Source of the DNA: Actinomycetota bacterium
Lineage (GTDB): Bacteria; Actinomycetota; Thermoleophilia; Gaiellales; Gaiellaceae
Assembly: GCA_005888315.1 (NCBI GenBank)
Contig: VAWH01000022.1
Location: forward strand, 869-64,868
Length of the DNA stretch: 64,000 bases
Reading direction: 5' to 3'
Shown here: piece by piece, positions 1 to 64,000 of the stretch
Layout: the number at the start of each line of letters is the position of its first letter
Position numbering within the stretch: the first letter of the stretch is position 1
Program-made: the position numbers and the translations under genes
The notes under the pieces: generated by a model
Told to the model about the DNA's origin: nothing
The model's database searches: none
The model's input: only the letters and a program-made list of their open reading frames with translations

Positions 1-633
1 GAGGATCTCCGGCGTGCTCTTGTAGATACCGAGGCCGTTCGGCTGGCCGAACGGATCGTTCGGGTCGTACGCGAGGCTCGCCGCGTAGACGGAGTCGCAG
101 CCCGCCGGAATGAAGTCGACAGGGTCGCCGCCCGAGGGAACCTGGTGCGGCGAGGCGATCTTCGTCAAGGTGACCGGGGGCAACAGCCCTTCGTTGCGCA
201 CCGAGTGGCCGCCGTCGGTCGACCACTCCCAACCCGTGAAATTGCCTTCGGGGTCGATCAGCCCTCGATAGTCGTTCGTGCCCTCGAGAACGAAGTTGTC
301 GTTCGACGCGCAGACACCGACGGACTCCTCGTTCTGCGGCAGGCCGAAGATGTCGCAGTTGAAGACGTCCTTGTTCGCGTTGCTCGTACAGCTGTTGACG
401 TTGCGCGCCGGCGGTTGCTTCTGCGAGCCGCTCAGCTGCGCGAACCGCGTCGGCGCCTCCGCCGGGTGCCGCGCCCAGTAATTGGCCGAAACCGACTGGG
501 ATAGGTGCTCGAGGAACGCCTCGGGCACCTTCCCGCCCTCGACCGCCGTCGCGGCCGGTACGGCGACGATCACGAGCGCAGCGAGCGCCAGCAGCGCAGC
601 GCCGAGGCGCCACGCGTGAAATGGTCGAACCAT
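1..633 (-). CDS. Secreted BNR/Asp-box (sialidase-like) protein, N-terminal part. The gene continues past the left edge of the window.
   Basis: ATG at 633-631 preceded by GGGGAGGAGGGG. Hand translation gives MVRPFHAWRLGAALLALAALVIVAVPAATA (signal peptide) ... NDYRGLIDPEGNFTGWEWSTDGGHSV. It aligns with the N-terminal module of the 1250..3247 protein (NDYRRGDGTCGTSWSTDGGRTW). It is absent from the ORF track because there is no stop codon in the window. Confidence 0.7.
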   Translation of the reverse strand, partial: MVRPFHAWRLGAALLALAALVIVAVPAATAVEGGKVPEAFLEHLSQSVSANYWARHPAEAPTRFAQLSGSQKQPPARNVNSCTSNANKDVFNCDIFGLPQNEESVGVCASNDNFVLEGTNDYRGLIDPEGNFTGWEWSTDGGHSVRNEGLLPPVTLTKIASPHQVPSGGDPVDFIPAGCDSVYAASLAYDPNDPFGQPNGLGIYKSTPEIL

Positions 634-779
634 GGATCCCCTCCTCCCCTGAGACTGTGAAGGCCGGAATTTAGCGTTTTGAAATCAGAAGGGCCGCCTC
701 GCGCACTTCGTCACATGGCCGTAGGGGTGCCGGGCGACGCGTCACGTTACGGTCCCGGCCCGTGGGGTATCGCACGAAC

Positions 780-1139
780 ATGGTTCGATTTGGCGCATTA
801 CTCCTGGCTGCGGTGACGATGGCCGCGGCGGCCGGAACTGCGGGTGCGGACGGCTCCGCGGCGACGAAGCCGGTGCTGCAGCTCGTTCAACGAGCGCCGC
901 TCAAGATCCGTGGGCTTCATTTCAAGGCCCGCGAACGCGTGCGGGTGACGGCCAGCACGACGAGTGGCCACGCGATTGTCATAACGCGTAGCACCCGGCT
1001 GGGGCGCTTCGTCGCTTTCTTCAGCCACTTCTCGGCGGCGGCTTGCCTCCGGCTGGTCGTTACCGCCGTCGGCGCGAAAGGCGACCGGGCGAAACTCGTG
1101 GTGAACCCACCACCCATGACGATTCCCTGCCCTCTCTGA
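780..1139 (+). CDS. Small secreted hypothetical protein
   Basis: ORF 762..1139. The internal ATG at 780 gives MVRFGALLLAAVTMAAAAGTAGA, a signal-peptide-like N-terminus. A strong hairpin follows. I recognise no family. Confidence 0.45.
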   Translation: MVRFGALLLAAVTMAAAAGTAGADGSAATKPVLQLVQRAPLKIRGLHFKARERVRVTASTTSGHAIVITRSTRLGRFVAFFSHFSAAACLRLVVTAVGAKGDRAKLVVNPPPMTIPCPL

Positions 1140-1197
1140 TTCAGAACGACCCAGGTGCCGCGTGCCCGGGCATCGGTCGCCGCAGCCAAGAAAACGT

Positions 1198-1223
1198 GAA
1201 GGGCCGCCCGGAAGCGGCCCTTC
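1198..1223. terminator. Bidirectional stem-loop between convergent genes
   Basis: GAAGGGCCGC-CCGGAA-GCGGCCCTTC, a perfect 10-bp stem between the stops at 1139 (+) and 1250 (-). Confidence 0.5.
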
Positions 1224-1249
1224 GTCGCTTTACGCCGTGACCGGCGCGT

Positions 1250-3247
1250 TTACTGCGAGGACGAAACCGACTGGTTCGCCGTGTAGGCCTCCTGATCGTT
1301 CAGGGTCGTTCCGAGCGTGGTGCCGCCGCATACAGCCGGAGTCGTGGACACACTCGCCGGACAGAGGAACAGGTCCGGGTTCCGGGTGTCGCTCCAGAAC
1401 GGATGGGCGAGCGTGTCGGCGTCGAGGCCAGCGTAGTCTCCGTAGAAGACACTGCCGGCGCTATTGCCGCCCTCCGGGAACTGAGTCGGGAATGGCATCG
1501 ACACGTTCGTGATCCGGTAGACGTTCCAACCAGCGTACGTGGGCGAGCCGCCCGACGACGAGAGGCTGATGTCGCTGTAGCCGGTCGCCTCATCGCTGCC
1601 GTACTGCCGGTCGTAGTACGACGTCGCCAGCTTGCCGGTCTTCGTGAACGCGATCCACTGCCAGAACTGATCGCTCGTGGCCTGGCCGGGATCGGTGGTC
1701 GCACTCGGCAGCGCCCGCGGGTCGGTGGTCGTGCCGGTGAAGCTGGCCCCACCGTTGTTCGAGACGCTGACCAGGATGTCGTTGTTGCATGCCCCCGGCG
1801 TTTTCACCCCGGTGTAGAGGTCCTGGCCGGTGGCCGGGCTGAAGCCGGTCGGGGCACACCCGTTCGACTCCTTCGAGTGCTGGTTGATGTACGACCCGAA
1901 CGTGACGACGACCTGGTTCGGATTGGTCGGGTTCACCTCACCGGAGCCGTAGTTCGTCGCCCGGAAGATCGAGTTCGCGGTCGCGTTCTTCTCCGGCACG
2001 CAGGCGCGGCCGAAGTCGTGGCCCTGCTGGTACGTCGCGCAGTCGGGCAGGTCGTAGTAGTCCGAAACCTTGACGGGGTTCGAGAAGGTGTTCCCGCCGT
2101 CCACCGACTTCGAGAGCAGGATCTGGTTGCGGTTGTCCGGAGTGTTCCCCAACGTCTCGGGGTTGTTGAAGTTGTTGTAGATGACGTAGAGGGCACCGTC
2201 CTTGCCGACGAACGGCTGCGAGAACTGGTTCTCGTTGCAGCTGCTGGCCGTGCCCAGCCCGTAATCGTTCGGGCAGAGCGAGCTGTTCAGGCTGACGAGA
2301 TGCCTCGGCGAGAAGTGCTCGCCGTAATCGGACGAGTACGCCTCGTAGATGAACGCCGAGCCGTTCGGCGCGAACTCCGTCCAGGTGACGTAGATCCGAT
2401 CCTGGAACGGCGTGCACGTCGAGCCCGGGTTCACCGTCGTCGGCGAGCCGGCGCACGCGTTCGAGTTGTTGTCGACCGCCATGAACTGCTTGTCCTCGAG
2501 GGGCAGGAAACTCCTCTGGACGCCGGTCTCGAAGACGGGCCGGCCCGTGAAGTTCCACGACGCGCCGCCGTTCTGCGTCGAGCGAAAGACGAAGAAGCCG
2601 CTCGCCCGACCCGGAATGTCCGCCGCGGTTGCCGGCCCTCGCTGGAAGAGCTGACACGAGAGGTACGCGTTGCCCTTCGAGTCCCAGGCGACGGAGGTAT
2701 CCCCGCCGGCCTCCCAGTAGATGCGAGGCGCGACTCCCGTAGTGGGGTTCCGTGTGAAGTTGTTCGGGACGGTCGAGTCGTTCCATGTCCGGCCGCCGTC
2801 AGTGCTCCACGACGTGCCGCACGTGCCGTCGCCGCGGCGGTAGTCGTTGTAGCTCGCAACGAGGTGCTGCGTGTGGTTCGGATCGACCGAGATCGAGGTC
2901 TCGTTCTGAGCCTGTCCGCGTCCCTGAAGATTAGGGTCGGTCAGGTTGAGGCAGTTCTGGTTGACCTTGATGTTCGAGCTGACGTTGTTCGTACAGTCGC
3001 CGCTGCCTCGCGGGACGTACGTGTCCGGGTTGGTCGGATTCCCCGGGTTGTCGTTCCCGGTCTTGCCGAGCTCGAACGCGGCGAAGCCTGAGATCAGGCG
3101 TTCCTGTTCGTCGTTCAACTCGTCGTCGATACCAAGCTGACCGGCGTGCGCACTAGTCACGCGTGTGGTCGAGCCGCCGATACCGGCGAACATGATTGCC
3201 ACTCCGAGCGCTACAAGGGCCAGGAGCAGCGCGACAGGTCGTCGCAT
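1250..3247 (-). CDS. Secreted BNR/Asp-box repeat protein (sialidase/glycosyl-hydrolase-like beta-propeller)
   Basis: Signal peptide MRRPVALLLALVALGVAIMFAG. Multiple Asp-box motifs (SxDxGxTW type): WSTDGGRTW, TQNGGASW, SVDGGNTF, SNNGGASF. Confidence 0.85.
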   Translation of the reverse strand: MRRPVALLLALVALGVAIMFAGIGGSTTRVTSAHAGQLGIDDELNDEQERLISGFAAFELGKTGNDNPGNPTNPDTYVPRGSGDCTNNVSSNIKVNQNCLNLTDPNLQGRGQAQNETSISVDPNHTQHLVASYNDYRRGDGTCGTSWSTDGGRTWNDSTVPNNFTRNPTTGVAPRIYWEAGGDTSVAWDSKGNAYLSCQLFQRGPATAADIPGRASGFFVFRSTQNGGASWNFTGRPVFETGVQRSFLPLEDKQFMAVDNNSNACAGSPTTVNPGSTCTPFQDRIYVTWTEFAPNGSAFIYEAYSSDYGEHFSPRHLVSLNSSLCPNDYGLGTASSCNENQFSQPFVGKDGALYVIYNNFNNPETLGNTPDNRNQILLSKSVDGGNTFSNPVKVSDYYDLPDCATYQQGHDFGRACVPEKNATANSIFRATNYGSGEVNPTNPNQVVVTFGSYINQHSKESNGCAPTGFSPATGQDLYTGVKTPGACNNDILVSVSNNGGASFTGTTTDPRALPSATTDPGQATSDQFWQWIAFTKTGKLATSYYDRQYGSDEATGYSDISLSSSGGSPTYAGWNVYRITNVSMPFPTQFPEGGNSAGSVFYGDYAGLDADTLAHPFWSDTRNPDLFLCPASVSTTPAVCGGTTLGTTLNDQEAYTANQSVSSSQ

Positions 3248-3384
3248 TTCTTCCCCCTAACGTTTCCTCTGGCGGCCGCCCATTCGACCGCGGTCGCGGA
3301 TCATAGGACTGTGGCTTGTAAACGACAAATCGGAACCGACCGCAGCCCGCGTCTCACGGCCCAAGTGGGCCCTATTAGAAGCTT

Positions 3385-5151
3385 CTAGGGCGCGATAGCG
3401 GCGCCCGCATCGACCAGGCCTGTCCCGTACGCGTCCGCAAACGGAATCGAGACCGAGGTGTCGAGGTGGCAATAACCGGTCGCGCACGGCCGGCCGTCGT
3501 AGGTCGGACTCGTATTGTCGGGATCGTCCGGACCCGTGAAGTTCGTCATCGTCTGCCGGGCTGTCGCCTGGAGCCGAGCGATGAGACCGGGGGGATCATG
3601 GCGCAGCCCCGGCTTCGCCGAGATAACGAGCGCGGCGACACCAAGCGCGTTCGGCGCCGACATCGAGGTGCCTTGCAGCCAGCCGAAGCCGTTCCCCTCG
3701 ACCTTGAAGCAGGCGAAGTTGAACAGCGAAGACTGGAGCGGGTCACGACAGATGAGGCCGCTTTCGGCCAAGGCGCCGAGCGAGCCCCAGCCGCCGTAAA
3801 GGATGTTGCCGGCGCCGCCGTCCCAGCCGGGGAGGTTGAAGCGGCGCGCGCCGCCGGGGGCGGCCACGTCGACCCGCGGTCCGTAGCTCGAGTAGTAGGC
3901 GAGCTGGTCGCGGGCGCCGACGTGGAGGCCGAGCGCGAAAGGATCGTCCGCCGGCGCGGCGCCGTTGCCGTTATTCGTGGCCGAGACCATGACGACGCCG
4001 GGAACGCCCGCCGGCGCCTCGAGCAATCCGCGCAGGTCGAAGTCCGCGGAGTCGGCGCCAGGCGGGGTGGTGCCGATCCCGTCCGCGCCGTTCGAGACCC
4101 GGCCCACATCGCTCAGGGCTCGGCCGCCGACGGTCGTCATCACCCGCTCGACCCGGACGTGCTCGTTCCCGGCCGCCGCGAAGATCGTGACGCCCCGCGC
4201 GCGGCAGTACCGGACTGCGTCGTCGAAGAGGAGATACGTCTGTGCGTCGGCGGGGTCGCTCGGATCGAGATAACCCGTGATCGACATGTTCACGAGGTCG
4301 ACGTCGTCCGAGCAGGCCGCGACCAGTCCGGCGAGCAGCCAGTCCGGCAGCGCGCCGAAGCCGGCGGCGAGAACCTTGTAACTCGAGACTTGTATGCGGG
4401 GCGCCACACCGTTCGAGGCGAAGCCGTTCAGGTTTCCCGCGATCCGGCTTGCGACCCAGGTGCCGTGGCCTTCCCTGTCGTCTGTCCCGCAGTCGGTCAG
4501 ACCCACCTGCTTGAGCAAATTTTCGCCGTACTGACGCCGGAGCGCGTCGCACGCGACGAATGACTGCGGCTTACCGGCGACGTTGTCTTTGAGCTCCTTG
4601 TGTGACTGCTCGACGCCCGAGTCGAGAACGGCGACGCGGACGCTCGCGTCTCCCAACGTCTTCGTCCATGCGGCGGGCACGTTCATACGGGCGTCGTCCC
4701 ACTGGAGGATTCCCTCGGGATTGGTCACGCCGAGGAACGACGAGGCGTCGTGCCACGGGTCGGGAGATGAAGTCGTCGCCCTGCCGAAAGCCAACGGGCC
4801 GACGGAGCTGCCACCGTCGCTGCTGTCGCGGCCTAGAGGTGCGTCGAACAGCGGCTCCCTGAAAGCGTCGATGACGCGCGCGTTTGCAGCGATCCGGCCG
4901 CGAAAGTCCCGCGCCACCGGCGCGACCGCAAGCGCGCCGACGGGGCTGAGGTCGGTAACGACACTCCCGCCTGCGCTTACGACCGCCGCCTGCATCTGCG
5001 CCGGCGTCGTGCCGCTCGAGAAGCGCACGATCGTGATCCCGAATGGGTTCGGCCCGCTCTTTGCGTAAGCAGGAGCCGCAACGAGGAACGCCGCGAGGCA
5101 AACGAAGGAGAGAACGAGCCGCTTCACCGCACCCAAAACTGTCGGCAGCAT
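3385..5151 (-). CDS. Secreted S8 family (subtilisin-like) serine protease
   Basis: Signal peptide followed by the catalytic triad motifs VAVLDSGV (Asp), GHGTWVAS (His) and GTSMSAPNALGVAAL (Ser). Confidence 0.9.
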   Translation of the reverse strand: MLPTVLGAVKRLVLSFVCLAAFLVAAPAYAKSGPNPFGITIVRFSSGTTPAQMQAAVVSAGGSVVTDLSPVGALAVAPVARDFRGRIAANARVIDAFREPLFDAPLGRDSSDGGSSVGPLAFGRATTSSPDPWHDASSFLGVTNPEGILQWDDARMNVPAAWTKTLGDASVRVAVLDSGVEQSHKELKDNVAGKPQSFVACDALRRQYGENLLKQVGLTDCGTDDREGHGTWVASRIAGNLNGFASNGVAPRIQVSSYKVLAAGFGALPDWLLAGLVAACSDDVDLVNMSITGYLDPSDPADAQTYLLFDDAVRYCRARGVTIFAAAGNEHVRVERVMTTVGGRALSDVGRVSNGADGIGTTPPGADSADFDLRGLLEAPAGVPGVVMVSATNNGNGAAPADDPFALGLHVGARDQLAYYSSYGPRVDVAAPGGARRFNLPGWDGGAGNILYGGWGSLGALAESGLICRDPLQSSLFNFACFKVEGNGFGWLQGTSMSAPNALGVAALVISAKPGLRHDPPGLIARLQATARQTMTNFTGPDDPDNTSPTYDGRPCATGYCHLDTSVSIPFADAYGTGLVDAGAAIAP

Positions 5152-5286
5152 CTGCGTCCGTCTTGACCCCCCTTGAGATTCTTGCCTGGTTGCCTTCTCC
5201 GAAAGAGCGGCCCCGAAGGGTTGGGTCCAGGGTCGAGTCCGAAGACGAGCGGCTAACGAGTCCGCGCATGCACCATCGGAGCTGGG

Positions 5287-6240
5287 TTATGCCGAGACGA
5301 CGATGCAGGCGTCGTGCGATGAGCGGGCTATCTTCTCCCGGCGGAGAAGTTGCCCGGAGACGTCAAGAACGCAAAGGCTGCCTCGACCGAGTCCAGGCGT
5401 CACGACCCAGCCATGGGCCTGTTGGACGTTGTACGAGTCATCAGCCACCGCCGTCGTTTTCAGGAGGCGTCCATCCGTTCGGTGGACGCGGAGGGTTGCG
5501 CTCTCGCCACTCGTGACGTATGCACGAGCGCCTCGGAAGGTGACGTGCTGCGGCGGCAGGTTCGCCTTGGGCCGGGCGAGGATCTTGTGCGTCCGTGCGT
5601 CGTAGACAGCTAGCTCGTTGCGGTCGCCGGAGCTGACCCACACCTTCGCGCCATCCGGCGTCCAGCCGACGTCGTGGGCGAGAAACGGCGGCGTGATCAG
5701 ACCCCTGAGTCGGGGCTGCGAGCGGTGCCGGACATCGACGACCGCGACCCGTTTCGCCTTGGCCCCGAGCGCGACCCACAGCGTCGTGCCGCTTGGGTCG
5801 ATCGTGACATGACGGGCGCGATTGCCGACTCGCGCGCGACCGAGCACACGTCCCTCGAGAACATCCAAGGCGACAACCTCGCCGCGGGCGGCATCCGACA
5901 CGTAGGCATGCCGGCCGTCAGGATGTCCGGCGGTGTAGCGCGGCTCGCCGAAACCGTGAAGCACATGAGCGACGGCAAGCGTTCGACCACGAACGATCGT
6001 GATCGCCCCGATCTCCGAGTGGGCGACGACCGCCATGCCTCCGACGCTCTCGATACTCCGCGGCTTGGGCAGCGTCTTCACATAGCGCTGAACTCGCCCA
6101 CTAGCCAGTTCAACTGCGACAAGCCGCGCTTCCTCATCGGCTGTCACGAGCGCTAACTCCTTGCTGGAGGGCAGGCGAGCCAACAAGCGCGGCGCCAACG
6201 CCAGCGAGCTTGCGCCTAGGAGAAAGGATCGCCGATCCAT
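5287..6240 (-). CDS. Tat-signal beta-propeller repeat protein (YncE/lactonase-like)
   Basis: The N-terminus MDRRSFLLGASSLALAP is twin-arginine-like. The repetitive V..D....V beta-strand pattern is typical of YVTN/YncE propellers. Confidence 0.7.
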   Translation of the reverse strand: MDRRSFLLGASSLALAPRLLARLPSSKELALVTADEEARLVAVELASGRVQRYVKTLPKPRSIESVGGMAVVAHSEIGAITIVRGRTLAVAHVLHGFGEPRYTAGHPDGRHAYVSDAARGEVVALDVLEGRVLGRARVGNRARHVTIDPSGTTLWVALGAKAKRVAVVDVRHRSQPRLRGLITPPFLAHDVGWTPDGAKVWVSSGDRNELAVYDARTHKILARPKANLPPQHVTFRGARAYVTSGESATLRVHRTDGRLLKTTAVADDSYNVQQAHGWVVTPGLGRGSLCVLDVSGQLLRREKIARSSHDACIVVSA

Positions 6241-6408
6241 CGATCCTCATACGGCGGGCGTTGGCGAGGACGTCCCGGGGTAGCGGCGCCGCGGACTCGC
6301 TTAGCGGACATTCGCCCGACCCAAGAGCGGTCGGGATAATCACTACCCAATGACCCCGCCCATCGCAGGCGGCTCGTTCGCGACCGCAAGCAAGGGCGAA
6401 AGCGGCGC

Positions 6409-7068
6409 ATGACTGAGCTTCCGCTCGCGCCTCCGGCCGCTGCGACGACGGCGCTCGCCGCAAGTGAGCGTGCCCTGCTCGTACGGCGCGCCCGCCTGCT
6501 TGCCTGGAGCGGAAACGCCTGGCACCTGATCGAGTTTGCGATCGCGGTTGGCGCCGGACTTGCCGCCGGCTCGATCGCATTGATCGGGTTCGGCTTCGAC
6601 AGCCTGATCGAGGCCGCGGCCGGTGGAGTGATCGTCTGGCGCTTCGCCGCCCCGCGTAGCAGCTCGGAGCACGCCGAACGGCGCGCTCAGCAGCTGATCG
6701 CGGCGACCTACTTCTTGCTCGCGATCTATGTCGGCGAGGAATCTGTCCGGACATTGGCCGCCGGCAGCCACCCACGAGCGAGCTGGGTCGGAATCGGCCT
6801 GGCCGCCTTCACGGCTCCGACAATGCCGCTGCTCGCGCGTGCGAAGCGGTGCGTTGGCTCGAGACTCAACTCGAGCGCAACCGTCAGCGAGGCGACGCAG
6901 AACATGGTTTGCGCCTACCTCTCGGTGGCATTGCTTGCGGGGCTCGGGACGAACGCGTTCTTGGGCTGGTGGTGGGCCGATCCAGCCGCGGCACTCGTGA
7001 TCGGCGCGGTTGCCTTTCGCGAAGGCTGCGAGACCTGGCAGGGCGAGAGCTGTTGCGATGTCTGCTAA
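6409..7068 (+). CDS. Cation-efflux (CDF-like) membrane protein. It has the transmembrane domain only, with a Cys-rich tail.
   Basis: SIALIGFGFDSLIE and WWADPAAAL resemble the CDF TM2/TM5 metal-site motifs. At about 219 aa it lacks the usual cytoplasmic domain. The tail is CETWQGESCCDVC. Confidence 0.6.
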   Translation: MTELPLAPPAAATTALAASERALLVRRARLLAWSGNAWHLIEFAIAVGAGLAAGSIALIGFGFDSLIEAAAGGVIVWRFAAPRSSSEHAERRAQQLIAATYFLLAIYVGEESVRTLAAGSHPRASWVGIGLAAFTAPTMPLLARAKRCVGSRLNSSATVSEATQNMVCAYLSVALLAGLGTNAFLGWWWADPAAALVIGAVAFREGCETWQGESCCDVC

Positions 7069-7080
7069 ATGCCGACTGGA

Positions 7081-7107
7081 GGCCGTGCCGGCTTTGCCGG
7101 TGCGGCC
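7081..7107 (+). repeat. REP-type hairpin, family 1, copy 1
   Basis: GGCCGTGCCGGC-TTT-GCCGGTGCGGCC. It is the exact reverse complement of 31328..31354. It lies between the convergent stops at 7068 and 7115. Confidence 0.7.
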
Positions 7108-7114
7108 GTCGTAA

Positions 7115-8527
<1,413 letters not shown>

Positions 8528-8540
8528 GAAGCCCGAGGGC

Positions 8541-11402
8541 CTAGTGCTTGCCCTTAGGCTTCTTCAGGTCGAGTTCGTACGCGCCACGGCCGTGGGTCGC
8601 CGCGTAGATGACGCGCTTGCCCTTCTTCGTGAATGCATACGTCAGCCCGTAGGTCGCCACCGGCGGCATGCCGTCGGCGGCCGTGATCCAGCTCGTCGAG
8701 CCGGCCGGAAGCCTGTCGACGCCCCAGTCGGTCGAGACGTAGAGGTCACCGGTCGGGTGATCGTACGCGACGTCCGTGATCGGCTGGTCGCCCAGGTTGT
8801 AGTCGAGCAGCGTCCACGTCGCGACGAGCGTCGTCGGGTTGACCTTTACCTCGAACACATGGCCAGGCGCCGTCCCCGCAGCCGCCGCGTACGCGTTGTA
8901 GCCCGAGTACGTAACGAACAGGTGCAACGGATCCGTCGGGTCGATCGAGATCCCGCTCGGCATCCGCTTCGGCTGCGCGTCGGTGTCGATGCGCGTGTAC
9001 GTCGGGCTGGCCGCGCTCGCATCCCGCGTAATGAAGATGCGGCCGCGCCGGGTGCCGACGTACATCGTCCCGGCGTCGTTTGCCCGGTCGAGCTCGACGA
9101 TGTACGAGCCGGCCTTGCTGCCGTACGCCGCATCGTTAGCCAGGTTCGGGCTGGCGACCGTCCAGTCACCGCACTTGCCGGTGTAGAGCCAGTCGCTCGT
9201 TCCGAACGCGTTCGTCGTATTGCAGTGGGCCTCGAGGGTTGCCTGGTCGCCGCCGAAGTCCTTCGTGCGATAGACGTGTTCGAGCCCCGCGAACAGCTGC
9301 CCATGGACCTGCGTGTCCGCGATGGCGGGAGCGTAGAACGCCGCCAGTTCGCAGCAGCCCTCGAGGTTGTTGAACAGGTCGCTGTTCCAGACCCACGTCT
9401 TCGGGTCGTTGCCATGAAAGTTCACGTCCATGAGCGCGCCCGTGTAGGTGTGGAAACGCATCTGCGGATTCGTCGGGTCGAACCCCGAGTCGCCCCCGTC
9501 ACCCGTCACCGGCAGGAACCAAGTCGGCGAGCCTGAGTACGCGAGCGTGCCGTTGTCTTGGGTACCGCCGAGCACGTCGCCGAGCGGGTCGAGCGGGTTC
9601 GCAGACAGCTGCTGGAACTGCAACGTGTTCAGACCGGCGTTCAGCGTGGTGAGGACGGTCGGGATCCGGCTCAGCCACGCCTTGCAGTCGGTGTAGTCGT
9701 CGCCGGTCAGGCCACGGTGGTCGCAGTCGGCCGAGTTGTCCGCGTAGCTGCCGCTCGACCGGATGAGGCCGCCGTCGCTGCCGGCGAACCAGATGTCCGG
9801 GTTGGTCGGCACGTACGCGAAGGCGTGCTGGTCGGGGTGCATCGACTCGCCGTTGAACTTCAGGCCGGGGCGATTGCTCGCATCGGCCGTCATGTCCGTC
9901 CAATGCACGCCGCCGTCGGTCGACTGCATCACTGCGCGGCCGTTCGAGCTGTCCGCACCGCCGTAGGGCGGAAGCTCTTCGTACTGCATGACGCCGCCGA
10001 TGAACACCGTGTCGGGGCGGCCGGCCGGGCTGACGATGAACTGGTCGTACCAGCACTGGCCGCGGCAGAAGTTCCACGTCGCATACTTGCCGGGGTCCGA
10101 CTTCGTCGGAGCCGATAGCGGCTGCCAGACCGGCGTCGCGGCCTGGGCATCGTCGGTGCGAAGCAGCTTCGACGCGTCGACCCATTCACCCGTGTCGGTG
10201 AACTTCTGGTTCGACCCGACCGTCAGGTAGATCCGCGTCTTCCCTCCGGCGAGCTTCGCCGGCGAGAACTCGTAGCGGATGCCCGAGCCGACCGGGTCAG
10301 GGTCGCCCGTATAGATCTCGGTGTTCGTAGCCCCGTTGTTGGTCGAGCGGAAGAGGCCGTAGTCCCAGATCGTGAAGTAGAGCGTGCTCGAGTCGTTCGG
10401 GTCGTACTGGATGCTCGTGACGCCGCCCTTGTAGAAGTCAGCGCCGTTCGCCGAGCCCGGATTGACCGTGTCCTGGGGCTTGATCGTGTTGGCGGTGAAG
10501 CTGGCGCCGCCGTCCTTCGACTCGTACAGCCCGAGCGGCGGAGTCCGGCCGTCGGGCGGCGTGTAGCGCCCGCCGCTGCGCGACGAGAGTCCGTGCCGCG
10601 CAACGTCGGTGCCGATGAAGATGTGGGTCGGGTCGTTCGGGTCGATCGCGATCGCGCCGATCGCACGATCCTTGGCGACGTCCCAGCTTCCCGGCACGAG
10701 CGCCCAGTGCGCGCCCCCGTCGGTGGACTTGTAGAGGCCGAGGCCGGCCTCGCTGTCGCTCGAACCGTTTGGCTCACCCGTGCCGACGTAAATGGTCCGG
10801 CCGGACGCGTCCGTGGGGTCGATCAGCAGCGATCCGATCGCCGTCGTCGGGATCTCACCGTCCGAGATCTGCTGCCACGCTGGATGAGCCGAGAGCGCAT
10901 CCTGGGTCATCCAGATGCCGCCGCCGGCAGCGGCGACATAGACACGGCATGCCTCGTCGCTGCACTTCGGCGAGACGGCAAGGGCAGTCTCGCGCCCCGA
11001 CCACTGCGTCGGCGGCCCGAACGACTGCGTGCCGAGCGTGTCGACATTGAGCGTGTCCGGACCGATTGCCCGCCAGCTTCCGTGTCCGCGACCGCCGCGG
11101 ACACGAATCTGGTGATCGGCGCCGTGCGAGGTCTTCACCTGCACGGGCGAGATCGAAGCTGCCGGGTAGGCGCGGTCGGCATACGCCTCCTGTGCCGCCG
11201 TGCTCGCTTCCTCGCTTTCGCCCTCGCCGCGGGTCACCTTCTCGATCCGAGCCGGGGCGGTGTGACTCTTCTCCGCGGCAGCGCGCGAGGCTTCCGCCGC
11301 GTCCTTTTCGGCGTGGTCGCGGCCGATCGCCGCGGCGATCGCGCCAACAGCCGCGAGCACTGCGAAGGCAGCGAGCACGCCGAACGTGAGCCTTCGTCTC
11401 AT
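8541..11402 (-). CDS. Large secreted BNR/Asp-box repeat protein (GH74/sortilin-like double propeller)
   Basis: Signal/[29 protein letters not shown]. Asp boxes [24 protein letters not shown] and STDGGVHW are spread over 953 aa. Confidence 0.85.
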
Positions 11403-11525
11403 TCCGTTCTCCCCTCGCTTTTCTGGGCCGCCGGTGGTGCGAACTGGCGGATTTCCCGATATAGAGGGGCGGATTCTGCCGCGAATTACGCGGATGTCAA
11501 GGCGAACGAGAAAATCTCGGTGAGC

Positions 11526-11723
11526 CTAGGCAGCGTAGAGGCGACGCCGCTCGGGCGGCCGATCTCGCAACAGCCGCCGAAGCTTCTCGCTCAGATCCCC
11601 CACCGAGGCCCAACCGACGTACTCGCAACGGTCGCATTCGCCGGCATCCACGTTCTCCCCTGCAGGCGCGTCGACCTGCCGGACGTCGCCGCAGCGGAGA
11701 CATTCGATCGTGAGCGTGCCCAT
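11526..11723 (-). CDS. Small zinc-ribbon-like protein (CxxC-N17-CxxC)
   Basis: An internal ATG of ORF 11526..11837 gives MGTLTIECLRCGDVRQVDAPAGENVDAGECDRCEYVGW.... GC-rich third positions. It lies 58 nt downstream of the FNR gene on the same strand. Confidence 0.45.
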   Translation of the reverse strand: MGTLTIECLRCGDVRQVDAPAGENVDAGECDRCEYVGWASVGDLSEKLRRLLRDRPPERRRLYAA

Positions 11724-11781
11724 GAGCACATTTGATCGGCCGTTGTCGGCGGCGCGGCCGTCCCTCGAACGAGGGAGTGCG

Positions 11782-12786
11782 TCAATCCGTTGAGTACTTC
11801 GGCTGAACCTTCTCGCCGCGGATCGTCGCGACGGCATTGTTGGCGGCGATCGCGGCTTCGCCCATGCCGATCGTGATCAGAGTGATCTTGCCCGGGTAGC
11901 CGGCGACGTCGCCGGCCGCGTACACCCGCGGCAGGTTCGTCTCGCACGTCGTGGGATCGATCTTGATCTGGCGCTTTCCCTCCAGGTCGAGTCCCCAGTC
12001 GGCGATCGCGCCGAGATGCGAGTGGAAGCCGAGCAGCGTGATCAAGGCGTCGCAGTCGACCTGCTCGGTCTCGCCGCTCTTCGTGTTCTCGACGGTGACG
12101 GCGCTGATGTGGCCGTCGCCGTGCACCTCTCGCACCTCGTAGGGGGTGAGGATCTTGACGCGGCCCTCCCCCTCGAGCTGCTTGGCCTCGTTGACCGAGG
12201 TCTCGAGCGCGCGGAAATTGTCTCGCCGGTGCACGAGAGCGATCGGGTGCTTGGCCGTGTCCTGAAGTCCAAGCGTCCAGTCGAGCGCGCTGTCGCCGCC
12301 GCCCACGATCACGCAGGTGCGATCGCGGAAGACGTCCTTCTCGCGAACGAAGTAGTGCAGGCCCTTGCCTTCCCAGGCGTCGATGTCGTCGATCCCGAGC
12401 TTGCGCGGCTCGAACGCTCCGTGGCCGGCCGTGATGATCAGCGCTCGACTCAGGTAAGGGCCGCCCTTGTCGGTGGTCACGGAGAGCAGCTCCTCGCCGT
12501 TCTCGTTCAGCCGCTCCAGGGTCTGCACCTCCTCGCCGAGCAGCACCTCCGCCCCGTATTGGAGCCCCTGTTCGGCGCAGAGCTCGACGAGCGCCTGGCC
12601 CTGGATCTTCGGGTGTCCGGCTACATCGAACACATGCTTCTCGGGATAAACGGCGGCGACCTGGCCGCCGAGCTGCTCGAGGCTCTCGATCACGCGAACC
12701 GAGGCGTCACGGTGGCCGGCGTAGTAGGCGGCGGCGAGACCGGACGGGCCGGCGCCGAGGATCGTGATGTCGACGACGTCGCTCAC
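11782..12786 (-). CDS. Thioredoxin-reductase-type ferredoxin-NADP(+) reductase
   Basis: ILGAGPSGLAAAYYAG (FAD), GGGDSALDW (NADPH), YAAGDVA. Length and motifs match YumC/FNR type 2. Confidence 0.85.
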   Translation of the reverse strand: MSDVVDITILGAGPSGLAAAYYAGHRDASVRVIESLEQLGGQVAAVYPEKHVFDVAGHPKIQGQALVELCAEQGLQYGAEVLLGEEVQTLERLNENGEELLSVTTDKGGPYLSRALIITAGHGAFEPRKLGIDDIDAWEGKGLHYFVREKDVFRDRTCVIVGGGDSALDWTLGLQDTAKHPIALVHRRDNFRALETSVNEAKQLEGEGRVKILTPYEVREVHGDGHISAVTVENTKSGETEQVDCDALITLLGFHSHLGAIADWGLDLEGKRQIKIDPTTCETNLPRVYAAGDVAGYPGKITLITIGMGEAAIAANNAVATIRGEKVQPKYSTD

Positions 12787-12811
12787 GCGCGTGATGCTAG
12801 CGCGGGGGTGT

Positions 12812-13258
12812 TCAGACGCAGGCGGCCGAGGAGAACTCTTGATGCCCTCGACCCCGCCTGCACTTCTGCGTCCGCTTCGACGAGGCGAGGCGCCACCCGC
12901 CGTCGGCCGGCTCGTACCGAAGGACGGTCTTTACAGCGGCGACGGAGTCGTCGGCGAGGCCTCCCTGGAGAACCGTCACGGTCGTCGGCCCGCCGCCTTC
13001 GGGTGAGGAGCGGGCGAGGGTCGAGACCCGTGCGGCCTGCGTCTTGCCCGCACGAATGTGCGCCAGCGCGAGCTCCGTCGGCGACATTCCTATGGTGTTC
13101 TCAGTCGTCGGTGCCGGCTCAGGCTCGTTGCCCGAGCTCGGGTCGGACGAGCAGCTGGTGAGAGTTAACAGCGCTAGTGCGAGCAGCCAGAACCGCAGCC
13201 GGCGTCCCCCGCTGGGGCTTCGCCTTCCTCGACCTGGAAGGAATGGCCGCAGCCGCAT
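12812..13258 (-). CDS. Putative lipoprotein
   Basis: The frame of ORF 12812..13816 contains [20 protein letters not shown] (signal plus lipobox Cys). The only ATG (13258) overlaps iscA by 85 nt. A CTG at about 13198 would give the textbook signal [16 protein letters not shown]. Confidence 0.5.
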   Translation of the reverse strand: MRLRPFLPGRGRRSPSGGRRLRFWLLALALLTLTSCSSDPSSGNEPEPAPTTENTIGMSPTELALAHIRAGKTQAARVSTLARSSPEGGGPTTVTVLQGGLADDSVAAVKTVLRYEPADGGWRLASSKRTQKCRRGRGHQEFSSAACV

Positions 13259-13575
13259 GATGCGGAGACGTTCGGGTTGTTGATCGCGAAGCCTGCCTGC
13301 AGGCCCTCGACCCAATCGATCTCGGTGCCCGCCAGGTACGGCGCGCTGAAGGGATCGACCACGACGTCGACGCCGCTCACCTGCAGCTCGTTGTCGCCCT
13401 CCTGGGCGCCTCGGTCGAAGCCGAGCGCGTACTGGAAGCCTGAGCAGCCGCCACCCTGGACGGCAATCCGCAGGACCGCGGCCTCGCCCTCGGGCTCCTC
13501 GGCCATCAGCTCGCGGATCTTGCCGGCCGCGCTCTCGGTGAGCGTGACGAGTGTCGGCTGCTCGACGGTTGCCAC
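13174..13575 (-). CDS. Iron-sulfur cluster insertion protein (IscA/ErpA/HesB family)
   Basis: A GTG at 13575 gives [24 protein letters not shown]...GGGCSGFQY...[14 protein letters not shown]. The protein carries an extra 26-aa C-terminal tail with two more Cys. Confidence 0.85.
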
Positions 13576-13737
13576 GGGCCCATCGTAGCAGCGTCCCCCG
13601 CGGTCGTTCCTGCCCCAAACGAGGGAGACTTTGTAACACCTGTCTCCCGCAAGGCTCCACGGTTTGCGGTGACCTCGTGCCACCCGGGCGAGACTTGATA
13701 CGTTCCGCCCGCCAGGGGGTTGGCGGGAGGAGACGAC

Positions 13738-14100
13738 GTGCTCGACAACTGGCTGCCGTTTCTGATCTACGGGCTGTTCGCGGCGGCGATTCCGGTCTCG
13801 ATGGTGGTGATGTCATTCGTCTTTGCGACGCGCCCGAAGCGCCGCACGCGCTCGCGCGGGATCCCGTTCGAGTCGGGCGTCTCGACCGGCCCGCCGCGGC
13901 GCCAGCGCTTCACGATCAGCTTCTACCTGACGGCGATGCTCTTCATCGTCTTCGACATCGAGATCGTCTTTCTGTACCCGCTCGGCGTCGTCCTCCATCA
14001 GCTCGCCTGGTTCGGGTTCGCCGAGTTCGCCTTCTTCCTCGTGATCCTGCTGGTTGCGTACGTCTACGTCTGGCGCAAGGGCGCTCTCGAGTGGCAGTAG
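13738..14100 (+). CDS. nuoA: NADH-quinone oxidoreductase subunit A
   Basis: GTG at 13738, 5 nt after [20 protein letters not shown]...FESG...[15 protein letters not shown] is typical NuoA. Confidence 0.9.
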
Positions 14101-14681
14101 AGCGACCGAAATCATCGCGACTCGCCAAGCACGGCCTCAAGTCGGAGCGTTTGCTCTGGCCCGGTAAGGGGCCGAGCGCGTTCGAGCAGGAGCTCGGCGA
14201 CATCGAGTCGCAGCTCGGCCTGACGACGCTCGAGAAGGCGGTCGCCTGGTCGCAGACGAAATCGATGTGGCCGGACACGTTCGGCCTCGCCTGCTGTGCG
14301 ATCGAGATGATGTCGATCGTCTCGTCGCGCTACGACATCGCGCGCTTCGGGATGGAGGCGTTCCGCTCATCGCCGCGCCAGGCCGATTTGCTGATCATCT
14401 CCGGCCGCGTCGCCCAGAAGATGGCGGCGCCGATCAAGCAGATCTACGACCAGATGCTCGAGCCGAAGTGGGTGATCGCGATGGGCGCCTGCGCGAGCTC
14501 GGGCGGCATGTTCAACAACTACGCCGTCCTGCAGAGCGTCGACAAGATCATCCCTGTCGACATCTACGTCCCCGGCTGCCCGCCGCGGCCGGAGGGGCTG
14601 ATGGAGGGCATCATCCGCCTCCACGAGCGCGTTCAGGCAGGCGTCCCGGCCGCCTACGAGGTCGGCGGGGTCGCCAAATAG
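14091..14681 (+). CDS. nuoB: NADH-quinone oxidoreductase subunit B
   Basis: [22 protein letters not shown] and GCPPRPE (N2 cluster ligands). The GTG at 14091 overlaps the nuoA stop. The exact start is uncertain. Confidence 0.9.
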
Positions 14682-15227
14682 ATGGCATTCGAGGGCGTTC
14701 CCGGCCTGGTCGAGACGCGCGAGGCGTTCGGAGAGACGACGCTCGTCGTCGATGCTGCCCGCATCGTCGAGGCCTGCGCGTACCTCCGCGACGAGCACGG
14801 CTTCGACATGCTCGTCGACCTCGCCGCGACCGACTACCTCGGCTGGGGCGCGCCGGGTGTCTCTGGCTACATCGGGACGGCGGCGGGGCGGAACCTGAAC
14901 CGCCCGATGACGCAGGGGCTACAGGCGCTACCGGCGCCGAAGCCGAAGCGGTTCGCGCTCAACTACCACCTGCTGGCGATTCGACAGGGCGCGCGGCGAC
15001 TTCGCATCACGGTCTGGCTGGACGACGCCGAGCCGATCGCGAGCGTCGTCTCGGTCTGGCCGGCGGCCGACTGGTTCGAGCGCGAAGCCTGGGACTTGAT
15101 GGGAATCCCGATCGACGGCCACCCGAACCTCCAGCGGCTGATCATGGACGAGGACTGGGAGGGCCACCCGCTGCGCAAGGACTACCCACTCGGCGGCGAG
15201 CCGGTGCGCTTCTCGGGGCAAGAGTGA
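14682..15227 (+). CDS. nuoC: NADH-quinone oxidoreductase subunit C
   Basis: ADWFEREAWDLMGI and HPLRKDYPL motifs. The gene starts directly after the nuoB stop. Confidence 0.9.
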   Translation: MAFEGVPGLVETREAFGETTLVVDAARIVEACAYLRDEHGFDMLVDLAATDYLGWGAPGVSGYIGTAAGRNLNRPMTQGLQALPAPKPKRFALNYHLLAIRQGARRLRITVWLDDAEPIASVVSVWPAADWFEREAWDLMGIPIDGHPNLQRLIMDEDWEGHPLRKDYPLGGEPVRFSGQE

Positions 15228-16507
15228 TGGCAGTCGCCGCGCAATCCGGCAGGGCGGACCCGATCTACGCAGGCACGCGGATCCCCTCGCCGATCCCGAC
15301 CCAGCTCGACGTCGATCCCGCGGTCAGGGGCACCGACGACATCCTCACCGTCAACTTCGGGCCGAACCACCCCTCGACGCACGGCGTTCTCCGCCTCGTC
15401 GTCGACCTCGACGGCGAGATCGTGGTCGGGATCGCCGCGAAGGTCGGCTACGTCCACACCGGCTTCGAGAAGAACATGGAGCAGAAGTCCTGGTGGAAGG
15501 CGATCACCTACGCGCCCCGGATCGACTACCTCGCCTACCAGGCAAACGAGCTCGTCTTCGTGCTCGCGATCGAGAAGCTGCTCGGTCTGGAGGTGCCGCC
15601 GAAGGCGACCTGGATGCGGATGCTCCTCGCGGAGCTGAACCGGATCCACTCGCACCTGGTCTGGCTCGGCACCGCCGCGCTCGAGCTCGGAGCGATCTCG
15701 ATGTTCTGGTACACGTTCCGCGAGCGCGAGATGGTCCTCGACCTCTCGGAGCTCGTCGCCGGCTACCGCATGCACACGCGGTACTTCCAGACCGGCGGGC
15801 TAGCGGAGGACATCCCGGCGGGCTTCTACCCGGAGTGTCGCAAGTTCGTCGAGTGGATGCCGAAGGCGATCGCGGACTACGACGGGCTGCTCCAGAAGAA
15901 CGAGATCTGGGGGGAGCGGACGCGCGGGCTGGGGCTGCTCAACCGGGCGGACGCGATCGCGCTGGGGCAGACCGGGCCCGTGCTGCGCGCCTCCGGCGTC
16001 GACTGGGATCTCCGCCGCGACGACCCGTACCTGTTCTACGACCGGGTTCGTTTCCGCGTTCCCGTCCTCCCGCACGGGGACACGTACGACCGCTACCGAG
16101 TCCGGATCGAGGAGATGCGGGCGTCGGTCGAGATCGTCGAGCAGTGCCTCGATCGGCTCGAGCGGATGGTGGGCGAGCCGTGGATCGCGGACGACCGCAA
16201 GGTCGTGCTGCCGCCGCGCGAGGAGCTGCACACCTCGATGGAGTCGCTGATCCACCACTTCAAGATCGTCACGGAGGGCTACCGCGTGCCGGAGGGCGAG
16301 GTCTACGTGGCGGTCGAGTCGCCGCGCGGCGAGCTCGGCTGCTACGTCGTCTCCGACGGGGGCACGCGCCCGTGGCGCGTCAAGTTCCGCGCCCCGTCGT
16401 TCGCGGCGCTGGAGGCGACGGCGACGACCGTCCAGGGCGCCTACATCGCCGACCTGATCGCGATCGTCGGCTCGCTCGACACGGTGATGGGGGAGGTCGA
16501 TCGTTGA
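15227..16507 (+). CDS. nuoD: NADH-quinone oxidoreductase subunit D
   Basis: The ATG overlaps the nuoC TGA. GPNHPSTHGVLRL and the C-terminal DTVMGEVDR are NuoD signatures. The 746-aa track ORF is upstream read-through in the same frame. Confidence 0.95.
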   Translation: MAVAAQSGRADPIYAGTRIPSPIPTQLDVDPAVRGTDDILTVNFGPNHPSTHGVLRLVVDLDGEIVVGIAAKVGYVHTGFEKNMEQKSWWKAITYAPRIDYLAYQANELVFVLAIEKLLGLEVPPKATWMRMLLAELNRIHSHLVWLGTAALELGAISMFWYTFREREMVLDLSELVAGYRMHTRYFQTGGLAEDIPAGFYPECRKFVEWMPKAIADYDGLLQKNEIWGERTRGLGLLNRADAIALGQTGPVLRASGVDWDLRRDDPYLFYDRVRFRVPVLPHGDTYDRYRVRIEEMRASVEIVEQCLDRLERMVGEPWIADDRKVVLPPREELHTSMESLIHHFKIVTEGYRVPEGEVYVAVESPRGELGCYVVSDGGTRPWRVKFRAPSFAALEATATTVQGAYIADLIAIVGSLDTVMGEVDR

Positions 16508-16977
16508 TGCCGCGGCCGCTCGCGGACCAGGTGCGCGCGATCGCGGCGCAGTATCCGGAATCGCGCTCGGCGGTGATGCCGGCGCTGCGGATCGCGCAAG
16601 AGCGGCACGGAGGCTGGCTGCCTCCGGAGGCGTTCGAGGAGGTCGGCGAGGCCTTGGAGCTCACCCCCGCCTACTGCAAGGGGGTCGCGACCTTCTACGA
16701 CATGTTCCATCTCGCGCCCGTCGGGCGGCGTCTGGTCGAGGTCTGCACGAACATCTGCTGCGGACTGCGCGGCGCGCAAGAGGTCTTGTCGGCGTTCGAG
16801 CGCGCGCTCGGCGTGCAGCCCGGCGAGACGACGCCGGACGGCGAGTTTACGCTGCGGGCGGTCGAGTGCATCGGCGGCTGTGGGTGGCCGACCGTCGTCG
16901 CGATCGACGACCGCCACCGGCTGAACGTCACGGCCGGGGACGTGCCGCAGATCGTCCAGGAGCTGCGCCATGAGTGA
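16507..16977 (+). CDS. nuoE: NADH-quinone oxidoreductase subunit E
   Basis: The ATG overlaps the nuoD TGA. 2Fe-2S ligands are present in VCTNICCG...CIGGCGWP. Confidence 0.95.
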   Translation: MPRPLADQVRAIAAQYPESRSAVMPALRIAQERHGGWLPPEAFEEVGEALELTPAYCKGVATFYDMFHLAPVGRRLVEVCTNICCGLRGAQEVLSAFERALGVQPGETTPDGEFTLRAVECIGGCGWPTVVAIDDRHRLNVTAGDVPQIVQELRHE

Positions 16978-18298
16978 CGTGATCGTCCTCGCCGGCGCCG
17001 ACGAGCGCGACCTGACGCAGCTCGGCGAGTACCGCGCCCTCGGCGGCTATGCCCAGCTCGAGCGCGTGCGCGGGATGGCGCCCGCCGACGTGATCGGGGA
17101 GCTGAACGCGGCCAACCTGCGCGGGCGCGGCGGCGCCTTTTTCGCCACCGGCCGGAAGATGCAGTTCATCCCGGGGGCAGAGCAGAACCCGAACCCGCAC
17201 TACGTCTGCGTGAACGCCGACGAGTCGGAGCCGGGGACGTTCAAGGACCGCGAGATCATGAACCGCGTCCCGCACCGCCTGATCGAGGGCTCGCTGATCG
17301 CCGCGCACGCGATCGACTCGCAGCACGTCTTCATCTACATCCGCGGCGAGTACCTCGACGCGTTCGAGACGCTGCGCGCGGCTTTGGACGAAGCGCGAAA
17401 GGCCGAGCTGTTCGACGGCGTCACGATCGTGCTCCACCGCGGCGCAGGCGCCTACATCTGCGGCGAGGAGTCGGGGCTGCTGGAGTCGCTGGAAGGACAT
17501 CGCGGCCAGGCGCGCTCCCGGCCGCCGTACCCGGCCATCTCCGGCCTCTACGCGTCGCCGACGCTGATCAACAACGTCGAGACGATCGCGACGATCCCGA
17601 AGGTGCTCGAGCTCGGCGGCGCCGAGTACGCCAAGATCGGCGCGCCGCCCGACTCGACCGGGACGCGACTCTTCTGCGTCTCCGGCAACGTAGTCAGAGG
17701 CGGCAACTACGAGCTGCCGATGGGGATCACGATCCGTGAGGTCATCTACGACCTCGCCGGCGGGATCCCGGACGGGCGCGCGCTGAAGGCGGTCATCCCT
17801 GGCGGCTCGTCGATGCCGATCCTGACGGCGGGCCAGATCGACGTGCCCCTGGAGCACGACGCGCTGCGCGCTCTCGACACATTCCTGGGGGCGGCGGCCG
17901 TGATCGTGGTCGACGATCGCGCGTGCATGGTGCAGCTCGGACTGCGGGTCGCGCAGTTCTACATGCACGAGTCGTGCGGCAAATGCACGCCGTGCCGCGA
18001 GGGGACGCGCTGGATGGTGCAGCTGCTCGAGGCGATCGAAGCTGGGGAGGCGACGCACTCGCAGCTCGACCTACTACTCGACGTCTGCGACCGGATCCTC
18101 GGCAAGTGCCTCTGTCCGCTGGGCGACGCCGCGGCGATGCCGGTCGCCTCCTACGTCGTCAAGTTCCGCGACGAGTTCCGCGCGCATATCGACCAGGGCG
18201 GCTGCCCGTTCGGCGGCGAGTCCTCGCTCGACGGCTTGTTCGCGCCGGTGGATCAGCACACGCACCACCCGGTGGTCGAGGAGGGCGTGCCGGCGTGA
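16970..18298 (+). CDS. nuoF: NADH-quinone oxidoreductase subunit F
   Basis: GRGGAFFATGRK (FMN/NADH) and ESCGKCTPCREG (N3 cluster). Confidence 0.95.
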   Translation: MSDVIVLAGADERDLTQLGEYRALGGYAQLERVRGMAPADVIGELNAANLRGRGGAFFATGRKMQFIPGAEQNPNPHYVCVNADESEPGTFKDREIMNRVPHRLIEGSLIAAHAIDSQHVFIYIRGEYLDAFETLRAALDEARKAELFDGVTIVLHRGAGAYICGEESGLLESLEGHRGQARSRPPYPAISGLYASPTLINNVETIATIPKVLELGGAEYAKIGAPPDSTGTRLFCVSGNVVRGGNYELPMGITIREVIYDLAGGIPDGRALKAVIPGGSSMPILTAGQIDVPLEHDALRALDTFLGAAAVIVVDDRACMVQLGLRVAQFYMHESCGKCTPCREGTRWMVQLLEAIEAGEATHSQLDLLLDVCDRILGKCLCPLGDAAAMPVASYVVKFRDEFRAHIDQGGCPFGGESSLDGLFAPVDQHTHHPVVEEGVPA

Positions 18299-18326
18299 CG
18301 CGGATGCCTTGTCGAGCGGTAACCGA

Positions 18327-18394
18327 GGGACTGTCCCCGAACGGGGACTGTCCCAACAACGCTTTTCGGGGCAGACCCCTACGGGGTCAGTCCC
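18327..18394 (+). promoter_or_regulatory. Two tandem 12-bp stem-loops in the nuoF-nuoG spacer
   Basis: GGGACTGTCCCC-GAAC-GGGGACTGTCCC (one T.T mismatch) and GGGGCAGACCCC-TAC-GGGGTCAGTCCC (one G.U and one A.A). They sit in the only long spacer of the operon. Confidence 0.5.
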
Positions 18395-18413
18395 TGCGAT
18401 CGAAGGAGGGTCA

Positions 18414-20639
18414 GTGAGCACGGCCGAGCTCGTCACCGTCAGGATCGACGAGCGCTCGGTGCAGGTGCCGAAGGGCACCGGCCTGATCGAGACAGCCGCC
18501 GCCGCGGGGATCGAGATCCCGGTCTTCTGCTACGAGCCGCGGCTCGGCGCCGCGGTCGGCGCCTGCCGGATGTGCCTCGTCGAGGTCGAGGGAATGCCGC
18601 CGAAACCGCAGGCCGGCTGCACGCTGACCGCGCAGGACGGGATGGTCGTCAAGACCGCGCGCACCAGCGAGATGGCGCGGGTCGCCCAGAACGCGACGCT
18701 CGAGTTCATCCTCGTCAACCACCCGCTCGACTGCCCGGTCTGCGACAAGGGCGGCGAGTGCCCGCTCCAGGATCTGACCTTCCGCTACGGCCCAGGCTCA
18801 ACGCGGATGACCTTCGAGAAGCGGACCTTCGAGAAGCCGATCCCGATCTCGCCCGCGATCTCGATCGACCGCGAGCGCTGCATCCTCTGCTACCGCTGCA
18901 CGCGCTTCAGCGAGTCGGTTTCCGAGGACAACCAGCTCGTCGCCTTGAACCGCGGCGCGCAGACGCTGATCGCGACCTTCGAGGACGAGCCCTACACGGG
19001 CGCGTTCACCGGCAACGTGACCGAGCTCTGCCCGGTCGGCGCGCTGCTGCCGACGCAGCCGCGCTTTCAGATCCGACCCTGGGAGCTGCAGAGCGTCCCG
19101 ACCGTCTGCGGACTTTGCCCGGTCGGCTGCAACATCGACGCCAACCAGCGCGAAGGCAAAGTCAGGCGGGTCCTCTCGCGCAACCACCCGGAGGTCGACG
19201 AGGGCTGGCTCTGTGACAAGGGCCGCTTCGGCTTCAACCACCTGTACGCCGAGGACAGGATCACCGATCCGCTCCGGCGCGTCCGCCGGCGCGGCCTCGA
19301 GGAGATCTCGTGGGAGGATGCGCTCGACGACGCCGAGCGGCTGCTACGCGAGGCTGGCGGCCGGATCGCTGTTGCGCTTTCCGGTTCGGAGACGACGGAG
19401 CAGGCCTACGCCCTCGCCAAGCTCGTGCGCGAGGGCCTCGGCGCGCACACCGCGATGCTGCCGGAAGAGATCGGCGGCGGCCTCGACGCGTTCCGGGCGC
19501 CGCTGTCGGCGATCCGCGACGCCGAGCTGATCGTCGTCCTCGGTGACGATCCCGTGGTCGAGCGCGCGCCGATCGTCGACCTCTGGCTGCGCAAGGCCCG
19601 GCGCGCCGGTGCCGAGATCGTCGAGATCGGCCCGGCCGGCGACATCCAAACGGCACCGGGGACGACCGCGCGAGCCTGCCGGCGACTCATCCGCGGCGAC
19701 CTCGGAGATCGTCTCCGCGCCAGCGAGCGGGCGATCTTGATCTGGTCGGGCGGAGGCGCGGGCGGCGGCTCGCACCTCGCCAAGCTGGCTGCAGAGCTCG
19801 GCCTCGCCGACAAGCCCGGCTCCGGCGCCTTCTTCCTGCCGGAAACGGCAAACGGCCGCGGCGTCGCCGAGGCGTGGGCGGCCGTGTCGGACGAGGAGGG
19901 GCCCGAGCCCGAACCGCTCAGCCTGCTGATCGTCTCCGGCGACGAGGCCGCAGCGAACCCGAACGTGCGGGCACTCGCCGAGCGTGCGGAGCGGGTGCTC
20001 GCGATCACCATGTTTCACTCGCTCGCGGCGGGGTGGGCCGATCTCGTCCTGCCCGGGACGAGCTACCTCGAACGCGACGGCACCTACGTCAACCTCGAGG
20101 GGAGGATCCAGCGCCTGCGGCGCACCTCCATCCCGCCGGCGCCGGACGAGCTCGCGTGGATCGCACAGCTCGCCGCCCGCTTCGGGATCGAGCTCTCGCC
20201 GTATCCCTCGCTGGTCTTCGCAGAACTGTCGGAGCGGGCCTTCGGCGGCGTCACCTACGAGGATCTCGGCGAACAGGCACGGCTGCCGGAACGCGTGCCC
20301 CTCGAGGCGGCTCCGGCGGAGAGCCCCGACGAGCCGGTCCCGGCAAAACCGGCCGCAGGTGCGTTGCAGCTGCTCCGCTACCGCCCGCTCTTCTCGGGCG
20401 CCGCGGTCGAGCGCGTCGCCGAGCTTCAGTTCCAGCGTCCGGCCCGCGTGATCGAGCTATCGGCCAAGGATGCGAAGCGGCTCGGCGTCAAGCGCGGCGA
20501 GCCGGTCGGCGTGCGCTCGAACGGCACCTCGCTCGAGCTCCGAGCGGCGATCAACAAGAAGCTCAAGGCCGGCGTCGCCCGGATCGCCGAAGAGCATGCG
20601 CGCGACCTGCATCCCACCGTGGAGGTCAGCAAGCCTTGA
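18414..20639 (+). CDS. nuoG: NADH-quinone oxidoreductase subunit G
   Basis: GTG at 18414 after GAAGGAGGG. CRMCLVEV and HPLDCPVCDKGGECPLQD, plus a molybdopterin-like domain. Confidence 0.95.
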   Translation: MSTAELVTVRIDERSVQVPKGTGLIETAAAAGIEIPVFCYEPRLGAAVGACRMCLVEVEGMPPKPQAGCTLTAQDGMVVKTARTSEMARVAQNATLEFILVNHPLDCPVCDKGGECPLQDLTFRYGPGSTRMTFEKRTFEKPIPISPAISIDRERCILCYRCTRFSESVSEDNQLVALNRGAQTLIATFEDEPYTGAFTGNVTELCPVGALLPTQPRFQIRPWELQSVPTVCGLCPVGCNIDANQREGKVRRVLSRNHPEVDEGWLCDKGRFGFNHLYAEDRITDPLRRVRRRGLEEISWEDALDDAERLLREAGGRIAVALSGSETTEQAYALAKLVREGLGAHTAMLPEEIGGGLDAFRAPLSAIRDAELIVVLGDDPVVERAPIVDLWLRKARRAGAEIVEIGPAGDIQTAPGTTARACRRLIRGDLGDRLRASERAILIWSGGGAGGGSHLAKLAAELGLADKPGSGAFFLPETANGRGVAEAWAAVSDEEGPEPEPLSLLIVSGDEAAANPNVRALAERAERVLAITMFHSLAAGWADLVLPGTSYLERDGTYVNLEGRIQRLRRTSIPPAPDELAWIAQLAARFGIELSPYPSLVFAELSERAFGGVTYEDLGEQARLPERVPLEAAPAESPDEPVPAKPAAGALQLLRYRPLFSGAAVERVAELQFQRPARVIELSAKDAKRLGVKRGEPVGVRSNGTSLELRAAINKKLKAGVARIAEEHARDLHPTVEVSKP

Positions 20640-20679
20640 TGCGGGCGCCCATTCGCGCATCTCGCACGAAAGGTCGCCC

Positions 20680-21681
20680 GTGAGCGAACCCTGGTGGGTG
20701 AGCGTGATCAAGGCGCTCGTGATCATCAACCTCGTCCTGCTCACATTCGCCTACACGACGCTGCTCGAACGCAAGCTGCTGGCGCGGATGCAACTTCGCT
20801 TCGGCCCCAACCGGGCCGGCCCCTACGGCCTCCTGCAGCCGATCGCCGACCTGGTCAAGCTGGTGCGTAAGGAGAGCTTCTTCCCGACCGCGGCGATCGA
20901 CGCCCCGTACATCCTCGCCCCCGTCGTTTCCGCGTTCACCGCGCTCGCGGCCTTTGCTGTGATTCCGTTCGGCAACGGCTGGAACATCTGGCGCTACCAC
21001 GTCAACGGCGTCGTCGCGAACGTCCCGATCAGCCTGATCCTGATCTTCGCGCTCGGCTCGATCGGGATCTACGGCTTCATCGTCGGCGGCTGGGCGAGCG
21101 AGTCCAAGTACTCGCTACTCGGCTCGATGCGGACCTGCGCACAACTCGTCTCCTATGAGGTTTCGCTCGCGCTCAGCGTGCTCGGCGTCGTGATCACAGC
21201 CGGCTCCCTCTCGCTCGTGCAGATCGTCCACAACCAGGCGCACTCGCTCTGGTACGTCGTCCCGCAGGCGGTCGGCTTCCTCGTCTTCCTGATCAGCGGC
21301 GTCGCCGAGACGAGCCGGGCCCCGTTCGACCTACCCGAGGCCGAGCAGGAACTCGTCGCCGGCTACCACACCGAGTATTCGGGGATGCGCTGGGGCCTGT
21401 TCCAGATGGCCGAGTACGTGAACATGATCACGCTCTCCGGGCTCGCGATCACGCTCTTCCTCGGCGGCTGGCACTTCCCCTTCGCGCACGGCGTCGACTT
21501 CCTCGGCCCGCTCTGGTTCTTCGTCAAGCTCCTGGCGCTGCTGTTCGCCTTCATCTGGCTGCGCGCGACGCTCCCGCGCCTGCGCTACGACCAGCTGATG
21601 AGCTTCGGCTGGAAGATCCTGCTTCCGGTCGCGACGGTGAACGCGCTCGTGACCGCACTTGTGGTGGTGTGGGCGAATTGA
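20680..21681 (+). CDS. nuoH: NADH-quinone oxidoreductase subunit H
   Basis: The GTG start gives [13 protein letters not shown]...[27 protein letters not shown]. Confidence 0.95.
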
Positions 21682-21766
21682 GAATCCGCGAAAAATGCTG
21701 CGCATTTTCCGTTGCATCCGCACTGGTAACGCCCGTCGCTGCGCTCGGGAGAGCGAAGAAAAGCCG

Positions 21767-22264
21767 ATGAGCCCTCAGCCCGTCGACACGCTGAAGGGCT
21801 TCGGGGTCACCTTCAAGCAGATCTTCAAGAAGCCGCTCACGCAGCAGTATCCCGAGTTCAAGCGGCCCGTCTATCCGCGCTTCCGCGGTCGGCACCGGCT
21901 CTGGCGGCACGAGAACGGGCTGGAGAAGTGCGTCGGCTGCTCTTTGTGCGCCGCGGCCTGTCCCGCCGACTGCATCCGGGTCGTCGCGGCGGAGAACACT
22001 CCCGAGAACAGGGTCTCCCCGGGCGAGCGCTACGCGCGCATCTACGAGATCAACCTGAGCCGCTGCATCTTCTGCGGCTACTGCGAGCTCGCCTGCCCGT
22101 TCGACGCGATCACGCTCGGCAACGAGTACGAACTGGCCGAGTACGACCGCGACGACCAGATCTACACGAAGGACATGCTGCTCGCCGAGCCGATCAAGCG
22201 CGTGCCGGTCGCGGACGCAGAGCTCTACGACACGCCGATCCCTTACTACAGGGCCCACTCGTAG
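21767..22264 (+). CDS. nuoI: NADH-quinone oxidoreductase subunit I
   Basis: Two 4Fe-4S motifs, [12 protein letters not shown] and [12 protein letters not shown]. Confidence 0.95.
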
Positions 22265-22839
22265 TGGCCAATGTTCTGGTCTGGGCGGTCTGGGTCGTCG
22301 CGGCCTTCAGCTGCCTCGCCTCCGGGATCGCGGTCGTCTCGTTCGCGAACCCGTTCTTTTCGGCACTGGCGCTGATCGGGAACCTCGCCTCGCTCGCCGT
22401 GCTCTATCTGCTGCTGTCCGCGGAGTTCGTCGCCGCAGGGCAGGTGCTCGTCTACGCCGGCGCGGTGATGGTCATGTTCCTCTTCGTGACGGCCTATCTC
22501 GGCGGGCGGGCCGATGCGCCCTGGGCGGGTGGCCCTACCTGGCAGCAGTTCGGCGCCGTGCTCGCTGCCGGCGCGATCCTGGTCGAGGTGATCGTCGTCA
22601 TCGGTCTCAAGGCCGGCGGGCGACTTTCGCACGAAGCGAAGATCGACGCCGGCTTCGGCTCGCCGCACCGGATCGGGCGCGTGTTCCTGACCGATCACCT
22701 GCTCGCATTCGAGATCACGTCGGTCGTGCTGCTCGTCGCCGCGGTCGGTGCGGTCATCCTCGGCGCGCATTCTCGAGGCGACCGGGTCCCTGGACATGTC
22801 TCGGGACCCGGTCGCGGGACCTGGCCGGAGGAGACATGA
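22264..22839 (+). CDS. nuoJ: NADH-quinone oxidoreductase subunit J
   Basis: The GTG overlaps the nuoI stop. Hydrophobic NuoJ-like sequence [15 protein letters not shown]...VYAGAVMVMFLFV. Confidence 0.9.
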   Translation: MANVLVWAVWVVAAFSCLASGIAVVSFANPFFSALALIGNLASLAVLYLLLSAEFVAAGQVLVYAGAVMVMFLFVTAYLGGRADAPWAGGPTWQQFGAVLAAGAILVEVIVVIGLKAGGRLSHEAKIDAGFGSPHRIGRVFLTDHLLAFEITSVVLLVAAVGAVILGAHSRGDRVPGHVSGPGRGTWPEET

Positions 22840-23144
22840 GAGGCCCTGACGTCCCCTGGTACCTGGCGGTCGCCGCCTTCCTGTTCGCGACCGGCGCCCT
22901 CGGCGTGCTCCTGCGCCGAAGCCCACTGATCGTGCTGCTCTCGCTCGAGATCATGCTCAACGGCGCGAACCTCGCCCTGATCGCGTTCTCGCGCCTGCAC
23001 GGTGAGTCGAGCGGGCAGATCTTCGCGCTCGCGGTGATGGCCGTAGCCGCCTCCGAGGTTGTGGTCGGGCTCGGCCTGATCGTCGCGATCGCGCGCAAGC
23101 GCCTCGACCTGGACGTCGACAAGCTCTCCATCCTCCGCGGGTGA
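22836..23144 (+). CDS. nuoK: NADH-quinone oxidoreductase subunit K
   Basis: 102 aa with three TM segments. LSLEIMLNGANL and AASEVVVGLGL motifs. Confidence 0.95.
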   Translation: MRGPDVPWYLAVAAFLFATGALGVLLRRSPLIVLLSLEIMLNGANLALIAFSRLHGESSGQIFALAVMAVAASEVVVGLGLIVAIARKRLDLDVDKLSILRG

Positions 23145-25099
23145 TCGTCGCCGCCTGGATCTGCCTCGTCGCGCCGCTCGCCGCGGCGCTCCTGATCACG
23201 CTGCTGGGAACCGGCGTCTCGCGCCGCGGCGCCGCCTACCTCGCGACGACGTCGGTGCTCGGCTCGTTCGCCGCCGCGGCGGTCGTCTTCGCCAAGCTCT
23301 GGGGCGAGTCGCCGGACGCGCGATCGCATCCATCGACCGTGTGGGAGTGGCTCACCGCCGGCAGCTTCCACGTCGGCCTGCGAATCCTCGTCGATCCGCT
23401 CAGCGTCTTCATGATGCTGGTCGTCTCCGGGGTCGGCTTCCTGATCGTCGCCTACTCGATCGGCTACATGGACGGCGACGACGAGGAGCGGCGCTACTTC
23501 GCCTACATGGCGCTGTTCGTCTTCTCGATGCTCCTGCTCGTCCAGGCGGGGAACCTGGTGATCCTGCTCGCCGGCTGGGGACTCGTCGGCCTCTGCTCCT
23601 ACCTGCTGATCGGGTTCTGGCACGAGCGGCCGGCAGCGATCGCGGCGGCGAAGAAGGCGTTCGTGATGAACGCGATCGGCGACGCGACGATGGCGCTTGC
23701 GTTCTTCCTCCTGATCCAGCACCGGCAGACGCTGAACTTCCCCGACGCCTTCGCGGTGGGGCCGGGACACGGCTGGCTCGTCAACCTCGTCGCGCTCGGG
23801 CTGCTCGGCGGGGCGGTGGCGAAGTCGGCCCAGCTTCCCCTTCAAACCTGGCTCCCCGACGCGATGGAGGGCCCGACGCCGGTCAGCGCCCTGATCCACG
23901 CCGCGACGATGGTCACCGCCGGGGTCTACCTGATCGTCCGCACGCACGCGGTCTTCGAGCAGGCGCCGCGTGTGCAGGAGCTCGCGGCCGGGCTCGGCGC
24001 GGGCACCTTGCTGATGGCCGGACTGATCGCGCTCGTTCAGACGGACATCAAGCGCGTAATCGCCTACTCGACGATGTCGCAGATCGGCTACATGTTCCTG
24101 GGCGCGGGCCTCGGCGCCTACGCCAACGCCGAGTTCCACTTGATGACGCATGCGTTCTTCAAGGCGCTGCTCTTCATGGCGGCCGGGCTCGTCATCCACG
24201 CGCTTGCCGGGGAGCAGGACATCCGCAAGATGAGCGGCATCGGCCGGCTGATGCCCATGACGCGGCTGGCTTTCCTGATCGGCTCGCTGGCGCTCGTGGG
24301 CCTCCCGCCGTTCGCGGGCTTCTTCTCGAAGGACTCGATCATCGCGGCGGCGATGGACCGCGGCTGGTACGGCTACGTGCTCTTCGCGGCGGCGCTGGCG
24401 GGGACGTTCCTAACCGGCGTGTACGCCTTCCGGCTCTTCTTCATCGTCTTTCCCGGCGAACTGTCGCCCTTTGTGCAAGAGCACCTGATGCGCGGCTCGC
24501 ACGCCGCCGGCATGGAGGGCGCGCACGGCGAGGACGATGCGTCACGGCCACACGGGCACGATGTGCACGAGCACACGGGGGAAGGGCCCCTCTCGATGAC
24601 GGCGCCGGTGCTCATCCTGGCGGTGCTGTCCGTGATCGGCGGCTGGATCCAGTTCGCGCCGCTCTGGCACCCCGTCTCGGACTGGCTGGAGCCGGTCGCG
24701 CGCCCGCTCGCGGAGCCGACGAATACACAGGAGGCGCTCGCGAGCCTGTTCGCGTTCCTGCTCGGCCTGGCGGGAATCGCGGTCGCGTGGATGGTCTACG
24801 GCACCAGGCGCTGGCGCGTCCCGAAGTACGCCTTCGCGCAGCGCATGCTCGAGCACAAGTTCTACTTCGACGAAGCCTACGACTACGCGTTCTACCGGCC
24901 GGCGGTCGCGCTCGCGCAAGGCCTCGGCCGCTGGATCGAAGGGCCGTTCATCGGCGGCGGAATCCGCGAGATCGCACGGGCCTTCCGCGACGCGGGCCTG
25001 AGCACGAGCCGGCTGCAGACGGGCCTCGTCCGCACCTACGCGCTCGCGATCGCAGCGAGCCTGGCGGTGATCACGATCGTCTTCGTGGCGGTGCGCTGA
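23141..25099 (+). CDS. nuoL: NADH-quinone oxidoreductase subunit L
   Basis: Antiporter-like subunit. KSAQLPLQTWLPDAMEGPTPVSALIHAATMV. Confidence 0.95.
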   Translation: MIVAAWICLVAPLAAALLITLLGTGVSRRGAAYLATTSVLGSFAAAAVVFAKLWGESPDARSHPSTVWEWLTAGSFHVGLRILVDPLSVFMMLVVSGVGFLIVAYSIGYMDGDDEERRYFAYMALFVFSMLLLVQAGNLVILLAGWGLVGLCSYLLIGFWHERPAAIAAAKKAFVMNAIGDATMALAFFLLIQHRQTLNFPDAFAVGPGHGWLVNLVALGLLGGAVAKSAQLPLQTWLPDAMEGPTPVSALIHAATMVTAGVYLIVRTHAVFEQAPRVQELAAGLGAGTLLMAGLIALVQTDIKRVIAYSTMSQIGYMFLGAGLGAYANAEFHLMTHAFFKALLFMAAGLVIHALAGEQDIRKMSGIGRLMPMTRLAFLIGSLALVGLPPFAGFFSKDSIIAAAMDRGWYGYVLFAAALAGTFLTGVYAFRLFFIVFPGELSPFVQEHLMRGSHAAGMEGAHGEDDASRPHGHDVHEHTGEGPLSMTAPVLILAVLSVIGGWIQFAPLWHPVSDWLEPVARPLAEPTNTQEALASLFAFLLGLAGIAVAWMVYGTRRWRVPKYAFAQRMLEHKFYFDEAYDYAFYRPAVALAQGLGRWIEGPFIGGGIREIARAFRDAGLSTSRLQTGLVRTYALAIAASLAVITIVFVAVR

Positions 25100-25103
25100 G
25101 ACG

Positions 25104-26696
25104 ATGGGCTGGCTGACGACTGCCCTGATCCTGATCCCGCTCGGCGGTGCGCTGTTCGTCTGGCTGTTCCCATGGGACACGTTCACGGCCGGCGCGATCG
25201 CGCTACTGGTCGCACTCGCAGAGGTCGGCGTCTGGATCGAGTCGCTGATCCGGTTCCATTTCGACCGCGGCGGTCTCCAGCTCGACCAGCGGACAAACTG
25301 GTTCAGCGACCTGCACGTCTCGTACCACGTCGGCATGTACGGCTTCTCGCTCTGGCTCGTCGGACTGACGGTGGTCGTGCAGGCGGCGGCGATCGCCTAC
25401 GCCTTCTGGGCCGGCCGCACCGGAGCCCGCGCGTACTTCGGTCTGATGCTGCTGCTGACCGCCGCAATCGTCGGGGTTTTCACCGCGCAGGACCTGCTCC
25501 TCTTCTACGTCTTCTGGGAAGCGATGCTGCTGCCGCTGTACGTCCTGATCGGCGTCTGGGGCGGCGCGGGGCGGCTCGGCGCGACGATCAAGTTCGTCAT
25601 CTACACGATGGCGGGCTCGCTGCTGATGCTTGCGGCGGTGATCGTGCTGGGCCTCTCGCAGGGAACCTTCGACCTGACCGCGAGCTGGCAAAGCTCGAGC
25701 GACTGGCTGTTCCTCGGTTTCGTGGCCGCGTTCGCGGTCAAGGCGCCGCTGTTCCCGCTGCACGGCTGGCTGCCGGATGCGTATCGCGAGTCGCCGCCGG
25801 AGGTGTCGGCCGTCTTGAGCGGCATCGTCTCGAAGGCGGCGATCTACGGCTTCATCCGCATCGCGATCACGAAGTTCCCGGAGCCGACGAAGGACTTCCG
25901 GACGGTGATCCTCGTTCTTGCGGCCGTGGGACTCGTCTACGGCTCGCTACTCGCGTTCCGCGCGCCCGACATCCGCGGAGTGATCGCCTACTCGTCGCTT
26001 GCGCAGCTCGGGTTGATCACGTTCGGGGTCTTCGCGGTCAACGACCTCGGGCTGAATGGCGCTGTGCTGCAAATGGTCAATCACGGCCTGATCACGGGCT
26101 CGCTGTTCTTGCTCGCCGGCGGAATCGAGCGGCGTGCAACCACCGGCGAGTTCGCGCGGCTGGGTGGTTTCGCCCGAGGACGGCCGATCCTGGCGACCGT
26201 GCTGATGACGACCGGGATCATCGGCTTGGCGGTGCCCGGCTCCTCCGCGTTCGCGGGCGAGTTCGCGATCCTGGCCGGTGTCTTCAGCCGCGGCTGGGGC
26301 TATTCGGTGGTCGGCGCGGTCGCGATTGTGCTGGCGGCGATGTACATGCTGCGGTTGATCTCGGCGGTGCTGCACGAGCGCGTCGGGCCGGCGGTGGCGC
26401 CGGAGGCTTTGGATCTACGGCCCGGCGAGCTCGGGGCGATCGTGCCACTGCTCGCCTGCCTGCTCGCGTTGTCGGTTTGGCCGGCTGCGATCACAGAGAG
26501 ATCATTCGCCGGAGATCGCGCTGCGAGCGCAGTTACCAACCAGTTTCGAGTGGCAGCGGGCCGACCAAGGCTCGATTACATCCTCGTCGGCCGCAGCGTC
26601 GGCTCCGAACAACAACACGCGTGCCTGAAGAAGTACCGGCAGGCTCTCAAGGCCGGCCGCTATGGCGAGGCGTCCTCGCTAGCGGAGACCTGCTAG
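25104..26696 (+). CDS. nuoM: NADH-quinone oxidoreductase subunit M
   Basis: AFAVKAPLFPLHGWLPDAY. It has a hydrophilic extension of about 70 aa after the last TM segment. Confidence 0.95.
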   Translation: MGWLTTALILIPLGGALFVWLFPWDTFTAGAIALLVALAEVGVWIESLIRFHFDRGGLQLDQRTNWFSDLHVSYHVGMYGFSLWLVGLTVVVQAAAIAYAFWAGRTGARAYFGLMLLLTAAIVGVFTAQDLLLFYVFWEAMLLPLYVLIGVWGGAGRLGATIKFVIYTMAGSLLMLAAVIVLGLSQGTFDLTASWQSSSDWLFLGFVAAFAVKAPLFPLHGWLPDAYRESPPEVSAVLSGIVSKAAIYGFIRIAITKFPEPTKDFRTVILVLAAVGLVYGSLLAFRAPDIRGVIAYSSLAQLGLITFGVFAVNDLGLNGAVLQMVNHGLITGSLFLLAGGIERRATTGEFARLGGFARGRPILATVLMTTGIIGLAVPGSSAFAGEFAILAGVFSRGWGYSVVGAVAIVLAAMYMLRLISAVLHERVGPAVAPEALDLRPGELGAIVPLLACLLALSVWPAAITERSFAGDRAASAVTNQFRVAAGRPRLDYILVGRSVGSEQQHACLKKYRQALKAGRYGEASSLAETC

Positions 26697-28184
26697 ATGA
26701 TCCCGCGCCCGCACGTCGACTGGTTCGCGCTCGCGCCGGAGCTGGTGCTGCTCGGCGCCATGGCATTCGCGCTGATGGGCGCCGTGTTGCTACCGCGAGA
26801 GAACCGGCGCGACTTCGGCGCGCTCGCTGCGGCGCTCGGCTTCGCCGGCGCGTTCGTCTACGCGATCGTCGTCTACGTCCACACGCCGGACGTCCACAGC
26901 GTGATCGCCGACTCGGTCCGCCGTGACCGCTTCGGGGCGCTGGCGCAGGTGATCGTGTGCGGAGCCGGCCTGCTCACGGTCGGCGTCTCGTACGCCGAGC
27001 GGATGCGAGACGAGCACATCGCGGAGTACTACGCCGTGCTTGCGGCCGCGGGCGGCGGCATGTGCTTCCTCGTCACCGCAAACAACCTGATGACGCTCTT
27101 CCTGGGGTTGGAGTGGTTCTCGATCTCGCTCTACATCCTCTGCGCGATCGACCGGGAGCTCGAGGGTTCGCTCGAGGCCGGCCTCAAGTACCTGATCATC
27201 GGCGGATTCGGCTCGGCGGTGCTGCTGTTCGGCTCGGCGCTCGTGTACGGCGCGACCGGCGAGCTCGCGTTCAATCGCATCTCCGCGGCGATCGGCGACC
27301 AGCACCTGTCCGGCGACGCGCTCCTCGTCGCGGGTCTGGCGATGATCATCGTCGGGCTCGGCTTCAAGGCGTCGGCGGCGCCATTTCACATGTGGACGCC
27401 CGACGTCTACGAGGGCGCGCCGACGCCCGTCACCGGGTTCATGGCTGCGGCAACGAAGACAGCCGCGCTCGTGCTGACGCTACGGGTTCTCCGCGAGGCC
27501 TTCCCGCAGGAAGCCCACCTCTGGACGATCGCGCTCGCGGCGATCGCCTGCGCCTCGCTCCTGATCGGCAACCTCGCCGCGCTCGTCCAGCGAAGCGTCA
27601 AGCGGATGCTCGCCTACTCCTCGATCTCGCACGCCGGCTTCATGCTGATCCCGATCGCGGCGAACAACGCGATCGGCGCCCGGGCGCTCCTCTACTACCT
27701 GATTCCTTACTCGGCGATGTCAGTCGGCGCCTTCGCCGTTGTCGCGGCGCGGGAGCGGGAATTGGCGGCGCCGGTGACGCTCGACAACCTCGCCGGCATG
27801 GGTTGGGAGCGGCCGCTGCTCGGCGTCGCGATGGGCACGTTCATGTTCGGCTTTGCCGGCCTGCCGCCGACGGGCGGCTTCGTCGGCAAGTTCTACGCCT
27901 TCTCGGCCGCCTACAGACACGGCTGGACCTGGCTCGTGATCGTCGGCGTCGTTGCGACCGCCGTCAGCCTTTACTACTACCTGGCCGTCGTCCGTGCGAT
28001 GTACATGAGGCCGGCCGCGGAGTTGCAGCTGAGCCCGACCCCGGTCGCCGGCGGGGCACCGCCTCGGGACGCCCTGCTGCAGACGTCGGTCCTGCTCGCA
28101 CTCGGAGCCACGGTCGCCTCGTTCGTCGCCGTGGAGCCGCTGATCCACGTCGCGAAACACGCCGCGAGCGCGCTGCCGTTCTGA
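26697..28184 (+). CDS. nuoN: NADH-quinone oxidoreductase subunit N
   Basis: GFKASAAPFHMWTPDVYEGAPTPVTGFM. The ATG directly follows the nuoM TAG. Confidence 0.95.
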   Translation: MIPRPHVDWFALAPELVLLGAMAFALMGAVLLPRENRRDFGALAAALGFAGAFVYAIVVYVHTPDVHSVIADSVRRDRFGALAQVIVCGAGLLTVGVSYAERMRDEHIAEYYAVLAAAGGGMCFLVTANNLMTLFLGLEWFSISLYILCAIDRELEGSLEAGLKYLIIGGFGSAVLLFGSALVYGATGELAFNRISAAIGDQHLSGDALLVAGLAMIIVGLGFKASAAPFHMWTPDVYEGAPTPVTGFMAAATKTAALVLTLRVLREAFPQEAHLWTIALAAIACASLLIGNLAALVQRSVKRMLAYSSISHAGFMLIPIAANNAIGARALLYYLIPYSAMSVGAFAVVAARERELAAPVTLDNLAGMGWERPLLGVAMGTFMFGFAGLPPTGGFVGKFYAFSAAYRHGWTWLVIVGVVATAVSLYYYLAVVRAMYMRPAAELQLSPTPVAGGAPPRDALLQTSVLLALGATVASFVAVEPLIHVAKHAASALPF

Positions 28185-28186
28185 GC

Positions 28187-28207
28187 TTAGTAACAGACTG
28201 TTACTAA
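28187..28207. repeat. AT-rich perfect palindrome P1
   Basis: TTAGTAACAG-A-CTGTTACTAA, 3 nt after the nuoN stop. It shares the 15-nt core GTAACAGNCTGTTAC with P2. Confidence 0.7.
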
Positions 28208-28305
28208 CAAGGACCGCTCCGGGCTGAGGACGTGGTCGCACCCAAACGCCAACGAAAGCGTGCAGTTAAGCCGGACGCGTGCAGGCAGTCCCGGCCGAAA
28301 TCCTT

Positions 28306-28320
28306 GTAACAGGCTGTTAC
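28306..28320. repeat. AT-rich palindrome P2
   Basis: GTAACAG-G-CTGTTAC. It overlaps the TAA stop of the minus-strand ORF 28317..28571. Confidence 0.7.
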
Positions 28321-28571
28321 TTGGACGACCCGGCCCGCAGTTCGGCCGCGAGCGCGGCCAGGGCCTGCAGACAGAAGACGAGGACGCACGCGATCAGCGC
28401 CGAGCGAGCCACCGCCGGGACGGAGGCGTCGCCCACCGACGGGGCCCGCGCGCCGGTTGCGACCAGCAACAGAGCCAGCACAACTGCCCACCCATAGACG
28501 AGGGCCGGCTCGCCCTTGCCGTCGAGCCGCTCGGCGACGCTGCTCAGGCCGGCGATCGCCGTCACCGGCAC
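28317..28571 (-). CDS. Small hypothetical membrane protein
   Basis: 84-aa ORF with two hydrophobic stretches (WAVVLALLLVA, LIACVLVFCLQALAALA). I recognise no family. Confidence 0.35.
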   Translation of the reverse strand: MPVTAIAGLSSVAERLDGKGEPALVYGWAVVLALLLVATGARAPSVGDASVPAVARSALIACVLVFCLQALAALAAELRAGSSK

Positions 28572-28736
28572 GGCGACGAGCAGCGCGTCGAAGGCGAGCG
28601 AGTGGGCGCCGAAGTGGTCAGCGAGGACCGCGGCGAGGACGAGGGCGATCGGAGCCAGACGAGCGAAGATGCTTACGCATTCGCCGGACGGCGCATACCT
28701 CCTCCGTTACGCTCGCGAAGTCAAGGAGGAGGTTGA

Positions 28737-29429
28737 ATGCCGGACGTCTCTGTCACCTGGCTCGGCCACGCGACATTTCGAGTTGACAGTCCCAACGGCA
28801 AGCGCGTCTATGTGGACCCCTGGCTCGATAATCCGAAGTGTCCTGACGGCGAGAAGGAACCTGAGCGGGCCGACGTGATCGCGATCACGCACGGCCATTC
28901 CGACCACGTCGGCAACGCCGTCGACATCTCGAAGCAGTTCTCGCCGGAGATCGTCGCGATCGTCGAGCTGAAGAGCTGGCTCGGCGACCAGGGGGCCGAG
29001 GTCGGCGAGATGCCCGGCCCGAACAAGGGCGGCACGGTCGATATCGACGGGATCAAGTTCACGCTGACGAACGCGTTCCATTCGAGCGCGAGCGACGACG
29101 GTGACTACCTCGGTGAGGCAACCGGAATCGTGGCCGAGTTCGAGAATGGAACGAAGCTCTACTTCGCAGGCGACACGTGCGTCTTCGGCGATATGCAGCT
29201 GATCGGGCGGATCTACGCTCCCGACGTCGCCGTCCTGCCGATCGGCGGGCATTTCACGATGGACCCCCGCGAGGCCGGCGTCGCGCTGGAGTTGCTGGGC
29301 ACGCAGCGCTGCATCCCGTGCCACTACGGGACGTTCCCGCTGCTCGCCGGCACGCCCGACGAGCTGCGGCAGCACGCGCCCGGCGTCGAGGTGCTCGCCA
29401 TGGAACCGGGGGAGACGATCACGGTTTGA
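28737..29429 (+). CDS. UPF0173-type metallo-beta-lactamase-fold hydrolase
   Basis: AAGGAGGAGG RBS. VSVTWLGHATF...THGHSDH... is typical of the UPF0173 family. Confidence 0.85.
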   Translation: MPDVSVTWLGHATFRVDSPNGKRVYVDPWLDNPKCPDGEKEPERADVIAITHGHSDHVGNAVDISKQFSPEIVAIVELKSWLGDQGAEVGEMPGPNKGGTVDIDGIKFTLTNAFHSSASDDGDYLGEATGIVAEFENGTKLYFAGDTCVFGDMQLIGRIYAPDVAVLPIGGHFTMDPREAGVALELLGTQRCIPCHYGTFPLLAGTPDELRQHAPGVEVLAMEPGETITV

Positions 29430-29707
29430 GAGAGCGCTGGTTCGGGGCGACGGGTAAGCGGGTGCCCGAGCTCGCGCTCGAGGGCGACCCGCTCGTTCCG
29501 CTCGACGAGGCGCTCGTGCTCGACGACGTCTCCGACGATGCGAGGCTCCGGCAGGCACACGCTGAAGGAACGCCGGTCGTCATCCGGGCCGACTCGCCGG
29601 AGAAGATCCTGGCGGCCCTGAAGCGGCCCGAAGTCGCAGCCGTGCTCGTGCCCGCCGACAAGCCCGAGCTGATCGAGCTCGACCTGCGCGAGCTGACATA
29701 TGGCTAG
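29426..29707 (+). CDS. Hypothetical protein
   Basis: An in-frame TTG overlaps the upstream TGA (TTTGA). 93 aa with protein-like composition (…VPELALEGDPLVPLDEALVLDD…). I recognise no family. Confidence 0.4.
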   Translation: MRERWFGATGKRVPELALEGDPLVPLDEALVLDDVSDDARLRQAHAEGTPVVIRADSPEKILAALKRPEVAAVLVPADKPELIELDLRELTYG

Positions 29708-30539
29708 AACGATCACGACCTACTCGATCGCCGCCTGCGATCTCGACGCGAGCCAGTGGGGCGTCGCGACGCAGTCGAAGTTCCTCGCCGTCGGCTCGGT
29801 CGTCCCCTGGGCGGAACCCCAGGTCGGTGCGATCGCGACCCAGGCCTACGCGAACCCACGCTACGGGCCCCAGGGGCTGAGGCTGCTGCGTGAGGGGCTC
29901 GCGGCCGAAGAGGTTGTCGAGCGGCTGACCTCCGGGGACGAAGGACGGGACCACCGCCAGCTCGGTGTGGTCGACCGTGAGGGGCGCAGCGCGAGCTTCA
30001 CCGGCGCCGAGTGCCTCGAGTGGGCCGGTGGCAGGACCGGCTCCTGCTACGCCGCCCAGGGCAACATCCTCGTCTCGGCGGAGACGGTCGATGCAATCGC
30101 CGAGACCTTCGAGTCCTCGGCGGGCACCCTGGCCGAGCGCCTACTCGATTGCCTCGACGCCGCCCAGGCTGCCGGCGGCGACCGCCGCGGCCAACAGTCG
30201 GCGGCACTGCTAGTCGTCGAGCAGGACGGCGGCTACGGAAAGCTCTCGGACACGGTCGTCGAGCTCCGGGTCGAGGACAACGAGCGGCCGCTCGAGGAGC
30301 TTCGCCGGCTCTACCGCTTGCATGAGGCGCTCTTCGGCGAGACGCCGCGGGAGGAATGGCTCACGGTCGACGAGGCTCTGGCGGACGAGCTGCGCGAGCG
30401 GCTCGCGAAGCTCGGCTACGACGGCGAGCTGGAGGATGCGTTCAACCGCTGGGCAGGCAACGTCAACCTCGAGGAACGCGTGGACGGAATCGCGCAGATC
30501 GACCCGGTCGTGCTCGAGGAGCTGCGGGAACTGACGTGA
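29700..30539 (+). CDS. DUF1028 (Ntn-hydrolase-fold) protein with a C-terminal peptidoglycan-binding-like domain
   Basis: MARTITTYSIAACD...WGVATQSKFLAVGSVVPWA...GAIATQA is the characteristic DUF1028 N-terminus. Confidence 0.8.
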   Translation: MARTITTYSIAACDLDASQWGVATQSKFLAVGSVVPWAEPQVGAIATQAYANPRYGPQGLRLLREGLAAEEVVERLTSGDEGRDHRQLGVVDREGRSASFTGAECLEWAGGRTGSCYAAQGNILVSAETVDAIAETFESSAGTLAERLLDCLDAAQAAGGDRRGQQSAALLVVEQDGGYGKLSDTVVELRVEDNERPLEELRRLYRLHEALFGETPREEWLTVDEALADELRERLAKLGYDGELEDAFNRWAGNVNLEERVDGIAQIDPVVLEELRELT

Positions 30540-30546
30540 CCGCGGC

Positions 30547-30617
30547 GGCGCTCGCGATGCCGACCAAGAAAGGCCTTGGCGGCTTTGCCGGCAAGGCCGC
30601 TAAACCCGGCAATCGGG
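30547..30617 (+). repeat. REP-type element, family 1, copy 2
   Basis: GGCGCTCGC-GATGCCGACCAAGAAA, then GGCCTTGGCGGC-TTT-GCCGGCAAGGCC, then GCTAAACCCGG. It starts 7 nt after the DUF1028 stop. Confidence 0.65.
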
Positions 30618-30647
30618 GAGCCGTGTTTTCATGACTGAGGAAAGCCG

Positions 30648-31298
30648 ATGAGCGACGGCTACCAAGTCGCACACATCGATGAGCTCGAGGAGCTGCCGAT
30701 CAACGACGGCGAGTTCGTCTGGCGGCCGATCCGGCGCCGCTTCGGGATCACGGCCTTCGGCACGAACGCCTACACGGCGCAGGCCGGGCAGCGCGTGATC
30801 GAGGAGCACAACGAGCGGGGCGGCCACGAGGAGATGTATGTCGTCCTGCGCGGCCGCGCGACCTTCGCGCTAGGCGACGACGAGGTCGATGCGCCGGCCG
30901 GCACGATCGTCTTCGTCCGGCCGGACACGAAGCGGGGCGCGATCGCTGCCGAGGACGGTACGGCGGTGCTGGGCGTCGGCGCCAAGCCCGGCGTCGTCTT
31001 CGAGGCGTCGCCTTGGGAGGACGTTTTCGTCGCCAACTCGTACGCGGACATGGGCAATCTGGAGGGGGCGCGCGAGCTGATCGCGGACGTGCTCGCCCGG
31101 CGGCCCGACGACTGGAAGGGCTATTTCAACGCGGCGTGCCTGGAGGCGCGCCTGGGCGACCGCGAGCTCGCGCTGGAGTACCTCGGACGTGCCGTCGAGC
31201 TAGGGCCGGAGCAAGCCCGCGAGTACGCGCAGACCGACTCCGACTTCGACTCGATCCGCGGGGAGCCGCGATTCGTAGCGCTGCTTCGAGCTTCGTAG
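30648..31298 (+). CDS. Cupin domain protein with a C-terminal TPR-like region
   Basis: Cupin core HNERGGHEEMYVVLRGRATF. The tail ...NAACLEARLGDRELALEYLGRAVELGP... is TPR-like. Confidence 0.7.
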   Translation: MSDGYQVAHIDELEELPINDGEFVWRPIRRRFGITAFGTNAYTAQAGQRVIEEHNERGGHEEMYVVLRGRATFALGDDEVDAPAGTIVFVRPDTKRGAIAAEDGTAVLGVGAKPGVVFEASPWEDVFVANSYADMGNLEGARELIADVLARRPDDWKGYFNAACLEARLGDRELALEYLGRAVELGPEQAREYAQTDSDFDSIRGEPRFVALLRAS

Positions 31299-31312
31299 CG
31301 CCGACTCACCTT

Positions 31313-31383
31313 CAGCCGGGTTTAGACGGCCGCACCGGCAAAGCCGGCACGGCCTTTAGGTCGGCATCGCAAGCGACGCCTCC
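31313..31383 (-). repeat. REP-type element, family 1, copy 3 (inverted orientation)
   Basis: The minus strand reads GGCGTCGCTTGCGATGCCGACCTAAAGGCCGTGCCGGCTTTGCCGGTGCGGCCGTCTAAACCCGG. It starts 8 nt after the Ldh2-like stop. Confidence 0.7.
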
Positions 31384-31390
31384 GTTCGTC

Positions 31391-32125
31391 TCATTGGTCT
31401 CCGGGCAGCCGGATCCCAGCGGCTAGCTCGCGCAGCGCCGGCACCGGATCGCCCTCAGGGCGCGCGAGCAAGAGCACGGCACCGTAGCCATCGGTTCCCG
31501 TCAGCGAGTCGACCAGCAGCTGCAGCCCCAGCGCGAGCGCAAAGGCCTTGTGCGCCTGCTCGCCGCCGAAGGGGACGAGCTCCTCCGGCGCGGCCGCGCC
31601 CGTGAGGACGTCGCCGTGCGTGACGGCACCCATCGAGACGTCCGCGACGATCGGCCTGCCGTTCGAGCTCGGGATCGCGAGCGCAAGCGGGTTCGTGCCG
31701 GCGAACTTCGGCCCACCGGCCGGCGCCCCGAGCCGGGCCGGTGAGGTCGCCGTCAGCGCGGCGACGAAGCCGCCCTCGGCGAGCTTCCGCACCCAGTAGC
31801 CCAGCATCCCGGTCGGAAAGCAATGCGCGGCGACGATCACCCGCGCTCGCTCCGGCGGATCGGCGAGCTGCGCCTGGACGATCGCCGCGAGCGTCAGGTA
31901 GCCGAGCGCCCCGCGACCGTCCCAGCGCTCGTAGCCACCCTCGGCGATCTCGACCTCGGGCCGGGCGGTCGGGTCGAGATCCGGCAGCGTCGCCAGCCAG
32001 TCGACGCGCGAGAGACCGTGGCCGGTGCGGCCCCGCCGCTCGGCGTCCAGGAAGTGGTCGGCCAGCGTCTGCGCGTCCTCGGGCGAAAACCCGAGCGCGC
32101 GAAGCTTCCCGACTACGTCGCTCAG
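31391..32125 (-). CDS. Ldh2-family (malate/L-lactate/sulfolactate dehydrogenase-like) oxidoreductase, short form
   Basis: RRGRTGHGLSRV, FAGTNPLALAIP and FGGEQAHKAFALALGLQLL motifs. There is no ATG, GTG or TTG near the start of homology. A CTG at 32125 overlaps the mrp TGA. Confidence 0.6.
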   Translation of the reverse strand: MSDVVGKLRALGFSPEDAQTLADHFLDAERRGRTGHGLSRVDWLATLPDLDPTARPEVEIAEGGYERWDGRGALGYLTLAAIVQAQLADPPERARVIVAAHCFPTGMLGYWVRKLAEGGFVAALTATSPARLGAPAGGPKFAGTNPLALAIPSSNGRPIVADVSMGAVTHGDVLTGAAAPEELVPFGGEQAHKAFALALGLQLLVDSLTGTDGYGAVLLLARPEGDPVPALRELAAGIRLPGDQ

Positions 32126-33201
32126 GAGAGAACCGGCAGCGCCTTCACGAAGCCGACGCCCTGTTCGCGGCGCGTCTCGGCGATCGCCTCGGCAACGGCC
32201 GAGATCGCGGCCGCGGCGGGCGTGTCGGGCCTCGCCGTCACCAGCGGCTCGCCTGCGTCGCCGGCCTCGCGGAGTGACGGGTCGAGCGGAACCCTGCCGA
32301 GCAGCGGCACGTGCAGGTCGTCGGCGAGCTCCTGGCCCCCGCCCGAGCCGAAGACCTCGCCGCTCATGTTCTCGACCACGCCGAGCAGGCGCATGTTCGT
32401 CTTCTGCGCCATCAGTGCCGCCCGGGCGGCGATCTCTTGCGCGAGCGGCTGCGGCGTCGTCACGATCACGGCCTCCGCGCGCGGCAGGAGCTGGCCGAGC
32501 GAGATCGAGACGTCGCCGGTGCCCGGCGGCATGTCGACGACGAGTGTGTCGAGCTCGCCCCAGTGGACGTCCGAGAGGAACTGCTCGAGCGCGCGATGGA
32601 GCATCGGCCCCCGCCACATAACGGGCGAGTTGTCCTCCAGGAAGAAGCCGATCGACATCAACTTGAGGTTGTCTTTGACGGGCGGCACGATCATCCGGTC
32701 GACGACGACCGGTCGCTGGCGGATCCCGAGCAGGTGCGGGATCGAATGGCCGTAGACGTCGGCGTCCAGGATCCCGACGCGCTGACCCTGCGCGCCAAAG
32801 GCGGCGGCCAGATTGACCGTTAGAGACGACTTCCCGACGCCGCCCTTGCCGCTCGCGACAGCGATCACTCGCGTCGAGCGGTCGAGCGAGATGCCCTTCG
32901 TGCGCTCGGTGACGCCGCCGCGAAGCTTGGCGGTCAGCGCCGCCTTCTCATCCGGCGACATGACGTCGAAATCGAGCGAGACGCGCTCGACGCCGGCGAC
33001 CGGCGCCAGAGCCTCGGCGACCTGCTGCTCGAAGCTCGACCTCAGCGGACAGCCGGCGACGGTGAGCGCGATCGTGACGGCGACGTCGCCGCCGTCGATG
33101 CGGACGTCGCGAACCATGTCGAGCTCAGTGACCGGCCGGCGGAGCTCGGGGTCGATGACCTGCTCGAGCGCCTTCAGGATCTCGTCGCGCGGAGGCTCCA
33201 C
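32122..33201 (-). CDS. Mrp/NBP35 (ApbC) Fe-S cluster carrier ATPase with an N-terminal DUF59 domain
   Basis: DUF59: VIDPELRRPVTELDMV...VAGCPLR. P-loop: VASGKGGVGKSS. CxxC-like region downstream. Confidence 0.9.
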   Translation of the reverse strand: MEPPRDEILKALEQVIDPELRRPVTELDMVRDVRIDGGDVAVTIALTVAGCPLRSSFEQQVAEALAPVAGVERVSLDFDVMSPDEKAALTAKLRGGVTERTKGISLDRSTRVIAVASGKGGVGKSSLTVNLAAAFGAQGQRVGILDADVYGHSIPHLLGIRQRPVVVDRMIVPPVKDNLKLMSIGFFLEDNSPVMWRGPMLHRALEQFLSDVHWGELDTLVVDMPPGTGDVSISLGQLLPRAEAVIVTTPQPLAQEIAARAALMAQKTNMRLLGVVENMSGEVFGSGGGQELADDLHVPLLGRVPLDPSLREAGDAGEPLVTARPDTPAAAAISAVAEAIAETRREQGVGFVKALPVLS

Positions 33202-33233
33202 GCCAACGAGCCTAGCAACGCGAAGATAGCTGG

Positions 33234-34325
33234 ATGACTTGGGCAGGCCTCGTCGTGCGGAACCTCTTGCGCCGGCCGGCGCGAACGTCGCTCACCGCCG
33301 CCGGGGTTGCGCTCGGTGTGGCGTTGATCGTGGCGCTGCTCTCGGTCACGGCCGGGGCCAAGAAAACAGCGGATCAGTTGATCCACGTCGGGCGAGCCGA
33401 CTTCGGCCTCTTCCAGGCAGGCGCCTCCGATCTGACCTTGTCGCGCCTGCCGGAAGGTCTCGCGGACGAGGTTGCCCGTCAGCCCGGCGTCGCCGCCACC
33501 GGACGGATCTACCTCTACGTCACGAACGCGGGCCTCGTCTTCGGCTTCGCGCGCGGCGAGTTCCCTGCGCAGAGGCTCGTGATCACCCAGGGCAGGCGCG
33601 CCGCAGGTGACGAGGCGCTCGTCGGCGATGCGCGGGCCAGGACGAAGCATCTCCATGCGGGCGACACGGTCGCGGTCGGGCGGCGCCGCTTCCATGTGGC
33701 GGGCGTCTTCCACACCGGCGATCCGTTCGAGGACGGGGGCCTGGTGCTGCCGCTGCGGGCCGTCCAGCGCCTGGCCGGGCGTCCCGGTGACGTGACGACG
33801 ATCTCGGTCGCCGTCTCGCTCGGCGCCAGGCCGCACGACGTCGCCCGGCGGCTCGAGCACGTCTTCCCGGGGACGACGGCGGTGACCGAGCCCGGTCAGG
33901 TGGTGAAGATCGACACCTCGAGCCGGGTGATCGTCTCGACCGGTTGGATCATCTCGCTGCTCGCGCTGATCGTCGGCGGGATAGCGGTCACGAACACGAT
34001 GGCGATGTCGGTCTTCGAGCGCGTCCGCGAGATCGGGATCCTGCGTGCTGTGGGCTGGCGGACGACGAGAATCTCGGCGCTGATCGTCTCGGAGGCGGTC
34101 GGCATCTGTCTGCTCGCGCTCGCCGTCGGGCTCGCGCTCGGCTATGCGGCGGCGCAGGTCTTCTCCGAGCACGCGGCCGCGGGGCCGCTGCTGCAGCCGG
34201 ACTTCACGGCCGGCGTCTTTGCGTGGGGGCTTGCCTTCGCACTCGGCGTCGGCGTGCTCGGCGCCGTGTATCCGACCTGGCGGGCCGTTCGCCTCACGCC
34301 GGTCGAAGCGCTCCGCCACGAGTAG
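33234..34325 (+). CDS. ABC transporter permease, FtsX/MacB type
   Basis: N-terminal TM, a large extracytoplasmic domain, then three C-terminal TMs with ER.REIGILRAVG, the FtsX signature. Confidence 0.85.
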   Translation: MTWAGLVVRNLLRRPARTSLTAAGVALGVALIVALLSVTAGAKKTADQLIHVGRADFGLFQAGASDLTLSRLPEGLADEVARQPGVAATGRIYLYVTNAGLVFGFARGEFPAQRLVITQGRRAAGDEALVGDARARTKHLHAGDTVAVGRRRFHVAGVFHTGDPFEDGGLVLPLRAVQRLAGRPGDVTTISVAVSLGARPHDVARRLEHVFPGTTAVTEPGQVVKIDTSSRVIVSTGWIISLLALIVGGIAVTNTMAMSVFERVREIGILRAVGWRTTRISALIVSEAVGICLLALAVGLALGYAAAQVFSEHAAAGPLLQPDFTAGVFAWGLAFALGVGVLGAVYPTWRAVRLTPVEALRHE

Positions 34326-34341
34326 CGCCGGCTGCGCCTGA

Positions 34342-34368
34342 AGGACGTGGCCCTGCGGGCCACGTCCT
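34342..34368. terminator. Bidirectional stem-loop
   Basis: AGGACGTGGCCC-TGC-GGGCCACGTCCT, a perfect 12-bp stem between the convergent stops at 34325 and 34430. Confidence 0.6.
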
Positions 34369-34429
34369 GGAGGACTGTCCCCGCTATCCGGCCCGGCAGG
34401 ACAGGTGTGGAAGAAATGTCACAGGTTCG

Positions 34430-35119
34430 TCACACGGAATCAGCGTCCGTTTGCGCGGCTGGCTCTACGCTGCCGTCGCGGAGCCGGAGCACGCGGTCAG
34501 CCTGCTGGCTCACGGACTGGTCGTTCGTGACCAACAGCACCGTCATCCGACGCTGGTCCCGCAACCGCAGCAGCAGCTGCAGGATCTCACCGCTCGTGTC
34601 GGAATCGAGCGCGCCGGTCGGCTCGTCGGCGAGCAGCAGCCGCGGCTCGTTCGCGAGCGCCCGCGCGATCGCGACGCGTTGGCGCTCGCCGCCCGAGAGG
34701 GTCGTCGGCGACGAGTCGAGCCGCTCCGCGAGCCCAACCTCTTCGAGCAGCGCCCGCGACCGGCGCTCTCGGTCGCGCCTGGCGACGCCGCGCCCGATCA
34801 TCGGGATCTGCACGTTCTCCGCCGCCGAGAGCGTCGGAATCAGGTTGTGGAACTGAAAGACGAACCCAACGGTCGCGGCGCGGTATTCGGCCGCGTCGAG
34901 ACGCGAAAGTTCCTCGCCGCCGACCACAATCGAGCCCGCGTCCGGCCGGTCGAGTGCGCCGATCAGGTTCAAAAGCGTGCTCTTGCCAGAACCTGAAGGG
35001 CCGGTCAGCGCCACGAAGTCGCCGGCGGCGAGCCGCAGCGAAACCGCGGACAGTGCGCCGATGCGACCGCCCTCGAAGGTCTTGCTAACCCCGTCGAGGA
35101 CGACGTCGACACCGCTCAC
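34430..35119 (-). CDS. ABC transporter ATP-binding protein (MacB/LolD type)
   Basis: The GTG at 35119 overlaps the upstream TGA (GTGA). Walker A GPSGSGKST, signature LSGGERQRV, Walker B LLLADEPT. Confidence 0.9.
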   Translation of the reverse strand: MSGVDVVLDGVSKTFEGGRIGALSAVSLRLAAGDFVALTGPSGSGKSTLLNLIGALDRPDAGSIVVGGEELSRLDAAEYRAATVGFVFQFHNLIPTLSAAENVQIPMIGRGVARRDRERRSRALLEEVGLAERLDSSPTTLSGGERQRVAIARALANEPRLLLADEPTGALDSDTSGEILQLLLRLRDQRRMTVLLVTNDQSVSQQADRVLRLRDGSVEPAAQTDADSV

Positions 35120-35547
35120 CGCGGCCGGACCCAGTAGGCGAGCGTCCGTGAGCTCCCACCCGCCTTCACGACGACGCGAAGCGTCAGCCGGTAGCCGCGC
35201 GCCACGGCCGGCCACTGGGCGAAGTCCCGGTACCGCCCGGCGAACGGAAAGTTCAGGAGCTTCCTCGTGCTCGTCCCGGCCTCGGCGGGATGCGCGGTCC
35301 CGAGCGGATCAACGACCTGAACCGTCAGCCGCCCCCGCAACGGTCGCCCGCGAAGATCGACGGCCCGGACGACGTACCACCACTTCGATCCGACGCGGGG
35401 ACGATGCGTCCGCGCCGACAGCGACGCGCGGAAGGCAACGGGCCGGGGGCCGGCAGTGCTCCGCGCAGCCGGCGTCCGTCCTTGCTTCCCGCCGCCACAC
35501 CCACTCGAAGCAACCGCCAGCAGCACAACCGCTCCGAACCGCCGCAT
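35116..35547 (-). CDS. Putative lipoprotein, translationally coupled to the ABC ATPase
   Basis: MRRFGAVVLLAVASSGCGGG (signal plus lipobox). The translation reads cleanly in frame. 4-nt overlap with the downstream gene. Confidence 0.55.
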   Translation of the reverse strand: MRRFGAVVLLAVASSGCGGGKQGRTPAARSTAGPRPVAFRASLSARTHRPRVGSKWWYVVRAVDLRGRPLRGRLTVQVVDPLGTAHPAEAGTSTRKLLNFPFAGRYRDFAQWPAVARGYRLTLRVVVKAGGSSRTLAYWVRPR

Positions 35548-35556
35548 GGCGCGATG

Positions 35557-36318
35557 CTAGACCCCGAGCCGCTCCTTCAACCAGAGGCCGTTCCTGATCG
35601 CGAAGCCTTCCCAGTCGTTGTTGAAATACGCGAACACCTCGATCTCGCGTCGCCACGCCTCGAGCCGCCGCGCCCATTCCTCGAGCTCGGACTCGGAATA
35701 GTTCCCGCGCCTTCCGCGCGAGCCCGAGTGAAAGCGGACGAACGTCCAGTCGGCGGTCACCTCGTGCGTCTGGAATGGACGCTGAGGATGGTCGCCGATC
35801 ACGAGCGCCGCGCCGTGCGAACGCAACAGCTCGTAGACGTCGGCGGCGAACCAGCTCTCGTGCCGAAACTCAAAGCAGTGGCGCCCCGGTGGCAGCTTGC
35901 CGAGCGCATTCGCGAGGCGGTCGTCGTCGCGGCGAAAGTTCCCCGGCAGCTGCCAGAGCACCGGCCCGAGCTTCGGCGAGCGGATGAGCGGCTGAATCCG
36001 GTCGTAGAACGTCCGCACGCCCGAACCGAGGTCGCGCAGGCGCCTGATGTGCGTGATGTAGCGGCTCATCTTGACCGTGAAGACGAACCCGGCCGGGCTT
36101 GTGCGCACCCAGTTGGCGACCACGTCGCGCTTCGGCAGCCGGTAGAAGGTCGCGTTCACCTCGACGGTGTCGAAATGGCGGGCGTAGTAGTCCAGCCATT
36201 CCCGCGGCGGACAGCGAGGCGGGTAGAAGACGCCGTTCCGCCAATGGTCGTAGTTCCAACCGGAACAGCCGATTCGAATTGGCTTCAGCGATCGAGCGCC
36301 GCGAACAGCCCCTGGCAC
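35557..36318 (-). CDS. DUF72 family protein
   Basis: IRIGCSGWNYDHWRNGVFYP... is the canonical DUF72 N-terminus. Start options are the GTG at 36318 (34-nt overlap) or the CTG at 36288 (CTGA overlap with the IMPase stop). Confidence 0.8.
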   Translation of the reverse strand: MPGAVRGARSLKPIRIGCSGWNYDHWRNGVFYPPRCPPREWLDYYARHFDTVEVNATFYRLPKRDVVANWVRTSPAGFVFTVKMSRYITHIRRLRDLGSGVRTFYDRIQPLIRSPKLGPVLWQLPGNFRRDDDRLANALGKLPPGRHCFEFRHESWFAADVYELLRSHGAALVIGDHPQRPFQTHEVTADWTFVRFHSGSRGRRGNYSESELEEWARRLEAWRREIEVFAYFNNDWEGFAIRNGLWLKERLGV

Positions 36319-37085
36319 AGCTCCGGTGTGCCCGCGGCGACCACGCGTGAACGCCCTTCCGTGTCGAGTGGCGCTTGGCCGAACGGCGGCGCCTCCGGCA
36401 GGTCGATCGCAAGCCCGCACTCGCGCACGAGTAGCTGCGCGGCGGCAATGTCGACCGCGCGCGCATCTTTCAGGGAGCAAACCGCATCGATGCGCCCGGC
36501 GGCAAGGTGGCAGAGCGAAAGGGCGAGGGAGCCCATGATCCGCAGGCGATAGGCGATTCCGACCATCTGCGCCGCCTTCTCCGCGACCGCAGAGGTGAGC
36601 GTCGCCTCGAAGGAGAGGATCTCGATCTGGTCCTTTGGCTTGACTGGGCCGAGCGCCACACCGTCCAGGAAGGCGCCGCGCCCGCGTTCGGCCGTCCACT
36701 CCTCGCCGGTGCCGAAGTCGTAGACGTAGCCGAAGTGGACGTCGTCCATCGTCGCGCCCTCGGCAACCGCAAGCGAGAGCGCGAAGAACGGGATCCCGCG
36801 CTTGGCGTTCAGCGAGCCGTCGATCGGGTCGACGACCACGTGCGTCGCTCCGCCCGTGCCGAAGACGCGCTCCCCCAACTCCTCCGAGATCAATGTGAAC
36901 TCGGCCCTAGTCGCGTCGAGCCTGCGGACGATCGCGTCCTCCGCAGCGGCATCGATCGCGACTGTGTCGTCGCCGCCCTTGCCCGCCCCGACAATCGGCT
37001 CCCGCTCGACGCGCGTCGGGAGCTCAGCAAGTACGCCGCGCACGTCCTCGACCGCCGCCCGGCAAGTCGCGAGCCAGTCAGTCAA
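36285..37085 (-). CDS. Inositol monophosphatase / FBPase family protein
   Basis: The TTG at 37085 lies within TTGACTGA, which overlaps the DUF1015 stop. Motifs EELGE and VVVDPIDGSLNA, plus a C-terminal DIAAA motif. Confidence 0.85.
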   Translation of the reverse strand: MTDWLATCRAAVEDVRGVLAELPTRVEREPIVGAGKGGDDTVAIDAAAEDAIVRRLDATRAEFTLISEELGERVFGTGGATHVVVDPIDGSLNAKRGIPFFALSLAVAEGATMDDVHFGYVYDFGTGEEWTAERGRGAFLDGVALGPVKPKDQIEILSFEATLTSAVAEKAAQMVGIAYRLRIMGSLALSLCHLAAGRIDAVCSLKDARAVDIAAAQLLVRECGLAIDLPEAPPFGQAPLDTEGRSRVVAAGTPELCQGLFAALDR

Positions 37086-38109
37086 GCGGTTGAAACAGGA
37101 GACCTGAGGTGAGCTTCGGGAAGAAGTAGGTCGTCTTCTGCGGCAGCACCCGCCCCTCGCGCGCCCGCGCAAACACGTCCTCGATCGGCGTCGGCCGGAG
37201 CAGAAACGCCGCCTCGACCTCGCCGCGATCGACCGCCGCAACCGCCTCGCCCCGCTGCGGCGTGTAGGTGATGCCGCGGGGCGCCAGCGCATCGACGACC
37301 TCGACGTCGAGCCCGTCCCCCTCGACGAGCTCGTAGCCGCCGCCGCGGTAGAGGACGACTCCGGGCAGCTCGTCTCCGGGCTCTTCGATCGGCGTCCCGC
37401 GCACCCCATTGAGGGACTCAGCCAGCCGGTGGGTGGGAAAGATCGTCAGCCCCTCCTCCCGCGTCGACACCAGCACGACCATCATCCAGGCGCTCGCCTC
37501 GGTGCCGTCCTCCTCGTGGAACGCAAGCGCCGTCTCGTAGCGATGGTGACCGTCGGCGATGAGCAGCTGGGCGCCCGCGAAGCTCCGGCCGGGGTCGTCT
37601 TCGAGCCGCCAGAGCCGGTCGCCCCCGCCGGCCAGATCGGGCTCTCTCCCCGGGAGCTCGACCGGATCGCCGTCGTGGAGCAGGAAGATCGGCTCGACCT
37701 GCGTCCGCGTCGCACGCAGAAGGCGCAGGCGACCTTCCTTGGGGCCCGCGTGGGTGCGCTCGTGCGGGAGGACGACCTGGCTCTCGTACGGCTCCAGCCG
37801 CAGGGTGACGACGAGACCGTTCCGCGTCCGCTCGACACCGTCCGGCCCCGTGTACGTCTGAGACAGCGCCCAGACCGTCGGCTCGCCCTCGCGCGCGAGC
37901 ACGCCTTCCGCCTCCCATGCGCGCAGGTTCCGGGCAGCCTCTTCCTCGGAATCCGGCAGCGTCAGGTGCACGACGTTGTGCGGGTCGAGCGCCAGGTAGC
38001 GCTCACGTTCGCCCGGCGAGATGACGTCGTACGGCGGCGCCACGAGCCGCTCGAGCGGCCCGGCTGCGGGGGAGTAGCGAAGCGCCCGAAACGGCCGAAC
38101 CTGAGCCAT
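37078..38109 (-). CDS. DUF1015 family protein
   Basis: MAQVRPFRALRYSP....VAPPYDVIS is the hallmark DUF1015 N-terminus. Confidence 0.85.
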   Translation of the reverse strand: MAQVRPFRALRYSPAAGPLERLVAPPYDVISPGERERYLALDPHNVVHLTLPDSEEEAARNLRAWEAEGVLAREGEPTVWALSQTYTGPDGVERTRNGLVVTLRLEPYESQVVLPHERTHAGPKEGRLRLLRATRTQVEPIFLLHDGDPVELPGREPDLAGGGDRLWRLEDDPGRSFAGAQLLIADGHHRYETALAFHEEDGTEASAWMMVVLVSTREEGLTIFPTHRLAESLNGVRGTPIEEPGDELPGVVLYRGGGYELVEGDGLDVEVVDALAPRGITYTPQRGEAVAAVDRGEVEAAFLLRPTPIEDVFARAREGRVLPQKTTYFFPKLTSGLLFQPLD

Positions 38110-38152
38110 CGCGCGGGACGCTACCAGCCGCTTCAGGACCTAGACTTCCTGC

Positions 38153-38983
38153 GTGAACGCGATCGCGCAGTTGGCCGAGGAACGCGTGGTCGAGGGCATC
38201 TACGCGGTCGCGCGCAAGCAGCGGCTGCGCACCCGCAACGGCTCGTCCTATCTCGCGCTCGAGCTCGTCGACCCGAGCGGACGGATCGAGGCGCGCGTCT
38301 GGAACGACGTCGACCTGCTCGACGCCCGCTTCGCCGAAGGCGACGCGGTGCGTGTACTCGGCCGCGTCGAGAAGTTTCGCGACCGCCTGCAACTCGAGGT
38401 GCGCTCGCTCGAGTCGGCGCCCGAGACCGATCCGGCCGAGCTCGCCCCGGCTCTCCGGCGCGACGCGGACGAGCTCGACGGCTTCCTCGAGTTCCTGGCG
38501 GGCGAGATCGCGCATCCCGGACTGAAAGCGACGGTCGGCCGGCTGCTCGCCGACGACGCGTTGAGGGCCTCGCTGCGTTCGCTACCGGCGGCGCCCAACG
38601 GCCACCACGGCTACGCCGGCGGCCTCCTCGAGCACACTGTCGGCGTCGCCACGATCTGCCGTGAGACGGCGCAGCTGCATCCGCGCCTGCGGACGGATCT
38701 GCTGCTCGCCGCAGCGCTTTTGCACGACCTCGGCCGGGCCCGCGAGCTCGGCCCTGCGCCGAACTTCCGGCAGACCGAGGAAGGCCGGCTCCTCGGCCAC
38801 GTCCATCTGGGGCTACGGCTGATCGAGGAACGAGCCGCCGCGCTCGAGACGGAGGTTCGCGCCGAGCTCCTACACTCGGTGGCGGTGCATCACGACCTGC
38901 GCACGGCAAGGACAGCGGAGGCGGCGGTGCTCTACCACGCAAACCAGCTCGACGCGGTCGCAGCCACCCGACCAGTCGACTAA
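38153..38983 (+). CDS. OB-fold plus HD-domain protein (YhaM/CbfA-like 3'-5' exoribonuclease family)
   Basis: N-terminal OB fold (…YLALELVDPSGRIEARVWND…). HD domain: HHGYAGGLLEHTV...LLHDLGR. Confidence 0.8.
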   Translation: MNAIAQLAEERVVEGIYAVARKQRLRTRNGSSYLALELVDPSGRIEARVWNDVDLLDARFAEGDAVRVLGRVEKFRDRLQLEVRSLESAPETDPAELAPALRRDADELDGFLEFLAGEIAHPGLKATVGRLLADDALRASLRSLPAAPNGHHGYAGGLLEHTVGVATICRETAQLHPRLRTDLLLAAALLHDLGRARELGPAPNFRQTEEGRLLGHVHLGLRLIEERAAALETEVRAELLHSVAVHHDLRTARTAEAAVLYHANQLDAVAATRPVD

Positions 38984-38987
38984 CTAA

Positions 38988-39057
38988 GGCGCTCGCTTGC
39001 GACGCCGACCTAGAGGACGTCCCGGCTTTGCCGGGACGTCCGTCTAATCCCGGTTGG
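38988..39057 (+). repeat. REP-type element, family 1, copy 4
   Basis: GGCGCTCGCTTGCGACGCCGACCTAGA, then GGACGTCCCGGC-TTT-GCCGGGACGTCC (perfect 12-bp stem), then GTCTAATCCCGG. It starts 5 nt after the stop at 38983. Confidence 0.75.
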
Positions 39058-39097
39058 CACTGTCACTGCCATTGGGTCCTTCTCGGACGGGTCGTAG

Positions 39098-39925
39098 GTG
39101 TTCGTAGCCGCGCTTGCGCTCGCGGCAGCGGTGTCGTGGGGGATCGGGGACTTTCTCGGCGGCCTCAAGAGCCGAGCGCTGCGGCCGGTCGCGGTTCTGA
39201 TCGTCGCGCAGCCGATCGGCGGGGCGCTGCTCGGGCTGTGGGTGGCCCTCCGCGGGCAGGGACCGCCGGGCACCGCCGTGCTCTGGGCCTGCCTCGCATC
39301 GGTCTTCGGAACGACAGGCCTGATCGCCTTCTACCGGGGGATGGCGGCGGGGGCGCTCAGCATCGTCGCTCCGATCGCCGGTGCCGGCGCAGCGATTCCG
39401 GTGATCTGGGGGCTCGCGCGCGGCGACCATCCGAGCAGCTACCAGGAACTCGGTTTCGCGGCCGCGCTGATCGGCATCGTGCTCGCCTCGTTCGAGCGCA
39501 GACCCGCCGCGGCGCGGATTGCCGCGGGAGTCGGCTGGGCCGCGATCGCGATGCTGGCATTCGGCGGCTACTACATCCCGATGCACGCCGCGAGCCAGGG
39601 AGACTTTCTCTGGGCCGCCTTCGTCTTCCGCCTCACCTCGACGACGCTGATCGCAGCGGCCTGGCTGGTGCTTCGACCCCCCGGCGCCCGGCGGGCGGAT
39701 CTGCCGGTGCTCGCTTCGATCGGCGTCCTCGACACGGGCGGCAACGTCTTCTTCTCGGCTGCGTCCGCAAGGGGACTCGTCAGCGTCGTCTCGATCCTCG
39801 CCTCGCTGTATCCGGTCGTCACCGTGCTGCTCGCGCGTGCCGTCCTGGCGGAGCGGGTCCACCGGTCGCAGGAGCTGGGCATCGCACTCGCACTGGCCGG
39901 CATCGTCCTGATTTCCGCGGGCTGA
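39098..39925 (+). CDS. EamA/DMT family transporter
   Basis: Ten-TM-like duplicated EamA pattern, with WGIGDFLGG at the N-terminus. Confidence 0.85.
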   Translation: MFVAALALAAAVSWGIGDFLGGLKSRALRPVAVLIVAQPIGGALLGLWVALRGQGPPGTAVLWACLASVFGTTGLIAFYRGMAAGALSIVAPIAGAGAAIPVIWGLARGDHPSSYQELGFAAALIGIVLASFERRPAAARIAAGVGWAAIAMLAFGGYYIPMHAASQGDFLWAAFVFRLTSTTLIAAAWLVLRPPGARRADLPVLASIGVLDTGGNVFFSAASARGLVSVVSILASLYPVVTVLLARAVLAERVHRSQELGIALALAGIVLISAG

Positions 39926-40085
39926 GGCATCGGTTTGCGATGCCGCTCGAGAGGCGGCCGGATTTACTCGGGCAGGCGCTCAGTTGGGCGCTAAGAAAGC
40001 CCTGGTCGAGATTGTCTGCTGATTAAACGCGCAACCGAGCGGGAACTTTTTCCGTTGTGCTCCTACAAGAAAGGAGGTCTGAAAC

Positions 40086-40247
40086 GTGCTTCTTCTCATC
40101 CTGCTTGCAATCCTGGCAATCATCCTGTTCGGCGTCGGCTTCACGGTCCACTGGCTCTTCATCCTTGCGATCGTCGCCGCGCTGCTCTTCGTGATCAGCT
40201 TCTTCATGGGCGCCGCCGGGGGCCGTTCACGCGGCGCTTGGTGGTAG
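40086..40247 (+). CDS. 53-aa two-TM hydrophobic micro-protein (not in the ORF track)
   Basis: AAAGGAGG lies 8 nt before the GTG. VLLLILLAILAIILFGVGFTVHWLFILAIVAALLFVISFFMGAAGGRSRGAWW. GC-rich third positions. Hairpin downstream. Confidence 0.5.
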   Translation: MLLLILLAILAIILFGVGFTVHWLFILAIVAALLFVISFFMGAAGGRSRGAWW

Positions 40248-40276
40248 TCGCCGAGTGCTAGTGACCTAGGCACTGA

Positions 40277-40307
40277 GGTCCGGGGCTTTGCAAAAAGGCC
40301 CCGGACC
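40277..40307. terminator. Stem-loop after the 53-aa ORF
   Basis: GGTCCGGGGC-TTTGCAAAAAG-GCCCCGGACC. A degenerate family-1 5' module (GGGCGCTCGCTCGCGACGCCGAC) follows at about 40310-40332. Confidence 0.5.
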
Positions 40308-40398
40308 CTGGGCGCTCGCTCGCGACGCCGACAGAAAGGCCGCGGCTGGAAACGACGGATCCGCTGTTGCAGACTCTGCGTCGGAGAGCGAGCCGCTT

Positions 40399-40557
40399 CT
40401 AGAGCAGCATCAACCAGCTGCGCCCGCAAGCGCGGCACTGGTGGTTCTTCCGCCCGCAGCGGCGGCAGTCCCAGTACGTCCACCAGATCCACTTGAGGTG
40501 GTTGATCTCGATGACGAACAGGACGACGATCCAGAGGAGTGCGACGGTTCGGTCCAT
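40399..40557 (-). CDS. 52-aa membrane-anchored CxxC...CxxC micro-protein (not in the ORF track)
   Basis: MDRTVALLWIVVLFVIEINHLKWIWWTYWDCRRCGRKNHQCRACGRSWLMLL. Almost every third position is G or C. The overlapping 197-aa track ORF is R/P-rich shadow. Confidence 0.45.
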   Translation of the reverse strand: MDRTVALLWIVVLFVIEINHLKWIWWTYWDCRRCGRKNHQCRACGRSWLMLL

Positions 40558-40614
40558 GCTTCAGCTTCGTCATCTTGAAGGCCTAGCGCAAGGGCCGGTC
40601 GGCCCATTTCCTTG

Positions 40615-40989
40615 TCACGCGCGGGCTAGTTCGGCGACCCGCCGCGCGATGTCGTCGCGCAGCTCGCGCACCTCTTCGAGGCAGAGCCCCGCAGGATCGA
40701 CGAGGTTCCAATCGATGTACGTCTTGCCGGGTAGCACCGGACAGGCGTCGCCACAGCCCATCGTCACGACAACATCGGCCCAGGCCACGTCCTCGTTGGT
40801 AATCGGTTTGGGATTGCGCCCGGCCAGGTCGATGTCGAGCTCTTCGAGGGCCTCGACAACGGCCTGGTGGAGCTCGGCTTCGGGACGCGAGCCCGCCGAG
40901 CGCGCCTCGCCGCCGAGCCGCTCGTACAGCGCCTGTGCCATCTGCGACCGGCCGGCGTTGCCGATGCAGACGAAATACGCGCGCCTCAC
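40615..40989 (-). CDS. arsC: Arsenate reductase, LMW-PTP (thioredoxin/mycoredoxin-coupled) type
   Basis: The GTG at 40989 overlaps the arsR TGA (GTGA). CX5R loop FVCIGNAGRS and TMGCGDACP. Confidence 0.9.
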   Translation of the reverse strand: MRRAYFVCIGNAGRSQMAQALYERLGGEARSAGSRPEAELHQAVVEALEELDIDLAGRNPKPITNEDVAWADVVVTMGCGDACPVLPGKTYIDWNLVDPAGLCLEEVRELRDDIARRVAELARA

Positions 40990-41372
40990 GAGGCCACCGC
41001 CCGCTCGCGCGTGACGAGAGCGCCTTCGGGTACGGGACCGCCGCCGATTGCGAAGGCGAGCTGCTCCATCGCCTCGGGAACGAGCCGGTAGAACGTCCAC
41101 GTCCCGCGCCTGCGCGCGACCTCGATCAGCCCGGCCTCCTTGAGGACGCGCAGATGGTGCGACACCGTCGGCTGCGAGAGGCCAAGCGGTGCGGTGAGCT
41201 GGCACGTGCAGACCTCACCCGCACCCGCGATTCGGTTGACGATCGACACGCGCGCCGGGTCGGAGAGCGCTTTGAACCGCTCCGCCAGCGCCCTCGCGGA
41301 GCCTTTGGCAAGCGGCGGAGCCCCCGGTGCGCAGCACGGCTGCTCGAGAACGCGAAGCTCTTTCATTGACAC
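40986..41372 (-). CDS. arsR: ArsR/SmtB family metalloregulator
   Basis: wHTH region QPTVSHHLRVLKEAGL. Alpha-3 Cys motif EVCTCQL. N-terminal CC pair (EQPCCAPG). Confidence 0.9.
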   Translation of the reverse strand: MSMKELRVLEQPCCAPGAPPLAKGSARALAERFKALSDPARVSIVNRIAGAGEVCTCQLTAPLGLSQPTVSHHLRVLKEAGLIEVARRRGTWTFYRLVPEAMEQLAFAIGGGPVPEGALVTRERAVAS

Positions 41373-41381
41373 CCATCAATG
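41364..41381. promoter_or_regulatory. Candidate ArsR operator (inverted repeat)
   Basis: CATTGA-CACCCA-TCAATG overlaps the arsR start codon region, in the 57-nt divergent spacer. Confidence 0.3.
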
Positions 41382-41429
41382 TATCAGTTACGGTTTCCTG
41401 CATCGACAACCTTCGATGAAGGGAGGCAC

Positions 41430-41489
41430 ATGGCGGCTTGTGACTGCGATTGCGGCGGCGACTGTTGCGGCACCGGAGGCTGCTGCTGA
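41430..41489 (+). CDS. 19-aa cysteine-rich micro-ORF (metallothionein-like peptide or leader)
   Basis: GAAGGGAGG-CAC-ATG. MAACDCDCGGDCCGTGGCC then TGA. 7 of 19 residues are Cys. Third positions are mostly G/C. Divergent from arsR. Confidence 0.4.
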   Translation: MAACDCDCGGDCCGTGGCC

Positions 41490-41596
41490 TCAACTCGCCT
41501 GCCCGCGAGGGTGGCGCCGCCCTTGCGGGCCCCAGTGCCGGTCGAACTCGGGGCCGCTCTCTCGCCCCGGACAGGGCCCGCTCGGACGGGGCGCGA

Positions 41597-42520
41597 TCAG
41601 ACGTTGAAGCGAATGTTGAGCACATCCCCGTCTTCGACAACGTAGTCCTTTCCTTCGAGCCGTTGCCGGCCTCGCCTCACGACCTCCGCGCGAGAGCCCG
41701 CCTCGACGAGGTCTTTCCAGGGGATCACCTCGCAGCGGATGAAACCGCGAGCGATGTCGGTGTGGATCGTCGCCGCGGCCTCCAGAGCGGTCTGTCCTCG
41801 CCGCAGTGGCCACGCCCGGGTCTCGTTCTCGGCCGCGGTGAAGAACGAGATCAGGTCGACCGCCTCGAACAGCCGCCGCGCGATCTCGCCGACGGCACCC
41901 GGCTCTCCCTCGCGGAAGGCCGCAGCCTCCCCCTCAGGCAGCTCGGAGAGCTCCGCCTCGAGCTTTGCGTCCAGACCGCGCGGCCCGTTGTGGACCTCGA
42001 TCAAGGGCTTCGTCGTCAGCGGCTCGAGCCCGGGCGGCAGCTCGCCGGGCCACTCCGAGAGTGGTCGCTCGGCCTCCAGGTGAGCGAGTATCGCCTCGAG
42101 CTGCTCCACCTCGGCGCGCAATTGCGGGGCGCCTGACTTCGCCTGCTTTCGGACGCGCTCGAGCCGCCGCTCCACGTGGTCGCGATCGGCGATCAGCAGC
42201 TCGAGCCGGAGCGTGACCAGGTCGTCGTCCGGATTTCGCGTCCCCGACCAGGCATCGAGAACGACGAGCAGGGCATCGACTTGGCGAAGGTTCCCGAGCA
42301 GTTGCGCTCCGGTGCCCGGTACGTCGACCACGCGCACGGCGGCAGGCGTGATCTTCTTCGCGTTCTCGACCGCAGCGACCGGCTCCAGGCGCTCGTCCGG
42401 AATCGTCGCCATGCCCACGTTCTCTTTCCCCGGCACGGACGACCCGGTTCGGGTGAGCGCCTTGAAGAGCGTCGTCTTGCCGGAATTGGGCAGGCCGACA
42501 ATGCCGACCGAAAGAGCCAT
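41597..42520 (-). CDS. ychF: YchF/Obg-like ATPase (short form)
   Basis: G1 motif GIVGLPNSGKTTLF. The C-terminal TGS-like RAWPLRRGQTALEAAATIHTDIARGFIR...VEDGDVLNIRFNV. Confidence 0.85.
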   Translation of the reverse strand: MALSVGIVGLPNSGKTTLFKALTRTGSSVPGKENVGMATIPDERLEPVAAVENAKKITPAAVRVVDVPGTGAQLLGNLRQVDALLVVLDAWSGTRNPDDDLVTLRLELLIADRDHVERRLERVRKQAKSGAPQLRAEVEQLEAILAHLEAERPLSEWPGELPPGLEPLTTKPLIEVHNGPRGLDAKLEAELSELPEGEAAAFREGEPGAVGEIARRLFEAVDLISFFTAAENETRAWPLRRGQTALEAAATIHTDIARGFIRCEVIPWKDLVEAGSRAEVVRRGRQRLEGKDYVVEDGDVLNIRFNV

Positions 42521-42530
42521 GCTGCGCGCC

Positions 42531-43115
42531 TTAGTTTTTGTCGAGCTGCCGCTGCAAGGAGGCCAGCGCCCGGTGTTGGAGCGATTTGATCGCGCCCTCG
42601 GTCTTGTCGAGGATCGTCGCGGCCTCCGCGTTCGAGAAGTTGAAGACGAACTTCAGCGTCAGCACCTGCTGCTGCTCGTGCGAAAGCTTTTCGATCAGCT
42701 CCAACATGCTTTGTCTGCCGATCGCCTCGAGCGCCTCCTCTTCGGCCGCACTGCCGTCGCCGGGATCCGGCTCGGGGACCTCTTCCTCGGGCTGCCAGCG
42801 TTTGTTGGCGCGGAAGTGGTCCATCGCGAGGTTGTGCGCGATCCGGAACAGCCAGGCCGAGAAAGGCGCCGAACGCCAGCGGAACTTGCCGATCGACTCG
42901 AGCATCTTCACGAACACCTGCGTCGTCAGGTCCTCGGCGTCGTGGCGGTTGCCGACGCTCATGTGCAGGTAGCTGTAGATGCGATCGAAATGGATCAGGT
43001 AGAGCTCCTCGAGCGCTTCCCGATTCCCCTGTTTGCCGCGCTCGACGAGTCGCGCCAGCTCGTCTGACGAGACGCCGCGGCTCAGCGCGGCCGTGCCGGC
43101 AGTTTCATTCGTCAT
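42531..43115 (-). CDS. ECF-type RNA polymerase sigma-70 family factor
   Basis: Region 2 (…DAEDLTTQVFVKMLESI…FSAWLFRIAHN) and region 4 (…FSNAEAATILDKTEGAIKSLQHRAL). Confidence 0.9.
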   Translation of the reverse strand: MTNETAGTAALSRGVSSDELARLVERGKQGNREALEELYLIHFDRIYSYLHMSVGNRHDAEDLTTQVFVKMLESIGKFRWRSAPFSAWLFRIAHNLAMDHFRANKRWQPEEEVPEPDPGDGSAAEEEALEAIGRQSMLELIEKLSHEQQQVLTLKFVFNFSNAEAATILDKTEGAIKSLQHRALASLQRQLDKN

Positions 43116-43160
43116 CGTGCGAGGGATGCCCGGGCGCGCCTAACTCGTAACGCGAACGCT

Positions 43161-43400
43161 TCAGGCGCCGCTCGAGAAGCCGACCCTCGCCTCTCGTCTG
43201 AACCGCTTCACATACACGACGCGGGCGAGGGGGACCGTGTAGCGCCCGTCGTCGGCGTCCAGCGTCAGCGCCCCGTCGTTCCTGGCCGCGAGCGCCTGCT
43301 CGAGCTCATCGGCGGACTCGCTCGTCAGACGCGCGCCCATGATCTGCCCACCGTCGAAGGCGATCTCGACCGCCACGCGCTCGTCGCTAGTGGGCGCCAT
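43161..43400 (-). CDS. Small conserved protein, DUF3107-like
   Basis: 79 aa. The pattern VAVEIAFDGG...ELEQALAA...GALTLDADDGRYTVPLARVVYV resembles actinobacterial DUF3107. Confidence 0.55.
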   Translation of the reverse strand: MAPTSDERVAVEIAFDGGQIMGARLTSESADELEQALAARNDGALTLDADDGRYTVPLARVVYVKRFRREARVGFSSGA

Positions 43401-43797
43401 CCGTCACCAGCTCGGCCAGGACGCCGTGAACCGCGTCGGGGTGCAGGAACGCGACCTCGAGGCCGAAGAGACCCTGCCGCGGCTCCTCGTCGACCAGCTC
43501 GACTCCCCGCTCGGCGAGCTCGTCGATCGCCGCCCGGACGTCGGCCACCTCGTAGGCGACGTGGTGCATGCCCGGACCGCGTTTGGTCAGAAACTTACCC
43601 ACGGGTGTCTCTTCGCCGAGCGACGCCAACAGCTCGACCCGGCCCTCGCCGACCTTCAGCGAAGCGGCCTCGACGCCCTGGTCGGGAACGGTCTCGCGAT
43701 GCTCGAGGCGAGCGCCGAAGATCTGCTCGTAGGTCGTCACCGCCGCGTCGAGGTCCTCGACCGCGACGCCGAGATGATGGATCCCGCGGGCTTGCAC
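43387..43797 (-). CDS. Methylmalonyl-CoA epimerase-like VOC family protein
   Basis: GTG at 43797. IHHLGVAVEDLD...GPGMHHVAYEV.D...E is typical of MCE/glyoxalase-fold proteins. Confidence 0.8.
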   Translation of the reverse strand: MQARGIHHLGVAVEDLDAAVTTYEQIFGARLEHRETVPDQGVEAASLKVGEGRVELLASLGEETPVGKFLTKRGPGMHHVAYEVADVRAAIDELAERGVELVDEEPRQGLFGLEVAFLHPDAVHGVLAELVTDGAH

Positions 43798-43849
43798 GCG
43801 GGCGATGCTACCTGCGGCGCCCGCCTCGACCGCTGCGGCGAGAGCTCCG

Positions 43850-45370
43850 CTAGTCGGCGGGCAGCGACGAGACGACCCGGACCGTGCCGACCGTCTCGCT
43901 CGAGCGGGAATCCGGCTCGACGTCGCCGATGATGGCGTCCAGCTCTTCGCGGTCGAGCGTCTCCTTGTCGAGCAAGGCGTTGGCGATCCGGTCGAGCGTC
44001 GGGCGATGCTTGCGCAGCAGCCGCTGGGCGTCATCGTAGGCGGCGTCGGTCAGTTGCGCCTGCTGCTGGTCGCGGACCCGCTTCGTTTCTTCCGACAGGG
44101 CGTAGTTGTCGGCGCGCATCGTCCGCGAGGAAACGACCGTCGACATCCCGTACTCGAACACCATCGCGCGGGCGAGCGCGGTGACCTTTTCGAGGTCGTT
44201 CGCGGCGCCGTTCGTAACGCGGCCGAAGACGACCTGCTCGGCCGCGCGGCCGGCCAGGTAGATCTTGAGCAGGTCCTGGAACTCCTCGGTCGTGTGCAGA
44301 TAGCGCTCCTCGCTCGGCAGGTTCAGCGTGTAGCCGAGCGCCTGGCCGCGGGAGACGATCGTCACCTTCTGCACCGGGATCAGGTCGCCGACCAGGTGCG
44401 ACATCAGCGCATGGCCGCCCTCGTGGTACGCGAGGATCCGCTTCTCCTTTTCGGTGACGACGCGGCGTTTCTGCAGACCCGCGACCACACGCTCCATCGC
44501 CGCGTCGAAGTGCTCTTGGTGGACGAATTGCTGCTTCTCGCGGCCGGCGAAGATCGCGGCCTCGTTGGCGATGTTCTCGAGCTCGGCGCCGGTCAGCCCG
44601 GCCGTTTGGCGGGCGATCAGCTTCACGTCGACGTCCGCCGCGAGCGGCTTTCCCCGGGTGTGCACGCCGAGGATCTCCTCGCGTCCGGCAAGATCGGGCG
44701 CGTCGATCAGCACCTGTCGGTCGAAGCGACCCGGTCGAAGCAGCGCGGGGTCGAGATCCTGAAGCCGGTTCGAGGCGCCCATGACCACTACCTGGGCGCG
44801 TTCCTGAAACCCGTCGAGCTCGACGAGGAGCTGATTGAGGGTCTGGTCCTGCTCGCGGTTGAAGCCGTGGCCGCTGCGGGCGGCGCCAACCGCGTCGAGC
44901 TCGTCGATGAAGACGATTGCCGGCGCGTTGCGCCGCGCCTCTTCGAACAGCTTGCGGATCCGCGCGGCGCCGAGGCCGGCGAACATCTCGACGAAGGCCG
45001 AGGCGCTCTGCATGTAGAAGCTCGCGCCTGCCTCGTTCGCGATCGCCTTCGCGAGTAATGTCTTGCCCGTCCCCGGCGGCCCGTAGAGGAGGATCCCCTT
45101 CGGGACACGCGCGCCGAGCCGCTCGAACCGGCGCGGATCGCGTAGGAAGTCGACCACCTCCTGCAGCTCCTCCTTCGCCTCTTCCAGCCCGGCGACGTCG
45201 GACCAGGTCACCTTCGAGCTGGAGGTGACCGTCTTCGCGGCCGACACACGCGGCATCACCTCGAGGGTGCGCCAGAGGACGTAGACCATCAGGACCAGCA
45301 GAAACGCGAACAGGAAGGGCAGCCAGTCGGAGGCGCCGTCGCGGAAGGTGATCAGCCAGTGCATCCCCAT
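43850..45370 (-). CDS. ftsH: FtsH-family AAA+ zinc metalloprotease, short single-TM form
   Basis: Walker A GPPGTGKT, SRH region, HEGGHAL zinc site. There is only one N-terminal TM segment and no extracytoplasmic domain (506 aa). Confidence 0.9.
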   Translation of the reverse strand: MGMHWLITFRDGASDWLPFLFAFLLVLMVYVLWRTLEVMPRVSAAKTVTSSSKVTWSDVAGLEEAKEELQEVVDFLRDPRRFERLGARVPKGILLYGPPGTGKTLLAKAIANEAGASFYMQSASAFVEMFAGLGAARIRKLFEEARRNAPAIVFIDELDAVGAARSGHGFNREQDQTLNQLLVELDGFQERAQVVVMGASNRLQDLDPALLRPGRFDRQVLIDAPDLAGREEILGVHTRGKPLAADVDVKLIARQTAGLTGAELENIANEAAIFAGREKQQFVHQEHFDAAMERVVAGLQKRRVVTEKEKRILAYHEGGHALMSHLVGDLIPVQKVTIVSRGQALGYTLNLPSEERYLHTTEEFQDLLKIYLAGRAAEQVVFGRVTNGAANDLEKVTALARAMVFEYGMSTVVSSRTMRADNYALSEETKRVRDQQQAQLTDAAYDDAQRLLRKHRPTLDRIANALLDKETLDREELDAIIGDVEPDSRSSETVGTVRVVSSLPAD

Positions 45371-45433
45371 CTTGTTATCGGTGCGGGACCGCGATTCGTC
45401 AATGGTTGGAGAAGTCGTCGCGCGCGAACGTCC

Positions 45434-46471
45434 TTAGCGCCCGACCCGCGTCGCCATGCCCGGCCAGCTGGTGAGCGGGTCGGTGGAGCGAACCACGTTC
45501 ATGCCGGCAGCCTGATAGCGCTCGAACGCGGCATCAGCATCGTCTGTGTAGTCGACGACGCCCGGCACGACGACCGGCGACGTGCAGTCCTCGAGCAGGT
45601 ACGTGCGCTCCGCGAGCCGTTCTCCCACGCGCTCGTCTGCCAGCAGGTCATCGATCGTCCACGCCAAGCAGTGGCTCTTCGCCTGACCCGCCACGACGAC
45701 GGCGTCGAACGTGAGCAACTTGTCGATCAGGGCCGCGTTCTTCGTCCCCAGGGGGTCGCCGTCCGGTCCTTCGGTCACCTCGGGCCCGAGCATCGAATAG
45801 TGCTCGGTGAGCGGGTTGTCGCCCTTGACCTGGAACTCGGGATTGCTGTACCGGGCGACGCCGTGGAAGAAGACGGCCTCCTCTACGGCCGAGACGAGCG
45901 CGTGGCCGATGCCGCCCAGCATCGCGTGGTACGGCCAAACGGTGAGGTCGTACTTTCCGCCCTCGGCGAGTTGCTGTGTGTAGTGGGCGAGGTGCCGATT
46001 CGCATAGTCGGGGTCGATCCCGAGGGCCTCGGCGACCGCACTGTTCACTCTCCACCGGCCGGCGGCAATGTCATCGGCCGAGACGAGCGTGTAGGCAGCC
46101 GGGTGTTCGCCGTCCTCGTCGACCAGCCAGATCGCGTGGAAGACCTGCATCGCATGGTGGGTATCGAGGCTTGGCAGGACTTGCGTGATCTCGCCGAGAT
46201 TCCGGTAGACGAACTCGCACAGGCGGCGGTTGTCGTCGACCGCGCCGCTGCCCGAGCGCCCCGCAACGAAGAGCTCGAAGTCCGGTACGCAGAACGTGTT
46301 CTGTACGTCGACGGCGAGGAGGCCGAGACGAAAGGCGTCCTCGGCAGCCGGCCGGAGGCCGTGCTCCTCCGCCCAAGCTGCCGCCTCGCGGGCTCGCTGC
46401 TCGTACGGAACGCGCCACACCTGGCCGACGCGACTCGGGTCGAAGTGTGCCGGGAGCGGCAGCTCAGGCAT
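45434..46471 (-). CDS. Nicotinamidase/isochorismatase-family hydrolase, long form (pncA-like)
   Basis: [11 protein letters not shown] (PncA VDxQNDF motif) and GQAKSHCL (catalytic Cys region). It sits next to the NAPRTase gene. Confidence 0.7.
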
Positions 46472-46597
46472 CGCGCCCGCGCCCGGTCCACCGCCAATGA
46501 GGGGCCCGAACGCCCCCTACCGGAACGTTACGCAGCAAGTCGAGACGCGTGGATGACGCGAGTGCGACGACTGTGCGCCGATTGATCGTGCGGCGGC

Positions 46598-47683
46598 TCA
46601 TTCAACGAGTTCCAGCCGCCGGTTGGGGCGGAAACGGCGGCCGGCCTTTGCAGACGGCCGGCCGTCCGTGAGCACGACGTCCGCGGTGAAATCATTCGAG
46701 CCACGGATCAGCGACGAGCCGACGCCGTAGGAATCGACCGGGACGCCCCGCTCCTCGAACTCGCGGATCTTCTCGACGGTGAAGCCGCCGGAGACGACGA
46801 TCTTGACCCGCTCGAAGCCGTCTCGGTCGAGGGCGTCTCGCACCTTCAGTACGAGACGCTCGTTGACGCCGGTCGGCTTGAAGTCTCCCAGCTCGCCCCA
46901 CAGCGAGCGGTCGACCAGCGACTCCGAAGTGTCGAGACGGACTCCCCAGAGGCGAGGCCCAAGCGCGCGCGCCACCTCCAGCGCCGTGGAGACGGAGTCG
47001 TTCTCGAAGTCCACTAGAACGACGACGTTGAGATCCTCGGGCGACCACTCCGCGAACTTCGTCGCCGCGAGCACGGTGTTGCCGCCGTAGGCCGAGATCA
47101 GCGCGTGGGGGACCGTGCCGACGCCTTTGCCGCCCCACCAGGATGCCTGGGCGTCCGAGGTGACGCCGATCGGCGCCCCGACGACCTGGCCGGCCACGTA
47201 CGCGGCGTAGCCGTCGCCCGTCTGGACGCGGTGATGATCGTGCCGGGCGGGCATGAAGATGATCGGCTTGCCGTTCGCAGCCTCGAGCACGCGCACCACG
47301 TTCGTCGTGATCAGCGTTCGGCGCGCGAGCACGCCGAGGTAGAGCGTCTCCAGTTGCGCGAACGAGGTGTAGTCCCCCTCAATCGTCAGCACCGATTCGT
47401 ACGGCTCAACGCGGTCACCGTCGTAGAGGGCGTGGACGGTCAGATCGTCCCAGTCCGCGGAGCAGAGCTTGAGGATCGCGATCGCCTCGTCGATGCCACC
47501 GAGATGAGCATGGCGCTTCTGGAAGACCTGCATCACGACGCGAGGCCGGCGGCCATCTTCGAGCAGCGTCGCCCGGGCGTGATTGAAGTACGCGTCGGTG
47601 TAGTAGCCCTCCCGCATCTTCTCGACGGGGAGCTCGAAGACCTCGGGCGACAGCCGCTTCTTACTTCGTTCCCGCAGCTCCAT
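46598..47683 (-). CDS. pncB: Nicotinate phosphoribosyltransferase family protein
   Basis: The ATG at 47683 gives MELRERSKKRLSPEVFELPVEKMREGYYTDAYFNH.... TIM-barrel PRTase-like. The upstream 107 codons of the track ORF are S/R/P shadow. Confidence 0.75.
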   Translation of the reverse strand: MELRERSKKRLSPEVFELPVEKMREGYYTDAYFNHARATLLEDGRRPRVVMQVFQKRHAHLGGIDEAIAILKLCSADWDDLTVHALYDGDRVEPYESVLTIEGDYTSFAQLETLYLGVLARRTLITTNVVRVLEAANGKPIIFMPARHDHHRVQTGDGYAAYVAGQVVGAPIGVTSDAQASWWGGKGVGTVPHALISAYGGNTVLAATKFAEWSPEDLNVVVLVDFENDSVSTALEVARALGPRLWGVRLDTSESLVDRSLWGELGDFKPTGVNERLVLKVRDALDRDGFERVKIVVSGGFTVEKIREFEERGVPVDSYGVGSSLIRGSNDFTADVVLTDGRPSAKAGRRFRPNRRLELVE

Positions 47684-48449
47684 GTTCCAACTCCAGGCAG
47701 GCGGCGAGCGCGGCCTCGGCGACCTCGAGCTGCTCGGGGGTCGGCTCCTCGGTCGCCAGCCGGTGCTGCAGCTCGTGGCCCGGCTTGGCGAGCGCGCGCG
47801 AGAGGCCGTTGTCCGGGTTGCGGACCATCCAGCTGAAGAGCTCGGTGGCGACGCCGACGGCGCCGAGCTGAGCCGCCGCGCGAGCGGGGCCACGCAGGTG
47901 CTCAGGCGCACGCGCGGCGAGCGCACCGCCGACGGCCGAGCTGAGGAGCAGCGGGCCGACGATGTGGGAACCGCAGCGCTCGTGCTCTTTCGCCCGCGTC
48001 TCACCGTGCTCGTAGCTGCCGATCGAGATGTGCTCGGCGCCGTGGTAGGCAGCGACGTCCGAGCCCCGGACGGCGAGCGCCGCCGGCGCGAGCGAGAAGG
48101 CGCCGGCGAGGAGCTCCTGGGCCAGCGGCCTTAGCCGCGAAGTCTTGACGAGCCGTGTCGCGATCGCGCCGCCGAGCATCGTCGCGAGCACGCGGGGGCG
48201 CTCGAACGGCAGCCGCGCCTCGGGCAGTGCGCGCCGGACCTGAGGCAGCAGCAGCATCACCTCGGCGAGGCGCGCAGGGCCGCGCAGGAGCGGCTGCTCG
48301 ATCTCGGCGGCGCGGAAACTCTTGTGCGCCGACTCGACCTTCAGCTCGCCTTCTGCCGTTCGGATCGCGCAGGCCCACGCGGTCGGTCCGTGGACGAGCA
48401 CGCCGTTCGCGAGCGCCATCCCGCCGAGCCTGATCTTCTCTTCGGGCAC
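47661..48449 (-). CDS. DUF1385 family membrane-associated protein
   Basis: IRLGGMALANGVLVHGP and YHGAEH motifs. Confidence 0.8.
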   Translation of the reverse strand: MPEEKIRLGGMALANGVLVHGPTAWACAIRTAEGELKVESAHKSFRAAEIEQPLLRGPARLAEVMLLLPQVRRALPEARLPFERPRVLATMLGGAIATRLVKTSRLRPLAQELLAGAFSLAPAALAVRGSDVAAYHGAEHISIGSYEHGETRAKEHERCGSHIVGPLLLSSAVGGALAARAPEHLRGPARAAAQLGAVGVATELFSWMVRNPDNGLSRALAKPGHELQHRLATEEPTPEQLEVAEAALAACLELEHGAAGTK

Positions 48450-48536
48450 GCCGAGAGCTTAGTGGCCTGGTCGGTGACGTGGCCCGCTCTCTGGGTCGCA
48501 GGCCAGGGAGCATGGCCGGCGTTGCCGATCAGGCCA

Positions 48537-49070
48537 CTAGCCTCCGCCGTCCAGTTCGCCGCCGTAAGGGATCTCGACCGGATCACCGAACCGAGCGTAG
48601 GCCTCCTTCGGATCCGATGTCTCCTGCTCGACACCGGCATCGTGTTTCAGCGCGACGTCCTCGCGCGGGTAAACGATGCCCTCGCCACCACGACGGCCGA
48701 GCGCGAGCAACCCGCACGGCCCCTCGCCGGCTCCGACGAACACGTGGTTCGTCCACGGTGGGCAGTGCACGAAGTCCCAGGCCTTCAGCCTCCGCTCCTC
48801 GCCCTCGACGAGCAAGAGGCACTCGCCGAAGAGGACGAGGAAGTTTTCCTCGACGTCCTCGCGGTGGTACATGCAGTTCGGCTCGCCGGCTCGGAGGATG
48901 CCGATGTTGACGCCGATTTCCTTGAAACGCGCATCGCCTTCGAACGTCGTCCACGAGCCAAAAGCCTCGTGCTGCTGCCAGCGCGCCTCCTTCGCGTTGA
49001 CGACGAACCAGCCCTCGCCCTTGGGGACGAGGCCGAACTCGCCGCGCTCCAGCGGTGCCTCCGAAACCAT
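48537..49070 (-). CDS. Cupin domain protein
   Basis: The ATG at 49070 gives MVSEAPLERGEF.... Cupin motifs MYHREDVEENFLVLFGE and VHCPPWTNHVF. It begins 2 nt after the M20 stop. Confidence 0.7.
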   Translation of the reverse strand: MVSEAPLERGEFGLVPKGEGWFVVNAKEARWQQHEAFGSWTTFEGDARFKEIGVNIGILRAGEPNCMYHREDVEENFLVLFGECLLLVEGEERRLKAWDFVHCPPWTNHVFVGAGEGPCGLLALGRRGGEGIVYPREDVALKHDAGVEQETSDPKEAYARFGDPVEIPYGGELDGGG

Positions 49071-49072
49071 GG

Positions 49073-50374
49073 TCAACCTCCGATCTGTTTCGCAACGTGT
49101 CGCAGGAAGCGGACGCCGAGCTCGAGGTCTTCGACCGCGATCCGCTCGTCTGCGGAATGGACGAGCCGGGCGGCGAGCTCCGGGTCCATCGTCCGGATGG
49201 GAAAGAAGCCGTACGCGACCGTCCCGAACGCCTCGCGCAGCCAGTGGCTGTCGGTGAAGCCGGCGAGGCAAAGCGGTGCGACCCTCGCCTCCGGCTCCTC
49301 CGCCGCCACGAAACTCTCGATCGCCGCCCACAGCGGCGTCTCGAGGGGCGACCGCGTGCCGCCCTGGCCCTCGATCCACTCGAGCTCGTAGTCGCCCGGG
49401 CCGAGGACCGCCCGGATAACGGTCTCCGCCTCGTCCTGCGTCTGGCCCGGCAACAGCCGGCAGTCGCAGATCACCCGGCAGAGCGCCGGAATCACATTTT
49501 GTTTCTGCGAGGCCGAGACGATCGTGGGCGAGAGGGTCAGCCCCAGGAGCGGCTCGACCAGCTCGCCGGCGAGCGGGTGGACGCCGCGCGCGACCTCGAG
49601 CGCGTCGTCCGCACCGACGTCACGGCCGACGAGCAGCCGCAGGAAAGCCGCCACTTCCGGCTCGAGGCGCGGCTCCGGCCGGAATTCGGCGAGGCGCAGG
49701 ATCAGCGCTGCCGCCCTGACGAGCGCGTTGTCGGCGATCCCCGGCATCGAGGCGTGCCCGCTGCGGCCGTGCACGCGCAGGTGGAACGGCGAGCTCATCT
49801 TCTCGGCCGCTGAGCAGAGGTAGAAGATGCGCCCGCTGCCGAAGTCGATCCGGTCGCCGGCGCCCTCGTTGACGCAGTACTCGGCCCGGACGGTGTCGGG
49901 ATGCTCGCGGCAGAGCCAGGAGAGGCCGAAGTCCTCGCCGACCTCCTCGTCGGCTGTGGCGGCGAAGATCAGGTCGCCGTTCGGCTCGAAGCCCTCGCGC
50001 GCGAGTGACGCGATCGCGACCGCGTTCGCCGCGACCTGCCCCTTCATGTCGAGCGCGCCGCGCCCCCAGACCTCGCCTTCCTTGAGCTCGCCCGACCAGG
50101 GATCGAGCTGCCACTCGGCGGCGTCCGCGAGCACCGTGTCGGTATGCGAGAGCAGCACCAGGCGCGGGCCCTCGCCCCGGCCGGGAATCCGGGCGACGAG
50201 GTTGGCGCGCTCGGGCACCTTTGCGTAGAGCTCGGCCTCGATCCCGCTCTCGGCCAGGTAATCGCGTAGCAGCTCCGCCGCCACGGTCTCGTTGCCCGGC
50301 GGGTTGACCGTGTCGAGACGGATCAGCCGCTGCAGGAGGTCGGTGGCCTCCTCTCGCAGTGTGATCGTCGCCAT
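49073..50374 (-). CDS. M20 family metallopeptidase/amidohydrolase (ArgE/DapE/CPG2-like)
   Basis: LLSHTDTV, GRGALDMKG and ADEEVG motifs. Confidence 0.85.
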   Translation of the reverse strand: MATITLREEATDLLQRLIRLDTVNPPGNETVAAELLRDYLAESGIEAELYAKVPERANLVARIPGRGEGPRLVLLSHTDTVLADAAEWQLDPWSGELKEGEVWGRGALDMKGQVAANAVAIASLAREGFEPNGDLIFAATADEEVGEDFGLSWLCREHPDTVRAEYCVNEGAGDRIDFGSGRIFYLCSAAEKMSSPFHLRVHGRSGHASMPGIADNALVRAAALILRLAEFRPEPRLEPEVAAFLRLLVGRDVGADDALEVARGVHPLAGELVEPLLGLTLSPTIVSASQKQNVIPALCRVICDCRLLPGQTQDEAETVIRAVLGPGDYELEWIEGQGGTRSPLETPLWAAIESFVAAEEPEARVAPLCLAGFTDSHWLREAFGTVAYGFFPIRTMDPELAARLVHSADERIAVEDLELGVRFLRHVAKQIGG

Positions 50375-51138
50375 CAGCGCCGGCGGCCGAGCACCAGCAG
50401 GTAACGGCGCGGCTCGCTGACGGCGCCATTCGCGCGGAAGCCTTCCCAGTACTCGATCATCTCCGCCCGAAACTCATTGCGCCGTCCAGGCTCGAGCGCG
50501 TCCGCCAAGGCCTTGACCGGCGGAGCGCCGGAGCTCATCAGCTCCCAGACCGCGTCCGGCGACTCACCCTCGAGGTGCCAGACACGCTCCTCGATCTCGA
50601 GTTCAAACCAGGCCTCGAGCAGCTCCGAGACGCTGCCCCGTGTCCCCCAGCGCTCCGTGGGATCCTCGCCAGCGTCATCGATAAAACGCGAGTAGATGCT
50701 GTGCAGCCCTTCGGACGGCAGCCAGGCGGTGATGCCTAGGCGGCTGCCGCGCGCGCAGACCCGGGCCAACTCCGCAGCCGCGACGTCGGGGTCCGGAGCG
50801 AAGATGACGCCGAAATTCGAGGCGACGGCGTCGAACGATCCGTTTTCATAGGGCAGCTCTTGGGCGTTTCCCTCGATCCAGTCGATCGCGAGGCCTTCCG
50901 TGGCGGCCTTCGCGCGCGCCTGCTCGAGCAGAGCGGGAGCGAGGTCGAGAGCGCTGACGGCCGCGCCTGCGCGCGCGGCGCGGAGCGCGACCTCGCCCGT
51001 CCCGGTCGCGACGTCGAGGAAGCGTTCGCCGTGGCGCGGAGCGAGCGCGGAGACGAGCTCATCATGGATCGGCGCAAACCGTTCGGCGATCCGCTCGTAG
51101 TCCGCACCGCCCCACATCGCGGCGGCCTCGCTACTCAT
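50374..51138 (-). CDS. Class I SAM-dependent methyltransferase
   Basis: Motif I FLDVATGTGEVAL. Its stop overlaps the M20 start by 1 nt. Confidence 0.85.
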   Translation of the reverse strand: MSSEAAAMWGGADYERIAERFAPIHDELVSALAPRHGERFLDVATGTGEVALRAARAGAAVSALDLAPALLEQARAKAATEGLAIDWIEGNAQELPYENGSFDAVASNFGVIFAPDPDVAAAELARVCARGSRLGITAWLPSEGLHSIYSRFIDDAGEDPTERWGTRGSVSELLEAWFELEIEERVWHLEGESPDAVWELMSSGAPPVKALADALEPGRRNEFRAEMIEYWEGFRANGAVSEPRRYLLVLGRRR

Positions 51139-51141
51139 GCG

Positions 51142-51855
51142 CTACGTGTCCTCCGCTGAGCCCGCGAGCTCGGTCAGCCGGTTGCGGGCGTCCCAGAGCT
51201 CCGGGAAGAACTTCTGCTTGATCAGTCCGCCCAGCAGCTCGACCGGCGTGCCCTGGGTGCCGATCACCTCGTCGCCGATGATCCGCGAGACCACCTTGTA
51301 GTGGCGCATGCGCCACAGCGTCAGCCGCTCGTCCCATTCGATCAGGCATTCTCCGAGCTGGTAGAGCTCCTCGTGCTCCCGGCCCTGGACGTAGAGATCG
51401 ACGACGCTGAGCCCGCGCTCGCGCAGTAGCGCGGAGAACACCTGCCCGAGCGCGGGGGTCACCCGCCGGATCTCGCGGAAGCCGGGCGAGTCGAAGCCGC
51501 TGCCGTGACCGAGCTTCTTCCGGATCACCTGGTACTCCCACGGAGACATCTGCTCGAGCATGTCGAGCTGGCCGGTGGCGAACTGCAGACAGAGCAGGGC
51601 GCGACGCAGCAGGCGGATCGCCGCGCCGAGCTGAGCATCCTCGAGCAGCGTCGTTGCCTCCTCGACTTCGTGCCAGGCGAGCTTCAGCCACAGCTCCGAG
51701 GACTGGTGGACGGTCGTGAAGAGGAGCTCGTCGCGGTGAGCCGACTTCTCGGGCTCCGGCTGCAGCGAGAGCAGCTCGTCGGTGCGCAGGTAGCGCTCGT
51801 AGTCGCTCGCACCGGGGCCGGGAAGGATCGGCTCGGACAGGTCGTCGACTGCCAC
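51142..51855 (-). CDS. kynA: Tryptophan 2,3-dioxygenase family protein
   Basis: GTG at 51855. YERYLRTDELLSLQ, HRDELLFTTVHQSSELWLKL, GSGFDSPGFREI, WRMRHYKVVSRIIG and FFPELW match TDO family blocks. Confidence 0.8.
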   Translation of the reverse strand: MAVDDLSEPILPGPGASDYERYLRTDELLSLQPEPEKSAHRDELLFTTVHQSSELWLKLAWHEVEEATTLLEDAQLGAAIRLLRRALLCLQFATGQLDMLEQMSPWEYQVIRKKLGHGSGFDSPGFREIRRVTPALGQVFSALLRERGLSVVDLYVQGREHEELYQLGECLIEWDERLTLWRMRHYKVVSRIIGDEVIGTQGTPVELLGGLIKQKFFPELWDARNRLTELAGSAEDT

Positions 51856-51875
51856 GGGGGCAGCATACTTCGGGC

Positions 51876-53144
51876 ATGAGCGACCTCTTTTCGGACGCGG
51901 CGGCGGCGCGGCTCTCGGACGTGGCACCGCTGGCCATTCGCCTGCGGCCCTCGACGCTGGACGAGTTCGTGGGGCAGGAGCAGGTGCTCGGCGAGGGCTC
52001 GGCGCTTCGGCTGGCGATCGCCGAGGACCGCGTCGGCTCGATGATCCTCTACGGCCCACCGGGAAGCGGTAAGACGACCCTCGCCCGGATCGTCGCCAAC
52101 ACGACGGGCGCGCACTTCGAGGAGCTCTCCGCGGTGTCGGCCACGGTCAAGGACGTGCGCGAGGTGCTGGCGGCCGCGCGCGAGCGGCTCGGCGCCAGCG
52201 GCCAGCGGACGATCCTCTTCCTCGACGAGATCCATCGCTTCAACAAGGCTCAGCAGGACGCGCTGCTGCCCGCGGTCGAGGAGGGCCTCGTGACGCTGAT
52301 CGGGGCGACCACGGAGAACCCGTACTTCGAGGTCAACTCGGCCCTGCTCTCGCGCGCGCAGATCTACGAGCTGGAGCCGTTGAGCGAGCAGGAGCTGGAG
52401 GAGATCGCGCGGCGGGGAGCGGCCGCGCTCGGCGTCGAGGTGCCCGAGGAGCTCGTCTCGCTGATCGCCCGCCGCGCCGGCGGCGACGCACGAAACGCCT
52501 ACAACATCCTCGAGCTCGCGTCCCAAACGGCCGCGGCCCGGGACCAGGTCCCGACGGAGGACGACATCGAGGACGCCGCCCGCAAGCGCCCGCTGGTCTA
52601 CGACAAGGGCGGCGACGCCCACTACGACTTCATCTCGGCCTTCATCAAGTCGATGCGCGGCTCGGATCCCGACGCCTCCGTCTACTACCTGGCCGCGATG
52701 CTCGAGGGCGGCGAGGACCCGCGCTTCATCGCGCGGCGGATGATCGTGCTCGCGTCCGAGGACATCGGCAACGCCGATCCGCGCGCACTGGAAGTGGCGG
52801 TCGCCGCGGCGCATGCGGTCGAGCACGTCGGCCTGCCCGAGGCACGGCTCAACCTCTCGCAGGCGGCGATCTACCTCGCCCGCGCTCCGAAGTCGAACGC
52901 GAGCTACGTCGCGATCAAGGAGGCGACGCGAGACGTGCGCGAGCACGGCCACCTGCGTCCCCCAGACGAGCTCCGGGACGCGCACTACTACGGCGCCAAG
53001 AAGCTCGGCCGGGGGCAGGACTACATCTACCCTCACAGCGACCCGGCAGGGTTTGACGTGGACTATCTGCCGGAACAGTTGCGGGGTCGGAAGTACTACC
53101 GGCCAAGCGGATCAGGCGAGGAGGAGGCGGAGAATGGCAATTGA
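51876..53144 (+). CDS. rarA: Replication-associated recombination protein A (AAA+ ATPase)
   Basis: [21 protein letters not shown] and MgsA C-terminal domain motifs ([19 protein letters not shown]). Confidence 0.9.
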
Positions 53145-53577
53145 ACGAAGCGCGCGGGCGACGTGGACCGGCGACCTGAAGAGCGGGCAGGGCGAGTTCG
53201 ACCTCGAGTCGAGCCACGCCGTCGAGCACGAGCAGGTCACGTTCTCCTCCCGGTTCGAGCAGCCGGGCGGCAAGACGAGTCCCGAGGAGTTGATCGCCGC
53301 AGCCCATGCGACCTGCTTCTCGATGGCGCTCTCGAACGGCCTCGCGCAGGCCGGCCATGCGCCGACGAAGCTGGAGACGGACGCTCAGGTTACGCTCGAC
53401 AACGCCGACGGCGGCTTCTCGATCACCGCGATCCATCTCAGCGTGCACGGCGAGGTCGACGGGCTCGACGAGGCCGGGTTCAAGCAGGCCGCCGAGGAGG
53501 CGAAGCAGAACTGCCCGGTCTCGAAGGCGCTCGCGGCCGTGCCGGAGATCACGCTCGACGCTTCGCTCGCTTCGTAG
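53134..53577 (+). CDS. osmC: OsmC family peroxiredoxin
   Basis: The ATG at 53134 follows GAGGAGGAGG. The two conserved Cys are present (HATCFSMAL, NCPVSKAL). Confidence 0.9.
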   Translation: MAIERSARATWTGDLKSGQGEFDLESSHAVEHEQVTFSSRFEQPGGKTSPEELIAAAHATCFSMALSNGLAQAGHAPTKLETDAQVTLDNADGGFSITAIHLSVHGEVDGLDEAGFKQAAEEAKQNCPVSKALAAVPEITLDASLAS

Positions 53578-53580
53578 CCG

Positions 53581-54267
53581 CTAAGGGTCGCGGCCGTGCA
53601 GGAGCCGCTGCGCGACGCGCTCGCCCCAGTCGTAGGCGCGCATCTTGGCGACCGCCGGCGTGACGTCGTAGGCAGTGCGCCGCAGCTCCAGGTCGCCCTC
53701 CTCGCGGCGAATCGCCCACCCCGCGCGGGGATCGCCGTCGAGCGGCATCCCGACGCTGCCCGGATTGACGAGGTCGGTCTCGGCGGGGCCGCCGCGGCGA
53801 AACTGGAGGTGGCTATGGCCGAAGACGACCTGCCGCTCCTTCACCCCTGCGAGGAGGCGTAGGTCCTCCTCGGCGGGCACGGGCGGGAAGCTCTCGACAT
53901 CGGAGAGCGGCGAGCCGTGGCAGTAGAACGCATCCTCGCGCTCGGCGAGCGTCGGCAGGCCGACAAGCGCGTCGACGTCCTGCGCGGGAAGCTCCGCAAT
54001 CGCCGAGGCGAGCGCCGCGAAGATGAACGCGCGCTGTTCCGCCGCCATCTCCGTCGGCGGATCGACGAGCCAGCGCTCGCCGTTGCCGCGCAGCCAGGTC
54101 GCGGGCTCGAGCTGCCGGAGCCGCGCCAGCGTCTCGACCGGCCACGGCCCGAAAGCGCAGTAGTCACCACCGAGCAACCACTCGTCGATGCCTTCGCCCT
54201 CGGCCTCGGCGAGAACGGCCTCGAGCGCCGGCAGGTTGCCGTGAACGTCGTAGAGGATCCCGAGCAT
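53581..54267 (-). CDS. Metallophosphoesterase (YfcE/MJ0936-like), paralogue 1
   Basis: The internal ATG of ORF 53581..55029 gives MLGILYDVHGNL...GGDY...GNGE...HGSP...GHSH...NPGSVG. Confidence 0.8.
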   Translation of the reverse strand: MLGILYDVHGNLPALEAVLAEAEGEGIDEWLLGGDYCAFGPWPVETLARLRQLEPATWLRGNGERWLVDPPTEMAAEQRAFIFAALASAIAELPAQDVDALVGLPTLAEREDAFYCHGSPLSDVESFPPVPAEEDLRLLAGVKERQVVFGHSHLQFRRGGPAETDLVNPGSVGMPLDGDPRAGWAIRREEGDLELRRTAYDVTPAVAKMRAYDWGERVAQRLLHGRDP

Positions 54268-54280
54268 CAGTGTCCCGTCA

Positions 54281-54949
54281 CTAATCGGAGCCCTGCTCGA
54301 TCCGCCGGGCAGCAAACTCGCCGAAGCCGCCGCCCATGGCGCGGTACGCGGCGGCGGCGCGCTCGACGTCGTATTCGACCCGCCTGAAGGCGAAGTCGCC
54401 GTCCCGGGTCGCCCAGGCCGCGCGCCGGTCACCGTCGAGCGGCATCCCGACGCTGCCCGGGTTGACGAGGTCGGTGCCGTTCGGACCGGGACGGCGGAAC
54501 TGGAGGTGGCTGTGCCCGAAGACAACCGTCCGCTCGCGGACGCCGGCGAGGAGGCGCTCCTCCCCCTGGTGCGGCTCGGCCGCGAAGCTATCGTCGTCGG
54601 CAAGCGGCGAGCCGTGCACGTAGAGGATGCCGTCGAGCTCGGCTCGCGGCGGCAGGTTGAAGAGCCATTCCACCTCCTCCGCGGAAATCTGGTCCCGGAA
54701 CCGCCCGTACGTCTCGCGCACCTCCGGCCGATCCTCGGGCGGCTCGAGCAGCCAGCGCTCACCGTTGCCGCGGATCCACGTCGCGTCCGGCAACTCGCGC
54801 AGACGCGCGAGTGTCTCGAGCGGGTGCGGCCTCGGGGTCCCGTAGTCGCCGCCCAGCAGCCAGCGGTCGACGTCCACGGCCTCCGCGTCGGCGAGCACCG
54901 CCTCGAGCGCATCCAGGTTGCCGTGGATGTCGTAGAGGATTCCGAGCAA
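54281..54949 (-). CDS. Metallophosphoesterase (YfcE/MJ0936-like), paralogue 2
   Basis: MLGILYDIHGNL...GGDY...GNGE...HGSP...GHSH...NPGSVG. It aligns along its whole length with paralogue 1. Confidence 0.85.
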   Translation of the reverse strand: MLGILYDIHGNLDALEAVLADAEAVDVDRWLLGGDYGTPRPHPLETLARLRELPDATWIRGNGERWLLEPPEDRPEVRETYGRFRDQISAEEVEWLFNLPPRAELDGILYVHGSPLADDDSFAAEPHQGEERLLAGVRERTVVFGHSHLQFRRPGPNGTDLVNPGSVGMPLDGDRRAAWATRDGDFAFRRVEYDVERAAAAYRAMGGGFGEFAARRIEQGSD

Positions 54950-54969
54950 GCCCTATTAGTCTCCCGCCG

Positions 54970-56739
54970 TTGAAGATCGTTTGCCTCATCAAGCAGATCC
55001 CGCGCCCCGACGCGATCGAGTTCGACCAAGAGACGAAATCGCTGAAGCGCGAGGGCGTGCCCTTGATCCTGAATCCGTTCGACGCGCGCGCGGTCGCCGA
55101 GGCGGTGCGGCTGCGCGAGGTGGTCGGCGGAGAGGTGATCGCGATGACGATGGGCCCGCCGCAGGCCGAGGAGGCGCTACGCGAATGCCTCGCCCTCGGC
55201 GCCGACCGCTGCATCCACCTCTCCGACCGCGTCTTCGCGCTCGCCGACACGATCGGTACCTCCCGGACGCTGGCGATGGCAATCGAAAAGGAGGGCTGCG
55301 AGCTCGTCCTCTGCGGGCTCAAGACGCTCGACGCGGAGACCTGGCAGGTGCCGCCCGAGGCGGCCGCGTTTCTCGGGCGCCCGCACGTGACGAACTCGAC
55401 CGGGCTTGCGCTCGAGAGCGACCGCATACAGGTCCGCCGCGAGACCGACGACGGCGAGGAGACGGTCGAGGTGCCGCTCCCGGCCGTCGTGTCGGTCGCG
55501 CGGAGCGACCGCGAGCCGCAGGTCGCAGCGCCAGGAGACGGCCGCATCGACGTCTGGGCTGCGACCGATCTCGTCGACGAGGTGCGCGAGTACGACAAAC
55601 GCTTCGGCCAGACCGGCTCGCCCACGCGCGTCCTCGCCGTACGGGACGTCACGCCCGAGCGGGCCGGTGAGCGGATCGAGTCCGTCGAGACGGCGGCCTC
55701 GCGAGTCCGCGAGCTGGCGGAGGAGCGGCCGGCCGGAGAGACCGCCTGGGAGAAGCCCGGCCATTTGGGCGAGGAGCCCGGCGCGTCGTACGACTGCTGG
55801 ACGTTCGTCGAGACCGTCGGCGGCCGCGCGACGCGAGCCTCTCTCGAGCTGCTCGCGAAAGGACGTGAGCTCTCGGGGAAGCTCGGCGGCTCCAACGTCG
55901 CGCTCGTCGTCGGCCACGACGTCGCACCCGCCGTCGAAGACGTCTCGCGCCACGGAGCGGAGATCGTCCAGATCGCCGAGCACGAGGCCCTGCGGGACTA
56001 CGTGCCCGAGCGCTGGGTCGCCGCCGTCCGCTCGATCGTCGAGCGTGAGCGCCCGCACGTGCTCCTGTTTCCGGCCACCTTGCGCGGCCGCGATCTCGGG
56101 CCGCGCGTCGCGGGCGAGCTCGAGCTCGGAATGACCGCCGACTGCGTCGACCTCGGCATCGACCGAGCCGGCCGGCTGATCCAGCACAAGCCCGCCTACG
56201 GAGGCAACATCGTCTCGGTGATCATGGGCGCAACGACGCCGCAGCTGGCGACCGTCCGTCCCCGGATGTTCGAGCCGCTCCAACCTCGGGACGCAGGCGC
56301 CGACGTCCGACGGATCGAGCTGCAGGCGCTGCCCGAGGGAACAACCCGGATCCTGGAGCGCGCTGAGGCCGACCCGCCGCCGAGGCGGCTCGACGAGGCC
56401 GACATCGTCGTAGCCGTCGGTGCAGGCGTCGATCCGGCGGCGATTCAGGAGGCGACGCAACGTGCGGGCGCCGAAATCGGAGGCGATCGAGCGGCCTGCG
56501 CGGCGGGCCGCGTGCCGTGGGGTGCCGAGATCGGCCTGCAGGGCCGTTCCGTCGCGCCGCGGGTCTATCTCGCAATCGAGACGACGCCCGGGTTCGAGCA
56601 CCTGACGGGCTCGGTCAAGGCAGGAGTGATCGCCGCGATCGCGTCAGACGCCGGCTCGCCGCTGCTCGCGGCCGCCGACGTCGCCCTCGTCGGCGACTGG
56701 CGCGAGCTGGCGCCGGCGCTACTTACCGCGCTGAGCTAG
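54970..56739 (+). CDS. Fused electron transfer flavoprotein beta-alpha (EtfB-EtfA) polypeptide
   Basis: The TTG at 54970 gives (M)KIVCLIKQIPRPD..., an EtfB N-terminus. After a linker comes an EtfA-like half (…VETVGGRATRASLELL…ATVRPRMF…VVAVGAGV…VALVGDW). One uninterrupted frame. Confidence 0.8.
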   Translation: MKIVCLIKQIPRPDAIEFDQETKSLKREGVPLILNPFDARAVAEAVRLREVVGGEVIAMTMGPPQAEEALRECLALGADRCIHLSDRVFALADTIGTSRTLAMAIEKEGCELVLCGLKTLDAETWQVPPEAAAFLGRPHVTNSTGLALESDRIQVRRETDDGEETVEVPLPAVVSVARSDREPQVAAPGDGRIDVWAATDLVDEVREYDKRFGQTGSPTRVLAVRDVTPERAGERIESVETAASRVRELAEERPAGETAWEKPGHLGEEPGASYDCWTFVETVGGRATRASLELLAKGRELSGKLGGSNVALVVGHDVAPAVEDVSRHGAEIVQIAEHEALRDYVPERWVAAVRSIVERERPHVLLFPATLRGRDLGPRVAGELELGMTADCVDLGIDRAGRLIQHKPAYGGNIVSVIMGATTPQLATVRPRMFEPLQPRDAGADVRRIELQALPEGTTRILERAEADPPPRRLDEADIVVAVGAGVDPAAIQEATQRAGAEIGGDRAACAAGRVPWGAEIGLQGRSVAPRVYLAIETTPGFEHLTGSVKAGVIAAIASDAGSPLLAAADVALVGDWRELAPALLTALS

Positions 56740-57647
56740 AGAATCCGCGCGCCGAGCGCACTCGCAACCAGCTCGACGGCGAGCTTTGCGGTCTCGTTCT
56801 CGCGGTCCAGGATCGGATTCACCTCCACGACCTCGAGCGAGCCGGCGAGACCGGACTCCGCGACCAGCTCCATAGCCAGATGCGCCTCGCGGTACGAGAG
56901 GCCGCCGCGGACCGGCGTACCGACGCCCGGAGCGATGTCCGGCTCGAGCGCATCCATGTCGAGGCTGACGTGCACGAAGCCGGGGCCTGCGACCCGTGCA
57001 AGCGCCTGACGGATGACGCGCTCGACGCCGAGCCTGTCGACGTCGCTCATCGTGTAGACCTCGGCGCCGAGCTCAGAGATCAGGCTCACCTCCGCGGGGT
57101 CGAGCGAGCGAACTCCCACCAGCGCGACCCGCTCGGGTGTGACCGCAGGAAGCCTCCAGGCCTCGCTCTCGAACTCGGACCCTGCGAGGCCGAGCGCCGC
57201 CGCCAGCGGCATGCCGTGGACGTTCCCCGTCGGCGAGGTCTCCGGCCGATTCAGGTCGCCGTGCGCGTCGATCCAAAGCACACCGCCCGGCTCGTGAGCG
57301 CCGGCCAGTCCGCCGAGCGTCCCGATCGCGACCGAGTGGTCGCCGCCCAGCACGAGCGGCTGCAGACCCTCCTCGACCGCGCGCGCGACGAGCTGCGCCA
57401 CCCGCTCGCACGCCTGCTTGATCGGCGTCAGAAAGCGAACACGCTCGCTGCCCACGGCCGTCGCTTCGGGAACAGCCCCCTCGACGTTCCCCCAGTCGAA
57501 CACCGGCCTGCCGAGACCCTCGATCCGCGGCGCGAGCCCGGCGTACCGGATCGCCGAGGGGCCCATGTCGACGCCGCGCCGGCCGGCCCCGAGGTCGAGG
57601 CTCGCGCCGATCAGGGCGATCGGCCGGCCGTCCGCTTGCCCGCGCAC
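56736..57647 (-). CDS. rocF: Arginase
   Basis: [34 protein letters not shown] and SLDMDALEP (ureohydrolase Mn sites; the SPxGNxHGMPL block is arginase-type). Confidence 0.85.
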
Positions 57648-57672
57648 CCAGCGGAAACTACCCTTGCTTGGA

Positions 57673-58062
57673 ATGGCCGTGGTCGAGCGTCAGGAAATCC
57701 GAGTCCTACTGGCAGATGACGACCGGGTTTTCCTGGACGCTCTGCGCGAACTGATCGACCGCCAGCCCGAATTGGGCGTGGTGGGTCTCGCGGCGAACGG
57801 GCTCGAGGCAATCGAGCAAGCGGACGAGCTCGACCCGGACGCGGTCGTGATCGACGTCCATATGCCGCTCCTCGACGGCGTCACCGCCGTCGCCCACCTG
57901 CGCCAGCACCATCCCACCCTCTGCGTGATCGCGCTGACGGGCGACGAGGCGCCAAAGCTGCACGAGGCGGTCAAGGAAGCGGGCGCCGACGGCGTCCTGA
58001 TGAAGAGCGAGCTCGTGGACGTGCTGGTCGAGCGGTTGGCCGGGCTCCGGCCGTCCGGCTGA
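57673..58062 (+). CDS. Stand-alone response-regulator receiver domain (CheY-like)
   Basis: The ATG at 57673 gives MAVVERQEIRVLLADDD...VVIDVHMPLLDG...ALTG...K. No output domain and no adjacent kinase. Confidence 0.85.
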   Translation: MAVVERQEIRVLLADDDRVFLDALRELIDRQPELGVVGLAANGLEAIEQADELDPDAVVIDVHMPLLDGVTAVAHLRQHHPTLCVIALTGDEAPKLHEAVKEAGADGVLMKSELVDVLVERLAGLRPSG

Positions 58063-58065
58063 GCC

Positions 58066-58177
58066 GCTTCGCGCCCTGCGGGCGCTCGCTTCACGGGGGA
58101 AACCCGGTTTCCCCCGGGCGCCCCCTCGCTGGTGTCCACAAGGGCAGCGAGGCCGGCAAAGCCGGCCTCTCTTGATC
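58066..58177 (+). repeat. REP-type element, family 2, copy A (three hairpins)
   Basis: GCGCCC-TGC-GGGCGC, GGGGGAAAC-CCG-GTTTCCCCC and GAGGCCGGC-AAA-GCCGGCCTC. It starts 3-4 nt after the receiver-domain stop. Confidence 0.75.
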
Positions 58178-58279
58178 GCGACCAGACATTGCGCACGCGG
58201 TCACGGAAGAAGCGGCGTCGCTCGCAAGATGCGCGTCCGAGGCAATATGGCAGCTTTGGCACACTCATCAGTGCTGCCC

Positions 58280-59119
58280 ATGAGCGCACAACGACTGAAG
58301 GGGAAAGTCGCGCTCGTCACCGGCGCCAGCCGCGGCGGCGGCAAGGGCATCGCGCTCGTGCTCGGCGAGCAGGGAGCAACGGTCTACGTCAGCGGTCGCA
58401 GCATCCGCGGCGAGCCGACGACGCTCGGACGTCCCGGCACCATCGATGACACCGCGGAGGAGCTGACCGCCCGCGGCGGCACCGGCATCGCCGTCCGCTG
58501 CGACCACACTGACGACTCGCAGGTGGAGGAGCTCTTCCAGCAGATCCGCACCGATCAGGGGCGGCTCGACCTGCTCGTCAACAACGCCTGGAGCGGCTAC
58601 GAGCTCGCGCCGTCGTACGAGCTCGTCTTCTGGGAGATCGAATGGCGCCACTGGGATCTGATGTTCGACGGTGGCCTCCGCGCGGCGGCATTCGCCTCAA
58701 CGCTCGCGGCGCCGATGATGATCGAGGCGGGGTCGGGGTTGATCGTGAACATCACCTGGGTCCTCGACCGCCCGCATGGCCACGCCTTCTACGAGGTCGT
58801 CAAGAACGCGACCAACAAGCTCACCGAGCAAATGGCCGACGACCTGCGACCTCACGGCATCGCCTGCGTCGCCCTCTCGCCCGGCTTCATGCGGCTCGAA
58901 CGAATGGACCTGACGCCGGAGCTCGCGGCGAAGGCCGAGTCGCCGGAGTTTCCCGGCCGCGCGATCGCGGCACTCGCGTCGGACCCGAATGTGCTCGCGA
59001 AGTCGGGCCGAGTCTTCACGACGCCCGCGCTTGCCCGCGAGTACGGCTTCACGGACGTCGACGGCAAACAGCAGTCCGCCTTCTGGGACGAGCACTGGGC
59101 GGGAACCTGGAACGCATGA
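58280..59119 (+). CDS. SDR family oxidoreductase
   Basis: The ATG at 58280 gives MSAQRLKGKVALVTGASRGGGKGIA (TGxxxGxG). NNAW motif. Confidence 0.85.
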   Translation: MSAQRLKGKVALVTGASRGGGKGIALVLGEQGATVYVSGRSIRGEPTTLGRPGTIDDTAEELTARGGTGIAVRCDHTDDSQVEELFQQIRTDQGRLDLLVNNAWSGYELAPSYELVFWEIEWRHWDLMFDGGLRAAAFASTLAAPMMIEAGSGLIVNITWVLDRPHGHAFYEVVKNATNKLTEQMADDLRPHGIACVALSPGFMRLERMDLTPELAAKAESPEFPGRAIAALASDPNVLAKSGRVFTTPALAREYGFTDVDGKQQSAFWDEHWAGTWNA

Positions 59120-59123
59120 GCAG

Positions 59124-59232
59124 CGTCGCGCCCTGCGGACGCTCGCTTCACGGGGAAACCCGGTTTTCCGAGTGACCCCCCTCGCTGGGGTACATGGGCA
59201 GCGAGGCCGGCAAAGCCGGCCTCTCTTGATCG
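59124..59232 (+). repeat. REP-type element, family 2, copy B
   Basis: It aligns base-for-base with copy A over about 110 nt with scattered substitutions. The last 37 nt (GGGCAGCGAGGCCGGCAAAGCCGGCCTCTCTTGATCG) are identical. It starts 4 nt after the SDR stop. Confidence 0.75.
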
Positions 59233-59244
59233 TTTCTCAAGAGG

Positions 59245-59317
59245 TGGCGAGGGCCGGAATCGAACCGGCGACACCACGGTTTTCAGCCGTGTGCTCTACC
59301 GACTGAGCTACCTCGCC
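59245..59317 (-). tRNA. tRNA-Phe (GAA)
   Basis: The minus strand reads GGCGAGGTAGCTCAGTCGGTAGAGCACACGGCTGAAAACCGTGGTGTCGCCGGTTCGATTCCGGCCCTCGCCA. It folds as a 7/4/5/5 cloverleaf with anticodon loop CTGAAAA and a GTTCGATTC T-loop. CCA is not encoded. Confidence 0.9.
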
Positions 59318-59351
59318 TCGCTGAACGAGTCTAGCGGCGCTCGGACGAAAC

Positions 59352-60134
59352 CTAAGTTGACCAAAGCTGGAGTCCATCTTCCTCGCGCGCTCCGACGCGC
59401 CCTGCAGCGGTGAGGTCCGTGAGGACCGACTCCGCCAACTTGCGGCGCCAGCCGAGCGCGGCGGCGACATCGGCAGCCGAGGCTTCGTCGGTCGCGGCAG
59501 CAACAACGGCGAGTGCTAGCTCGCGTCGCGCCTCGTCCTCTGCGGGAAGGCGACGGAGCAACCGGCGCCAGCGGCGGGCGAAGAGGTCTTGGCGGATCGC
59601 CCGCCAGCCCTGCGACTGCTCGGCCGCGCCCGCGTTCGTGAGCACGAGCCGGCGCTGAAGCCGGCTCACGGCGCGGTCGACGGCCTTCCGATCGCTCGTC
59701 CCGAGCAGGCGTCGTATTTCCCTGCCCGTCAGCGGCTCGTTCTCGAGCACGGCCTCGGCGACCTCCCGCTCGAGCGGCTCGAGCTCGTCCTCGCGGAAGT
59801 CATCGGCTGCGCCCGCGCGCCGGGTCAGCGCGTACGCGGCGGCGAGCAGGCGTGGGGCGACGAGCAGCGCCGCGCTCCGGAAGTGCTTGCCCGCGCACGC
59901 GAGCCGCCGCTCCGGCAGCTCGTCCTTCCACCGCCAGAGGCGGTCGAACTCCGGCGAGAAACCGGTCGGCTTGCCGTTCTCGTCGCGGATCGCCCAGTCG
60001 GCATCGGGGCCGCCGATCTCCGACCACAGCGACGGCAGAACCAGGTCGGCCTGACCCCAGACGACCGCAATCCCGACGTGGTCGACGAACGCTGCGGCCT
60101 CTTCCAGCGAGCGAATCCGTCGTCTCGGTCGCAC
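59352..60134 (-). CDS. Hypothetical protein (possibly winged-helix, YcaQ/AlkZ-like)
   Basis: 260-aa ORF with protein-like composition. It has a weak resemblance to the N-terminal pattern of winged-helix YcaQ proteins. The functional call is tentative. Confidence 0.55.
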   Translation of the reverse strand: MRPRRRIRSLEEAAAFVDHVGIAVVWGQADLVLPSLWSEIGGPDADWAIRDENGKPTGFSPEFDRLWRWKDELPERRLACAGKHFRSAALLVAPRLLAAAYALTRRAGAADDFREDELEPLEREVAEAVLENEPLTGREIRRLLGTSDRKAVDRAVSRLQRRLVLTNAGAAEQSQGWRAIRQDLFARRWRRLLRRLPAEDEARRELALAVVAAATDEASAADVAAALGWRRKLAESVLTDLTAAGRVGAREEDGLQLWST

Positions 60135-60144
60135 GGGAGTAAGG

Positions 60145-60205
60145 CTATTAAGAGAGGCCGGCTTTGCCGGCCTTTCTGCCCTTGCGCTTCCGCGGCCGGC
60201 GAAGC
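60145..60205 (-). repeat. REP-type element, family 2, copy C (short, inverted)
   Basis: The reverse complement reads CGCTTCGCCGGCCGCGGAAGCGCAAGGGCAGAAAGGCCGGCAAAGCCGGCCTCTCTTAATAG. It matches both ends of copies A and B but lacks the middle hairpin. Confidence 0.65.
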
Positions 60206-60263
60206 GAAAAAAGGACGTCCGGGCCGGTGTTGCCGTGCCGCGAACGTCCTTGTAGACGGAATC

Positions 60264-60893
60264 CTAGGCATGCTCCGCCTTTCGGGCAAGAAGCGCGGTG
60301 CCGGGGTCCGTCGAAAACTCCGCAAAATCGGTAAAGCCGCGGCGGCCGAGCTGCTCGCGCAGCCGCTCCGGCGGCACGTAGATCGGCGTGTCGGCCCCGC
60401 CGGAGAAGGCGACGATCAGAGATCCGCCGGGCGCGAGGACGCGCTCGAGCTCGTCGAAGAATGGGATCATGTTGCTGAGCCCGACGAGGTCGAACGACTC
60501 GCCTCCGTAGGGCAGACGTGCGGCGTCGGCAACCTCGAACCGAACCCGCCCGGCCAGGTCGTCCGTCAACTTGCCGCGGGCCTGCGCGATCATCTGCTGA
60601 GCCAGATCCACCCCGATCACCTCGGCTTCCGGAAAACGGTGCGCGATCGCGAACGCGGCGCCGCCGGTGCCCGTGCCGAGGTCGAGCGCCCGCTTCGGCG
60701 GGTCGACCCGTTCGAGCGCCGCCTCGTAGGGGGCGTAGGCGGTGTCCCCTGCGCGAATCGCGTCCCACTGCGGCGCCAGCCGGCCGAACTGGAACCGGGT
60801 CAGTCCCCGTAGCAGGAACCAGAGCCGCGGCCTGCGGACGACGATGTCGGTGGTCAGCCGCGAAAGCCGCCGTGCCAGTGGCTGCAGGTTCAT
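60264..60893 (-). CDS. Class I SAM-dependent methyltransferase
   Basis: Motif I LDLGTGTGGAAFA. Its start overlaps the DUF62 stop by 4 nt. Confidence 0.8.
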   Translation of the reverse strand: MNLQPLARRLSRLTTDIVVRRPRLWFLLRGLTRFQFGRLAPQWDAIRAGDTAYAPYEAALERVDPPKRALDLGTGTGGAAFAIAHRFPEAEVIGVDLAQQMIAQARGKLTDDLAGRVRFEVADAARLPYGGESFDLVGLSNMIPFFDELERVLAPGGSLIVAFSGGADTPIYVPPERLREQLGRRGFTDFAEFSTDPGTALLARKAEHA

Positions 60894-61696
60894 AACGGTT
60901 GAAGTCGGATCCGCACTTCCTGCCCGGGCGCCGCCGCGAAGAGCTCGGCCGCGTTGCCGCCGCTGATCGCGAGGGCGATGTTCCTGTAGGCGTCCTCGTA
61001 GAGGATGACGTCCCCCTTGCGCGCGTCGGCGAAGGTGCGAGCGGCGACGGCGTAGTAGCGGTCGAGGGCGAGCTCGACCTCGACAACGGTGCCCGGCGTG
61101 ACCTCGGCCCGCTGGAGGTGCTCGCGAGTGAGGTTCAGTTGCACGTTGCCGAAGCGGTCGATGTAGAGGACGGTCGCGTGAATGCGATTCTCGCCCACCT
61201 CCGGCTCCGGCAGGTCGAGGCGGGCGAGCGCGTCGGCCGCAAGCGGCGGCCCCAGCGCCTCGAGCGGCACCCCGGCCGCCAGGTGCGCCGCCGCGGGAGC
61301 GAACAGATCGCGGCCATGAAAGGTCCGCGAGACGATGTCGAGTGCGTAGTCGGCGTTGGCGAGCTCGTGGGCCTCCGCGATCCCGCCGAGCCGCTCGGCC
61401 GCCGGTACGAGCAGGCCGTTGTCCGGGCCGACGAAGAACCGTCCGTCGCCGCTTCGCAACGCCAGCGGCCGGCGGGCGCTGCCGACGCCGGGATCGACCA
61501 CGGCGAGGTGGACTCCCTGCGGCATGTACGGCGTCGTGTTCGCGAGCACGAGCGCGCCCTGAAGCACGTGCTGCGGCGCGATCCCGTGCGTCACGTCGAT
61601 GATCTGCACCTCGGGCGCGATCGTCTTGATGACCCCGTGGCAGGTGCCGACGAAGTCGTCTTGCAGACCGAAGTCGCTCAGGAATGTCAGGAACAC
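60890..61696 (-). CDS. SAM hydrolase / SAM-dependent halogenase family protein (DUF62)
   Basis: LTFLSDFGLQDDFVGTCHGVI and AVVDPGVGSARR are hallmark DUF62 / 5'-halo-adenosine synthase family blocks. Confidence 0.85.
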   Translation of the reverse strand: MFLTFLSDFGLQDDFVGTCHGVIKTIAPEVQIIDVTHGIAPQHVLQGALVLANTTPYMPQGVHLAVVDPGVGSARRPLALRSGDGRFFVGPDNGLLVPAAERLGGIAEAHELANADYALDIVSRTFHGRDLFAPAAAHLAAGVPLEALGPPLAADALARLDLPEPEVGENRIHATVLYIDRFGNVQLNLTREHLQRAEVTPGTVVEVELALDRYYAVAARTFADARKGDVILYEDAYRNIALAISGGNAAELFAAAPGQEVRIRLQPL

Positions 61697-61709
61697 GGGG
61701 CCCCCGACT

Positions 61710-62339
61710 CTAAGCGGTCGCCGAGATTACGGCCTCGATCAGTCCGTCGAGATCGTGCGTGGTCGCCTCGCGCACGATGCGCACGCCGGCGGCTTCTGCA
61801 GCGGCGGTCGTCTCCGGTCCGATCGAGACGGCCGGGATCGAGACCCCGAGCTGCGCATACGCACGCGCAGCGGAAGCCGAGGCGAGCACCACGAGGTCGC
61901 CCTCGAGCGGCTGTGTCGGCCGAACGGCCCGCGTTCGGTAGAGCGGGACGAAGTCGGCGTCGAGCTCCTCGATCAGCAGACGGCGTGCATCCTCGGCGCC
62001 GGCGAAGAGCACACGGCCGGCCGGACGCGGAAGCTCCGCCAGGAGGCCTTCCTGAGTGGAGACGACTGCGACGAGATCGACCTGACCTCCCCAGGCCTCG
62101 GCCGTCGCCTTACCGATCGCGGCAACGCGACGTGGCTTGCCTTCGGCGCGCCGGCGCAGCTCCTTTGCACCGGTGATGCTGGTCAGGACGAGCCAATCGT
62201 ACGGCCAGAGGGCGATCGGCCCCGTTTCGATCGGCTCGAGCTTCAGCAGCGGCGCGACGACGACGTCGAAGCCCAGCGACTCGAGCCTGCGCGCGAGCCC
62301 GGCCGAGCGCTCGACCGGCCGCGTCAGGACGACCGTCAC
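61710..62339 (-). CDS. hemD: Uroporphyrinogen-III synthase
   Basis: The GTG at 62339 overlaps the hemC TGA (GTGA). VTVVLTRP....LA..LE..G......PLL... is a HemD-like pattern. Operon context supports the call. Confidence 0.8.
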   Translation of the reverse strand: MTVVLTRPVERSAGLARRLESLGFDVVVAPLLKLEPIETGPIALWPYDWLVLTSITGAKELRRRAEGKPRRVAAIGKATAEAWGGQVDLVAVVSTQEGLLAELPRPAGRVLFAGAEDARRLLIEELDADFVPLYRTRAVRPTQPLEGDLVVLASASAARAYAQLGVSIPAVSIGPETTAAAEAAGVRIVREATTHDLDGLIEAVISATA

Positions 62340-63163
62340 CCCGCGGCGAATTGCGCGAGCTCCCGGGCCAGCTCGGCGGCGTCCTCGCCGCTTCGCCGCT
62401 CGAGCCACGAGCCGTCCTCCGCGGCGACGAGCGCGGTCAGCTTCTCGCCGTCGTGGTGCGCGGCAACAGGTGCGAGGCAACCGCCGCCGACCGCGAAGAC
62501 GCATGCTCGCTCCGCCTCGACACGGCGCCGCGTCTCCGCGTGATCGCCGGCCGCGACGAGCTCTTCCTCACCGGCGCGAACCTGCAAGGCGAGTGCGCCC
62601 TGTCCGGCCTCCGGCAGCAGCTCGTCCGGGTCGAAGCGGCGCCCGATCTCGTCCCCGAGCCCGAGCCGGTCGAGGCCGCAGGCCGCCAGCACGACCGCGT
62701 CCAGGCCGCGCTCGCCGCGCTTGCGCAAACGCGTGTCGATGTTGCCGCGGAGCGGCGCGATCGAGAGCTGGGGCTCGAGCGCCAGCAGCTGCGCCTTGCG
62801 GCGGACCGAGGCAGTCCCGACGCGCATCCCCGGCCGCAGCTCCGAGACGCCGCAGAGCGCGTCGCGCGGATCCTCGCGTTCGAGATAGGCGCCCACGACG
62901 AGCCCATCCGTGTCCGATGAGGTCATGTCCTTGGCGGAGTGGACGGCGACGTCGATCCGCCCCGCGAGCAGCGCCTCCTCGATTTCCTTGACGAAGACGC
63001 CTCGCGCGCCGATCTCGCCGAACGGCTTCGTGCGGTCCTTGTCGCCCGCGGTCGTGATCGGCACGAGCGCGATCTCGACGCCGTCGCGGCGCAGTCGCCC
63101 GGCCGCGAGCTCGGCCTGGGTCAGCGCGAGGCGGCTACCCCGGCTGCCGATCCTCAGGAGCAT
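62336..63163 (-). CDS. hemC: Hydroxymethylbilane synthase (porphobilinogen deaminase)
   Basis: LRIGSRGSRLALTQA, AVHSAKD and RGNIDTRL motifs. Confidence 0.9.
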   Translation of the reverse strand: MLLRIGSRGSRLALTQAELAAGRLRRDGVEIALVPITTAGDKDRTKPFGEIGARGVFVKEIEEALLAGRIDVAVHSAKDMTSSDTDGLVVGAYLEREDPRDALCGVSELRPGMRVGTASVRRKAQLLALEPQLSIAPLRGNIDTRLRKRGERGLDAVVLAACGLDRLGLGDEIGRRFDPDELLPEAGQGALALQVRAGEEELVAAGDHAETRRRVEAERACVFAVGGGCLAPVAAHHDGEKLTALVAAEDGSWLERRSGEDAAELARELAQFAAG

Positions 63164-64000
63164 CGAGACCGAAGAGGTGGCGCACGGCGTCCGCGTAGGT
63201 CGCGCCGTCCGCGCCGGCGGCCGCCTCCTTCAGCCGCACCGTCGGGTCGTGCAGCAACTTGTTGACGATCTGCACCGTGACCGCCTCCACGGCACGCCGC
63301 TCCTCCGGCGAGAGGTCGGCCAACCGCCTGCCGGCCCGTCCGAGCTCCCGAAGCCGAATCTCCTCCGCGCGTCCGCGCAGCGCGGCGATGGCCGGCACGA
63401 CGCCGCGCGAGGCCTGCCAGGCTCGGAAGCGCTCGGCCTCTTCGGCCACGATCGCCTCGGCGCGGGCGGCGGCGCCCTCGACGCTACCGGTACCGACAGC
63501 CTCGTCCAGGTCGTCGACGTCGTAGAGGAACGCGTACGGCAGGGTGCCGATCTCGGGATCGAGGTCGCGGGGGACGGCCAGGTCGATCAGCAGCAGCGGC
63601 CGGCGCTCCCGAGTCGCCAAGGCCGCCTCCACATCGTCACGCGAGACCAGGAAGTTGCGCGAGTTGGTCGAGGCGACGACGACGTCGGCCTCGCCGAGCG
63701 CGTCCCGAATGTCGGCCACCGCGAGTGGCTCTGCATCGAGCCTCCGCGCGACACGGGCCCGCCGTTCCTCGCCGCGATTCGCCACGAAGGCGATCCGGGC
63801 CCCCCTTGCGATCAGCCTGCCGGCGGTTGCCTCGCCGATCTCGCCGGCGCCGATCAGCAGCACCTGCCTGCCGGTCAGGTCGCCGAGGACGCGCTCGGCC
63901 AGGACCGCGGCGGCGGACGCTGCGGACGCTGCAGGGTCGCCGACCGGAGTCTGCGCCCGCACCTTCCGCCCGACGCGCAGCGCCTCGCGGAAGAGCCGGT
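63135..64000 (-). CDS. hemA: Glutamyl-tRNA reductase, C-terminal part. The 5' end lies beyond the right edge of the window.
   Basis: The frame stays open to position 64000 (…ALRVGRKVRAQTPVG…). NADPH domain LLIGAGEIGE. C-terminal dimerisation helix. Confidence 0.9.
   Translation of the reverse strand, partial: RLFREALRVGRKVRAQTPVGDPAASAASAAAVLAERVLGDLTGRQVLLIGAGEIGEATAGRLIARGARIAFVANRGEERRARVARRLDAEPLAVADIRDALGEADVVVASTNSRNFLVSRDDVEAALATRERRPLLLIDLAVPRDLDPEIGTLPYAFLYDVDDLDEAVGTGSVEGAAARAEAIVAEEAERFRAWQASRGVVPAIAALRGRAEEIRLRELGRAGRRLADLSPEERRAVEAVTVQIVNKLLHDPTVRLKEAAAGADGATYADAVRHLFGLDAPEDRQPG

Follow-up and report, generated by a model that had tools for sequence, protein, structure and literature searches.

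A cysteine-dense micro-ORF divergent from an ArsR-family repressor gene in soil actinobacteria most likely encodes a very small metal(loid)-trapping peptide

The window analysed here, a stretch of 64,000 nucleotides from a bacterium of the Gaiellaceae, contains a micro-ORF with seven Cys among its 19 residues, lying divergently from the gene of an ArsR/SmtB repressor (Table 1). Its position and translation, as given in the initial annotation, agree with the sequence, and the G/C-rich third codon positions reported there are borne out (14 of 19 codons end in G or C). The repressor gene, arsR, is followed by an arsC-like gene, the GTG start of which overlaps the arsR stop codon (GTGA); on the other side, the micro-ORF converges with ychF. 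The 52-aa ORF beyond arsC, previously pointed out as a second micro-protein, is a real conserved gene. As judged by conservation, arsR starts at the ATG at 41366 and not at the GTG at 41372, since relatives share the beginning MK[EK]LRVLEQPCC; the two divergent start codons are therefore 63 nt apart, and the gap of 57 nt first proposed has to be corrected.

Table 1. Coordinates of genes and predicted signals at the arsR/micro-ORF locus (positions within the window)
Feature	Position	Strand	Remarks
52-aa ORF	40399..40557	-	76-100% identical in relatives
ArsC-like LMW-PTP gene (arsC)	40615..40989	-	CX5R loop CIGNAGRS; MGCGDACP
arsR	40986..41366	-	ArsR/SmtB repressor, 126 aa; Pfam HTH_5, 3e-16
O1	41364..41381		palindrome CATTGA-N6-TCAATG; predicted main ArsR operator
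Predicted micro-ORF promoter	41366..41394	+	-35 TTGACA, 17-nt spacer, -10 TACGGT
Micro-ORF -35	41366..41371	+	TTGACA; read from sequence and relatives' loci
Predicted arsR -10	41378..41386	-	TGATACATT, with TGn extension; 11 nt upstream of arsR ATG
Micro-ORF -10	41389..41394	+	TACGGT, TAnnnT type; read from sequence and relatives' loci
O2	41401..41418		palindrome CATCGA-N6-TCGATG; predicted second ArsR operator
Shine-Dalgarno	41418..41426	+	GAAGGGAGG; 3 nt upstream of micro-ORF ATG
Micro-ORF	41430..41489	+	ATG, 18 sense codons, TGA; encodes MAACDCDCGGDCCGTGGCC
GC-rich hairpin 3' of micro-ORF	41497..41530	+	-32.4 kcal/mol, z = -2.8
ychF	41597..42520	-	redox-regulated ATPase; TIGR00092, 187 bits; convergent with micro-ORF

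The Shine-Dalgarno sequence of the micro-ORF takes the form GAAAGGAGG in most relatives. Complementarity to the 3' end of 16S rRNA extends over 8-10 nt in 44 of 55 distinct family members, against usually 5 nt or less in the other genes of the window. An ATG inside O2, upstream of the micro-ORF, was rejected as start codon, being out of frame in the window and without a Shine-Dalgarno sequence. When the window was scanned for ORFs of 10-45 aa with at least five Cys and at least 30% Cys, two were obtained, the micro-ORF itself and an ORF on the minus strand (34590..34543) that is devoid of a Shine-Dalgarno sequence; 200 second-order Markov shuffles of the window gave none. A chance ORF, one of the readings initially entertained, is ruled out by this result.

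Relatives of the locus were retrieved through ArsR alone, without use of the micro-ORF. A Cys/Asp/Gly micro-ORF of 13-20 aa is present in 10 of the 11 relatives at species level. Absence or a shifted frame in close relatives had been set beforehand as the outcome that would speak against the ORF, and the opposite was found, the frame being kept in these 10 relatives. A metagenome scan added 79 copies (56 distinct peptides of 9-23 aa, from 120 contigs), retrieved with a pattern that demanded a GGAG motif and M-x-x-CDCDC, so that both features are circular within the metagenome set. About 40 of the 120 pattern matches were unrelated, and comprised microsatellites, longer proteins and eukaryote-like DNA such as L100. 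With its frame intact in the genome relatives and in 79 contigs from metagenomes, the micro-ORF is a true coding gene that is conserved in many soil actinobacteria. The peptide is dispensable, because locus L010 has lost the ORF and retains arsR-arsC. None of the distant ArsR loci L012-L080 has a Cys-rich micro-ORF, and the family therefore appears restricted to the present actinobacterial clade. The partner ArsR has over 4,000 relatives in the metagenome protein set; the ArsR protein search did not extend the phyletic range, all of the matches listed being at least 79% identical.

Across the family, the peptides consist of about 48% Cys, 22% Asp and 15% Gly, with CxC and CC motifs. In the first 64 members analysed, Cys content was 37-55% and the majority end in CC. 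The number of Cys (6-11) and the length (9-23 aa) both vary freely. Tyr occurs only at position 2, in a few members, and His, which the window peptide does not contain, is found at position 2 only, in some relatives. The initial annotation had proposed to look for conservation of Cys codons with synonymous drift. This was observed: most differences between close relatives are synonymous or consist of whole codons gained or lost, and the length differences among relatives correspond to whole codons or CD units. The same peptide is encoded by different codons in L007/L143/L149, in L081/L135 and in L096/L136. Differences between close pairs at codon positions 1/2/3 numbered 2/0/9, 9/12/23 and 21/22/48 at rising divergence cut-offs, an excess at position 3 with p of about 1e-3 to 1e-4 for pairs that are not independent. 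The excess vanished (169/153/171) when every pair of equal length differing by at most 25% was included, because repeat units are misaligned at such divergence.

These data bear on the possibility that the locus makes no functional peptide, and that a (TGCGAC)n repeat, functioning at the level of DNA or RNA, for example within an operator, a terminator or a small RNA, is open by accident. The sequence is indeed of low complexity and repeat-like, the copy number of its 6-nt unit differs between relatives, and the peptides are absent from protein databases. However, such an element would not be expected to keep a start codon, an 8-10 nt Shine-Dalgarno, a fixed spacing and an in-frame stop down to about 50% ArsR identity, nor to carry the non-repeat linkers SGG, GTGG and GEG in frame. 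Cys codons are confined to one frame, with 413 TGY triplets in frame vs 21 and 6 in the other two, and where close relatives differ, the substitutions are synonymous. Rfam gave only a meaningless sub-threshold match for 40300..41700, and the folding of the micro-ORF region is unremarkable (z = -0.8). Taken together, an accidental reading frame in a repeat is considered highly improbable.

Known families did not account for the peptides. Pfam hmmscan at E<=10 assigned no family to two 20-aa members or to the 36-aa extended window ORF, NCBIfam gave no match for six family members, and a PDB sequence search with family members gave none either. Ten related or extended family sequences are all absent from a collection of 15 billion proteins, and the literature consulted, mostly outside subscription journals, does not describe such peptides.

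The description of the partner regulator as an ArsR/SmtB protein with an N-terminal CC pair and an alpha-3 CTC motif stands. Besides its Pfam match, the protein scores 94 bits against NCBIfam HTH_metalloreg (cut-off 55), with the CC pair at residues 11-12 and the Cys of the CTC motif at residues 53 and 55. These four Cys are invariant in 42 distinct ArsR orthologues, and together they have the layout of an alpha-3N thiolate sensor, with Cys in the N-terminal arm and an alpha-3 CxC; there is no alpha-5 site, as alpha-5 His, Asp or Glu is not present. Among PDB entries, 6J0E matched best; this is CgArsR, an As(III) repressor, and the CC pair aligns to its Cys15/16, which lie in an ECC motif. Opposite the Cys of the CgArsR 'GCG' (Cys55, type 3 site) the query has Ala/Gly, and its CxC lies a few residues further on, at the canonical alpha-3 position. 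Of the type 1 CxCxxC site of R773, only CxC is found (VCTCQL), the third position being Leu/Phe in orthologues. The best NCBIfam equivalog-type match is to the Rv2640c family, followed by a weak similarity to CmtR. The nearest outgroup ArsR with CC and CVC motifs (L012) heads an arsI/cadI - arsR - MIP - arsC cluster. CxC and CC motifs are both known As(III) sites of ArsR proteins (PMC11868830), and alpha-3N sensors favour thiophilic ions (PMC8790569). The protein thus shares the ArsR/SmtB fold family with CgArsR, R773 ArsR and CadC-type sensors, its alpha-3 CxC occupying the position of R773 Cys32/34 and CadC Cys58/60 (PMC11868830). It differs from CgArsR and R773 ArsR in joining both motifs, without R773 Cys37 and without an exact equivalent of CgArsR Cys55, and from all three in that its predicted target is a micro-peptide gene instead of an efflux pump.

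The linkage between the two genes is tight. In 69 of the 79 metagenome copies, arsR lies within 400 nt of the micro-ORF, divergently in 68 and co-directionally in one; seven of the remaining 10 copies have no upstream sequence. The divergent layout is also found in nine of the 10 ORF-bearing genome relatives, and the linkage persists where ychF is not adjacent, for instance in L107 and L081. In L144, the peptide gene lies 3' of arsR with overlapping stop and start codons (GTGA), and two palindromes precede arsR. Elsewhere, arsR is monocistronic in many lineages, and the peptide is therefore its only local target in them. ychF, a vWA-like gene, EamA and SDR are variable neighbours, and arsR alone is constant next to the ORF. 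A RiPP precursor was also considered and ruled out, as no RiPP maturase or transporter is conserved nearby.

The initial annotation had described an arsR-arsC pair with no arsenite pump, and this holds in part. The arsC-like gene is there, and its product has a CX5R loop and a CGDAC pair, with a score of 61 bits against the NCBIfam arsenate reductase equivalog (cut-off 174). Neither ArsB nor Acr3 occurs among the Pfam-tested neighbours, which include EamA, an HD/OB nuclease, a sigma factor and a CDF protein 35 kb away. The arrangement is not conserved, though: arsC follows arsR in 32 of 55 judgeable metagenome loci (58%), where it is translationally coupled to arsR as in the window, and it is absent in the other 23. 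It is likewise absent in L001, L002, L004 and L005, and in several such relatives ArsR is 84-90% identical. The conserved unit is arsR plus the micro-ORF, and arsC is accessory.

The spacer contains two palindromes, O1 and O2, which are the only ones of their type in the 64 kb, against 0.02 expected; in the loci of relatives, such palindromes are also confined to the arsR/micro-ORF spacer. The inverted repeat CATTGA-N6-TCAATG noted previously is thus present in the spacer region, although it overlaps the arsR start and is not single, O2 being a second copy of the type. O1 shares bases with three elements, namely the arsR start codon, the predicted micro-ORF -35 and the predicted arsR -10, and almost all family loci have retained it, even L010, where the micro-ORF has been lost. 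O2 abuts the Shine-Dalgarno of the micro-ORF, at or just after its predicted transcription start, and occurs in close relatives and several distant ones. In L001, an IS element is inserted at the position of O2. Position and conservation suggest that ArsR presumably binds both palindromes.

The promoter motif TTGAC[AG]-17-TA[CG]NNT is conserved in front of the micro-ORF across loci with ArsR at only 55-70% identity, and its -35 and -10 place the predicted transcription start about 29 nt upstream of the initiation codon. Being of the actinobacterial TAnnnT type, the micro-ORF -10 escaped a generic TATAAT-based sigma-70 scan, which gave no promoter. On the opposite strand, the element at 41378..41386 would be the -10 of the arsR promoter, for which the form TAYATT is kept in relatives.

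Downstream, the micro-ORF is followed by a hairpin. Relatives have hairpins of 10-14 bp and unrelated sequence at the same site (z = -3.8 to -6.5), and the hairpin is likely a terminator common to the micro-ORF and the convergent ychF. In L005 and L011, the stop codons of the two genes even use common bases. No same-strand gene follows the micro-ORF in any locus inspected, where the hairpin is succeeded by a convergent gene; the micro-ORF is monocistronic.

This layout is decisive against the earlier suggestion of a Cys-codon leader peptide, in which ribosomes would stall on Cys codons when Cys-tRNA is scarce and thereby control a cis-linked gene. Polycysteine sORF attenuators are known in actinobacteria, where the mycobacterial Ms5788A and Rv0815A are leaderless, lie 5' of cysteine-metabolism operons and work through ribosome stalling and an RNA duplex (10.1101/834739). 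The micro-ORF resembles these sORFs in being an unannotated actinobacterial frame with extreme Cys-codon content, dense up to the terminal CC or CCC. Unlike them, it is not leaderless, having a long and strong Shine-Dalgarno and a 5' UTR as predicted from the promoter motif, and it does not lie 5' of a co-directional operon. The leader reading is contradicted because beyond the micro-ORF come only the hairpin and the convergent ychF, leaving no co-directional gene to control. In addition, there are no cysteine-metabolism genes among the neighbours, and Asp and Gly are conserved alongside Cys. The suggestion was accordingly discarded, and we give it hardly any credence.

The resemblance to SmtB-smtA, where a metalloregulator is divergent from a metallothionein, had been proposed from the window and extends to the family, in which a short spacer with ArsR-type palindromes separates the micro-ORF from the gene of an ArsR/SmtB repressor. 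In the cyanobacterial pairs SmtB-SmtA and BxmR-BmtA, a repressor of this class is divergent from a small Cys-rich product, with one or two inverted repeats as operators in the common promoter region that overlap promoter elements (PMC7387436, PMC8790569). The differences lie in the parts. SmtA and BmtA are zinc-finger-like proteins of about 55 aa with Cys9His2 and a Pfam model, while the peptides here have 9-23 aa, no fold and no His ligands; neither a match to the Pfam profile Metallothio_Pro (BmtA/SmtA) nor its 50-56 aa Cys9His2 fold is found in them. The sensor here has an alpha-3N four-Cys site and no alpha-5 His/Asp/Glu, and instead of the 12-2-12 repeat of the SmtB-SmtA operator there are half-sites of 5-6 bp with a 6-bp gap. 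In size and composition, the peptides do agree with the operational class of metallothioneins (low mass, at least about 15-30% Cys in CxC/CC and virtually no aromatics), as they contain 37-55% Cys; the metal-thiolate clusters and metal-inducible expression typical of this class would be expected of them.

A second likeness is to the phytochelatins, (gamma-Glu-Cys)n-Gly, and the synthetic (Glu-Cys)n-Gly, in which Cys also alternates with an acidic residue, with Gly near the end, and which are of similar size (n = 2-11) and variable unit number. In plants, phytochelatins act downstream of arsenate reductase and complex As(III). They are made enzymatically from glutathione by phytochelatin synthase and contain gamma-peptide bonds, whereas the peptides here are ribosomal, with alpha-peptide bonds and no phytochelatin synthase; they use Asp instead of Glu and end in CC or CCC. 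The fungal family-8 Cu-metallothioneins (Neurospora crassa, about 25 aa and 7 Cys) are Cu(I)-specific, under transcriptional activators, and to our knowledge the smallest gene-encoded metallothioneins known. They share with the present peptides the CxC motifs, a Gly/Ser/Asp-rich composition and about seven Cys, and differ in being eukaryotic, longer and less dense in Cys; the Pfam scan gave no match to them.

Since no metallothionein model was matched, the function proposed for the peptide is drawn from composition and context. The micro-ORF is probably a stand-alone gene for an ArsR-repressed, metallothionein-like thiolate peptide that buffers As(III), possibly also Cd or Pb; the nature of the inducing ion and the capacity of the peptide to bind metal are both inferred. 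When no metal(loid) is present, a dimer of the divergent repressor would sit on the ATYGA-N6-TCRAT palindromes. Occupancy of O1 would mask the -35 of the peptide gene and the arsR start, and that of O2, where present, the start of the peptide transcript, so that both transcription units would be off. A thiophilic ion, As(III) being the likeliest and Cd(II) or Pb(II) possible, would bind the four invariant Cys and release the repressor from the DNA, and the very strong ribosome-binding site would then yield abundant peptide. The 6-11 thiolates of each peptide could chelate the ion in the cytosol, at about 2-3 As(III) per peptide if three sulfurs are used per As(III), and the system would reset as the free ion drops. 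Where arsC is in the arsR operon, arsenate might be reduced to As(III) and then captured, much as plants combine a reductase with phytochelatins. It speaks against the scheme that peptides as short as 9-23 residues could be rapidly turned over.

The assignment to arsenic is indirect, because arsC is absent in about 40% of relatives and there is no arsenite exporter nearby. With the same architecture and the same chelation, the ligand could instead be Cd(II), Pb(II), Zn(II) or Cu(I), in which case the repressor would be CadC/AztR/BxmR-like and arsC a passenger. The four-Cys alpha-3N site of ArsR suits Cd/Pb equally well. CxC-rich fungal metallothioneins of similar composition bind Cu(I), 23 of the 55 judgeable loci have no arsC, and the equivalog-type matches, Rv2640c and then weakly CmtR, point in the same direction, as does the Cd/Pb preference of alpha-3N sites (PMC8790569). 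Arsenic is favoured by the best solved relative of ArsR, an As(III) repressor to which the CC pair aligns, by the translational coupling of arsC to arsR in most judgeable loci, and by the outgroup L012, which has the same Cys signature in an ars cluster; Cd, Zn or Cu efflux genes were linked in none of the loci inspected. A ligand other than arsenic is therefore regarded as rather unlikely.

The peptide might also be something other than a trap, either a regulator or chaperone that carries metal(loid) to or from ArsR, or a thiol redox buffer or cysteine store under thiol-depleting stress. Its tight and exclusive linkage to the repressor, with one operon fusion by overlapping stop and start codons, and the frequent lack of another effector gene in the module would be in keeping with such a role, and ArsD, an As(III) chaperone, has vicinal Cys motifs similar to those of the peptide. 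However, the very strong Shine-Dalgarno suggests bulk and not stoichiometric production, and the free variation in length and Cys number is what would be expected of a capacity-type binder, not of a specific partner. We consider these roles improbable, and buffering by a thiolate peptide remains the preferred reading, in which the micro-ORF most likely encodes a very small, so far unannotated metal(loid)-trapping peptide.

A broader claim can be put forward only tentatively, namely that Gaiellales-type soil actinobacteria possess a hitherto unrecognised family of metal(loid)-binding peptides, ribosomal analogues of phytochelatin of the type (Cys-Asp)n-Gly-Gly-Cys-Cys, which would be the smallest gene-encoded ones known and would serve an As(III)-sensing ArsR as its dedicated, and often its only, effector. 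Should the peptide prove to bind metal(loid)s, it would represent a new metallothionein-like family, and the shortest gene-encoded one, that gene callers cannot detect. Intergenic regions beside metalloregulators merit scans for micro-ORFs. The peptides, e.g. AACDCDCGGDCCGTGGCC, are short enough for direct synthesis and binding studies, and the cassette of ArsR, O1-O2 and promoter is a compact candidate part for biosensors or bioremediation. According to a paper from 2025, ars operons are not known to contain a gene for intracellular sequestration (PMC12093948), and the micro-ORF would be a candidate for a gene of this type. The lineage in which the family is found is abundant in soil but has seldom been cultured. 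If the proposal is true, these bacteria would have a branch of arsenic sequestration, sometimes coupled to ArsC, instead of or besides efflux, and a ribosomal bacterial peptide would have converged with the phytochelatins of plants.

Read directly, the window contains a 19-codon gene (hereafter the micro-ORF) whose product is MAACDCDCGGDCCGTGGCC, with the Shine-Dalgarno sequence GAAGGGAGG placed 3 nt before the ATG. The initial annotation had located it correctly, and had considered chance as one explanation. The micro-ORF and one other match emerged from a six-frame scan of the window that required a length of 10-45 aa, 5 or more Cys and a Cys content of 30% or higher, and the same scan found no comparable ORF in 200 second-order Markov shuffles of the window, which argues against chance. 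The other match, MRSCSCCCGCGTSVG (34590..34543, minus strand), lacks a Shine-Dalgarno sequence, is nested in a longer ORF of that strand and probably arose by chance in GC-rich DNA. The micro-ORF is very probably a real, selected coding gene.

Relatives were retrieved from GTDB species genomes using the ArsR protein, not the peptide, as query. Relatives with the same spacer do keep the ORF: in nine of the 11 close loci (ArsR 72-90% identical), a Cys-rich micro-ORF lies in the same place, flanked by arsR and the end of ychF. The products, such as MACCDCDCGGGCC, MAKCDCGCDCDCDCEGGCCC, MAACDCDCDCSGGCCC and MHCCDCDCGCDCDCC, have 13-20 aa and 6-9 Cys, and each of the nine genes is preceded by GAAAGGAGG or GAAAGGAGC. 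In the tenth locus, L001, an IS1595-family insertion of 2.7 kb, bounded by 39-nt terminal inverted repeats, has displaced the micro-ORF. In L010 it was lost by deletion; arsR (with the predicted operator O1) and arsC are kept, and the spacer runs directly into the ychF stop codon (about 2930..3005), with TGCTGC as the only remnant. This natural loss indicates that the peptide is dispensable in at least one lineage. The L001 element (204..2970) is inserted in the predicted operator O2, between arsR and the micro-ORF, and carries a DDE transposase and a ParE/Phd-like pair. It also contains a second, inverted micro-ORF copy (293..340, MRCCDCDCECCGGCC), so the peptide gene appears able to travel as IS cargo. 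A Cys-rich micro-ORF is absent from all 69 of the more distant ArsR loci, which come from other phyla.

Metagenome contigs were scanned with the pattern GGAG-N4-8-RTG-N6-TGYGAYTGYGAYTGY, which fixes the Shine-Dalgarno core and M-x-x-CDCDC, and leaves free the short length, the Cys-rich C-terminal half and the genomic context. At least 120 contigs match; family micro-ORFs occur on 79 of the 120 listed, encoding 56 distinct peptides of 9-23 aa. Among the first 64 members analysed, composition without Met1 is 48% C, 22% D and 15% G, the Cys share per peptide is 37-55%, and 45 of 49 distinct peptides have CC at the C-terminal end.

Several features indicate translation as a peptide. An ATG or GTG start and an unusually long Shine-Dalgarno sequence are conserved across the family, with 8-10 nt complementary to the 16S rRNA 3' end in 44 of 55 distinct members, against 5 nt or fewer for most other window genes. 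An ATG within O2 was rejected as the start codon: some relatives have it in frame, but in the window it is out of frame. Identical peptides are encoded with different codons (TGT/TGC, GAT/GAC and GGN changes) in L007/L143/L149, L081/L135 and L096/L136, and length differences amount to whole codons or 6-nt Cys-Asp units. In close same-length pairs, excluding codons fixed by the search pattern, differences at codon positions 1/2/3 were 2/0/9, 9/12/23 and 21/22/48 at rising divergence cut-offs (binomial p about 1e-3 to 1e-4, the pairs not being independent). Of the TGY triplets, 413 are in frame, and 21 and 6 fall in the two alternative frames. With greater divergence the composition is retained although the exact peptide sequence drifts, which fits a capacity-type, low-complexity binder.

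The micro-ORF is closely tied to arsR. Of the 79 metagenome copies, 69 have an arsR homologue (49-99% identical) no more than 400 nt away, divergent in 68 cases and co-directional in one; seven of the other 10 copies are at contig ends that lack upstream sequence, and no arsR was detected for three. The SmtB-smtA-like arrangement described in the initial annotation is thus borne out, with palindromes in the spacer. Although ychF adjoins the micro-ORF in 59 of the 79 copies, it lies elsewhere in L107, L081, L093 and L130, where arsR is still adjacent. In L144 (3447..3888), a 23-aa micro-ORF, MSECDCDCDCSSCDCSDCDCCKK, follows arsR, its GTG overlapping the arsR stop codon (GTGA); this ArsR is 49% identical, with DCC...CAC motifs, and two ATYGA-N6-TCRAT palindromes lie upstream of its gene. 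These loci identify arsR plus micro-ORF as the invariant pair. By comparison, arsC follows arsR in 32 metagenome loci, is absent in 23 and is undecidable in 14. Several relatives lack it even though their ArsR is 84-90% identical; there, a conserved 52-aa ORF directly follows arsR. More distant lineages with a micro-ORF have a monocistronic arsR, which leaves the peptide gene as the sole local target of the regulator. A 174-191 aa protein in L085 (8858..9433, minus strand) and L127, in a context unrelated to the arsR module, starts with MACCDCDCGDECCVCSCC, followed by a DNA-binding domain of the MazE/AbrB-like type, possibly as a fusion of a Cys-rich sensor domain to a regulator.

Other identities were considered. 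A Cys-codon leader peptide, proposed in the initial annotation, or an attenuator of the mycobacterial polycysteine type (10.1101/834739) would act on a co-directional downstream gene. There is none; instead, the micro-ORF is followed by a hairpin and convergent ychF. Hairpins of unrelated sequence (z = -3.8 to -6.5) follow the micro-ORF in relatives, and in L005 and L011 its stop codon shares bases with that of ychF, which also argues against a leader. A RiPP precursor was rejected because no conserved maturase was found near the micro-ORF in the loci inspected. A known RNA was ruled out for the region, and the peptides belong to no profiled metallothionein family.

Features of the arsR/micro-ORF locus and neighbouring ORFs (window coordinates)
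Feature	Position	Strand	Remarks
Cation diffusion facilitator	6409..7068	+	Pfam Cation_efflux, 31 bits
53-aa ORF	40086..40247	+	very hydrophobic
52-aa ORF	40399..40557	-	MDRTVALLWIVVLFVIEINHLKWIWWTYWDCRRCGRKNHQCRACGRSWLMLL
ArsC-like gene	40615..40989	-	LMW-PTP type; GTG start; below NCBIfam equivalog cut-offs
arsR	40986..41366	-	ArsR/SmtB repressor, 126 aa; divergent from micro-ORF
O1	41364..41381		CATTGA-N6-TCAATG; arsR start codon inside; palindrome of the initial annotation
Predicted micro-ORF -35	41366..41371		TTGACA; inside O1
Candidate extended -10 of arsR	41386..41378	other strand	TGATACATT; overlaps O1
Predicted micro-ORF -10	41389..41394		TACGGT
O2	41401..41418		CATCGA-N6-TCGATG; touches micro-ORF Shine-Dalgarno
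Micro-ORF	41430..41489	+	ATG GCG GCT TGT GAC TGC GAT TGC GGC GGC GAC TGT TGC GGC ACC GGA GGC TGC TGC TGA; read directly
GC-rich hairpin	41497..41530		downstream of micro-ORF; -32.4 kcal/mol, z = -2.8
ychF	41597..42520	-	convergent with micro-ORF; 3' end beyond hairpin

The inverted repeat noted initially in the shared spacer is present, but it is not alone and it includes the arsR start codon. O1 and O2 are the only two matches to the strict palindrome in 64 kb (0.02 expected), and the looser ATYGA-N6-TCRAT finds the same two sites (0.21 expected). In the fetched loci, the motif occurs in one or two copies, almost solely in the arsR/micro-ORF spacer. By-eye alignment of spacers shows a conserved TTGAC[AG]-17 nt-TA[CG]NNT, predicted to be a sigma-70/actinobacterial-type promoter of the micro-ORF, and TGATACATT could plausibly serve arsR as an extended -10 element. 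Given these positions, one dimer on O1 could shut both promoters, and a repressor bound at O2 might add a roadblock at the predicted micro-ORF transcript start. It is likely that the micro-ORF is controlled by the adjacent ArsR.

All 42 distinct micro-ORF-linked ArsR orthologues keep four Cys, in PCCxPGxPPL of the N-terminal arm and VC[TV]C of alpha-3, and an alpha-5 His/Asp/Glu site occurs in none of the 42. Among solved structures, the best match is the As(III) repressor CgArsR (6J0E, E = 4e-15), whose Cys15-Cys16 align with the CC pair of the window ArsR. The CxC is at the position of Cys32/34 in R773 ArsR, although the window protein, unlike R773 ArsR, has no Cys37 equivalent (PMC11868830). 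CadC/AztR-type sensors, which favour thiophilic Cd/Pb (PMC8790569), share this combination of N-terminal Cys and an alpha-3 CxC, known as the alpha-3N layout, and the ligand could be Cd/Pb instead of As(III). However, the nearest outgroup ArsR with the CC+CVC signature (52% identical; L012, a Dormibacterota genome) belongs to a cluster at 2499..4480, in which an operon of arsR, a MIP channel gene and an ArsC-like gene is divergent from an ArsI/CadI gene (NF041414, 178 bits; cut-off 116). This ars context and the frequent translational coupling of arsC tip the balance toward As(III). The L012 cluster has no micro-ORF, and its operator differs from the window type. That the peptide sequesters As(III) specifically can be proposed only tentatively.

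The surrounding DNA is chromosomal (69% G+C), with housekeeping genes including the nuo operon, ftsH and ychF, and its closest relatives are soil Gaiellaceae/Actinomycetota MAGs. The arsR stop and arsC start codons overlap as GTGA (40986..40989), implying translational coupling. As initially annotated, an ArsC-like gene is present, and no ArsB/Acr3 was seen among the window neighbours tested, which further included an EamA transporter, an HD/OB nuclease and an ECF-type sigma factor. The cation diffusion facilitator, 35 kb from the module, is the sole metal-efflux-type gene noticed in the window. The Cys-containing micro-protein also pointed out there, the 52-aa ORF, is a real conserved gene (76-100% identity in at least 14 relatives) with one hydrophobic helix, then CxxC-x7-CxxC, and no match in Pfam or NCBIfam. 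It could be part of the ArsR operon, since in loci without arsC it lies directly behind arsR on the same strand. The 53-aa ORF is kept in 17 relatives (81-100% identity), with weak similarity to DUF5326 only.

We propose that ArsR represses the micro-ORF, that a metal(loid) would derepress it, and that the thiolate-rich micro-peptide would then chelate the inducing ion; such sequestration is the probable mechanism. Where arsC is present, As(V) would be reduced and the As(III) then captured, as in the plant pathway, and the peptides resemble phytochelatins in their Cys/acidic alternation, Gly near the end and variable unit number. CxC and CC motifs, which bind As(III) in ArsR proteins (PMC11868830), also occur in the peptides. 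No description of such peptides was found in the literature searched, and according to a paper from 2025 (PMC12093948), ars operons contain no known sequestration gene. A collection of 15 billion proteins lacks all ten family sequences looked up; ArsR has more than 4,000 relatives at E <= 1e-20, the best 120 all at least 79% identical. The regulatory logic, that of SmtB-SmtA (PMC7387436), is already known. What is new is the effector, a family of extremely small peptides defined by their composition, from an abundant soil lineage.
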